64,000 nt of DNA from assembly GCA_964016885.1 (NCBI GenBank), contig OZ024749.1, positions 43,214,001-43,278,000 of the forward strand. The letters run 5' to 3'. The notes beneath the pieces are model-generated. The model had not been told where the DNA came from and made no database searches. It worked only from the letters and a program-made list of their open reading frames with translations. Made by a program: the position numbers and the translations under genes. Below are positions 1-64,000 of the stretch, piece by piece. The stretch comes from Eledone cirrhosa. Taxonomy: Eukaryota. Within the stretch, counting starts at the first letter, position 1; every line of letters begins with the position of its first letter.

Positions 1-479
1 GACAATTTCATGCTTCAATGTATTTATTACAACCCTGTTGTATTCTTCTATATAGCATCACCTCTATAGTTCGTTTATGACAAAGAAATCTCTTCCCAAG
101 TCTATAAATTTAATCGACGTTTCTAAATTATCTCATTCGCATGATCGTGTCATTGGCTTATTGTTACAGCCTTTTTTTATTGTAAGCATATTTATTTTGT
201 GAAGTTCATGCAGTTTTTGGATAGAGGGAGATAAGCAGAGAGATATTATTTTACAAATATCATATATCAACTTGTATTTAAAAAACAACATAATTTTTTT
301 TTTTTCTATTTAAACGTGACATTAAGTTCGATTTTTTAATAAATACTTGCATTCATTTTTTATTTTAATTTCAGCAACAATTTTTTCTCATATTCAGATT
401 TTTATTAATGAAGCTGACATTTAATATTATCCCGTTTATTATTCTCAAGAGCCGAAAATCGAAGCTGTTACCTCATGAA

Positions 480-652
480 TAATTATTTCTACTTTTGGCT
501 CAAGGCCAGCAATTATCTCACTACATTACTGGTACTTTATTTTATCGATCCCGTAAGGATGAAAGGAATTTGAACTCAGACCGTAAAGGACTGTAACTCT
601 ATACTGCAAAGCATGGCGTCCGACCCTCTACCAATACTGCCAACCCATCACC
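480..652 (-). mobile_element. tRNA-derived SINE family 1, first of a tandem pair
   Basis: Reverse complement of the window consensus (...GAGTTCAAAT...CATCCTTACGGGGTCGATAAAATAAAGTACCAGT...GTAGAAACAATTA) with an internal deletion; flanked by TGTTRCCTCATGAATAAT repeats. Confidence 0.9.
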
Positions 653-667
653 ATGTTGCCTCATGAA

Positions 668-860
668 TAATTGTTTCTACTTTTGGCACAAGGCCAGCAA
701 TTATAATCCCAGTGCATTACTGGTACTTTATTTCATCGACCCCGTAAGGATGAAAGGCAAAGTTAACCTCGACGAGATTTGAACTCAGACCATAAAGGGC
801 CGTAACTCTTTGCTACAAAGCATGGCGTGCGACCCTCTAGCGATACTGCCAATCCACCGC
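668..860 (-). mobile_element. SINE family 1, full length
   Basis: Full consensus including B-box-like GAGTTCAAATC; TSD CTCATGAATAAT at 660-671 and 860-871. Confidence 0.92.
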
Positions 861-1193
861 TCATGAATAATATCAGCTAAACATATATACATATGTATTA
901 ATTCTCTAGTTTTCAGCAACATCATATGGTGAGGAAATAGATATAGTCAGCATATCTACCAGTAACATAGTAATTGATTCAATACATATCTATTATGAAG
1001 AGTTAAATATGTTGAAACGTAGGCAAGTAGTTATACATATTTATATCTCTATTTCTTTCTACTATATTTGCTTCGTCCTACACACATAACAAAACCTACA
1101 TTTACATATATGTTAATAAGCACACTCGCATGTATTTCTGAATTTATGGACACGGACATACATACATTCATGCAAACATTCATACATACATAC

Positions 1194-1280
<87 letters not shown>

Positions 1281-1282
<2 letters not shown>

Positions 1283-1395
1283 CGAAGGAAATGTGGTAAG
1301 GAACCATGCGTTACACCCGGGAAACTTATACTAAATTGAAGTGAAAACCAACAGGTGCGTGTGTTTTTACTGGAAACATGACCCTCCGAAAGTAT

Positions 1396-1402
<7 letters not shown>
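1281..1402. mobile_element. Chimeric TA-embedded element: family A long end joined to family B short end
   Basis: 1281-1306 matches the A terminus (5464, 48097); 1332-1402 is the reverse complement of about 22467-22537; (TA)n on both sides. Confidence 0.8.
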
Positions 1403-1438
<36 letters not shown>

Positions 1439-2918
1439 GGTCTCCTCTCACATCAACAATTAAATTAAAAAGTCCGATTTATAAGACAAATTTTCTCACT
1501 ACCATGTATAAATGGAAATTAGGAAATTACATTTAATTATATTTTACGAGTCGGTTCTTTCCTCCTTAGTCTATGATGTACATTAGTTGAATTACTTTTT
1601 TTTTTTCATTTAATGCCAATTTTTCATTAACACTTCATAAAGATGTTCCTTTTAAAATTTGGTTTTTACATTCATTTCCCTCCTACTAAAATGTCATGTT
1701 TATATACTGAACGTTATCTCGTGTTTTCTCATATTTAATATGAGCTAGAATGTAAGACTCATGTACGGTTCATAATTAGATGATGATATGTAGTTTTATT
1801 TTACTTATCGTTTTAAATCATTTCCCATAAAAATATATTTTGGCAGTATTTCAGAGAACTTTTGCATGACTTAAACTTTGGCTCGTTTCCCCAGGCAAAT
1901 GCGTTCTTCAGTTTAATTTTGCAAATAATTGAAGTAAAAGTTGTACCAGAGTGAAGCAGCTAGTCTAGAAAGATTAGATATGTCACGAATAATCTTTTTC
2001 TATTTGATAAAAAATAAAAGAATCAAAACAGATGTGTTCATATACAAAAAATTGAAAACATGCACAATTTAATATATAATCATCACCATATATAGTAACT
2101 GCATATCTAATGTTGGCTTTTTTCGCATTTCTTTATATAAATACAAGTTTTCCTCCTTTTTATGAAACAGGAATAACTTTTGTGTGAAACGCTTTCAGAT
2201 ATGTGGTTACGTTTGTTTTGGTAAAAGTAGTAGATAGAACAGTGCAAAGTAGAAGGGTAAGAGTGAAAACAAGCGGTGTAGTCAACACCATACTCCGTTT
2301 CCTTTATTTTGAAAATGAGGTACTCGCCTGAATATAACATGAAAGAGAAGTTAAAGATGTCTACTCTTGTTTCGTTTCGTTTTCCTCTCCTTTCTTTACT
2401 TAACTCGAAGTTGCACGCAATGCATCGATTACGACTTTGATTTTCTATATATCAAAAGTAAAATTTCATATTTCCATTTCGAAATAGTTTTATTAAAATA
2501 GAGCATAAATAATGGACCACCGTCTGTATCAACGATGAGTGTCTTAGCTGTTTGATGAAAGGGGCTGCATATTCTTTATATCATTACGTTACAAAGCTGG
2601 CCCAAATAATTACAAATAAAACTGTGCTTTGGAAATAATTTGGGAAGGAAAGATGTGGCGAGGTACATGACAGTACCACGTACTGGTGTCAAGTAAATAA
2701 GGTGTTTACATCTCTCATATATAACGCATGGACTCGTGCTACATTTAGAAGTCAGTATACAGTTTGACTGAATATAACTATATATCATGCGAATTCCAAT
2801 TGGGTATTTTCCAAAGATTCGCTCATTAAAACATTCCACAAAAGAAATATTACTATAATAAAAAAAAAAACATATCATTTTGATACATTAGGATACGCGA
2901 CTAAATATCGAGGCATTG

Positions 2919-3250
2919 TTATATCTAGTCTACTACCGTAAGTATTGGATACTCTGGTGCGTTATGTTCCACTTGGTATCTTACCACATCATCTTTGTTC
3001 TCTAGCTGCTACTTCCGTAGTGGAGCACTCTTCCACCCATACCACAATCAAATCCCGGCAATACTACCAGGTTGCTGCTTCTTATTAGAATGTTAACCCA
3101 CCATGCGCAAACATACAACCGACTTTTCGTCGAAGATACCTCTTGATGATTTCAGCTAGATTCTCACCGTTCTAGTACTGGTGGCTTAGTTCGGATATAT
3201 ATGTTGAAACAGCCGGAGCTCAGCCGTTGGGGTCCTCACTCTTTTCGTAT
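2919..3250 (+). mobile_element. Diverged, circularly permuted family A monomer with decayed hammerhead
   Basis: Begins with the A tail (CTACTACCGTAAGTATTG...CTTACCACATC), then ~140 nt of new sequence, TTGATGA 3143, GAAA 3206 and GAGCTCAGCCGTTGGGGTCC, which precedes the tail in other A copies. Confidence 0.7.
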
Positions 3251-3619
3251 ATTTATACAAATGAAGATGCTGTGACATTATTGATGATAGCAGAGATCAA
3301 ACGACGTCGATATTAATATAATTAACACACAAAAGAATCAAGAAATAAATATGTATAATTGGTTAGTATATAATCACTGATATAACCACTGCTGTTGTTC
3401 ATATCTGTTATTTGATTGTTTATTATTAGAGTTGCTGTTTGTGTTGTTAAGAATACACTAATTATATTAACACACACATATACAGTGGGGAAAAATAGAT
3501 ATGACTGATTAGCAATTGTTAAATATTTCATATCAATACGAATTGTAAGACATATACGCACTGTAAAAGATATACTGGTGTATATTTCTAACGAATAAAT
3601 ATTGATTACTTAAAACAGA

Positions 3620-3945
<326 letters not shown>

Positions 3946-3980
3946 TTAATATATATATATATATAGAGATATTTCATCAT

Positions 3981-4012
<32 letters not shown>

Positions 4013-4868
4013 GGGGCGGATATTTTACTATTAGAAAATGAATGATTGGAATACGTTTAATTATATAGAAAACAATAAATATAGAATGTATGGAAGAAGC
4101 TGTGAATATTCGATTGTTACATTTGTATAGTCTTTATGAAATATTGTTTTATCTTAAATATATATTCTCATATTATTACTACATAATTCTCACATATGCT
4201 CTTTGTTTATCTGCCAAATGCGGGTTTTTTTTCTTTCATTTATATCGAGAGAGTTATATAATATAGTGTTGACATTACTGATGTGTATTTCAAGATGTTA
4301 TACATGGCTGATATATCACTATTTTAACGAAGGTTCGCAAATTTATATGTGAAAATAAGAATATGGAGCTTATCACATGTGGTCACTAATTCATTTGGAA
4401 AGTCTCGCTGAGGAAACTTTTCAAATCATAAATAACTCTATGGAATTCATATTATGCCACCTACGGTTTTATATGTGACATCTTCGCTATAATTGTCTCC
4501 CTTAATATGTTACTCATGTTCAAGAATAAATAGAAGGAAAATGAAATATCTGTTTACCATGAATTTATTAGTAATGTGGGTGAGAATAAGCATGAATTCT
4601 GAAGCTATGAAATATGTGATCGCATTACATTCATAGCTGAGCATTAAATGGTACAAATATCTGCTGATTAAGAAAACTACTAGTCGACAGGAGATTAGTG
4701 GCTATTGTCCATTATATTCCATTACATATATTTCATACCTTCTTGAACAGATAGTATAACTAGTCAGTGAGACGATTTCTCTCGTGCATGCTGTGGTTAC
4801 ATATATATAATTTACGGCTATATACGTAAAAAGTATATACCTGTATAATTCTATGGCTAGATATAGCC

Positions 4869-5750
<882 letters not shown>

Positions 5751-5755
5751 ATATA

Positions 5756-6027
5756 CTGCCAATACGGGAATTGAATAATCAAGACCGTAGCGGTATGTCA
5801 TATATAAAATCATATATTTTGTCTGATGAGGACATACAGAAAAAAAACACCACAGTACCTTTGAAATATATATAATAAAGTATATATTTTGATTATGCGA
5901 ATATTTTTCATTTGTTATCATTTTGAATAATATAAAAAACTCCAGGAAAACTACTTGTTGAGTGCTTCTATCTATTGTAAAACTGTATTCGTTGAGTAGT
6001 CAACGAACCATATTAATCTTTGGTTAC

Positions 6028-6030
<3 letters not shown>
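5756..6030 (+). mobile_element. Family H single-arm element with hammerhead at 5812-5885
   Basis: ATATATTTTGT-CTGATGA(5823)...GAAA(5863)-TATATA-TA-ATAAAGTATAT, stem II weak; tail ACTCC...GTTGAGTGCT (5960); (TA)n flanks. Confidence 0.75.
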
Positions 6031-6092
<62 letters not shown>

Positions 6093-6459
6093 GTATATAA
6101 TCATTTGAAAACGCAGTTATTTCCTAATGGGAAATTCAGTTATCATAGAGGACAATGTCAGGAGATTATGCTTATATGCATTACTAAAATAATTACGGAT
6201 ACAATTTCACAGGAATATGTCGCTAAGCCAAGACACATTTCTCAGCGAATTTTGGTACCTATTACTTTCATTTAAGTATATATACGGCCATGCATCTAAA
6301 TACTATATTGCTTCGGATGATATGGAAATTCTACTTCCCCTTTCAACACATTGCCTATGATATGTCAATTTAATGACTGATATATGAGTCCAGCAAATAA
6401 CTTCTACATTAAATACGATAGTTACTGTACACTACACCATAGATCTATACTGTAGTTTA

Positions 6460-6974
6460 TACATCCACACATGCACACACATACACACATACACACATCA
6501 CACATGCACACACACTCACACTTACACACGCACATACACACACACATACACACACACACACATACACACAGACTCACACATACACACACGTACACTCACA
6601 CATACACACACACATACACACACATACACACATACACACACACTCGTACATGCACACACACACTCACACATACACACGCACATACACATACACACAGACT
6701 CCCTCACACATACACACACATACACTCACACATACACACACATACACACACACTCGTACATACACACACATACACACAGACTCACACATACACACACATA
6801 CACTCACACACACAGATATCTATGCACATAGAAGCCCAAAAGAATTAGACGTAAACACACACATATATACACGTCGAAATGAAGTCTGCCCCATTTCAAT
6901 ATATCATCTATCTTTATTTCATAAAAAATATATATTTACTGCGACAGCATATCAGAAGCAGCGTGAAAACAACT

Positions 6975-7006
<32 letters not shown>

Positions 7007-7343
7007 TGTCATGATTATCACCATCATCATCATCATCATCATTATTACGATCATCATCACCATCATCGTCATCACCACTAGCCTAAACGCCATCGTCAGC
7101 CTTATAATCAACGACATCAAGACCATCATCATCATCACCATCACCATCACCATCATCGTCATCATCATCATCATCGTCATCATCATCATCATCATCGTCA
7201 TGATCATCAGCGTTGTCATCACTAGCCTCATCATTAGAGTCATCATGATATGAGTCGGCGGGAAGACATCATCATCACCATCTCCATCACCAAAATCATC
7301 ACCAGGAACAGAAACAACAACTACCACCACCACTAACACCACC

Positions 7344-7375
<32 letters not shown>

Positions 7376-7410
7376 CAACAAGAAACATCACCAGCAGCAG
7401 CATCAATAGT
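6460..7410. repeat. Degenerate (CA)n followed by (CAT)n/(CAC)n/(CAA)n
   Basis: Direct reading. Confidence 0.95.
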
Positions 7411-7750
7411 AAGTAGCAGACGAATAAATGAAAAAAAATATATTAAAAAAAAAAATACCTTCTCTTTGCTTTTCTTTTAGCTTGCATAGTCTAGTATTCT
7501 AGATATTGACCACGTCTTCAAAACTTTACTTTAAATGAAGATATATTACACTATATATATAATGATATGAGGAATAGTTTTAACTCTGTAGACTTCTTAA
7601 CCCTAAACACTTCATTTTCAAGCCGATCAATGGTAATATATCACGTTTGTGTTGTGCTTTGCTTTGCTTTGGTTTGTTTTCGTAGGTCTATAATATTATG
7701 TGATACACACACACACAAAGACAGATAGATACACACACACAAAGACATAT

Positions 7751-7823
<73 letters not shown>

Positions 7824-7828
7824 GACAG

Positions 7829-7859
<31 letters not shown>

Positions 7860-7887
7860 TACACACACATATATATATATATATATG

Positions 7888-8046
7888 TAGAAGTTATATT
7901 TAATTTGTTGGGATACAACAAGCAAATATTTTTATAACTGATATAAAGCACTCAACAAATTATTGGAGTAAAAATACGATATATTAACAAATTTTATCTG
8001 ATGAAAGCGCACCATAATTTGACTTGGTGTCCTTGAAATATGTTTA

Positions 8047-8049
<3 letters not shown>
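7888..8049. mobile_element. Family D-type element: inverted tail plus hammerhead at 7991-8049
   Basis: 7890-7970 is a diverged reverse complement of the D tail (17611-17692); ATTTTAT-CTGATGA(7998)-AAGCGCACCA...TGGTGTCCTT-GAAA(8035)-TATGTT-TA-ATA then (TA)n. Confidence 0.8.
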
Positions 8050-8095
<46 letters not shown>

Positions 8096-8239
8096 CTGTA
8101 TATATATACATACATACAAGGTGGGTGATGAAAATGTGACGGATACGTGGCATAAAGGTAATATATAGTTCTACAGAACGTATCTGTTTGTAAAATACGT
8201 ATATATAAAGTAGATCTCTCCAACAATTCACACACCCAC

Positions 8240-8298
<59 letters not shown>

Positions 8299-8301
<3 letters not shown>

Positions 8302-8692
8302 AGATCAAAAGATGGTTAAAAGAGTTCCAAGTATTTTATTATACGGATTTTAAAAACAAATATCATCATGGGATGATATCTGCGTTCTCATCAGATAAAA
8401 TAGGGAGACATGATATGAAGCTTAAAAAAGACTTGTGAGCAGTGAAGATATGTTGATTTAAAACTTCACTGCTCACAAGTGTTTTTTAAGCTTCATATCA
8501 TGTCTCCCTATTTTATCTGATGAGAATGCAGATATCATCCCATGATGATATTTGTTTTTGAAATGCGCATAATAAAATACTTGGAACTCTTTTAACCATC
8601 TTATATTATATATACTCAAGTCCTACAAACTGTAGAGTGCTACTTATCCGATATTTGCATTGCTTTATTGTGCTACAATAAAACTCACCTCC

Positions 8693-8694
<2 letters not shown>
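8299..8694. mobile_element. Family C fold-back element
   Basis: Inverted arms about 8311-8447 and 8464-8602; ~90 nt tail with ACTC(8614)...GAGTGCT(8635); (TA)n flanks. Confidence 0.9.
8509..8579 (+). ncRNA. Minimal type-I hammerhead ribozyme (family C)
   Basis: TATTTTAT-CTGATGA(8517)-GAATGCAGATATCATC CCAT GATGATATTTGTTTTT-GAAA(8560)-TGCGCA-TA-ATAAAATA; the mirror copy at 8332-8402 has lost GAAA. Confidence 0.9.
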
Positions 8695-8736
<42 letters not shown>

Positions 8737-10010
8737 CATGTCATTACCTTTTCTATCTTCTAGTTCCTTCACTTATTATCCCTCCTTCTCAGTTTTCTAC
8801 CTATTTTCCTCTTCCTTCATTACTTTTTCTTACACCTTTCCTCCCACCCTCTCTTTCCCTGTCATCTATCCCGAAGGAATTTCTGAGTACCGAAACTGAC
8901 CAAATTTATCTGACCATTCCTATCAATAACCTGCATTTCCCTCTTCTCATCGAATCAGTGACATTGTTTCTTCCAGTTGAATCCTAAACCACTTCATCAC
9001 GGGTTCTTTCCACCCCGTGTTTGTCCTGCAATCCTGAAATCCTGGACTTGAGTTTCTTCAAGAACTGCAAATTGCCGACATCAATCATACCGAACACGCA
9101 ATTTTTGCTGGATTCCATTTTGTTCGGAATTTAATAATATGCATTTGTCTTTAACAGTAATGTGTTTATTCCCCTTATATTTCACAGCAGCCTAAGCAAA
9201 CCATATTAGTTTGAACTGGTTATATTCAATGAAAATCTATGTACATCATAAGTTATTTGTCATATACAATGTTGCATCTTCTATAACATAATTTCATAAG
9301 CATTTAGAACCAGTAGACCACTGGACAGGCGTACAGAATTTGGTCGATATTATTCTTTGAATACCCTGGAAAATTTGTAATAATTATTTCCTATTTGCTT
9401 ATTATATATTTGGCTATATTCCTCTGGGTCTCTCTTTGTTTTTGCGCATCGGTACCAAAGCTATTAGGGAAAATTTGGCAGAATGTCTAATTTTATTGTA
9501 TCATGTCCTGACCTGCACAAATTTCGTTTTTTTTTCGTTTGCTATCATCTGAGCAACATCTAACGGTCATAGTATTAACATATCTATCATGCCCAAAATC
9601 CACGGAAAAGCAACAACTCAGCACGATAGGCAGTGAATCAGCAGTTACTATGTGAAACCTGAACCATTAAACATGAGGTGACTTAGCCTATATACACAAA
9701 CCACCGCACTAGCCATAAAATACAACCAGCATTCTCACATTAGTTTTTTTCTGCTATTCAATCGAAGAAAGCTTTCGGGTATATATCTGTATCTATTAAC
9801 ACCCCGGTACCTCTGGTGCACGCATATAGTTTAAGTGTCATTTTATCAATATATCTATGACGACTTATCTCACTCCCTCTCTACCCCACTCTCTCTCTCT
9901 CTCTCTCTCACTCTCTCTCTTACACACACACATTCCATCTCTGTGTATACACACTACACACAAATTCCACGTGCATGCACGACACAAGAGAAACGGATGT
10001 ATATGTATAC

Positions 10011-10084
<74 letters not shown>

Positions 10085-10111
10085 TATATATATATATATA
10101 TTATATATATA

Positions 10112-10205
<94 letters not shown>

Positions 10206-10215
10206 GTACATACAC

Positions 10216-10248
<33 letters not shown>

Positions 10249-10309
10249 AAGAAAGAGTGTGAGAGAAAAGAAAATCCTTAAAACCTGCTTTACACACACA
10301 CACATATAT

Positions 10310-10435
<126 letters not shown>

Positions 10436-10991
10436 CAATATATAGAGGGGAAAGACACAGAAGAGTGTGTTTTTCTTTACATGAATTTCAAACCACCAAT
10501 ATATATATGCCTCTGTGAATATGTGTGTATATATAATTTATGGTTTCACAGTTTGTAACTATATGTGTAGATATATACGTACGTACAAGAATACATCAAT
10601 ATTCATATATAGTAAAACATATATATTCTACAAGTGACAGTCTGTTCTAACCTAAACATATAACACAATCAATCTAACATATTTTATTGTATATGGCTGA
10701 AACAGAGTGACGAGCACTTTATTGTATACAACGATATGTTGATATCTCTTGCGGCAGAAGTCTGAAAGCATGTATGACTGTATGTATGTATGTATGTATG
10801 TATGTATGTATGTATGTATGTATGTATGTATGTATGTATGTATGTATGTATATACACATATATTTATATATATATATATATATGTGTGTTTGTGAGTGTG
10901 TGTGTGTGTTTGTGAGTGTGTGTGTTTGTGTATGTATATATATATATGTATATGTATATATATGCTATGTATGTATGTATATATATATATG

Positions 10992-11049
<58 letters not shown>

Positions 11050-11884
11050 CATATATATTTATTGATTATAGGCAGTCTATATTCAATGGAGAAATGACTT
11101 ATCGTGTTCTTGTATTGTGCAATCTCATTTTTTTTATTTCACATTTATCTTCTGCTTTTCCTATATATTTCTCACATAGCTTATAATTGTTTCTTTTATG
11201 CTTTCTCAAATTTAGTATCATTCGACGGTAGCTCATCGAAAAACCTTATGGCTTTCTATGTCACGTTATAAAGCACTCAGAAATGTTTTACTGAATTTTA
11301 AGTAATCAGATTTATGGAAAAGTACTTCTCCACCAGGCAAATGTTATCTGTTTTATCGTCTGTTAGTACTTCATCGGCAAAGTATTTGTAAAACAAAAAC
11401 ATTTGGAAACATTCCTGAATGGCTTTCGTACATTTTAGCAAAATTTGTATTTGTTGTTGTTGTTGTCTTTGTTGTTGTTGTTGTTGTTGCTCTTGTTGTT
11501 GTCTTTGTTGTTGTTCTTGTTGCTGTTGTTGTTCACGTCTCTATATACGTGTATAATAGAGTACTCCTCTAAACTACATCTTTCTTTTATTGTTCTACAC
11601 TAGATACGTTACACCGTTTCTTTGAATTATATCAACAAATATGCAGAGATACGACCTAGACATACTGAATTTAAATAGACATTCAGATCTTAAAGATTCT
11701 GGCTATTCAGTATATTTGAGATTTTATTTAACCTGTTATTCTATTACTTGTTCAAGTTATTAGACTGAGGCCATAATTTGGCAGCGATTTGATTTAGTCT
11801 ATAATATTTCATCTAGTATATATTTTATTTCTCAAACAACTAAGATAAGCGTCGCAAACACAGATGCACACACACACACATATA

Positions 11885-11971
<87 letters not shown>

Positions 11972-11974
<3 letters not shown>

Positions 11975-12241
11975 TCGAGTTTGGTCAGCATGGTTTCTTG
12001 ATGATGGTTATAAGGGGCACAGAGAGTGCTAAAATGTACGTTATTCCGGGTTGAATCGGAGGTAACCACAGTAAGTAAGGTACTCAATACATAGCAGAGT
12101 ATAAAAGTTTTAATATAGATGAGATTCTACAGGACTAGAACTGTTTCATTCTTTAGAAATCATCAGGAATCTCCTGATTCATGATGATTTCTAAAGAATG
12201 AAACAGTTCTAGTCCTGTAGAATCTCATCTATATTAAAACT
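11972..12241. mobile_element. Family F fold-back element
   Basis: Arms about 12107-12171 and 12176-12241; minus arm reads CTGATGA-TTTCTAAAGAAT-GAAA-CAGTTC; tail contains GTATTGAGTACC; (TA)n flanks. Confidence 0.8.
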
Positions 12242-12242
12242 A

Positions 12243-12274
<32 letters not shown>

Positions 12275-12298
12275 GCACACACATATAATAATATATAT

Positions 12299-12380
12299 AC
12301 GAGTGTCAGCTGAAAAGTTTATAGTCTGACTAAAATTCTCTCGTGGAATGACCAAATGAGTTTTATTTTTCATCATAGTC
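12299..12380 (+). mobile_element. Possible mariner-type terminal fragment
   Basis: TA-CGAGTGTCAGCTGAAAAGT resembles mariner TIR starts; no partner TIR found. Confidence 0.35.
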
Positions 12381-12406
12381 ACTGGAAGAAAACAATTCAG
12401 TTATTA

Positions 12407-12485
12407 TTGGGTCGTCAAGTATGACATTTGTAGAATTTGTTTTTTTTTCTAAAAATTCCTACAAACTTCATACTTGACGACCCAA
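12407..12485. mobile_element. ~80-bp Tc1/mariner-type MITE
   Basis: TIRs TTGGGTCGTCAAGTATGACATTTGTAG / CTACAAACTTCATACTTGACGACCCAA with TA on both sides. Confidence 0.85.
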
Positions 12486-12618
12486 TATTAAGAAGAATTG
12501 AGATTAATTCATGCGAGATTCCACAGCTCTGGCATCACTCCTTTATAGTATGCCTATTAACCTTTCAGCCGACCCTAGTATATACGCAAGTAGACTCAAC
12601 CTTAAAGAATTCACACAG

Positions 12619-12704
<86 letters not shown>

Positions 12705-12964
12705 GTGTGTTTATGTATGTGTATGAGTCTGTTAGTTAGATTACACTAGATGGTGCTATACACCTCGTTGAACACACGATGTGATGCATGATTCAAAAGT
12801 GTAGAATTATCAACTGAAGAGATGTATGAAGGCAGCAACATTGTATCACTAGGGTAACCGTGTTGAGTGAAAAATCAATATAATAAACATTTATATTCAG
12901 TACATATCATTCCCTCGAAAATTCGACTCGAAACTAATGACATTATGTAATGATAAGGTGTATG

Positions 12965-13134
12965 TGGATTGGCAGTATCGGTAGAGAGTCGTACGCCATG
13001 CTTTCCAGCTTTACGATCTGAGTTCAAATCCCGCCGAGGTTGACTTTGCCTTTCATCCTTACGGGGTCGATAAAATAAAGTACCAGTAATGCCCTGGGTA
13101 ATTGCTGGCCTTGTGCCTAAAGTAGAAACAATTA
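12965..13134 (+). mobile_element. SINE family 1
   Basis: Consensus match; 18-bp TSD ATTATGTAATGATAAGGT at 12942-12959 and 13131-13148. Confidence 0.92.
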
Positions 13135-13344
13135 TGTAATGATAAGGTTGGAATCCGAAATTATGAGCTCTTCTTATGCGTATATACGATTAAAGGAAAA
13201 GAGATAAAGTCACTATATTACTTAAAGAAAGAAATTAGCGCTTTATATAGGCTGCTTAACGACAAACTGAGTAGAAATTATGTAAAATAAAAAGCAGACG
13301 ATGGGTAATAGAAAGATAATAGTGAAAATATATATTATATCGGT

Positions 13345-13392
13345 GTTCAGAGCTAGAGCTGTTTCACAAGTATGACATCATCAGGAATGTCT
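13345..13392 (-). ncRNA. Decayed F-like hammerhead motif
   Basis: Minus strand reads ATTC-CTGATGA-TGTCATACTTGT-GAAA-CAGCTC-TAGC, colinear with family F; stems poorly paired. Confidence 0.5.
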
Positions 13393-13622
13393 TGATCTCA
13401 TTGCCATGTAAAAGGAATATGATTCGTCTCTTCTAAGTATCAAATATATTTTATTCACGCGAGATGCACGCACATAAATATATAAGTATGTGTGGATGTG
13501 TGTGTGTGTGCGCGTGGGTGTATGTATGTGTGTGTGAGAGAGAGAGAGAGAGTGCATGTGTGCGTTTATGTGCGTGTAAATACATGTTTTTAGAAGTGTA
13601 TATGTATGTATGTATCACTCTC

Positions 13623-13658
<36 letters not shown>

Positions 13659-13660
<2 letters not shown>

Positions 13661-13847
13661 AACGAGTAGGACCCCGACGGCTGAGGTCAAGCCGTTTCGA
13701 CGGCTAATTCTGGACTAAATTAGCCGTCGAAACGGCTTGAGCTCAGCCGTCGGGGTCCTACTCGTTCCTATTACCCACTCTACTACCCTAAGTATTGAGT
13801 ACTTTGGTGCGTTATGGTCCACCTGGTTCCTTACCACATTTCCTTCG

Positions 13848-13849
<2 letters not shown>
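13659..13849. mobile_element. Family A fold-back element
   Basis: 53-bp arms 13657-13709 and 13718-13770 (one mismatch) plus ~79 nt tail; (TA)n flanks. Confidence 0.9.
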
Positions 13850-13916
<67 letters not shown>

Positions 13917-14346
13917 GGGGAAAGATACATTATACGATGGTATTCCAGTGTGAAGAATGTTAATGTGCCATATGGCGATTGATGATCCAAATGACACACA
14001 AGCTCGTGCCAAATTAAATCATATCTATTAATGTTAATGAAAATGTACATCATCTCCGTAATTGACTATTTCACGCTTTCACTGCTGGTAGCGTTTAATA
14101 TTTCGCCTGTGGTGAAATATTCTGTTGACATGAACTCAACTGTCACACACATGCAAACACGCTTGATACGTATATGCACATTAGTACGTCCATTTCATAA
14201 TTATACTCCAAGTGAACTGGTATATATATATATATATATACCTGTATATATATATATATACCTATCAGTACTATATCTACTATAATAGAAAGAGGTGTAG
14301 GTAGATAGTTAGTTCATTATTTGAATAATAGAATGAACTCTATAGA

Positions 14347-14408
14347 TAATTGTTTCTACGTTTGGCACAAGGCCAGAAAAATACCCAGTACATTACTGGT
14401 ACTTTATT
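14347..14408 (-). mobile_element. SINE family 1, 3' fragment
   Basis: TAATTGTTTCTACGTTTGGCACAAGGCCAG...CTGGTACTTTATT. Confidence 0.85.
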
Positions 14409-14429
14409 ATAAATTTCCTATATATATAT

Positions 14430-14519
14430 GTAATATAGTAATAATAATAAGATCCCGTTAAGGGTGAAAGCAGCGATTCTTTGCTTAATAAACTTTAATC
14501 TGTTATTTTAATAAATAAA
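14430..14519 (+). mobile_element. Family G short arm
   Basis: GATCCCGTTAAGGGTGAAAGCAGCGATTCTTTGCTTAA...TTTTAATAAATA running into (TA)n. Confidence 0.75.
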
Positions 14520-14521
14520 TA

Positions 14522-14634
<113 letters not shown>

Positions 14635-15647
14635 AGTGAGATTTAATATAAAAACATTATGGCTGGATCTCAATATTCTGGTTAGAATATACTTCAGATA
14701 TTGTATATTATATATTTAAGTTCATCTTTGTTGTTCTTTACGCGATCTTCTCTTACATAAAGAGGGATCAGTAACTTGCCCACACTGCTTGGGGCGTGAT
14801 AGAAATTCAGTGGCCTTGATCTTGATCCGAAATTACTATCAATAATTTCCCCCGGCGAAATGTGTAACTCCAATACAGCGATATATAAATGAATATAGAT
14901 TCGATTAATCTGAGTCATACGAATAGGGATGTTGTTTTTATCGCTATTTCTTACGTTTCTCTCTTACTATGTTTTATTTTTATTGAACATTAGTGAAAAT
15001 ATAAGAGAAGAAAAAGCCTTTCTGATGCCTTCAACGAAGTTAACCTTCGGAACCTAATGAATATAAAGTCTTAAATAAAAGCAGATTATATAATGAAAAA
15101 GAAAAGATACAAAACCCCCCCAAATAAAACATGACTGAACATAATCATTAATCCCGCTGGCCTTTGTTGTTAACGATATATCAGGTTATCTTTGATTACT
15201 GTTGCACCTCCTGTATAAATGTGAATGTAGTGACTTCCTTCATCTTTATAAAACAACGATGCAAGGGTATAATAAAAACTCTATAAATTACGAGGAAGCT
15301 AATTATAGGCACATATTTACATCCAAGGAATATAGGAACGCTGTCGAATCCACGAAACATTTTACGTATGTTCTTCAGCAAATTCATTTATCCTTTATTG
15401 CTGGTGTGGTTTCTACATCGAAATAAATCCCAATTGAAATAGGAGGGGTATAAAGAACAAAGAAAAACATTTGCAGCAACATTTGAGTAAATTATATGAA
15501 AGAGTTTTAGCATCGTGTTATCTTTTAGACGATGATGTAAAGAATTGTGAACTACGTGTAGGTCATTCAATGCAAGAGAAAAAGAAGCGTAAATTAAGGC
15601 GCAATTTTCGCAACGCGCAAACTCCCACACACTTATATATATATAAG

Positions 15648-15718
<71 letters not shown>

Positions 15719-15830
15719 GCGGTTCAGCCTAAACAATTTTGAAAGCAATCAAAAGGGTTTAAGCTCGACCGTTCGGCAGTCAATTCTATAATACCTACAC
15801 AATACTTATAGTAGAAATCATTATTATTTG

Positions 15831-16011
15831 GGCGGTGGATTGGCTGAGTCGGTAAAGGGTCGGACGCCTTACTTTCCAGCATAGAGTTATGATCTGAGTT
15901 CAAATCCCGCCGAGGTTAACTTTGCCTTTCGCCCTTACTGGGTCGATAAAATAAAGTACCAGTAATGCACTGCGTTAATTGCTGGCATTGTGCCAAAAGT
16001 AGAAACAATTA
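15831..16011 (+). mobile_element. SINE family 1, full length
   Basis: Consensus match; TSD ATTATTATTTGG at 15820-15831 and 16008-16019. Confidence 0.92.
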
Positions 16012-16534
16012 TTATTTGGCCATGTTTTCATATTTTACCACCAGCTTCATAAGTTTATTTCCTGAGCCCCACGGTATTTGATTTTTTTTTTCTATCTGTA
16101 ATACTTAAACAAAAGTAATAAGTTGGAAGATCAAACTTGGTAAAGATACGCCAAGATATGTCATCGGTTCAGCTTTTGAACGATAGTTATTTTACTACAG
16201 GATTTATTTCAATTGTTAATATTTCAAATATTTCTTATAATATTGTTAAAAGACTTAAACTGCACGGCAGATGTGAGAAGGATACCGAGAAGGATTTGTA
16301 ATAGCAGCAGTAGAAAGAAGATGATGATGAAGAAGAAGAAGAAGAAGAAGAAGAAGAAGAAGAAGAAGAAGAAATTGATAGGCAGGTATATATACGTACA
16401 AAAATACATACACACACACACACATAGATACACATGCATACATATATACAAATATATACACGAACACATAGATATATATATATATGTACTAACACATACA
16501 CAAGCACACACATATATTTATATGTGTGTGCTTG

Positions 16535-16704
16535 TATTTATTAAAATAACACAATTAAAGTTTAAGCAAAGAATCGGTGCTTTCACCCTTAACGGGATCT
16601 TCTGAAACTCATATTTGCTCTACAGGCTTATATATATATTAATTTATATATATAATCCTTATCGAGCCCTCTTCGGATTTTAGTCTTCACATTTATTATT
16701 ACTA
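16535..16704. mobile_element. Family G element (inverted short arm plus tail)
   Basis: Matches 3715-3784 then jumps to the tail 3840-3930. Confidence 0.8.
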
Positions 16705-16721
16705 CATATATATATATATAT

Positions 16722-16870
16722 GGGAAAATGTTTAACCCCTCAAGCCATCGAAACGGCTTGAGCTCTGCCGTCAGGGTTAAACATTTTCATATTACCCAGT
16801 CTACTACCCTAAGTATTGAGTACTCTGGTGCGTTATCGTCCATCTGATTCCTTGCCACACCTCCTTCGTT
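16722..16870. mobile_element. Family A element (subvariant)
   Basis: GAAAATGTTTAACCC/GGGTTAAACATTTTC arms, CGAAACGGCTTGAGCTC and A tail; (TA)n flanks. Confidence 0.85.
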
Positions 16871-16897
16871 ATATATATATATATATAGATATATATA

Positions 16898-16975
<78 letters not shown>

Positions 16976-16990
16976 ATATATATATATTTC

Positions 16991-17018
16991 ATTTGACCCT
17001 CCCAAAGTATAACAATAT
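16991..17018 (+). mobile_element. Family B short-end fragment
   Basis: TGACCCTCCCAAAGTATAACAAT between TA runs, same end as 1402 and 34617. Confidence 0.7.
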
Positions 17019-17033
17019 ATATATATATATAAT

Positions 17034-17207
17034 ATCCAGGAAACTCCAACCGTTAAGGTTGTCTTTTTTTCCGGGTATGTCAATATTTATTTATAAAACA
17101 AATCTGTATTTTATCTGATGACAGCGCACCATAATTTGCATTGGTGGCCCTTGAAATATGTATAATAAAATAAATATGGTTTTATAAATATAGTTTCCAT
17201 TTATTAA

Positions 17208-17213
<6 letters not shown>
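17034..17213 (+). mobile_element. Family D-type single arm with hammerhead at 17107-17172
   Basis: TATTTTAT-CTGATGA(17115)-CAGCGCACCA...TGGTGGCCCTT-GAAA(17153)-TATGTA-TA-ATAAAATA; downstream nearly identical to 17556-17604. Confidence 0.85.
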
Positions 17214-17240
<27 letters not shown>

Positions 17241-17690
17241 CAATATTAAATAAATGGAAACTATATTTATAAAACCATATTTATTTCATTATATATATTT
17301 CAGGGATATCATATTAACAATATGCTATGCCTTCCTCAGACAAAATACAATATAAACAGTTTTATAGATAAATAGATTTGACATACCGTAACAACATCGA
17401 CTTGTATTTGTATTCGACTGCCAATTCAACTTTTCAAATACAAGTCGATGTTGTTACGGTATGTCAAATCTATTTATCTATAAAACTGTTTATATTGTAT
17501 TTTGTCTGAGGAAGGCATAGCATATTGTTAATATGATATCCCTGAAATATATATAATGAAATAAATATGGTTTTATAAATATAGTTTCCATTTATTTAAT
17601 ATTGTATATATACTCCAAATACTTGTCGAGTGCTTTTATATCAGTTATAAATATTTACTAGTTGTAACCCAACAATTTAAATATAACTTT

Positions 17691-17692
<2 letters not shown>
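17241..17692. mobile_element. Family D fold-back element, perfect 170-bp arms
   Basis: Arms 17241-17410 and 17435-17604 are exact reverse complements; 88-nt tail with ACTCC(17612)...GAGTGCT(17628); (TA)n flanks. Confidence 0.93.
17498..17563 (+). ncRNA. Minimal type-I hammerhead ribozyme (family D); identical copy on minus strand at 17282-17347
   Basis: TATTTTGT-CTGAGGA(17506)-AGGCATAGCATATT GTT AATATGATATCCCT-GAAA(17544)-TATATA-TA-ATGAAATA. Confidence 0.87.
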
Positions 17693-17782
<90 letters not shown>

Positions 17783-18228
17783 ATATGTGTGTGTGTGTGA
17801 ATGCGTGTGTGTGTGTGTTTGTGTGTCTGTGTATGTGTATGTAGACATACATAGTGAGGCAGAGAGAGACCCAGTATTTTGATCATAACATATTTTGTCA
17901 AGCGCATGAATTTAAGCTGTACTATCGACCACTAATTGAAACAGCGATGTTTATGTGATGAGATGCACGCCATTATTTTTATTTGCATCCCTCGTGGATA
18001 ATTTCATTTATGTTTTCGTTACTTTGCTACTGCTTTTATTAATGCTTTCATATATTTTCTTGTTTTTAGTTTTATCATTATCATTATCACCGCCGTCTTC
18101 GTTGTCGTCGACGGAAGCAGCGGCGGCGGCAATGGCGTGACCATCATCGTCATCACCCATCACGATCAGATCAAAACCCCCGTCGACGTCATCTCCAGCA
18201 AGACCATCATCGTCAACAACAGCATTGG

Positions 18229-18510
18229 TATTCTTCTTCTTCTTCTTCTTCTTCTTCTTCTTCTTCTTCTTTTTCTTTTTCTTTTTCTTTTTCTTCTTCT
18301 TCTTCTTCTTCTCCGTCTCCTTCTTCTTCTTCTCCGTCTCCTTCTTCTTCTCCTTCTTCTTCTTCTTCTTCTTCTTCTTCTTCTTCTTCTTCTTCTTCTT
18401 CTTCTTCTTCTTCTTCTTCTTCTTCTTCTTCTTCTTCTTTTATCATCTCCTTCTTCTTCTTCTTCGTCTTCTTCGTCTTTGTCTTCGTCTTCTCCTTCTC
18501 CTCCTCCCCC
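18229..18510. repeat. (TTC)n tract
   Basis: Direct reading. Confidence 0.95.
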
Positions 18511-18672
18511 TCCCCCACCCTCTTCCCCCTCCCCACTATTACTACCATGCAGTTGATGTTATGAAGGAGTTACTGTTCTGTTCGTGTAGTGTAGTGTTGT
18601 TATACAGCAGAATCATTAAATGATGTTTATTTTGCCAGTTAAAAGCGAACAGAAGTTATTTTGAAATTATTC

Positions 18673-18770
<98 letters not shown>

Positions 18771-19059
18771 CTGTTGATGCTTTTTATTTTCTCCAATTAT
18801 TCCTCATTTGTAAACATTACGCCCTAACAGCCACTCTGTAAATTATGGTTGGTAATTATTATATTATTTACTTGGTATTTGTTACTATAATTCCTGGTTG
18901 AGATGTTTGATGGAAATAAATGTAGAGGAACAAGAGAGAGTAAGGTACAGCTAAATATGATGAAAGAGGAGCTAAAATTTGGTGAGGATGGAGAGGGAGG
19001 CTAGTGAAAGGGCCCGTAAGGTAAAAATTGTATTAATGATTTTGAATTGTCATGGTTTA

Positions 19060-19620
19060 GGGTGGATTTTTCACAGTTTAGATCTTGCAAACACGTTAAA
19101 TTTCCAGATGCCGATTAACTATACACTGTTTCTTTCCTTAGACATTCTACCTCCATGCCTATCATACCGCGATTGGGATCTCCAGATGCGGGGAAGTAGT
19201 GGCTCTACCTGGAGCAATTCGATGATCACCGAGCTACGCACTGCATTGAGTAGCTTTACTCCAAGGCTCTTCGCAGAAAGCCCATTTCGGCCGCTTGTAT
19301 TCGCGATCGTATTTTTTCGGTCATTAGACAAAGATTCGTTATCATAACTGTGGGTAGGAACCAACATCGAATTGAATATAACGAGTTTTGATTTTACACC
19401 TACTTCCCTGCCTGGTCAACACTCGGTCATAAATTCCACCTAATTATAAACATGACTACATATAAACTTGTGTCTGCATTTTATTACTTTAGTGTGTAAC
19501 TTGAATTATACATATTTCCAGCGTTATCTACGAAGTCACCGAGAAATTAATTGATGTTTCGTGAGATACGAAATCAACCAGCAGAGAGACGGAACTGATA
19601 TCCGACGTTCCTATGTCTCG
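19060..19620 (-). mobile_element. Decayed RTE-clade LINE fragment (region C-terminal to RT)
   Basis: Frameshifted peptides KLVIFNSMLVPT.SY.NES and VRSSVI.ELLQVEPLLPRIWRSQSRY..H..RMS.ER resemble the RTE ORF C-terminal region; boundaries approximate. Confidence 0.7.
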
Positions 19621-19959
19621 GCCAGAACCAGTAGTATTAATATACAATGTTGGTGTTTGGATCTACAGATCGGTAACACTTCAGTTTTAACGAGATAAAT
19701 CTGCTAGTGATAAACAGACATGTAATAATATCAAGGCAACAGGGTTTAGATAGTCGAGATATTATTGCAAGATCTATTAAATCACGGTGATAATAACCAT
19801 GATGATAGCGACGTGTAAACCTGGGCTGCTAACTAGAATATTTGGACATTATATCAAGAGATGCATACACAGAGAAAGAAGGGGGAAATAATTACAAATA
19901 TATGTATGTATACATATATATCTATCCATCTATATCTCTCTCTATATATATATATATAT

Positions 19960-20000
<41 letters not shown>

Positions 20001-20060
20001 TATATATATATATATATAGTAAACATATTATATTATACATATACATGTGTATATATATGA

Positions 20061-20127
<67 letters not shown>

Positions 20128-20590
20128 TATATATATGTATATTTAAATATGTATATATATATATATATATATATACATATATGTATACACGTATATATAA
20201 ATATATATATACAGATATATATATATACATATACATATATGTATATACACATATGTATATATACATGTGTATATATGTATGTATATATCTATCTGGATTT
20301 GTGTGTGTGTATGTGTATGCATATATATATAGAGAGAGAGAGGAGGGGGAAAGGGGTGGTAGAGAGAGAGAGAGTGAGACGATGATAGTTTAATTGAATA
20401 TTTTCACATATTCGCTGAAGGAAATTTCCACTTTAATGAAATTTAATTAAAATATAATTATCGTTATTGTAGCGGAATTTATAGATTGCGGATATTAGTC
20501 GCCATATTTATATCCTTTTCATATCCTTCTAATAAATTAAAGCTTTATCATTTGATGTTATCATCTTCTACGTCTCTATATCACCCTCGA

Positions 20591-20624
<34 letters not shown>

Positions 20625-20721
20625 CCTCTCTCTCTCTCACTGTTGACCCTTTCTATAGATGCCCCCCCCTCACCACCACCACCATTATATTTATCAATCA
20701 CTTCATTGCATATGTTATGAA

Positions 20722-20790
20722 AGTGAATGGCGTAGTGGTTATGGTGTTTGCTTTCCCATCAGGAATGCGTAAGTTCGATTCCTAGTCTTG
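20722..20790 (+). mobile_element. tRNA-like SINE head
   Basis: A-box-like TGGCGTAGTGG and B-box-like GTTCGATTCC; interrupted by the following MITE. Confidence 0.55.
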
Positions 20791-20797
20791 CAATATA

Positions 20798-20880
20798 TTG
20801 TGTTGTCAAGTATGACATTTGTAGAAATCTGGTTTTTTTTTGTCTTCGAATCTATACAAATCTCATACTTGACGGCCACA
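20798..20880. mobile_element. ~80-bp mariner-type MITE
   Basis: Same TIRs as 12407, diverged; TA flanks. Confidence 0.75.
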
Positions 20881-20954
20881 TATCATTATTTAAGAAACTT
20901 TATTTCACCTTCCGCCAGTTTATTCCGTTGGCAAAAATGTAATTCAAAGGAACA

Positions 20955-21420
20955 TGAATGCCGTCGAAATGTCAACATAATGAGATATTCGATAGAAATG
21001 CCGTCAAAATGTCAACATAATGAAATTGTTGATAGAAATGCCGTCAAAATGTCAACATAATGAAATGCCATTAAAATATAAATATAATGAGATTTTTTAC
21101 AGAAATGGCATTAAAATATAAATATAATGACTTTTTGACAGAAATGCAATTAAAATATAAATATGATAAAATGTTTGACAGAAATGCCATTAAAATATGA
21201 AAATAATGAGGTTTTTGACAGGAATGGATATTCAAAATATAAATATAATGAGATTTTTCACAGAAATGCCATTAAAATAAATATAAGATTTTTTGTCAGA
21301 AATGTCATTAAAATATAAACATAATGAGATGTTTTACAAAAACGCCATTAAAATATAAATATGATGAGATTATTGACAGAAATGCCATTAAAAAACAAAT
21401 ATGATGCTTTTGACAACAGA
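20955..21420. repeat. ~39-bp minisatellite
   Basis: About 12 units resembling GAAATGCCATTAAAATATAAATATAATGAGATTTTTGACA. Confidence 0.9.
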
Positions 21421-21555
21421 ATAGTCTAATGATGGCATATAAACCCCAGGACGGACAACATTTCCCCAGTACAAGTGAGGGGTCGAACCCACACATATTA
21501 TCCCCAGGCATTCAAATAACATATTCGTTTAATGTTATTATTGTTATTATTATTC

Positions 21556-21830
21556 GGTAGATTGGCAGTATCGGTAGAGGGTCGGACGCCATGCTTTGCA
21601 GCAGAGAGTTACGGCACTTTATGATCTGAGTTCAAATCCCGCCAAGGTTAACTTTGCCTTTCATCCTTACGGGGTCGATAAAATAAAGTACCAGTCACGC
21701 ACTGGGTCGATTTAATCGACTCCCCCCCCCCCCAAAAAAAAAAAAAATTGCTGGCATTGTGCCTATATAGGAAACCATTAGTCGATAAAATAAAGTACCA
21801 GTGATACACAGGTTTAATTGTAGAAACAAG
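21556..21830 (+). mobile_element. SINE family 1, long variant
   Basis: Consensus plus GGTCGATTTAATCGAC-polyC-polyA segment and a duplicated 3' block. Confidence 0.88.
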
Positions 21831-22329
21831 TATTATGATTATTTGTGGGGGTTGAGGTTGAATTAGAATTACTCTCCTTTTCACTACTTTATACCTACTT
21901 GTTAATATATGTTAATATATGTAGAAATATTCAGGAATTAATCTTACCTCATGAATAAATTGATTATACGCATATCATTTATTACGGTATAAAACCTAAT
22001 AAGTGCAGATGGTAAGTTTGTTAGGTAGGGGTATTTTTTTGTTACGTTTTTATCTGTCACGTGTGAAAAACAGTAAAAATCAGAAAGCAACTTAATTCAC
22101 TCAGAGATATTTCACTTGTTTCGGTATTTTTCTTATATATATTTTTTGTGTATGTCTGTACTAATTAAAATTGATTTTTGAGACACTAATGTAGATACCA
22201 TCAACTATCTGGTATTTAAATAACTCTCCAGTAATGTTTGTCAATAGAAAGATCAGTAAATAGGTCATGTTAGTGTAAAAGTACAAACACATATGATGTT
22301 TACAGCTACTTACGAATTTACTCCTCACA

Positions 22330-22410
<81 letters not shown>

Positions 22411-22413
<3 letters not shown>

Positions 22414-22885
22414 TTTCTGAATTTGTTTAGCAAGATTCTTTATCTGAAAACGTGTGTTGAAACCGATATTGTTATACTTTGGGAGGGTCATGTTGCCAAT
22501 TAGAAACACACGCACCAGTTGCCTTCACTTCAATTTATTATAATAAATTTATAAATTTAGGAATTTATAAATTGCCGGTTGGTTGGTTGGTTCCACAACC
22601 AGATGATTGTTTATATATTGTCAAATTTCGTTCGTCACACATTCTGTGACCTCTTCAGTGACTGGGGATTCTTTTCTTTGTTTTTGTGCCTCTCCTTTGT
22701 TCTGCCTACGCCATCTTGTTTTTGTGTGTGTGTTGTGTGCTTAGTTTGCGCATGTGTTACATCCGGGTGTCTGTGTGTGTTTATATTCGTTTATTTATTT
22801 ACATCTTACTGGTTGGTTGTTTGTTCTATGTGCGTGTGTGTTTTCATTTTGTCCTTAATTGTAAGTTGTGATGTTGCTGTGCAAA

Positions 22886-22890
<5 letters not shown>
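22411..22890 (-). mobile_element. Family B element, longest copy, with damaged hammerhead at 22620-22662
   Basis: Minus strand GTCA-CTGAAGA-GGTCACAGAATGTGTGAC-GAAC-GAAA-TT-TGAC (stem III collapsed); 3' end matches 34470-34570; (TA)n flanks. Confidence 0.75.
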
Positions 22891-22917
<27 letters not shown>

Positions 22918-23085
22918 CGTATACAATACATATATGGATATATATGTATGTATGTGAGCGTGTGTAGTTGTATTATCGAACTGAAAATGAGTGATTACCT
23001 ACATCGCGATTATTCACGTTGCGTCACCGGCAACGATATTTCTCGTCCCTTTCAGAAACATCTATGTGGATACACTTAATCATAC

Positions 23086-23189
<104 letters not shown>

Positions 23190-23975
23190 GGGGGCGAGTG
23201 AGATACATAATGTTTTTTTTCCAAAATGTTACCTCTATGGCTTATATTATATTTTTGTTTGAGGTTTCCTGAGGTTAAACCTTCAAATTTATCATAGAAA
23301 ATTTGAGTGAGAATGAAAAAAATAAAAAATATATTTATAAATTTATAATTTAAATCCATAAAATTTATTTTTGTTCAACTTTTTTCGTCTGATCTATGTT
23401 AGAAATTTTAATATCGATATCAGACCTGTCGAATATTTCAGTTCATGAATATATTTCAGAATTGTCAATTTCAAATCTGAAGTCTTCTAAAATGAGCTTG
23501 TATAAAAAGTTTTCTCTGTAACACACATACACACACATACCCCCCCCCCCCACACACACATCCGTAAGCAAGCAGGGGTCCCTTAGCCTATGATTAGAAC
23601 ACCTAGCCGGAATCTGAGTGATACGGAGTTCATCATTTTTCCGACTCCACTATACATATATATATATATATATATATACAATATATAGAGAAACACACAG
23701 ATACATGCGGACACATACATATACAAGAATATATCCACATATATCCTTGAGTTAGTGGTGCCAACCTTAACCTCTGTTGCTCTATGAATAACTGGGACAA
23801 ACCAATCCGAATGGATTAGATTGATTCAGTATCAGAGCTATATATAATACATTATGAAGAGAGAAGAAACATTAGATATAATTAGTAATAAGATATATCA
23901 TACCTAAACTGCTTCTGAATTCCTCGACTACGTAGTTTCGTGGCATATGTATATCTATATCTATCTATATATCTA

Positions 23976-24010
<35 letters not shown>

Positions 24011-24061
24011 ATATCTATATCTATCTATCTATCTATCTATATATCTATATATCTATATATC

Positions 24062-24198
<137 letters not shown>

Positions 24199-24994
24199 TT
24201 ATGACACAAGGGCGATTTGTTAAGCCTTTATTACGTTTATAGATTGGATACGCACGTTTCATTATTGATCAGCTCAAGGTTCGATCTGTATCGATCTGGC
24301 CCGACTCTGGAATCAAAAACTCGCCGAACCTCTGCTGTTGTAATGACAATATATATATACAACATATATCATCATCATCATCATCATCATCATCATTATC
24401 ATTTTACGTCCGCTTTTCCCTGCTTGCAAAGGTGGGACGGGTCCTATTCAGCACACCATCTCTCCACTTGTCTCTTGATATATATATATCAATCCATATT
24501 TGTGTATATCTATATATATATATATATATGTGTGCGTGTGTGTGTGTATCTCTTTCTCTCTCTCTCTCTCTCTGTGTATTTGTCTGTGTCTATGCCTAAC
24601 TGTGTGTGTGAATCTGTGTAAATGAGTGTAATTTTATATGTAATATGCTGTTTCATACCAAATGTATAATAGAGAAGTAGAATATCGTGGTTTAGGTTTT
24701 CCTTCTGATTTCATTTTCTTTCGTAGTGGAAGTATATAACATTATATTTTATCATTTCAATTAACCAATATGGACTTATCTTTTTGTTATATAAAAACCA
24801 TAGTTTGATACGTCCATATTTGTTGAGAAAAAAGTTAAATCTTTCTAGTACATATTTCCTATCGATTGATGTATCTAATTAATTATCTTTCAATCAAAAT
24901 ATTTCTTCCTTCTCTACTATTTTTTGGCGTGTGTCTCATTAGCTGTTCTAGTGAAATAGAACTGGTACACGTATGTCAATATCGACACCTATAT

Positions 24995-25028
<34 letters not shown>

Positions 25029-25042
25029 ATATATACATATAC

Positions 25043-25094
<52 letters not shown>

Positions 25095-25311
25095 ATAAAC
25101 ACCTGCAACGTGCATTTTTTTGAGACAATGGGCAAATGATAGATGTAATCAGATTTATACAATCAGATAGGAAAAGGCTGTTTAAAACATGTTATGAAAT
25201 CTAGATAACGAATCTAGTTATAGTCAATCACGATACTGTTCCTGTTTTGAAGAGAAAAGGATACTTGCCTTAACAAATATATTATATTTTTTGTATAGTC
25301 TGAAATCCCAT

Positions 25312-25497
25312 TGCCTAGTAGCTAGGGATCGTAAGATTGTGAGATCGATTCTGGCGTGGTCCCTTAGGCAAGACATTTTATTCCACTATACCTATGTCTA
25401 CTCACCAGGAGAAAAAATGATTTGCACCTGAATCCTACTGTGTAATGAATGATTAATAGACACGTCTGTAGAATGTGCAGCCACTTTAAGCTAATTT
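25312..25497 (+). mobile_element. tRNA-derived SINE family 2, diverged
   Basis: tRNA-like head then CCTTAGGCAAGACATTTTATT...CTGAATC...GACACGTCTGTAGAATGTGCAGCCACTT; similar to the reverse complement of 55895-56180. Confidence 0.65.
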
Positions 25498-26100
25498 CAC
25501 GAGTACGCCGTTCTGTTGTTCGTATAAATAGAACACGTTTCATTTGAAGTGATGGAGGTCAAACTCATGTATTCTCTATATTTTCCTTTTCCTTTTTTAT
25601 CATATCCTTCACAGCTTTCTCTGCGGATTCCGAATATATATACATATATATTTATATTTATATATTTATAACTGTGAAGCCTCATAAATGATTGATATCT
25701 TTTCAGAAACATATGTTTGAAAACAGTATCGATCTGATAAATCGAGTATCATTTGTGCAAAGTTTAGATATTCAGTATTCCTCAACATGTTTAATATGTA
25801 TAGATAAGCGAGGAGGGGAGGAGATAAGTGTTTGCGAGGTTAACCATATAGCAATGTATTCAACTACATTAACGACATATTTCTCATGTCTTTATATTTT
25901 CTGGAAATATTTCACTTCAACATTATTTGAAAACGTGACATGCTTAAGTAATATATTGACTTCAACCACAAACAGTGTTTCACGTGTATATTTTTCTTTT
26001 CTTTCCTGCAATCTCTTTACATATGGAATAGCTATTGACTTTTTTACTGTTATGCTCCCCCACTCTCTATCTCTCTATTGAGAACACACATAATCGCTTA

Positions 26101-26454
<354 letters not shown>

Positions 26455-26866
26455 CTACCAAAATATACGGTAGTGTCTAATCCGTATGAAGAACTCAATG
26501 TAATCCAAATATCATGAAAAGAGAAGATGCATTCAACAATTTTCGATGAAAATCATAGGAAAACAGAGTCAAGATAAATTAATAAAAACAATGAAATAAA
26601 AACAAAGAACAAGTTCCTTATATTAAACAATTCATCATTTTACGATCGTTTCTAGGATGTATATGTGTGTTGGTATGTATATGATATAGATCTATGTAAA
26701 AATATTACAAATTATCAGAGGAAATATACATACCGTCACATATACATGCAGTCTTCACATGCATGCATATATATATATAAATATGCACATACAAATTTAT
26801 ATATATATAAATATACATATATATATATATACACATATGTATGTATGTATATATATATATATACAC

Positions 26867-26918
<52 letters not shown>

Positions 26919-27151
26919 CTGTGTGCGTGTTTGTGCGTGCATGTGTGTGTATGTATTATGCATAGACATATAACTATTCGCACATAGACCTACACAGCAA
27001 CACCAACGCGAACTTATGCATCACAATATTATATTCCCCATGTCCCTCAACGTTTGGTTCACAAACGCACTTCAACACTTCCCTCGAAAACCTGGTGTCT
27101 TCTCGCCGCTCTCGCTCTCTCTCTGTCTCTCTCTCTCTTTCTCTCTTTCTT

Positions 27152-27226
<75 letters not shown>

Positions 27227-27249
27227 TTCTCTCTCTCTCTATCTCTCTA

Positions 27250-27280
<31 letters not shown>

Positions 27281-27527
27281 GGCTCTTCCTCCACGACAAT
27301 ATGTGGCCACAGATGGTCTTGGAAGTATCGATCTAAGTTGACTCTCGTGAATAACACCTTCTTCTTCTTCTTCTTCTTCTTCTATTTTTTTTCTTCTTCT
27401 TATGTTTCTTCTTCTTCTTCTTCTTCTTCTTCTTCTTCTTCTTCTTCTTCTTCTTCTTCTTCTTCTTCTTCTTCTGTTTCTTTCTTCTTCTTCTTCTTCT
27501 TCTTCTCTCACTACCTATAACACCCAG

Positions 27528-27617
27528 TCTTTCTCCCCAAGAAGAGAAGCTCCTAACAGCCCTAATGATGATCCGCTTCAAAGAGAAATATTAGATGCAT
27601 CAGACAAAACGTCCAAG
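27528..27617 (+). CDS. Tentative 90-nt exon (SFSPRREAPNSPNDDPLQREILDASDKTSK)
   Basis: Pyrimidine tract and CAG acceptor, AAG/GTACGT donor, one open frame; no homology recognised and a competing minus-strand acceptor lies at 27657. Confidence 0.2.
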
Positions 27618-28094
27618 GTACGTCGTAGAAACTGGGATTTGAGCAATGCCTTACTTCTGTAAAAACCATAGAAAATCAGTATTGAATAAATCCACAAATT
27701 TAAGATGCGGTTGTTCATAAAATAATATTGAAGGTTATGAAAAGACACTAATTAAAAGAAAAAAATAATTAGATTTAAACTGAAAAAGTAATATAGTTTA
27801 CTACATTAAAATAAATAAGTTTTATTTCATCTCTACACACCTAAATGATAGAAGAGGGCTCAGGAAGGTGATGATTGATCAATAGTTTTCTTATGTAATA
27901 TATAATATCAATGCAAAGAAAAGTGATATTGAGAACTACGAAATTGTGAAATGTTCTCATATTCAGTTCATATAACGTTTACATTGGCTAATAAAGGCCA
28001 TTCATCTTAATTGGAACATTTAACATGAACAGGATGAAAAACTATCCTTGTTAACCATGTAATATATACATGTGTATATATATATATATATATA

Positions 28095-28178
<84 letters not shown>

Positions 28179-28185
28179 ATGTGTG

Positions 28186-28253
<68 letters not shown>

Positions 28254-28955
28254 TAAATATATATATATATATATTTATATAATAAATATAATAAATATAT
28301 ATATATATATATAGGAATAAATATATATATATATATGAATGAATATACATGTACGTATACATACATATATACATATACATATATACATATATATAAGCAT
28401 ATATACATACATACGAATATATAGATATAACTACTAATATACATACGTATGTACACATATATATATTTATACTTATATAAAGACATACATCAAATATCAT
28501 CAAATATCAAAACTTATACAGTTCTGTCTAAACGAACTCAAAATGATGTAGCAAAGTTTAAGAACGACTACAGATAAAAAAATTTATTTTATATCATTTC
28601 ATATCATTTCATATCATATGTGGCAAAATTATTATAATTCTAAATAATTTCCACCCAAGTTTTTAATTTTCATTTCGATGAACTACTAAACTAATTCGAA
28701 GATCTATAAGAAATTAGTGGACATTATAGTGGAGTCTTTAATTTCCAGCTTGTTTCTTAACAATTCTTTATAACAAAAGGATATGTAGATCTTTCATGAA
28801 ATTTTGTACTATCCAAATTGGCTTCGTATTTGGTGTAAGTTACTCTCAATTATTTCTATTCACAACCAACTACTGTATGGTTTGAAACATATCATTTCCT
28901 AACGCATTATCAATCCGAAGGTATGGGTATAATGACATACATATCAGCTATGAGC

Positions 28956-29020
<65 letters not shown>

Positions 29021-29086
29021 CATACATACACATATATATACATATATATATATGTATGTATTTATATATATATAAATATATGTATG

Positions 29087-29122
<36 letters not shown>

Positions 29123-29188
29123 AATGTATACGTATATAGATATATAAATATATGTATATATATATATATATAGATATATAAATATATG

Positions 29189-29223
<35 letters not shown>

Positions 29224-29254
29224 GTATATGTATATAGATATATAAATATATGTA

Positions 29255-29298
<44 letters not shown>

Positions 29299-29449
29299 CA
29301 TACATACATATATATATATATACACAAATATATGGTCCCATAATCCAACAGGAACACATGCAAATTTCTGATACATACATACATATATATATATGATATA
29401 TCTATGTGATGCACTCACACATGCACACACACGCACACACGCACACACA

Positions 29450-29602
<153 letters not shown>

Positions 29603-29672
29603 CCCACATACATATAGGCATTTATATATATATATATATATATATTACGCATATACATATAGGCATGTATAT

Positions 29673-29726
<54 letters not shown>

Positions 29727-30039
29727 GAAATTTACCCATTTAACCACAATTGAGCTACAATGCCGGTTCGATTCTGCTGGAGGCTGATTTATCTTCTTCC
29801 TTGTATACATTGTTTTCTAATTGAATCTGTTATGAGAACGGGTGTCTGCTTCTTGCTTGATCTCAAAGACTTCCAACAAGTCTCTCTGTCAATTATGGAA
29901 ATTTCCTTTCATTTCAGACTAGTGAAGTTTCCGCAATACTTTGCTTTCTGCTTTCTCACATCGCCTCTTCTAGAATAATAATAGTTATTAGAGGTTCTTG
30001 GATTGTGTCTTAACAAAATGGTCCACATGACATATGATA

Positions 30040-30167
<128 letters not shown>

Positions 30168-30246
30168 TTTGGGTGTGAGTGTGTGATTGTGTGTGTGTGT
30201 ATGTACATACACACGTATATATATATATATGTGTGTGTTTGTGTAT

Positions 30247-30285
<39 letters not shown>

Positions 30286-30302
30286 TATGTATATACGTTA
30301 CA

Positions 30303-30407
<105 letters not shown>

Positions 30408-30409
30408 AT

Positions 30410-30490
<81 letters not shown>

Positions 30491-30501
30491 TATATATATA
30501 C

Positions 30502-30544
<43 letters not shown>

Positions 30545-30588
30545 TACATATATATATACACATATATACATATATACACACACACACA

Positions 30589-30625
<37 letters not shown>

Positions 30626-30682
30626 GTCTATATATATATATATATATATATACACATACATACATACACACACATACACACT

Positions 30683-30745
<63 letters not shown>

Positions 30746-31084
30746 TATATATACATATAATATATATTATCCCCACACATATATTTGTCTTTATCTCTAT
30801 GTATGTATGTATCTCTGCCTCCATTTCCATGTCTATAGGAATGTTTGTGAGAGGGGGGTGGGGGTGAGATATACAACAATACTTCCATCTGTCTGTCTGA
30901 TTGTGAATATATATTGATGATAATAAACTATAATATGGTTATTACGAAAAGTGGGACTAAGACTACGTCTGCTCGAAGTTATGGCTACGATATTGATGTT
31001 GTTGATGATGAAGAAGAAGGAGAAGACGATAATGTTGGTGACAGTGATGATCAGGATTATGATGATTATGATGAAGTTAATTCC

Positions 31085-31115
<31 letters not shown>

Positions 31116-31451
31116 CTAATTATGGTAATAGTGATGGTGTCCATGATAATGATTTTTGCCGATGGTGATCATGATGTTGCTGATGGTGGAACATTATGGT
31201 GATGATGATGATGATGATGTATTTAGCATTACCAGGAATAAACACTACAGAGTTAGGAATGTGTTCTAGTTAAACTTGATTAGTATTTGATTACCTTTCA
31301 TCTTATCAAACTTACTGAGATAAAGACGTAGAAAATAGAAAGGAAATCTTAACAGTGACAAACTTATCACTTCCTAAAATACTTATAACACCACGATCTT
31401 CCATAACACCACGCTATGGTTGTTTTGTATACGTATATATTTCTCCGGGGT

Positions 31452-31560
31452 CGGCGAATTGGCTGAGTCGTTAGAACGTCGGGTTGAGTGATTTTCCGTA
31501 TTTCTTTCGGCCCTCTGCTCTCTGAGTTCAAATCCTGCCGAGGTCAAGTTTTCTTTTCGA
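31452..31560 (+). mobile_element. SINE family 1, diverged 5' half
   Basis: GGCGAATTGGCTGAGTCGTTAG...CTGAGTTCAAATCCTGCCGAGGTCAA. Confidence 0.8.
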
Positions 31561-31570
31561 GACAGAGAAA

Positions 31571-31719
31571 TAATTGTTTCTACTTTTGGCACAAAGCCAG
31601 CAATTATCCCAGTGTATTACTGGTACTTTATTTTATCGACCCCGTAAGGGTGAAAGGCAAAGTTAACCTCGGCGGGATTTGAACTCAGATCATAAAAGGC
31701 CGTAACTCTTTGCTGTAAA
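31571..31719 (-). mobile_element. SINE family 1, 5'-truncated
   Basis: Consensus match. Confidence 0.9.
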
Positions 31720-31738
31720 ACAAAAAAAAAAAGCTTAC

Positions 31739-31863
31739 ATGATCAAGATTGAACGCAGACCGGGATCACCACCGTCCCTAGTACCTACCGCTAGGCCACA
31801 GAGACAAATAATGATATAGAATAACAAAATAGAGGTGATGAAACATAGCTTAATCCGGAGCAT
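31739..31863 (-). CDS. Candidate first coding exon with signal-peptide-like N-terminus
   Basis: ATG at 31863: MLRIKLCFITSILLFYIIICLCGLAVGTRDGGDPGLRSILI then AT/GTAAGC donor (phase 2); unique non-repeat island. Confidence 0.4.
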
Positions 31864-32285
31864 TTCACAAACTGAGTATTTACACGCATCGTAGGCAGGG
31901 ATTGCAAGTTCGTAACCGTATATTCTGGGCAAACAACTCTGAGCAAGCCGATTTAGTTACTATCTCTCCAAAGTCTCATACCAGTTGCCTAAGCGAAGTA
32001 TTATCCTCACTTCTTCTTCAATTAAAACGTTATGATATCCACTCAACATTACAATATAGACAGAATATAAACTATAACACTATTTTGATTCTATGTGAAT
32101 ATATAAACGAATCTAATAAATGTGTGATATAATAAGATGAAAGACAATATCGAAACCCAAAACATGATTCGAACTCAGAACCTACAAGATCGATAATAAA
32201 TCTGTTTAAAGTCTTCGTCTGGCATTTTACCATTTCTGCTATCATTTTGCTTTTGCTTGGCGAATTATCTAAGATAAAACCAAGA

Positions 32286-32400
32286 ATAAAATTTTCCTTG
32301 CTACAAAGATGTAAATAAAGTTGTCCTTGCTACAAAGATGTAAATAACATTTTCCTTGCTAGATTTAAAAATAATTTTCCTTGCTAGATGTAAATAAAGT
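32286..32400. repeat. ~30-bp tandem repeat
   Basis: About four units of AATAAAATTTTCCTTGCTACAAAGATGTA. Confidence 0.85.
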
Positions 32401-33354
32401 TCTTTTTTTTTTTTCAGTGGTGATCTTTCTGACTCTTTGGCTGATTTACGGATCGATTAATCACTTAAATGCGCTGATAAATCAGGCCAGCCGTCCGTGA
32501 GAGATTCACTTCGATCTATCGATCAGTGTTATGTTCCATCAGAAGCTAGAATGTGGACGTATGTAATCGGATTATTATAGAGCAGTCTAAACTTAAGACC
32601 CATGAACAATCGAAATATGAGTGAGAGGGTAAATATATAGAGAACTGAAAGGGTGAACATATAACTCCAATCTATTGAGTGTGTTAGGTGATTATAATCC
32701 TTTCACATAGCATTGCTACATAGTTGAGGGTGGAGTGTATATAGAATATAGAATAGATTTATGATACAGGTTAGGGAGTGAAAGCGTAGTGTTGGGGAAC
32801 AGAACATGTAGTCAGAACAATGTAGGGGACAGAGAGAGGGGAAAAGAGAGGAAAGTAGGGAAAAGTGAGAGAGAAAAAAGAGAGGAAGAGAGAGAGAAAA
32901 TAAAGAAAATTGGGGAAAAGAGAGAGAGAGAGAGAAAGGAGACGAAAGTAGGAAAGAGAGAGAGAGAGATAGATAGATAGAGAAAGAGAGAGAAGGGAGG
33001 ATGATAGTGGAGAAAAAGAGAAAATAGAGGAAGGGAGGGGAGAGAGAGTGAGAGAGAAAATGAGGAAAGTTGGGAAGAGAAAGAGAAAAAAAAACAGGAA
33101 TGTAGGGAGGAGAGAAAGAGAGCAAAGAGAGGAGGTAGGGAGGAGAGAGAGAGAGAGAGAGAAATGAGAGGAGGTAGGTATGAGAGAGAGGGGGAGAAGT
33201 AGAGAAAGTGAGCGAGAGAGTCAGAGTGTGGGGAAGAGAGAAGACATAGAGTTACAAAGTAGAGTTGGATCAGGAAGTAAAATCAATGTGACACAATCGA
33301 GAAGAAGATTATCTATGGTGTATAGAAAGAGAGAATCAGAGAGATATGTTAGAA

Positions 33355-33735
33355 AAGGAGGGTTAAACTACACAGAATTACATAATGAAAGGAGGGTTAA
33401 CACATACAGAGTTACATAATGGAAGGAGGTTTAAACTATACAGAGTTACATAATTGTTTTTACATTTGGCACAAGGCCAGCAATTTTCCAGTGTATTACT
33501 GGTACTTTATTTTATCGACCCCGAAAGGATGAAAGGCAAAGTTAACCTCAGCGGGATTTGAATTCAGAATGGCAAGGACCGTAACTCTATACGTCAAAGC
33601 ATGGCGTCCGACCCTCTTCCGATACTGCCAATCTTCCGCCCTTTTACAGAGTTATACAGAGTTACATAATGAAAGGAGGGTTAAACTACACAGAGTTACA
33701 TAATGAAAGGAGGGTTAAACTACACAGAGTTACAT
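33355..33735. repeat. ~33-bp minisatellite interrupted by a SINE
   Basis: Unit AAAGGAGGGTTAAACTACACAGAGTTACATAATG on both sides of the SINE. Confidence 0.88.
33451..33640 (-). mobile_element. SINE family 1, full length
   Basis: Consensus match. Confidence 0.92.
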
Positions 33736-34169
33736 ATAAACATATTAATAGAAAGAGAGAGAGAGAGAGGGGGGGAGATAGAGTGGGGAAGTGAGGGAGA
33801 TGGAACGATCAATAGATATGTATGTGTATGGGTGTGATGTAATAGAGAAATGATACTGAGGATTTATTTATGTATCGTTTCCGTTGTTATTATGTATAAA
33901 GATATGATATAAGCTTTCATACACATGGCAACTACATACAGGTATATATATTAGAAACAGCAATATCATAGCTGTACGTAGTTGTGATGTGTATGAAAGC
34001 TTATACCATAGCTTGATACATTATAAACATATATAATTATCGCTATGAATGCTGAAAAATTGTGATTATGTCACAGAAAACTCAGTAACTTAAACCATGA
34101 AAACCATGAAAACAAAAAACATACTTATTACAAGATTCGAGGAAGTCAGGGTAACGATGGAGTGGATTG

Positions 34170-34393
<224 letters not shown>

Positions 34394-34404
34394 TATATAT
34401 GCAC

Positions 34405-34469
<65 letters not shown>

Positions 34470-34472
<3 letters not shown>

Positions 34473-34617
34473 GTTTCTGAATTTGTTTAGCAAGATTCTT
34501 TATCTGAAAACGTGTGTTGAAACCGATATTGTTATACTTTGGGAGGGTCATGTTGCCAATAAGAAACACATGTGTGTTTCTTATTGGCAACATGACCCTC
34601 CCAAAGTATAACAATAT
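34470..34617. mobile_element. Family B fold-back element
   Basis: Tail identical to 22411-22466, then perfect 45-bp arms 34526-34570 and 34573-34617. Confidence 0.88.
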
Positions 34618-35074
34618 ATATACACACATATATATATATATCTGTGTGTGTAGGTGTGATTGGGTGAGTGTGTGTATGTGTGAGTGTGAGTGTTTGTATG
34701 AATAGAAAAATGAAAGTGACTGAAATACGCATAAGCTAATACACAAACGTATGTATCTATCCAAAAGAGTCTGTTACAAAGAAACGAAACGAAACGAAGT
34801 TTGACAAGACTATCAAACACCCTGGGCCTATGTCTCCTGCATTTCTTCTGTTCACCAGATTATATATTTATAAATGAAACTTCAGTCGAGTCTTGGCTTT
34901 CTGCCACATTTTCTGCTATCTTATCTTAGACAGTAATCGCTCATTTTAATCTTCTGTCTCTATCACGACAATATCGCCTTATAACGTACTGATAAAACTC
35001 TTATAGATTTTCCTGAATAATAGATGTGTAACTCTATGCAGATTGCGTATATGTGTCCGCTTGTTTGTTTCTGT

Positions 35075-36060
35075 GTAGTATATATGTATATGTGTGTGTG
35101 TGTGTATGTGTGTATATATATATATATATGTATGTGTGTGTATTCATGTGTTTATGTGTATATGTTTCTGTATATGTATGTTTATTTGTGTATATATATA
35201 TATATGTGCGTGTGTGTGTGTGTATTCATGTGTTTATGTGTATATGTTTCTGTATATGTATGTTTATTTGTGTATATATATATATGTGTGTGTGTGTGTC
35301 TGTTTGTGTGTGTGTGTGTGTGCCATGTTTATGTATATATGTTTCTATATATGTATGTTTATTTGTGTGTATAGGTGTATGTGTGTGTGTGTGCATGTGT
35401 AAATGTATATATGTTTCTATATATATCTGTGTTTATTTGTTTATGTGTGTGTTTGTATTTGTTTAAGTATATATGTTGCTATATATGTATGTGTATTTGT
35501 ATGTGTGTATGTGCATGTGTATGTGTCTATGTATATATGTTTCTATATATCTATGTTTATTTTTGTATATGTGTGTGTATGTGTGCGTGTGCATGTATAT
35601 ATGTTTCTATATATGTATGTTTATTTGTGTATATGTGAGTGTGCATGTGGCTATGTATATATGTTTCTATATATGTATGTTTATTTGTGTATATGTGTGT
35701 GTGTATTTATGTGTGCTGGAATGTGTTTGTGCTTATATATATATGTATGTTTCTATAGATGTATGTACGTATGTGCGTATATGTGCGTATGTGTACGTAT
35801 TCCTGTGTGCGTGTATGTGTATGTATGAATGTGTCTATGTATATATATGGCTATGTGATGGCTGTGTTTGTGTAGGTATCTGTTTATGTATGCATGCATG
35901 TAAATATGTACGTATGTATGGTTGTATGTGTCTATGTACGTATGTATGCATGTAAATATATAAGTAAATATTTATGTGTAGTATCAATATGTATCACATG
36001 TGTGTGTGTATGTAATACTCCAGTGTGTGTGTGTGTATGTGTGTGTGTGTTAATCTATGC
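35075..36060. repeat. Degenerate TG/TA-based higher-order repeat
   Basis: Recurring ATGTTTCTRTATATGTATGTTTATTTGTGTATA blocks. Confidence 0.85.
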
Positions 36061-36326
36061 ATGTGTGTCCTTGTGTTTATATGTGTGTATCAGTTGCTTG
36101 ATATATTTCCTTCTCTCGACAGAACACGCGAATACGTAAATACAAATATATAAATAAATAAAAAACACCCACACAACACATATATACATATGTGTGTACA
36201 TCATTATATATAAATATATGTGTGTGTGTGTATTTGTGTGTGTGTGTGTGTTTGTGTGTGTTTCTAAACATATTGTATTTATACATACATATATATATAA
36301 TGTGGGTGTGCTTCTATAAACATCGT

Positions 36327-36391
<65 letters not shown>

Positions 36392-36410
36392 TTATACTTA
36401 TATATATATA

Positions 36411-36601
36411 TAATTGTTTCTACGTTTGGCACAAGGCCAGTAAAATACCCAGTGCATTACTGGTACTTTATTTTATCGACTCCGTAAGGATGAAAGGCAA
36501 AGTTAACCTCGGCGGGTGTTGTACTCAGAATGGCAAGGGCCGTAACTCTATACGTCAAAGCATGGCGTCCGACCCTCTATCGATACTGCCAATCCTCCGC
36601 C
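36411..36601 (-). mobile_element. SINE family 1, full length
   Basis: Consensus match inside a TA tract. Confidence 0.92.
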
Positions 36602-36643
<42 letters not shown>

Positions 36644-36671
36644 GTGTCTGTTTCTCTAAACATCGTTATAT

Positions 36672-36723
<52 letters not shown>

Positions 36724-37114
36724 GAATGTATGTATGTGTATGTGTGTGTGCTCAATACACTAAGGCAGAGCTAAACATTGTAATCAAATGTACATCCAAT
36801 GTATTTCCACTTAGTTCAAATATACCAACAATAATATAAACAACTGTAGCTCCTCAGATATATTTCCTACGTATGTATGTTCACATTTATAATGGTTTCA
36901 CTAGAATGTCGGCGTTAGATTTACTCGCTATTAACTTTCATTGTTGTTGTTGATTATGAATAAAGTTGGATGGGAATACAAGTATAGTATATTGTATCTG
37001 ATATGCATAATTATTTATTAAAATCCCGAATGATATAAAAGCTACGATAAACATTCTTACAATGGAAAACCTCAAGTTAAAACATTAATAATGCATGACA
37101 TTATGAAGGTCAAT

Positions 37115-37294
37115 AATTGTTTCTACTTTTGGCACAAGGCCAGCAATTATCCAGTACATTACTGGTACTTTATTTTATCGACCCCATAAGGATGAAAGGC
37201 AAAGTTAACCTCGGCGGGATTTGAACTCAGAATGGCAAGGGCCGTAACTCTATGCGTCAAAGCATGGCGTCCAACCCTCTACCGATACTGCCAA
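37115..37294 (-). mobile_element. SINE family 1
   Basis: Consensus match; TSD ATGAAGGTCAATAAT on both sides. Confidence 0.92.
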
Positions 37295-37559
37295 ATGAAG
37301 GTCAATAATGCATTGTTGTTGGATGGAATAAAAGTTTAGTATATGGTATCTTATATGCATACTTATTTATTAAAATCCCAAATGATATAAAACTTAAAAC
37401 CTTCTTCACTGTTTCCACCTTGTCTTATTATCTGAGGTGCTCTTCGACGGTCTTGACGAGAAAATAGATCCGTTGGGAGGAACAAATGTTGTTCAGTGAT
37501 TGACAAAGGGTTTTATTGATTGCCATTGCGAGAGTCACTGGAAATGGAATCTGTTAGAG

Positions 37560-37893
37560 CAGAAGTTCTCAAGCGTTTTGGGCCATCGTACCCACCCCAC
37601 CACGGCCACATAATACCCTCAGCAACCCCAACCCTATTTCCAGAGAGACCTGCCCACACGCAAATTATAAATAATATATAATAAATAACATCGTTAATTT
37701 ATATATAATATATACTATGTATAAATAGATATATATTTTTTTATTTTACTATACTTATATATATGTATCATTTCATATTTGATATATTAGTATATCATCT
37801 CTATCACCCACCCACTACCACCTCAGACCCCAGCGCCCCCTGGACCTTCTCAACGTCCCCGGGGGTCGGTAGCACCCACTTTGAGAACCTCTG
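37560..37893. mobile_element. hAT-Charlie-type MITE
   Basis: TIRs CAGAAGTTCTCAAGCG / CACTTTGAGAACCTCTG; 8-bp TSD TGTTAGAG / TGTTCGAG. Confidence 0.85.
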
Positions 37894-38234
37894 TGTTCGA
37901 GGATAATCCTGAAAGGAGGCACAATTAAATATATGAAGTTCTCACTTCAGTTCCTGTCATACTGACATTCTGTAACAATCTGACCTAGAATTCTCTGTTC
38001 ATATAAATGGATTATATGATTTCTTTTCCTGTGCAAAATCTGCCTTTGTTTCTATTTCTATAATACTTTACAATACATAACAATATCAAGGTCAATGATG
38101 TATTTAAACAAAGCAATAATTTGTATGTTTCTCAGAAAAAATGGTACATATTAAATGGAGAATAGCGAAGATTATTTAGCCTAAAAACCATTCTGAAAAG
38201 CCAAACATTTTTTGGATTTTTGTGGTCTTCTAAA

Positions 38235-38424
38235 TAAGTGTTTCTACTTTTGGCACAAGGCCAGCAATTATCCCAGTGTATTACTGGTACTTTATTTTAT
38301 CGACCCCGTAAGGATGAAAGGCAAAGTTAACCTCGGCTGGATTTGAACTCAGTCCGTAAAAGGACATAACTGTGCTGCAAAGCATGACGTCCGACCCTCT
38401 ACCGATACTGCCAATCCAACGCCC
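38235..38424 (-). mobile_element. SINE family 1, full length
   Basis: Consensus match; TSD TCTTCTAAATAA. Confidence 0.92.
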
Positions 38425-38526
38425 ATGATCTTCTAAATAATATCGAGATAATTTCCAGAGTAATATAATACAGTGACACAACTTATATTTCGGTATACTG
38501 ATTATTTTATTATGTGAATGCTGTTT

Positions 38527-38860
<334 letters not shown>

Positions 38861-40044
38861 ATATATATATAATTTCCACAGTGTCACAACTTATATTTCA
38901 CTATACTGGTTGTTTTACTATGTGAATGCTGTTTGATCTATTTATTTCGAAAATGTATTGGAAATGCATTTTGGAAATGAGTGTATATTTGTTCGAACAT
39001 GTATCGTGAAAGTAATTTGGAAGTGAGTGTATATTTTTCTCTTTGCCTGCTTATAAACTATATTAATATGAGTATAAGTGAAAACAAGAACTTTGCAATA
39101 TAATAATAAAATCTGGCAAATAAAATAAGCAAACAGAGTTTATATAGCAAGGTGTGATTCTTTTTCTTTGTGATTTTCTAATGTGATATGATTATGGTCC
39201 ATCTTTCATCCTATGTTATAACATTACTGCAGACTGAATTTTTTATGCATGAACTATTATTTATATCCGTTATATAGCTTACAGAACAAAGCAATATGAC
39301 GCTAGAACAGTGTTTTCATTGATTGGCTATGAGTGTGTAAAATATGTTTAAGTCTGACAGAGATTCTGGTATATGCTGAGACGCAAATTGCGTTATATAT
39401 AAATAACAACAATTACATAATAAACATGTTAACACTGACATATACAAGCACGTAGGCCACATGTGGTGATCATTAAAAAAAATCTGATTATCATAAACTC
39501 ATTATTTAAACCAGTTGACTTAGGTCTCTCTAATCATTTATAAAAAAAAAACAGACATGAAAGAAAAGTTAATTAAGAATTCGTCACCGAGAGACAGTTC
39601 GACAATATAAAAAACTTCGATCTATAAAATCAATAGTAGAAAGAACTAAAATATAAAAAAAAATAGAATGTACTGACAGACAGAATACGAGACGAGGCGT
39701 GGAGTATATTACGAAATTCATTTCAATGAACTTATATCAAGACAATTGAAAGATTTCAAAAGAAATTCATTAATGAAAAACACATAATGAATTAATTCGA
39801 AGAACACAGGAATAGTTACATATAGACAATTATTTAGAAGGAAGTGAAGTTTTGTCAAAGCATAGAGAACATTTGGGCATGAGGGAAACCACTGAGCCGC
39901 TTCTTGAATTTCTAGAAGTTGTTGCCTAATTGCTTTCGCATAAAGTACTATATCATTTACACGAGATGCTACATGGAATAATATAGCTATAGATACATCA
40001 TTGAAGATCATCAGATCCAATAAAAGAAATACTGCTTCTAGACG

Positions 40045-40200
40045 TCTTTCCACTGGTGATGCGATCTCTCGGTCGCAAATTCTAGCAATATGAAACAGTA
40101 TTTTGCTGAAGAATACAAAGCAACAGCCGGTACAAATATCGAACTAAAGACCTTATGATCATGAGTCAGACAACATAATCACTTGGCGCAGTGTCTTCAT
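40045..40200 (-). mobile_element. Diverged tRNA-derived SINE (family 3)
   Basis: Colinear with 47870-48020. Confidence 0.55.
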
Positions 40201-40349
40201 TCAACATAAAAAATTATGAATAGTCTCAGCTGGACGTCTCCGTCATTGCAGGCGTGCTGGGTTCATATCGCCAGATTCAGTTACCGAAATACCAAATATC
40301 TAATTGTAATACTATGTGTGGTAGAACTAGGAAGAATACATATATTATA

Positions 40350-40430
40350 TTGGGTTGCACAAATATGAAATTTGTAGAAAAAATAAAATTTGTTAATGCC
40401 TCACTACAAATTTAATATTTGACGTCCCAA
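40350..40430. mobile_element. ~80-bp mariner-type MITE, with an extra solo TIR at 40560-40585
   Basis: TTGGGTTGCACAAATATGAAATTTGTAG / CTACAAATTTAATATTTGACGTCCCAA, TA flanks. Confidence 0.78.
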
Positions 40431-40517
40431 TATATATATATATATTCATTAATTAAGCAAAGCAAGACCACAAATTTCACAAGGAAGATATTATTAAAAG
40501 ATTGGTTACTCTTGAAC

Positions 40518-40563
<46 letters not shown>

Positions 40564-40595
40564 GACGTCAAATATTAAATTTGTATGTTTCGCGG

Positions 40596-40650
<55 letters not shown>

Positions 40651-41050
40651 GTGACGAAACATAAGTCAATTGCATGAACTTACAATCCTGTATTTACTGC
40701 TATATATATTTCGATGATAGCCATTGAATGGCTATGACCTCATCAGGCATTTAGTCAGTTGTTAGATATGCCAGCTCTGTGTTTATAGTGTTGATGGTAT
40801 CAGAATCTTGGGACATATGGACACTATAAACACAGAGCTGGCATATCTAAGAACTGACTAACTGCCTGATGAGGTCATAGCCATTGAATGGCTATCATCG
40901 AAATATATATAGCAGTAAATAAAGGATTATGAGTTCATGCAATTGACTTATGTTTCGTCACTATTATAACTCCGGAACTTATATCTTCGTTGAGTGCTCC
41001 CTATCCGCATACTGAAGTACTGGATTTTACCAACACTTACTTTCTTGCTT
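40651..41050. mobile_element. Family E fold-back element
   Basis: ~143-bp arms 40649-40791 and 40821-40963 with a few mismatches; ~87 nt tail with ACTCC(40969)...GAGTGCT(40992); (TA)n flanks. Confidence 0.92.
40861..40916 (+). ncRNA. Minimal type-I hammerhead ribozyme (family E); mirror copy on minus strand at 40696-40749
   Basis: ACTGC-CTGATGA(40866)-GGTCATAGCCATTGAATGGCTATCATC-GAAA(40900)-TATATA-TA-GCAGT; predicted cut after 40911. Confidence 0.92.
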
Positions 41051-41082
41051 ATATATATTTATATATATATATATATATAATT

Positions 41083-41113
<31 letters not shown>

Positions 41114-41274
41114 AAACACACAAAATAACACAAGCACATATGTGTGTGAGAGTGTGTCTGTCAGTGTCTGAGGCGGAGCATGTGTGTGTGACATTAATCA
41201 GTATATGAATTTTCATTCCTTTATTGCAGAAATTTCTGTAATCATCTGTTTATTTTATTGTGCTTGTTCTCTCG

Positions 41275-41322
<48 letters not shown>

Positions 41323-42039
41323 CTCTCTCTCTTTCTTTCTGTCTGTCTCTCTCTCTCTCTCTCTCTCACACACTCACACACATACAGACTCTCCCCGCCT
41401 CTCTCTCATACACACACACAAACGCTTTTTCTCAGTTTGTATGTTCACACACATAATTTTCCTCTTTCTCTCTATCTCCCCTTCCCCAGTGTCTCCCACT
41501 CTCCCTCATACATGTCGAATATTCAGCCCTCTGCAATCTTTAAACTACCCCACCATGTATTAACGTTCTCTTGTTTGCTATTTACAATCTAAATGTGGTT
41601 ACAAAGAAAATCTAGTTACAATATAAAACGTAAAACCATCTTGAAATGAGAGATTTTCATGATTCAATGCAAAAGCGGTCTTTCTTTTGAAAATTACAAT
41701 ATCGATTAGCATGTAAATCTACCGTCCAGGATTATGTTTAGAGAACGTGCATTTTCGAGTGGGATTACAGCGATAAACTACACTACCGCCATCTATATTT
41801 TTTACACGGGTATTATCAATTTGAAACGGAGGCAGTGCGGAAACAATTCATTCACTAGACGCTAATGAAATCTGTTTAAGCCGAGAAATTAACTATGAAA
41901 TTGCCATCGATTTTGTACTATCATTGCTTGCCAAATCTATTACATCCACCGTGTACTGTTTTCTACCTCCTTTCGCTCCTGTGAAAAGTAAACTTATTAT
42001 TGTTGTTGTTGTTGTTCTTGTTTTTGTTATTGTTGCTGT

Positions 42040-42260
42040 GAAAGTATTAGATTAGAAGAGACGCTAGAGCGTCGGAAGACATGCTTTGAAGTGTTTATTT
42101 CGGGTCTTTACGTTTTGAGTTCAAATCATACTGAAGTCAAATTTGCCTTTCATGCTTGTAACGCCAATAAAATAAAGTACCAGTTAAGACATTGGGTCTA
42201 TTTAATCGACCTTTCCCTCCTCCTCACAAATTAGTAGCTCTGTACCTAAATCAGAAACTA
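42040..42260 (+). mobile_element. Old SINE family 1 copy
   Basis: TGAGTTCAAATC...TTTGCCTTTCAT...ATAAAATAAAGTACCAGT...AGAAAC. Confidence 0.75.
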
Positions 42261-42428
42261 GTATCCTTAATATTAATGTAGTGATTGACAGGATCATTAG
42301 ACAATAGCACAAAATACTTTGTGGAACATTTTCCCGGCTCATAGCCTCATGAGTGCAAAAGCCAGACTGTTACTGGTGCCATTGTAGTCGGCTTCTCCCC
42401 ACAAATCGCTAGTCTTGTGTCTTAGTTA

Positions 42429-42507
42429 TTGGGTCCTCAGGTATGAAATTTGTAAAGATTTGTGAAATGAAAACAAATTTCTACACATTTCATATTTGAC
42501 GACCCAA
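42429..42507. mobile_element. ~80-bp mariner-type MITE
   Basis: Same TIR family, TA flanks. Confidence 0.78.
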
Positions 42508-42524
42508 TAGAAACAATTATTTAA

Positions 42525-42730
42525 GCGAGGTGGATTGGCAAAATAGTTAGAATATTGGATAAAATGCTTTGGGGTATCTGTTATGGCGCTTTACGAGCAG
42601 CCGAGGGCAAAGTAATTTTTTCGTCCTTTGGAAGGTCGATAAAATAGAATACCAGTCAAGTACTGGACTCGATTTAATCAACATTCTCCCTCTCCAATAT
42701 TGGTGGTGTTGTGTCATGGTTAAACATTAT
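42525..42730 (+). mobile_element. Old SINE family 1 copy
   Basis: GGTGGATTGGCA...GGTCGATAAAATAGAATACCAGT. Confidence 0.7.
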
Positions 42731-43664
42731 TTAAGGGCGGTGGATTGCCAGATTCTATAGAGCATAGTACATAAAGTAAGAGCATAGTGCATAGTACATA
42801 ACCATAGAGCATAGTACATAAACTAAGGTAAACTATCTACAGTACTGTTTAATACAATACATTCGGCCATTTTGTGGTTAAATTCACTAAAGTACTGAGA
42901 AAGTTTAAATAAAATTCATAATCTTCGGCTAGAAAAAAAAAAGTCAAAAAATTTAAAAAATTTATTACAAAAAAAAAAATGAAAATAAAATCAAACTTAT
43001 ATCTGAAGATTATTTAACATATGTGTTTTTTGTTGTTTAATTTTTGTTATTATTTTACACTGCTGAACAGAATTGAAACACATATAAAGCACCTTCTATC
43101 TAGATTTAAGATCTTCTTTAGTTTTGTGTTATGTCCCTGTGAATTGTTGACGCTAGGGTTATATTAATTATGCAATAAAATAATTGTTTATTGAATCAGC
43201 TAACATGAATCAATATCCGTTTAAAGTGTTATTATAAATAATTCATATATTTAAATTACTCTTTGATTATTATTACTACATACTGATAATATTATTGCTG
43301 CTATTATGGTTGTTGTTATTATTATCATTATTATCATTATTGTTATATTTATTACTGTTATTATTAGTGGTCTTATTGGTCATAATAATAATGGTAATTA
43401 CAGGAGTGATAATAATAATTATAATAATAAAAATAACAATGATATTGATAAGGAAAATAATATTTATATTAAAATATTATTATCAATATACTTTATGGTT
43501 TTTATTATGAATGTTATTATAAACAATATTATAGAAAAAGAAAGAAAGGAAGAAAGAAAAGAAATTATGATTATTATTAGTATTGTTGCTTGTTATTGAA
43601 CAAACGACTTATATTTTCTTATTTACATATTTATTGATGAGCTGCCCCTGTTTCTATGTGCAAG

Positions 43665-43733
<69 letters not shown>

Positions 43734-43939
43734 AGTGTGTAAGTGTGTAAGTGTGTAAGTGTGTATGAGTGTACATGTGTGAATGTGTGTGACAGTGAAT
43801 GGGGCATGCATCTGTATTTTATGTCTGCGTGTATATAAGAGTATATGTATGTATGTGTTTTTCATTTATTTTCCACACTAAACTCTCTATCTCCCTCTCT
43901 CTCTCTCGCTCTCTCTCTCTCTCAGACACACATATATAC

Positions 43940-43980
<41 letters not shown>

Positions 43981-44076
43981 ATATGTATGTATAATATATA
44001 CAGCCACATATATACATTCATATATATATGTGTCTGTGTAAAATATATATATAATATATATATTTGTAATATATAT

Positions 44077-44229
<153 letters not shown>

Positions 44230-44787
44230 CATGTTTGTGTGTGTATCTGTATTTGTATATATCATGAATATATTAAAATATTTAATAGGTATATTGTTAA
44301 ACATCATTGATGTAGAAAACAATAAACACATATTAAGAGGCCATAAAATACACACATGAGTAATAAGTCATTTACCTTTCCTTTTAAAGTCTTCTATTTC
44401 CGCTCCCCTAACTCAAATTAGTTTACTTCTCTTACATAAGAACAGGACATGACTGAAGTTCTAGATTTAAAATTCATTATACGAGCCTCTTGACAGTTTA
44501 ACTGTTGTGTATATCAGAAATTGAATAATGATATTCACAATGCTTCGTCTGTTTATTGCTTTCCTTGGTTTCATGCGATATTTTAAATCAATACAACTTT
44601 ACTGATAGGTTTTCTACAAACTTAGTAACATATTTCTACGTCATTTCTCTTCTCTAGTTTACTTATTTAATTTCTGTATTATAATTTACCACCTATATAT
44701 TTCTCTACATAAGTATGTCTTTTGAATATTTTATTCTGTTAATATAACTATATTAAACCACATACAATGACATTCCTTCGATATGAT

Positions 44788-44982
44788 GGTTTCTGATTTA
44801 GGCATAAGGCTAACAAATATGGGAGGAGGGGAAATTCGATTAAATCGACCCAGTGCATTACTGGTGCTTTGTTTAATCCACCCCCGTAAGGATGAAAGGC
44901 AAAGCTAACCTCAGCGGGATTTAAACTCAGATCGTAAAGGGACGTAACTATGCCATAAAGCACATTGTCTGACGCTCTTAAC
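44788..44982 (-). mobile_element. SINE family 1, older long variant
   Basis: CGATTAAATCGACCCAGTGCATTACTGG...GGATGAAAGGCAAAGCTAACCTC. Confidence 0.85.
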
Positions 44983-45812
44983 CCTTCATCATTTACATTA
45001 CTCTATATATACTATGGTATTTTTGCATAATTGTATGACATAATATCTAATATATGAGATTTTGTTGTTATTTATTTTGAGAACAATATCTTAACTTCAA
45101 TATGAGCAGCCGGTTACAGCCGGCTTGAACAGAAAATGGTGAGAGAATTCTGGCCGGCCGGATATGGCCGTTTAAATGCAAAAGAGTTGATAAAAGTTGA
45201 AAATTGACGAATAAATGATGGTGATATGAAAGTATTTATTATACAGAAGTTACTTAAATGTAATAAATGTTCGTTAATTATTCGTTCATTAACGCAGCTA
45301 CTGTCCCTAAAGTCTGATGTTTCACCTCTATACGATATCAATTTACAGTTATAAACACTCAGGCATCGATAATTAATTTAATTAGCAATTGCAGTTGCTC
45401 TCTGCTCTCTGGTCTAGCTCTTTTGTGTTGATATCACTACATTGGTGTTCACAATTTTGTTAGAGGGCGAGAAAAAAACTGAAATATGTATACAAAGGCG
45501 TAAGCTTGATTAATAGGATCTGATATCGCATTTTAATGAATGGGTAACACATATATTATAAGGAATGGTTCTACCAAGGTATCCCCATTACCATCCTCCG
45601 GGGAAACGCCTTCTCCATTCTGTCCGCCTGGGCAGTGGGCCGGCCAGCACATGGGACCCCATTTGCTCACTATACAGAGAGAGATGGGGCGGGGGGTCGT
45701 TGACGGTGGGAGTTCGGCTCTTCCGTGTTCGGAAACATTGCACCTGACCCTGTGATGAGGGTATATTGATGTTCAATTTCAGGTTTATACATAGGACTAC
45801 AGTAAAAGATAT

Positions 45813-45885
45813 ATGAACTTCCTGATATATTGTAACTATAGAAACAGACTGTCAATCACTCTGCCTTTGTTTTCGCCGAAAATAA
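45813..45885 (+). CDS. Candidate coding exon 1 of a small polyQ-containing gene
   Basis: Acceptor TTTCAG at 45782, ATG 45813, donor ATAA/GTAAGT, phase 1 compatible with 46216. Confidence 0.35.
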
Positions 45886-45989
45886 GTAAGTGACATAGTC
45901 ACTACTCTAAAGCTAATGGCGTCTTCTAAATGTTTTCAATTTTTAATTCAACATACGGTATATTGCCTAATATACTATACATACATTCA

Positions 45990-46022
<33 letters not shown>

Positions 46023-46083
46023 ACATGTATATATATGTATAAACATACATAACACACACACACATAAATATTTATATATATAA

Positions 46084-46183
<100 letters not shown>

Positions 46184-46215
46184 GTCTATATGCGTATACA
46201 TACATGCATTTTCAG

Positions 46216-46438
46216 TATTCGTAATTCATTTGGTAGGATGCGGGTATAACATACGTGATGCATATGAAAACTTTCTACACGAACAACATCAACAACAACA
46301 ACAACAACACCAACAACAACAACAACAGCATCAACACCAACAACAACAGCATCAACACCAACAACAACAGCGACATCAACAACAACCACAACAACGACAG
46401 CAAACTAGAGAACGGCAGTTAGATGGAATTCTGGAAAA
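46216..46438 (+). CDS. Candidate coding exon 2 (FVIHLVGCGYNIRDAYENFLHE-polyQ/H-TRERQLDGILE)
   Basis: TTTTCAG acceptor, AA/GTATGA donor, open frame across an interrupted CAA/CAG/CAT repeat. Confidence 0.4.
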
Positions 46439-46688
46439 GTATGAGAAAATATGCAATGAAAAGCTGCTGATTTTCGTTTCAGGCTGCAATTAAAGAAGTT
46501 TGCGAGAGTGTGAGGTTTTCTTGTATCTCCTAGAGTTGTTCATGTTTATGGCGTTGTGAAATTCGTTCAAGGCAATATGTAATTAGTATCATTGTTCGTG
46601 TGATATAAACCTTATCTATATCTGTATATATTTTTACATTATGACACGTTTATATATACATGTCTGTCTCTCTCTCTCCATATATATA

Positions 46689-46760
<72 letters not shown>

Positions 46761-46761
46761 T

Positions 46762-46898
46762 TTGAACAAGATACTTTATTTCACGTTGCCCCTTCTACCT
46801 GGAGTTGCGACCGATAGATAGTATTAGCAATTGGAAAGACCAACGGAAACATTGTTTCCTCGGTCTGATTTGACGAATATCGATCGACTGTCGATATA
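46762..46898 (+). mobile_element. SINE family 3 body, headless
   Basis: Close reverse complement of 47800-47936. Confidence 0.8.
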
Positions 46899-46920
46899 TA
46901 AATATGTCTATATATATATA

Positions 46921-46983
<63 letters not shown>

Positions 46984-47043
46984 CATATATGTACATATAT
47001 CATACATATATATTATATATATTTATACATATTATATATCTAT

Positions 47044-47136
<93 letters not shown>

Positions 47137-47799
47137 CATATTCGATTTTAATTTGGTGAAATGGAAATGAATTAGCGAATATTTACACATTTCTTTCGCT
47201 GGAGATATTTAGGCTTAAATGTCATCTAATGTCAGATTCTCTTGATTTCTAATCCTCTATCCTAGATAGACACTGTATTATGAAGGACTACATCTATACA
47301 TTGACAATAGTTATACATATTTTATGGATAAGACATTCTGAATATATGTGTATTGGAGCCTATTTTAATGCAAACGTTTCATTTAGTTTACTATGTTTAC
47401 TAATGATTTTCTAAAAATTTCCAGAAGGCTTGCAATTAAATTGGTAGCGATTATTATTTTTACATCTGAACTATATCTGTTTACATAAGATCATTAAATA
47501 AAACATCGTTTAGGTTTTAGGCTACAATTATTTAGGCGGAGGATTTCATATAGTTCTTTGGCAATAAATAGTCTCTTTTGCCGAATATTGTTTACTCCAC
47601 AAATTTTTTCAGTTTTGCCACGAATTTCTAATGGAATCGCGTAGTATCTTACTTAAACAACGGAACACGAAATTGAAGTATTTTATTGACGATATAATGT
47701 TTAGAGTGTTTGACTGAAAGGGCCCTATATCCTTAATATTCGCATGACTTTCATAAAGATTTACCTGTGAAAAGAGTACACTAAAAAGGAAAACATATA

Positions 47800-48020
47800 T
47801 ATATCGACATTCGATCGACTTTCGTCAAATCGGACCGAGGAAACAATGTTTCCATCGGTCTTTCCAATTGCTGATACTGTCTATCGGTCGCAACTCCAGG
47901 TAGAAAGTGCAACGTGAAATAAAGTATCTTGTTCAAGGATATAAAGCATATCCTTGGATATTCGAACTCACAACCTCACGATTTCGAATCCAATTCTCTA
48001 ACCACTCAGCCACGCGCCTT
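47800..48020 (-). mobile_element. tRNA-derived SINE family 3
   Basis: Minus strand head GGCGCGTGGCTGAGTGGTTAG...GAGTTCGAATATCC then CTTGAACAAGATACTTTATTTCACGTTGC. Confidence 0.85.
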
Positions 48021-48031
48021 CTCTTTCAATT

Positions 48032-48068
<37 letters not shown>

Positions 48069-48096
48069 GTATATATATATATGTATATATATATAT

Positions 48097-48434
<338 letters not shown>

Positions 48435-49249
48435 TTAGTCTTTGATTTTCTATACTATTAGATTAGATACACTTGTTTCAACCCGTCAAACAATAATCAT
48501 GTTGTTTTCAAGAACAAAATACCAATAGCGCAGCTTTTTTTGTAACACCTGCCGCTATTCACCACTACATTTAAACTGCTTTCTTATACGCGAAAAATAA
48601 TGATTATTAAATATTTACAAGATTCGATCCTTACGGAATGTTTTCTATAGAAAATATTTTCTGGGATGAATATTCCTCTTGAAAGATTTGCAATAAATTA
48701 TGAAAAATGCATTCCGAAAGCAACGTATTTTTTGTTTAATATAACTTTTTTTTTACATATTTGATTAACTATTTATACATTTATATTGGATCGTCTTATT
48801 TATTATGCTTCTAGATTCATATAAATATTTATTTATATATTAACATATACATTTATTAATATGTTTATTTATACACAGTTATTCATACAAGTTTATTTAT
48901 ACACATACATACGCATATATGCATGTGTGTTTATATATATATATTTATGTGTTCATATAGATATTTATTTATATATTAACATATACATTTATTAACACGT
49001 TTATTTATACACACACACATACGTATATGTGTATGTGTGTTTATCTATGTATTTATGTATGTGCGTTTATGTATTTATGTGCTTATGTATTTATGTATTC
49101 ATATATATATATCTATTTATATACACGTATTATATTTCATGTTTCAGAATATATATATAGTTTATTTGTTACATATTTGGATATATATATTTTCCGATTC
49201 TCCTTTTTTCTCTTGTCAAATAATATATATCATTGTTCTTATATCATGA

Positions 49250-49301
49250 CGACCGCCACCATTACTACTACTACCACTACTGCTACTACTACTACTACTA
49301 T

Positions 49302-49352
<51 letters not shown>

Positions 49353-49465
49353 CACCACTACTACTAAAACAATCACAACCACCATCACAACTACTACTAC
49401 CACCACCGCCACCACCACTACTACTACCACCACCACCAGTACTATTACAACAACCACAACCACCA

Positions 49466-49513
<48 letters not shown>

Positions 49514-49595
49514 TCACCACTACTACTACCACCACCACCACTACTATTACCACAACCAAACCACAACTACTACTAATACTACTACTACCACTACT
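49250..49595. repeat. (ACT)n/(ACC)n tract
   Basis: Direct reading. Confidence 0.95.
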
Positions 49596-49769
49596 TATCG
49601 TGTATGTTTTATGTACTACATGCTGCAAAATTACGTGTTTTATACCATCTCATTGTTAAGGGTTTATAAGATCTTTGTCTCTAACTGAAGTTTGTTTTGT
49701 TGTTTGATTTATTCTCAATTGACTCCAGGACGTCATATATATATATATATACATCGGGTGATTTCTATC

Positions 49770-49859
<90 letters not shown>

Positions 49860-49931
49860 CATCGGGTGATTTCTATCTTTAATATATATTTGATTCATCT
49901 CCTTGTGATAGTTAACATCACCATATTTCAG

Positions 49932-50019
49932 TGTGAGGTGGGAAAGAAGACACAAATGTACCTTTTATCAATTGAAACCTTTTCTACAACAGCCAACAAT
50001 CATTAGAATATTAACATGA
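49932..50019 (+). CDS. Candidate last coding exon (VRWERRHKCTFYQLKPFLQQPTIIRILT*)
   Basis: ATTTCAG acceptor at 49931; phase 2 compatible with donor at 46438. Confidence 0.25.
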
Positions 50020-50346
50020 ACGTGGAAGAAAAAGACCAAAAAAAAGAAAAAATTCAGGAATTCCATTTGCATGGACAATATGGAGAATACTAAGAACAAA
50101 GTCTTTAATTCTATGGTAGACCCTTGTGATTACAAATACTTCAGCAACAGTGACAACGTTAGCTGTGGTAATACCAGCAGATGTAACTATAGTAATAAAT
50201 AGAGTGTTTGTGATAGAAAGAAAAAAATGATATTCACACGAGCTCTTTGTGCACGCATTGGCTTTGCGCTCAATATTATGGCTAAGAATGGAATGCATAC
50301 AATTATGCATCAGAAATACGAAAGGAATTTGATTTCCAAAACAAAT

Positions 50347-50535
50347 AATTGTTTCTACTTCTGGCACAAGGCCAGCAATTAACCAGTGTATTACTGGTAC
50401 TTTATTTTATCGACCCCGTAAGGATGAAAGACAAAGTTAACCCCGGCAGGATTTGAACTCAGAATGGAAAGGGCCGTAACTCTTTGCGTCAAAGCATAGT
50501 ATCCGACCCTCTACCGATACTGCCAATCCACCTCC
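50347..50535 (-). mobile_element. SINE family 1, full length
   Basis: Consensus match; TSD CCAAAACAAATAAT at 50336 and 50536. Confidence 0.92.
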
Positions 50536-50742
50536 CAAAACAAATAATACAAGTTGAAATATCAAAAACAAACGAAGGGAAACTCAATTTTCGTTATATA
50601 CTAGATCACCAGTGACCCGTGGGGTCAAGTTCACTTCAAAATATTTTTCAAAAATCATGTTCATAAAATAATTTTTAAATAATAAAAATATACACAGACA
50701 TGTATAAAATGTGAAATGAAACTGGAAGGCCCATATATAGAC

Positions 50743-50840
<98 letters not shown>

Positions 50841-50878
50841 GTGTGTGGGTTTCTGTGATCTATATGCACTGGTCATAG

Positions 50879-50909
<31 letters not shown>

Positions 50910-50944
50910 CACACATACTCATATATATATATATATATACACAA

Positions 50945-51490
50945 CAACACCATCAGTTCTCTTCCTGAATATGTGGCACCACAACTAGATGACCTTCAAC
51001 CAACTATCCCTTTTCAACAAGATGATGCATCACGACATTGGGGACTGCACGTTCGTGGGTTCCTAAATCAAATAGTTCCAGACCGGTGGATTGGAAGGAA
51101 TGGCTCAATTCCCTGGCCACCTCGTTCACCAGATATCACTCCACAGGACTTCTTTCTATGGGGTTATGTTAAAGATATAGTATATCGAACAAAGATACGG
51201 GACATCACTTATCTAAAGCAAAAGATCACTGATGCTATTGGAACCATTGATGAGGCTATGCTACAGCAAACATGGCAGTAAATCAAGTACGTCATGATGT
51301 GCTTCGTACAACTAACGGTGCCCATATATATAAAAAAACTTCAATAAAAAAAAACTTCAATAAAAAAAACTTCAATAAAAAAAAACTTCAATATTTGCTC
51401 CTCATTTTGTAACAATTTCCACATATTTGTCTGTTTATTTGCTTTTGTAATATTTTTTTTAAATTGTAAAGACTCTTTATGAACACCCTG
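50945..51490 (+). mobile_element. Tc1/mariner transposase remnant, DD41D (rosa-type), with right TIR
   Basis: FQQD...WIGR...WPPRSPDITPQDFFLWGYVK with 41 residues between the last two catalytic Asp; premature stop at 51281; end CTTTATGAACACCCTG-TA. Confidence 0.9.
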
Positions 51491-51600
51491 TATATATATT
51501 GGGTACTTACGTCTACCTGAATATTCTGAGTTTCAAACTTTGCGATGTCAATGATATATACTCTTCTGGAAGAAATTAAAAAATTAAAAAATAATAATAA

Positions 51601-51660
51601 TAATTGTTTCTACTTTTGGCACAAGGCCAGCAATTAACCCAGTGTATTACTGGTACTTTA
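51601..51660 (-). mobile_element. SINE family 1, 3' fragment
   Basis: Consensus 3' end flanked by AAAAATAATAATAAT repeats. Confidence 0.85.
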
Positions 51661-51998
51661 AAAAATAATAATAATAATACCAAGCCGTTACTTATATACA
51701 CCGAAGATCTTCTAAATCGACAATACTTATTCTGCAGAAATGTATTTTATTGTGACAAAGTTCGAAATCAATATAATTCACGGTGCTCAAATGTTCACTG
51801 ATATTATTAGTATTACTACTACTAGTACTACTACTACTACTAATATCATCATCACCATCATCACATCAATATTTCACATTAAGATATAAAATTTAGGTCA
51901 GCGAATAAGAGAAAGTATTATTTTCCATTAAGTTAACAAACACATGTACTTATTTTCGAGTACAGACAAAATGTATTACATTTTATACACACACACAC

Positions 51999-52077
<79 letters not shown>

Positions 52078-52165
52078 GTCATATATATAGACATATAAAT
52101 ATACATATATGTATATAGACATATATATAGACATATATATACACACCTATAAACATACACACACA

Positions 52166-52213
<48 letters not shown>

Positions 52214-52421
52214 CACATATATATTTACACATATATATATACATATATATATATGAAAGGTGTGTTAATGCATTTGTTTGTAATAATAGATGTATATATG
52301 TATGCATATATGGATATATATATATATATGTAAATGTCTGTGTATGTACATATATACATACATGCATGCATTCACACATACATACACATTTGTGTGTGCG
52401 TACGTTTATGTACTTAATCAG

Positions 52422-52482
<61 letters not shown>

Positions 52483-52511
52483 GACATATATATATATATA
52501 TTATATATATA

Positions 52512-52584
<73 letters not shown>

Positions 52585-52882
52585 AATATATGTATGTATA
52601 CATAAAATGCGATGTATGGATTATTATACCACTTGTATTTTAAGTCTATATGAACACACATTTCTATAAGAAAACTGAAGAATATTCCCGCTAACTCTTT
52701 CCAGAAGCATTACGTTAGATTTAATCTTCTTATCTAACTATCGATTGGTTAATATTTATATTGTTACTCTATATTTTATACGTACCGGCCAATCTAATTA
52801 TATACAACACACACAAAATATGTTTTACATACATACAGACGTACGCGGATACACTTCAAATACACATATATAATACACACAG

Positions 52883-53061
<179 letters not shown>

Positions 53062-53783
53062 TACATTCGTATATAAAATATATATATTTTGCCTACATAC
53101 ATATATATATACATACATGCATATGTATATATATACATATACATCTGTCTCTCTCTTTCTCTCTCTATATATATATACCCACCCCCCAGGCACACACATT
53201 AACACACATACACACACATAGACACACACACACGCACAAACACACATATATATATATAAATATTCATACATTCACTCACATATACACATATAGAAGGAGG
53301 GTGTATGGGATATAGGAGAGTGGTGGTGAGAGTGATAGCCAGAAGTAAGGTAGACAATAACTAACGATTCCTAATTCTATGAAATATCACGGTCTTTTCT
53401 GTTTAGTAGTGATTTCGGAACGCTTGCTCAACAAAACTTGTTTCTATTGAAATTAACTGAAATTTCAATAGAAACACTGACATGCTTCTGTCTAACAATA
53501 CATGACTGGAAGCCAAAGTCTTGTCTACCGGATTTCAGGAATATTTTAACAATTCAAAATGTTTCATTGCGTCGTTTACCTAGCATATTATTTAAACATA
53601 TTATAACATTACATAGTTGGGTTGTTGTTGTTTCTTAATATAAATATATATATGGAATGGAAGCATAATTTAGAATGGAGTCGTGAGGAATGTCTTCTCC
53701 GACGATATTTAAAACTTGATCAGTACCGATTTCTTATATATATATATATATATATAGAAAGAGAGCGAGAGATAGACATAGAC

Positions 53784-53856
<73 letters not shown>

Positions 53857-54039
53857 TGGATAGGTAGATATGTATATATATATATAAATATATATGTTCG
53901 AGAATATATATATTACATTCAAAGTTATGAATTTCATGATTGAGACAATCTCTAACGTGTGTCCTGTCTCCCAAAATCAGCTCATAGAAAGAATTCAAAG
54001 AATAAATCTGAGCATTTAATCATTATAAAATAGTGAATG

Positions 54040-54156
<117 letters not shown>

Positions 54157-54412
54157 ATGTATAATAAGACACATCGAATTTTAACAAGAGACAATATGTA
54201 TAGAATGTAAGAATAGAGGGTGATAACTCTATGCTGCAGAGCATGGTTGTCTGACGCAGCACTGGTACTGCCAAAAAACTTTATATCGAGAGGAATGCAT
54301 AGTTATGTTAGTGAAAATCGCGAAGATAACGGTAATCATTAATCTTTACAAAAACTAAAAAAGAATTTCTGTGTTGAATATTGGGATTGCTGCAGAAATA
54401 GAGTTAAATAAG

Positions 54413-54532
54413 TAATTGTTTCTACTTTAGGCACAAGGCCAGCAATTAACCAGTGCATTACTGGTACTTTATTTTATCGACACCGTAAGGATAAAAGGCA
54501 AAGTTAACCTTGGCGGGATTTGAACTCAGAAT
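54413..54532 (-). mobile_element. SINE family 1, 5'-truncated
   Basis: Consensus match. Confidence 0.9.
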
Positions 54533-54548
54533 GATGCAAGAATAGAGA

Positions 54549-54714
54549 ATGTTTCTATATAATATGTTTCTATATAATATGTTTCTATATAATATGTTTC
54601 TATATAATATGTTTCTATATAATATGTTTCTATATAATATGTTTCTATATAATATGTTTCTATATAATATGTTTCTATATAATATGTTTCTATATAATGT
54701 TTCTATATAATATG
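54549..54714. repeat. 15-bp minisatellite ATGTTTCTATATAAT
   Basis: About 11 nearly perfect units. Confidence 0.95.
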
Positions 54715-54819
54715 AATGTCTTTAACAACTTTTAATCCCTAACTCATGAATTTTATTTATCCCCAGATCATCTCTTGGAATCTTATAACTGATGCACTAA
54801 CATGTTTTTATCAATATTT

Positions 54820-54939
54820 CACAGTTTAATGGGCATACTGCGCATGTCACTGCATGGGACAAGGAAATAGAATATCACAGTTTAATGGGCATACTGCGCA
54901 TGTCACTGCATGGGACAAGGAAATAGAATATCCCAGTTT
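54820..54939. repeat. 56-bp tandem duplication
   Basis: CACAGTTTAATGGGCATACTGCGCATGTCACTGCATGGGACAAGGAAATAGAATAT twice. Confidence 0.93.
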
Positions 54940-55167
54940 GACGTCTGTTTACATTCATTTATAGTTGAAAGAAGAAAAAGAACTGTAGTCAAATTGGATC
55001 ACCTGGTGTCAACAAGAATGGGATGCTGACTCCATGGAAATACTACATATGTGTTTCCATTCACCGATTGCTTTAAAGCAGAGACGGAGGAGATAGTGTT
55101 AAGTGTGACCCAGGGCGTGGTAAACATCGATATGAAATATACTGCTGTTTGGATTGTAATGGTACTC

Positions 55168-55621
55168 ATGTTGATGATGATGATGGTGGTGGTGTTGACG
55201 ACGATGGTGATGACGATGATGATGGTGATGGTGTTGACGACGATGGTGATGACGATGATGATGGTGATGGTGATGATGTTGGTGAGGATGATGACGACGA
55301 TGGTGATGATATTATGTTGACGATAATGACGGTGATCATGATCATGATCATGATGATGTTGACGACGATGATGGTGGTGGTGGTGGTGATGGTGATGATG
55401 ATGATGATGATGTCGACTGCGATGGTGATGATGACGATGATGATGTTGATGATGGTGGTGATGCTGGTGGTGATGATGATGATAATGATGATGATGATGT
55501 CGACTACAATGGTGATGATGACGATGATGATGTTGACGACGATGATGATGGTGGTGGTGATGCTGGTGGTGATGATGATGATAATGATGATAATGATGTC
55601 GACTACGATGGTGATGATGAC

Positions 55622-55655
<34 letters not shown>

Positions 55656-55721
55656 GTGATGATGATGTTGATGTGATGAAGACGGTGACGATGTTGACGA
55701 CGGTGATGATGATGATGATGT

Positions 55722-55759
<38 letters not shown>

Positions 55760-55808
55760 TTGATGATGATGATGATGATGATGATGATGCAGCTGATGAT
55801 GAAGATGA
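55168..55808. repeat. (GAT)n-derived degenerate tract
   Basis: Direct reading. Confidence 0.95.
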
Positions 55809-55894
55809 GAATAAATATAAAAATGATAAGCTGAAAGGTGGTAAAAAAAAAAATCATGTGTGTGTATTTTTCTCAGTGAGTAGGAACCCTATAA

Positions 55895-56180
55895 TTTCTG
55901 ATGATAAGGGTTCCAACCCTTCCTATAACTGAAAGGCTTGCTCTTGGAAATAACGTGCATTTGTTTGAATATTTCATAGATATGTGATTACTGAAAGTAG
56001 TTCTCAGGGAGATTCAGCGTGTGACAATATGTACCAGAGCAAACCCTTTGAATTGCAGATTCAACTCATTTTTATCAGCAGAGTAGACTGCATCAAAGTA
56101 AGATATGGTATTTTGTTAGGATGCAACGAGCTGTCGCAAATCAAAGTACGTCTGATACACTGTTCTAAAGAAACTGCAGC
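55895..56180 (-). mobile_element. SINE family 2, diverged
   Basis: GATAAGGGTTCC...GTAGTTCTCAGGGAGATTCAGCGTG...CAACTCATTTTT; resembles an abundant octopus SINE (from memory) and the copy at 25312. Confidence 0.7.
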
Positions 56181-56924
56181 ATAACTGTTATTAAAGGAAA
56201 ATACCAAGTTATAGGTTCAATTCTCAGTTGTGTCTTCGACTTTTCCGCTCACGCATGATTAATCTTTGTATTAGCACGATTTCTTTTTGTTAAAAAAATA
56301 CAATCACGTAAAGGAAAATATAATTACCAGGAAACAAAAGAACAATCGATATTTAAACAAAGATACCAAAAAATAAAACACACACACACACATAAGAATA
56401 AAATAGAATACTAAAAAATATATTGAATCGTTCATAAATATTGATTTTTGTTGAATATTAACAATTTTATTAATGTGTTTCCTACAAGAAAAATATGTAC
56501 ATAATAAAAGAATAAACTTTGGATTTTAATCAGAATTTAATCTGTATGAGACTCTTAAACACGAACTTTTTATTAAGAAAGAAACCATAACATTTTAGAA
56601 AAATTGACTTCATTTCTATCAAGGGATAATTTCTCTCTGCATGTTTGGATGAGATAACAGTTAACAGAATTTTATTATTGATGTATTTATTTATTTACTT
56701 ATTTATACATTTAAAAAATTTATTTAATATAGTATCTTTTCTTCTTTATTTTTTCTTAATCTTTGAATTCAACTTTCTCTTTTTTTTTAGGCAAAAATTC
56801 TCATCGTAATTTTTTTATAATTTTCCCCACAAAATTCGTAAATTCCTGTTTGCCTGTCTGTATGAATGTACGTGTGGATATTTGAGAAACACACACACAC
56901 AAACTATATATATATATATCTATC

Positions 56925-57757
56925 TAGGGCGGGTAAAATTCCCGAGATCCATGGACGAGTTCTCTCCAGCAGTCTCTGTCCCTCATTATCGCTGCCATGT
57001 CCTGCGTCTCCAATAGACCTTAGGGCATCAACATACGTTAACCTTGGTCTTCCTCTTCCAGTGTGTCCATGTAGAGGCTCCCACAGGAGAACTGAGTGCA
57101 GTGTCAACTCTGGATGTCGGTGAGCATGTCCAGCTAACCTCAGTCTTCTCTGTGTCACTTTTCAGCTGACTTCTGGGAGGCTCCCGTACAGCTCTGAATT
57201 CTTCATCCTCGGTGTATACTGATTAATGTTCAGAGCCATCCTCAGCATTCTCGTGTAGCACCCATCCACCATCTGAGTGAGTTGCTTTATCAGTCTCCAA
57301 GTCTCAGACCTGTACAGCAGCACAGACTCCACTACAGCAATGAAGAGGCGGATCTTCAAGTCTTCACGAAGGTCCGACTTCCACACCGATCTCAAGCTGT
57401 GGCACGCCGCCCAGGCTTTGCTCTTCTTCTCAACCACATCATCTTCCGTATTCCCAATCTTTGCTCCCAAATACAGGAAGTCCTCAAATAATTCCAGTGG
57501 CTTCCAGCCGAAATTAGTAATTCCCTCTGGCTTCTCAACATTCTCAGCCCCACACTCATCGACGCAGTCTCAACTTCCTGCATCAAATCCTCTGCCTCCT
57601 TCACAGTATTTGTCACCAAAACTATGTAGTCGGCAAATTCAGCATCCGATATCTTTTTCGCCTTAACTCTCCTGCTCTGAGCCGGTGTTACGGTAAAGCC
57701 AGAGTCCTGGTGTTCCTCCAGTGCAAGGCGCATACAATAGTCCACTACGATGATAAA
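56925..57757 (-). mobile_element. 5'-truncated RTE-clade LINE remnant (RT C-terminal half)
   Basis: FIIVVDY...EFADYIVL (FADD motif decayed), YLG, KIRLFIAVVESVLLY.SETW, RRLRLAGH, RGRPRLTYVD; frameshift and stop present. Confidence 0.9.
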
Positions 57758-57989
57758 TATATATATATATATATATAAATGTAATCTGAGTTTTTCGAAT
57801 ATTAATAATAATATTCGATTCGTTTGCAATTATTTTTTTTTATTTATTATTATTTTTATTTTTTTTATATATATACATTTAGGTTTGTTGGTTCACCACT
57901 GGATAGAACTGGTCATTCCGTATAGTCAACCGTGTGGTCCGAGTAGTGAGGTAGACTTAATTACTGCAGCTAATATCAGACTGAGGGGC

Positions 57990-58136
<147 letters not shown>

Positions 58137-59585
58137 TATTCTAGCTTGATCATGTGAATCCACAGGTGAAATTCCAGAGTAAATAATTACTTCATAATAA
58201 ATAATATTATTAATCTCTAATTCAGTATTGAGAATGTTTCCCCATTCATCTCTCTCTCTCTATATATATATATATATAATATATATGTGTGTATGTGTAT
58301 AAATATATATATATATATATAGTAGTATAATTAATGTAAAGTTTTCTTAGATGTGTAATAAATGTGTGATAAGCCCTTCAGAAAGCCGGAACAATACAGT
58401 AGAAATATATAAAGGGCAACAATTGACAAATATAACAAAACAAAGTAACATTTTTTTATCAAGTATATTTCAACATAATATTCCAGGGTCCAACCCTCTT
58501 TTCAAATGCAAAACAAAACCGAACGCTGTGTCCATCTCAAACACTCCTCCATAAAGTAAATAATATCAAATGTCATATTGTTCATATTATTTTAAAGAAA
58601 CAAATAGTTAACACACACGTATATATTTTCACAAAAATCATATGTAAATATTTGCATTTCAAAATAACCTTAATATTTCATTAACATTTCCCTATACAGC
58701 TTAAAATATGCTGCTTTTCCTATATCTTCTTACAAACCAGCTATATCTTCTTTGCTTTTTCCTTCAGCACATGCGTCTCTCCACATTTCATTTTTTATGC
58801 GCTACGTTGTTAGCATAACAACTTATTAAATGTGACAAATATTATATAATGACAATACACCGATATTTTCTTATTTTATATTCATACTCACTTATAATTT
58901 GCGGCCACCCTAAAAGAATTATAATAAACCCTCTAATACCTCATTATTGAACATTTTCATAATATTTCTTAGAATTATAAGTTTATAATTATATTAGAGC
59001 ATAACGTATATTTTTACATTTGCAAGCTTTGTTTTAGGTTTCTAAAATAACACACCTTTAGTTCCTCTCTATCTCCTGTCATATTAATGGTTTTCTTTGT
59101 GCAGAAACATTAATGTCAATATCAATATAATTATATTAATATTCAATACTTTAATCATTTCCTTTACTGCAAATTATAATGTGTTTGCAATAAAATACTT
59201 CCTCGGTTACTAATATTTTAAAAATAATAAAATCCGACATTTTATATCATATTTATTAGCCATAAAAAACATTTTACTAAGTCTATATATACCTGTTTTA
59301 CACGCTACACAATTACTGATATTTCCTATTATTTGTCTTAAAATATGAATATGTTATTACGTATGCATATATGTAACAATTAAATAACATTACAACGCCA
59401 TGTAACTCACCACATACTGTTTTCTTAACACAGGCACGCACAGACAGAGGCACATACACACGGACGCAAAGATGGAGGTGAATATGTCTGTGTTATTATA
59501 CCAGTGTTTGTAAATATATGTTACGATATCCTTAAATTGTGTTATTTGATTCTGAATCAACGAAAGTAGCTTTCATTATATAATT

Positions 59586-59769
59586 GGGGTGAATTGGCAG
59601 TATCGGTGGAGGGTCGGACATGCTTTCCAGCATAGTTACGTCCCTTTGCGGTCTGAGTTCAAATCCCGCCGAGGTTAACTTTGCCTTTCATCCTTACGGG
59701 GTCGATAAAATAAAGTACCAGTAATGTACTGGTGGAATGCTGGCCTTGTGCCGAAAATAGAAACAATTA
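59586..59769 (+). mobile_element. SINE family 1, full length
   Basis: Consensus match; TSD ATTATATAAT. Confidence 0.92.
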
Positions 59770-59823
59770 TATAATATTGACCTATGCAATTAGCATGCTA
59801 TCAATTACCTACTTAACAATAGT

Positions 59824-59871
<48 letters not shown>

Positions 59872-59876
59872 ATATA

Positions 59877-60010
<134 letters not shown>

Positions 60011-60071
60011 CACATATATATATATATATATATATTGCGCTTAATGTTACCCACGTTCACCAATTAAATAA

Positions 60072-60419
60072 AGAACATACAGCAGATGTACTCCTAACTC
60101 AGAACATACAGCAGATGTACTCCTAACTCAGAACATACAACAGATGTTCTCCTAACTCAGAACATACAGCAGATGAACTCCTAACTCAGAACATACAGCA
60201 GATGAACTCCTAACTCAGAACATACAGCAGATGTACTCCTAACTCAGAACATACAGCAGATGTACTCCTAACTCAGAACATACAGCAGATGAACTCCTAA
60301 CTCAGAACATACAGCAGATGTTCTCCTAACTCAGAACATACAGCAGATGAACTCCTAACTCAGAACATACAGCAGATGAACTCCTAACTCAGAACATACA
60401 GCAAATGAACTCCTAACTC
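60072..60419. repeat. 29-bp minisatellite, 12 units
   Basis: AGAACATACAGCAGATGWWCTCCTAACTC head to tail with no spacers. Confidence 0.97.
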
Positions 60420-62624
60420 CTCGACAATGTTCCAAACCTACGACTATGTAGAAGACCAAGATATTTCAATATAAAAAAAACGTATATAGTTTATTTTACA
60501 ATTCATGGTGTAAATGTATGTAATGCTACACAAACATATCTACATACATATGAACCAAACTATAAAGCCATTAAAAATAAATACCGCATTAAGCCTCCTC
60601 ATCTCAAAGGCTTGGGATTCGAATCATCTTTAGTGTCAAGAAAATAACGTGAAGAATTGTACTTCTTTTTCTTTCGATGTTTAAAATAAAACGCTTTTGA
60701 AGAAAACAGTAAATTTTAGAATTCTGATTATTTGAATCGTGCAAGAAAATGTTAATAGTTTATTTCACTGCTAGCTTCAATAAAATCGCATATTGTTAAT
60801 CGAAAACGAAAAAAAAGTTAGGCACTCTCATAAAATAACTTTTGCAAAGTTTAATAGGCGAAGCATTAACTCCATAAAGATTTTAATGTGAATTATATTG
60901 CTCCAGTTCTCATTTTATGTTTACGACTTAAATTTAACTGCCGTATTGACCTTCATGTAAATCCCAAAACCTTTGTTTCCATTAATGTTCTTATCTCTTC
61001 ATCAATATCCATTTCCTTTCATGATTAATATTTTATATGTCATTTAAACGTTCTACCGAAATATTTATAAGAATACTGAAAGTTAAAGTCAAGCGACAAT
61101 TTTGTTGTCGAGATATTTATATCCATGATGAAATTATATTGATATGATTTGATCTTGCAACTGAAAAACTATAAATGTTATTTCCTTTAACTGTTATATA
61201 TAAAAATCTTCCTTCGACCTAAGTATTGTGAGTGAAATTAGATGGGCTTAAACTGTATATAATTCCGTCGCAGAAATTGTACATCTACTCGATGTAGCCA
61301 TGTGTTAATCAAATTCTAAGTGAAAATTGCTTAAAGGATACACGTATCTATGTGGAGTCAAAGATTTAAACTTTAATTTCCGTATCAGAGCGCTGTTCAT
61401 CAAACATCTAAATGCTCATCGCCTAAAGAGACGGAGGATTCGTCACAGCAAAAGGTACGTGGGATATAAAAGTACATATAGTAAGCTTCAAAAAGCCATA
61501 AATCATATTGTTGCAATCGCAACCCAGCTGGGATTTACAGCAGGATAAAAACATAGAAAATAGCCTAATGGCTAAATAAGCCTTTACTTAATCAACATAA
61601 CTGTTAGCTGTAATATTTCATCATTTGTTCTATCCTCGATGTCTTATACATAATTTAGTGTTGGAGAGGCGGTAATGGGATTTGTTTTCCTTTAACCACG
61701 TAGTTTTCTACGTCTCTAACTTAAAAAAAAAATACCTCATGCAAACCAAACCAAATATGAGCTACAGTCGACCATCCATTCGTCGATGTCACGATTCGTT
61801 ACCTTTTTATCTCATATTTCTTTCTCATTACGGTATTATTCACTTGGGGGTATATTTCCCCCTCAACAGGTATTCTCGGATTAAACTTAACTTAAATGAA
61901 ACAGAAAATGACTTCGTATCACGTAAACCTACTTACGCTAATCATACTAGCCACAACAGGTTGTATATATATATATGCTTGTGTGTACGTCTGTGCGTGT
62001 GTGTGTGTGTACTGTATGTTGAAGGATCAAGAATATTCCACCCTCGGTGACGCAGTTCAATTTTGAAATGATAATATTGAAAACCCTGCCCCCCCCCCCC
62101 CCAAAAAAAAAACAGGAATCGTTACAAACTATTACTAAGTAGTACTGTGTGTTGAATATCCTCGCCTATCATGCAGGGAGACCAGTGCTCCATTGCCTAC
62201 CGTGAAGACTTATGCTTTTACTGACAGTCTCCCATTATGGAAACAGCCCGTTACTGGGAGAGGTTACTGAATACAAGTGTAAACCGTTTGTGGTTTGGTG
62301 GCGTATTTTTGTTATAATTGGCATTTCTATTTTTCCATTTACAGTCGGGATAAAAGGTTTGTTTATACGATCTAATCGAACCATAGACGAAGTACTACAG
62401 GTGCACATGCGTCAATGCATTGGTAGAAACGTTAGCGCGTCTCATAACATTCTTTGTGTTAATTCTCCTGGATAATCTCCAAGGTTAATTTTGCTCTTCA
62501 TCTTCCCATGCCCCACCCCCACCTCCAAATTTCTGGCCCTGTGTCTAAATTAGAACCCAATAGAAATATGGTATGAAGATATATGTGTATTACAGTGAGT
62601 AGGTTCTCTGAGATTATCAATATA

Positions 62625-62702
62625 TTGGATCGTCAAGTATGAAATCTGTAGAAATATGTAGAGAAAAAGGAAATTTCTACAAATTTCGTACTTGACTACA
62701 AA
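62625..62702. mobile_element. ~80-bp mariner-type MITE
   Basis: Same TIR family, TA flanks. Confidence 0.75.
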
Positions 62703-63366
62703 TAGATTAATAGGCGAAATCCCATTAGAGGTGTTTAAAATATTAGCACAGACAGCAAGGGAGATAACTTGCATTTAAATCAGTTTTGGACATATAAGCT
62801 GATATATATTTATGACTCATTTAGCTATGATGTTGTCTAAATATATGCATAACCTCTAAAGTAAAAGATTGAATGCTATTAGAACATCTAAAACACTATC
62901 TCCATAAAATAATCAAGAGAAATCTGTGAAAATAAAATAATATAATAAAATACAATAAAATAAATAGGTATAAAAATGTATATAAAAATAAACAAATTAA
63001 TCACCGGAATGTATAATCATTACAAGCCGATGTTTTTGTATCAAAAACATACTCCGTAAATGTATAGAAAAATACTGGGGGTAGGGGGTGGGGGGGTGGG
63101 GGGGTTGAAATAACAACAAGGAGAAAAGTGGGGCTTATTTTTAATTAGCTTCGGTAGCAGCATTATGATAATTGGATGTTTTCTTTCATACACCAATGAA
63201 CAGGGTTATTAAAATTAGGAATAAGGTCGATGGCGGTAGTTTACGAGGTTACGATGATGATGATAGTGAAGTAGAGGTGAAGGAGGACGAGGAGGGGGGT
63301 CTCTAATATTAATGAGAGAGAAAAAATTAAATTATAATAATGATAATATTAGTGATGGTACAACAT

Positions 63367-63406
<40 letters not shown>

Positions 63407-63450
63407 ACTACTACTACTACAGCTATCATCATCATTATTATTATTATTAT

Positions 63451-63741
63451 CTTTATTCTTTGAGTCTCAGTCATTCATGTTATTTAACTGGAAAGTTTGT
63501 TGAAATGAATATCAAGCCACTACCTGCAGCCTCAGATATTCAGGACGTATCGGAGCGTTCTTGCTGTTCCCAGCAAGCATGCCTTTTGAAGTGTTCCAAA
63601 AAGCGGGGCTGGACTAATCTTATTTACCCATCCTTGGAAACTCTTTGAGATAGTCCCTAGTGCGCCTATGACAATCGGGACAACTTTGACTTCATGGCAG
63701 TTCCAAATCCTTTTTACCTCCCACTTTAAGTCCTGGTATCG
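63451..63741 (-). mobile_element. R4/Dong-like non-LTR retrotransposon 3' end
   Basis: RYQDLKWEVKRIW...VVPIVIGALGT...LQKACLLGTARTLRYVL* typical of the restriction-like endonuclease C-terminus; ~80 nt 3' UTR; (TAA)n on both sides. Confidence 0.85.
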
Positions 63742-63759
63742 TATTATTATTATTATTAT

Positions 63760-63803
<44 letters not shown>

Positions 63804-63944
63804 TCACTGCCATTTCAATAACTACTGTTGTAGCTAATATCGCTCCTAAAATGTAGAAAGAAGAAAGAAAGTGAAAGAGAAGGAGGAGACGGAAGAGGGG
63901 GGGAGAAGAAGAAGAAGAAGAAGAAGAAGAAGAAGAAGAAGAAG

Positions 63945-63985
<41 letters not shown>

Positions 63986-64000
63986 GATCCCGTTATTTAC

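Follow-up and report, generated by a model that had tools for sequence, protein, structure and literature searches.

Penelope-like elements (PLEs) leave inverted, 5′-truncated copies with a tail on one end and a bias for (TA)n targets (PMC8557442), together with palindromic joints and an end repeat that overlaps the start of the ORF (PMC3846280) and minimal hammerhead ribozymes with a palindromic stem III (PMC4209133). A purified PLE protein, predicted to be a dimer, cuts and extends both target strands and starts at two internal sites of the RNA that bound the tail (PMC11167929). In a rotifer, no cross-mobilization between PLE types was reported (PMC3846280), and the literature concedes that the way in which PLEs produce inverted, tailed insertions has yet to be settled (PMC8557442; PMC11167929). 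In Octopus vulgaris, recently active Penelope-like families have been counted, and the repeat library of that study might already contain the two families considered here (PMC13282606).

Here, we analyse a short insert in Eledone cirrhosa whose outward-facing ends belong to two unrelated families, the long terminus of family A on the left and the short terminus of family B on the right. The window, that is, the whole stretch of DNA analysed, comprises 64,000 nt (assembly GCA_964016885.1, contig OZ024749.1, positions 43,214,001 to 43,278,000); all coordinates below refer to it. The letters A and B come from an earlier sequence-only reading, which took the insert for a back-to-back joint primed on two RNAs, whereas the letters C to K were assigned in the present analysis. 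Most likely, the insert is a by-product of fusion in a TA hot spot.

Architecture of the insert

The non-repetitive insert spans 118 nt (1282-1399), or 122-123 nt if the TA bases common with the adjoining tracts are included, and lies between (TA)n at 1251-1281 and 1400-1435 without any internal TA tract, much as the sequence-only reading had described it. Its four segments, their orientations and a CA overlap can be read directly: the end of an A tail, the CA overlap, upstream B sequence, an inversion joint and a B arm follow one another from left to right (Table 1). The A piece, with its RNA sense on the minus strand and its 3′ end at the left tract, is identical over 27/27 positions to A copies at 13824-13850 and 48096-48122 (E 6e-9 within the window), and matches two further copies at 26/27 (5463-5489) and 23/27 (16845-16871). 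Thus, the long terminus of A had been identified correctly, but only the outermost 27 nt of the tail are present and B makes up the longer share of the insert. The B arm is 87% identical to 22467-22543 over 78 columns (68/76 aligned bases, E 7e-21), with shorter matches to 34572-34616 (41/44), 16994-17017 (23/24) and 34527-34570, and stops exactly at the short terminus, again as previously read. It also contains an ATG from which, in full B copies, 27 codons stay open across the tail. The insert as a whole folds no better than its shuffles (z 0.64).

Table 1. Segments of the insert, its targets and the reference copies in the window
Feature	Position	Strand	Description
Left target, compound microsatellite	1197..1281	.	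(CA)n 1197-1250, then (TA)n 1251-1281
Family A long terminus	1280..1306	-	outermost 27 nt of the A tail (80 nt); element +53..+80 from the A short end
CA overlap of the A piece and the upstream B piece	1305..1306	.	2 nt; same-sense microhomology joint
Upstream family B piece (probable)	1305..1321	-	element -301..-284; in the sense of A, inverted relative to the B arm; 15/17 to 22751-22767
B/B inversion joint, tentative	1317..1325	+	from alignment and inference
Family B arm	1326..1402	+	ends exactly at the B short terminus; element -77..0
Right target, (TA)n	1400..1435	.	tract adjoining the insert
A insert and B short-end-only stub in one TA tract (16870-16987)	16722..17014	.	unfused state; A/B pair 16869/16988
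Second mixed back-to-back junction	40561..40598	.	28-nt inverted copy of the MITE-like end 40405-40432 plus about 14 nt of a family F short end
Long single-arm B copy	22412..22888	-	long end 22412, short end near 22467, hammerhead; 22751-22767 the probable source of the 17-nt piece
Ordinary B long+short inverted insert	34471..34614	.	reference
Ordinary A long+short inverted insert	13659..13848	.	reference; 3′ hammerhead half
Further ordinary A long+short inserts	5465-5591, 16722-16869, 48098-48264	.	reference

Between the A and B matches lie 19 nt (1307-1325), not a linker of about 25 nt as had been estimated, and most of them resemble upstream B. The stretch 22751-22767 of the long B copy is the sole 17-mer with at most 4 mismatches to 1305-1321 on either strand of the whole window, and the match was recovered by an independent local alignment. 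For 1305-1325, its score was reached by 13/5000 shuffled queries, 3/2000 shuffled B copies, 74/3878 window k-mers and 47/5513 non-repetitive window k-mers, i.e., at rates of 0.15-2%; without the shared CA (1307-1325), the nulls are weaker, at 189/5000, 46/2000, 402/3763 and 484/5704, respectively (2-11%). Two other sources of the 19 nt were considered and rejected, namely, fold-back of A, which provides a match of only 7 nt (score 7 against 11 for B), and the local flanks (best score 6 against 11). On this alignment, 1305-1321 is likely, though not certain, to derive from upstream B. Because the presumed linker would then be inverted upstream B, co-linear with A, the back-to-back joint is probably a joint of B with B, and A probably meets B through a same-sense, 2-nt microhomology join. 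The four bases 1322-1325 belong to no assigned segment or to a weak continuation of the B sense sequence: in an alternative alignment, 1314-1325 continues the B sense across a 26-nt gap (8/12, a weak match), which would tentatively place a CCGG overlap (1317-1320) at the inversion joint. The picture of two families standing back to back thus holds for the outward-facing ends of unrelated families, but probably not for the joint itself. In a two-RNA chimera, segments of opposite orientation would each start at one end of the target, as the A and B pieces do, and the inversion joint would lie directly between the cDNAs of the two RNAs; here, with moderate statistical support, the 17-nt B piece intervenes.

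Families A and B and their setting

By their sequence features, A and B behave as putative PLE ends, combining a hammerhead motif, a tail on one arm, inverted arms and a (TA)n target. The tails (A, 80 nt; B, 56 nt) are present on one end only, and TA runs adjoin the young A and B termini. All four young A inserts and one of the three other B inserts are two-armed with the 3′ ends outward, the remaining two B inserts being single arms. In B, an ATG located 25 nt before the short end is followed by 27 codons that remain open to the long end, compared with 12 and 22 open codons in Pen2a_Av (PMC3846280). A hammerhead descriptor, built from the consensus and with one core base loosened after family C had been inspected, matches 9 sites of the window, each lying within one of the families B-G and K, compared with an average of 0.125 over 40 shuffles. 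Family B carries a minimal type I hammerhead with a palindromic stem III (core at 22658 on the minus strand, cut near 22624, stem I of 4 bp and stem II of 6 bp), and the A arms hold only the 3′ half (GAAA, stem III with a palindromic loop, and the cleavage triplet); all four young A copies are truncated so as to lack the 5′ core, and the descriptor finds no match in them. The stem III palindromes of A and B differ. Of 408 Rfam matches over the whole window, the 150 listed are all microsatellite or hairpin matches below gathering scores, with no hammerhead among them, nor is there one among the 2 and 1 chance matches of two focused Rfam scans; folding of six ribozyme regions (z 0.32 to -1.73) carries no weight either way. 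Membership among the PLEs is not proven, because the window holds no ORF for a telomerase-like reverse transcriptase with a GIY-YIG domain (none among 70 window ORFs of at least 120 aa) and the B terminal peptide, a very short query of 38-40 aa, has no protein match (0/7 candidates scored; 0 matches in 1.84 billion). Nor does the window contain a full element, such as a master copy of partial tandem pLTR-ORF-pLTR structure. A Pfam scan of 7 stretches (ORFs or related) returned two sub-threshold matches only, and exact-pattern scans of bacterial and archaeal genomes returned 0 matches for the B end and 0 for the A end.

Other identities for the two families were rejected. A and B do not have the matching terminal inverted repeats at both ends that mark MITEs or Tc1/mariner-type DNA transposons, their ends being offset by a fixed tail and their inner joints varying between copies. 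Nor are they parts of one parent element, which would have undone the reading of the insert as mixed: a separate long end, short end and ribozyme region can be assigned to each, and the 479-nt B copy contains no match to A. An A-like unit at 2927-3245 does not link them either, because the 11 nt that it has in common with B are attained in 25/300 shuffles. This unit is older and permuted, with the tail first and the ribozyme 3′ half and short end last, an order as expected for a tandem-transcript monomer or a non-autonomous derivative. In two of the four A inserts (5575-5591 and 16722-16740), the short arm starts at most 2 nt from the predicted ribozyme cut and the long arm runs through the cleavage site, a pattern absent from the other families that would be compatible with one cleaved and one uncleaved template. 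A degenerate 9-nt motif, defined post hoc, has 16 occurrences in the window, and seven families that are otherwise unrelated (A, C, D, E, F, G and K) account for 14 of these with their tails (3894, 4976, 5518, 5958, 7955, 8633, 12087, 13795, 16662, 16816, 17626, 26372, 40990 and 48151); a candidate protein-binding or initiation signal, it is absent from B, in contrast to A and the six other families.

The window, with about 31% G+C, is crowded with microsatellites, which dominate the output of a general repeat finder, and many of its (TA)n tracts carry short inserts of recurring families. Among 24 listed inserts, 8/23 neighbour pairs are parted only by dinucleotide runs, 6 of these pairs clearly joining different families, and 43/242 tract ends adjoin a listed insert. 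At 16535-17692, four families (C, A, B, E, E) contribute six inserts with only TA runs between them, which marks an insertion hot spot. Elements of about 80-90 nt, TA-flanked and with terminal inverted repeats of about 30 nt, lie at 12401-12491, 20796-20870, 40350-40432, 42426-42511 and 62622-62706; we take them to be mariner-type and MITE-like. An abundant, dispersed, SINE-like family of about 190 nt includes copies at 466-866, 12964-13140, 15810-16017, 33446-33641, 36413-36603, 37112-37294, 38231-38428, 50339-50539 and 59565-59775, among others. Inverted arms of 133 nt (46762-46894 and 47804-47936), 92% identical, TA-flanked and about 900 nt apart, delimit an element with long inverted ends, and minisatellite arrays occupy 60072-60419 and 20957-21421, with units of about 29/58 nt and 40 nt. 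Broken ORF pieces are reminiscent of a non-LTR reverse transcriptase region (57162-57829, minus strand), a Tc1/mariner transposase (50859-51281, plus strand) and an R4-type endonuclease end (63532-63996, minus strand), Pfam giving sub-threshold matches only for such pieces.

Same-family inserts provide the baseline for arm geometry. Alignment of 22 inserts to family references yielded 17 two-armed same-family inversions, 3 single arms and 2 mixed inserts; the 17 represent 7 families within 64 kb, and 15 of them are clean combinations of a long and a short arm, with 2 irregular. In four C inserts (14430-14518, 16535-16705, 26327-26415 and 34274-34390), the arms have at most 4 nt of element coordinates in common, which excludes fold-back of a single cDNA for these inserts unless sequence was lost later. 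In twin priming as originally described for L1, two reverse-transcription reactions take place at one break on one RNA, and an L1-like reaction of this kind can suffice for the four C inserts. In two of them, the long arm extends no further than the short start site, a pattern like that of twin priming on a single RNA; the hammerhead core of family C is a variant. Two C inserts also have long-end stubs of 19 and 51 nt, comparable to the 27-nt A stub. Eleven inserts are testable for the pairing of arms (A ×4, B, D ×2, E, G ×2 and C 3718), in that the arms overlap and another copy is available for comparison, with F and E 7887 left out. In 10/11, all but C 3718, the arms match each other best or equally, although for B and one D insert the matching depends on a single site. 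With three A subfamilies in the window, random pairing of RNAs is not supported, because 10/11 inserts have arms of one subfamily; such arms could stem from the same template, from the same source locus or from later homogenisation of the arms.

How the mixed insert may have arisen

The account that we tentatively prefer, while rating it at somewhat below even chances, is an inverted B insertion of which the outer left part was replaced, in a separate step, by 27 nt of A. Initially, B would have entered a (TA)n tract, where reverse transcription would have extended one target strand from the long start and the other from the short start, giving a long arm, reaching to at least -301, head to head with a short arm; this step is modelled on the same-family inserts and the known biochemistry of PLEs. 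Subsequently, A, which targets the same tracts, would have inserted at the left tract, where either a 27-nt A cDNA joined the downstream DNA through the CA microhomology, with deletion of about 340 nt of the B long arm, or a complete A insert was later fused to the B insert by microhomology-mediated deletion. We infer both the order of the events and the deletion. The 17-nt piece points in this direction, being apparently B-derived and co-linear with A, which places the inversion joint within B, and so do the one-subfamily arms of 10/11 testable inserts despite three A subfamilies. Different families do pile into one tract, including A and B themselves (Table 1), and a B long arm can be long enough, that of 22412-22888 reaching -423. 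Microhomology-mediated deletion of Penelope copies is on record together with the lack of cross-mobilization between PLE types (PMC3846280), and 5′-truncated L1 insertion can be accompanied by target deletion and microhomology, with deletions of 0-20 bp (PMC11702581).

The same scheme has its costs. It calls for the loss of a whole TA tract or of about 340 nt ending close to the inversion joint, and a deletion ending at most 17 nt from that joint within an arm of at least 357 nt is unlikely to occur by chance (about 5%, by our estimate). No second same-sense fusion of two families was found among the 22 inserts examined. A short templated patch would arise naturally in a single event, and, given the C stubs of 19 and 51 nt, the 27-nt stub would fit a primary insertion as well. 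The B origin of the piece rests on 15/17 bases, with nulls of 2-11% when the shared CA is left out. At 12/95 positions, the B parts and the long B copy disagree, whereas the A part shows 0/27 differences (Fisher p ~0.04), as would fit a B that is older than A; identity among the other three B inserts is 98-100%. As a test of age, this divergence is weak, because young A inserts with matching arms are themselves 6-16% apart between subfamilies, and the B arm could equally belong to a young, separate B subfamily.

That two RNAs were copied at one break, in either of two forms, is a possibility we regard as open to doubt, though a substantial one. In the form that fares better, which taken alone we consider rather unlikely, a single TA break would have been primed on A at the left (long start) and on B at the right (short start); after 27 nt, the A cDNA would have switched through the CA microhomology to upstream B RNA, of which 17 nt were copied before annealing to the B cDNA. 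Such an event would agree with the long-plus-short rule seen in 15/17 two-armed same-family inserts, with both ends of the insert at exact termini, and a short stub followed by a short patch would be natural. The purified PLE protein works on both strands and from two start sites and is predicted to be a dimer (PMC11167929), so that priming on both target strands, already invoked in the sequence-only reading, is genuine PLE biochemistry, and antisense L1 chimeras have been attributed to twin priming on a second RNA (PMC13174262). Against it stand the one-subfamily arms of 10/11 inserts, the absence from B of the tail motif common to A, C, D, E, F, G and K, and the reliance on one example. Moreover, with differing stem III palindromes, ribozyme-mediated pairing of A and B RNAs would not be expected under the dimer model (PMC4209133). 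The broader proposition, that one and the same (TA)n break can be used by RNPs from two unrelated PLE families, which each prime one strand at their own start site and keep the long/short asymmetry while the reverse transcriptase jumps between RNAs, is rather doubtful too, and a single junction does not prove that two RNAs were copied together.

A single event on one RNA would also do if, upon insertion of B, the opposite broken (TA)n end had been patched by copying an A copy that adjoins a TA tract elsewhere in the genome, and had then been joined to B; we hold this to be improbable. A junction of this general kind exists at 40561-40598, one half of which matches the adjacent MITE-like end at 28/28 positions, compared with 19-25/28 for six other ends (the value of 19 coming from an off-register comparison), whereas the 9-nt core of its F half is found only there and in two F arms. 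Because one half is thus DNA-templated, mixed back-to-back geometry needs no two RNAs. With 43/242 tract ends next to a listed insert, copying of a recognisable terminus would not be rare, but no A copy is near 1281, the nearest young one lying at 5465, whereas the example at 40561 was copied from 130 nt away. The latter junction, with neighbours at 40350-40432 and 40651-41049, looks as though DNA flanking a TA break had been copied by snap-back.

The second two-RNA form, a direct meeting of A and B cDNAs with 19 nt of untemplated or locally templated filler and a coincidental match to B, appears very unlikely. Short fillers do occur at other joints (e.g., 48207-48213), 1307-1313 equals 7 nt of the opposite strand of A, and the linker-only nulls reach 2-11%, but of all sequence in the 64 kb, it is the partner family that supplies the best match, with a score of 11, compared with 7 among the A copies and 6 in the flanks. 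Still less credible is a recombinant source element, whose RNA had upstream B fused to the A tail end and was copied in inverted fashion from the same template: the A and upstream-B pieces are co-linear as in one RNA, but the joint occurs once in the window, and a fused arm devoid of B -284..0 would need a tandem transcript to yield two arms. Least probable of all is an artefact in which reads were joined across similar TA-flanked repeats, since the joints lie in complex sequence outside the TA runs and the B arm has variants of its own, even if palindromes and long TA tracts are error-prone and assembly problems are noted by Craig et al. (PMC8557442).

Returning to the two-step origin, the claims of the sequence-only reading can be put in their place. 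Fold-back of a single cDNA, which it dismissed, indeed cannot produce the insert. The bimolecular mechanism that it put forward in exchange is contradicted by the one-subfamily arms of the testable same-family inserts, and its suggestion that the families share machinery finds no direct support, B lacking the motif common to A and six other families. It had also named two insertions followed by loss as the outcome that would overturn it; the structure observed is as expected from such a history, although a single event with a template jump gives it as well.

Comparison with described systems

Like non-LTR retrozymes, which are PLE-derived, A and B are non-coding, and B carries a type I hammerhead, of which A has the 3′ half, but retrozymes form head-to-tail tandem arrays, whereas A and B occur as inverted, dispersed fragments (10.64898/2026.07.22.740005). 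With serial insertion into microsatellite hot spots followed by microhomology-mediated deletion, the locus has in common the co-linear 2-nt joint and the shared tracts, and microhomology deletions of Penelope copies have been described (PMC3846280). L1 twin priming and the chimeras of L1 with antisense RNAs (5S, tRNA and U5) similarly combine opposite segments, one break and microhomology; for the L1 chimeras, target-site duplications and presence/absence across species established that each was a single event (PMC13174262 and PMC11702581), whereas here the TA tracts hide any duplication. Unlike the L1 chimeras, the insert has a second segment that begins at a defined terminus of its element, as well as a third joint, which is co-linear.

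A close resemblance is that to the canonical endonuclease-bearing PLEs (Penelope/Poseidon and Neptune), with which A and B have in common head-to-head arms, a tail on one arm, palindromes at several joints and a (TA)n target; B adds a minimal type I hammerhead with a palindromic stem III and a candidate ORF start in the end repeat. The long-plus-short rule and priming on both strands are known PLE features as well, because the two start sites of the purified protein bound the tail (PMC11167929). The tails of 56 nt (B) and 80 nt (A) are longer than the 30-40 nt of published PLEs, and no clade is assigned to families with no ORF in the window. In contrast to canonical PLEs, one outer end of the insert 1282-1399 belongs to another family; the titles and abstract beginnings of the literature searched, from which subscription journals were largely absent, describe no mixed-family PLE junction. 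Should mixed long-plus-short pairs prove frequent and single-step, PLE integration would be both two-template and cross-family; otherwise, such pairs would be by-products of many families crowding into TA tracts. To judge by the 17 two-armed inserts, from 7 families, in 64 kb, the data needed to settle the mechanism of PLE insertion are contained in this genome. If co-integration of two families is true, mixed junctions would provide a genomic read-out of a two-template, dimeric PLE integration complex and of co-integration across families, for which no evidence emerged in a rotifer (PMC3846280).
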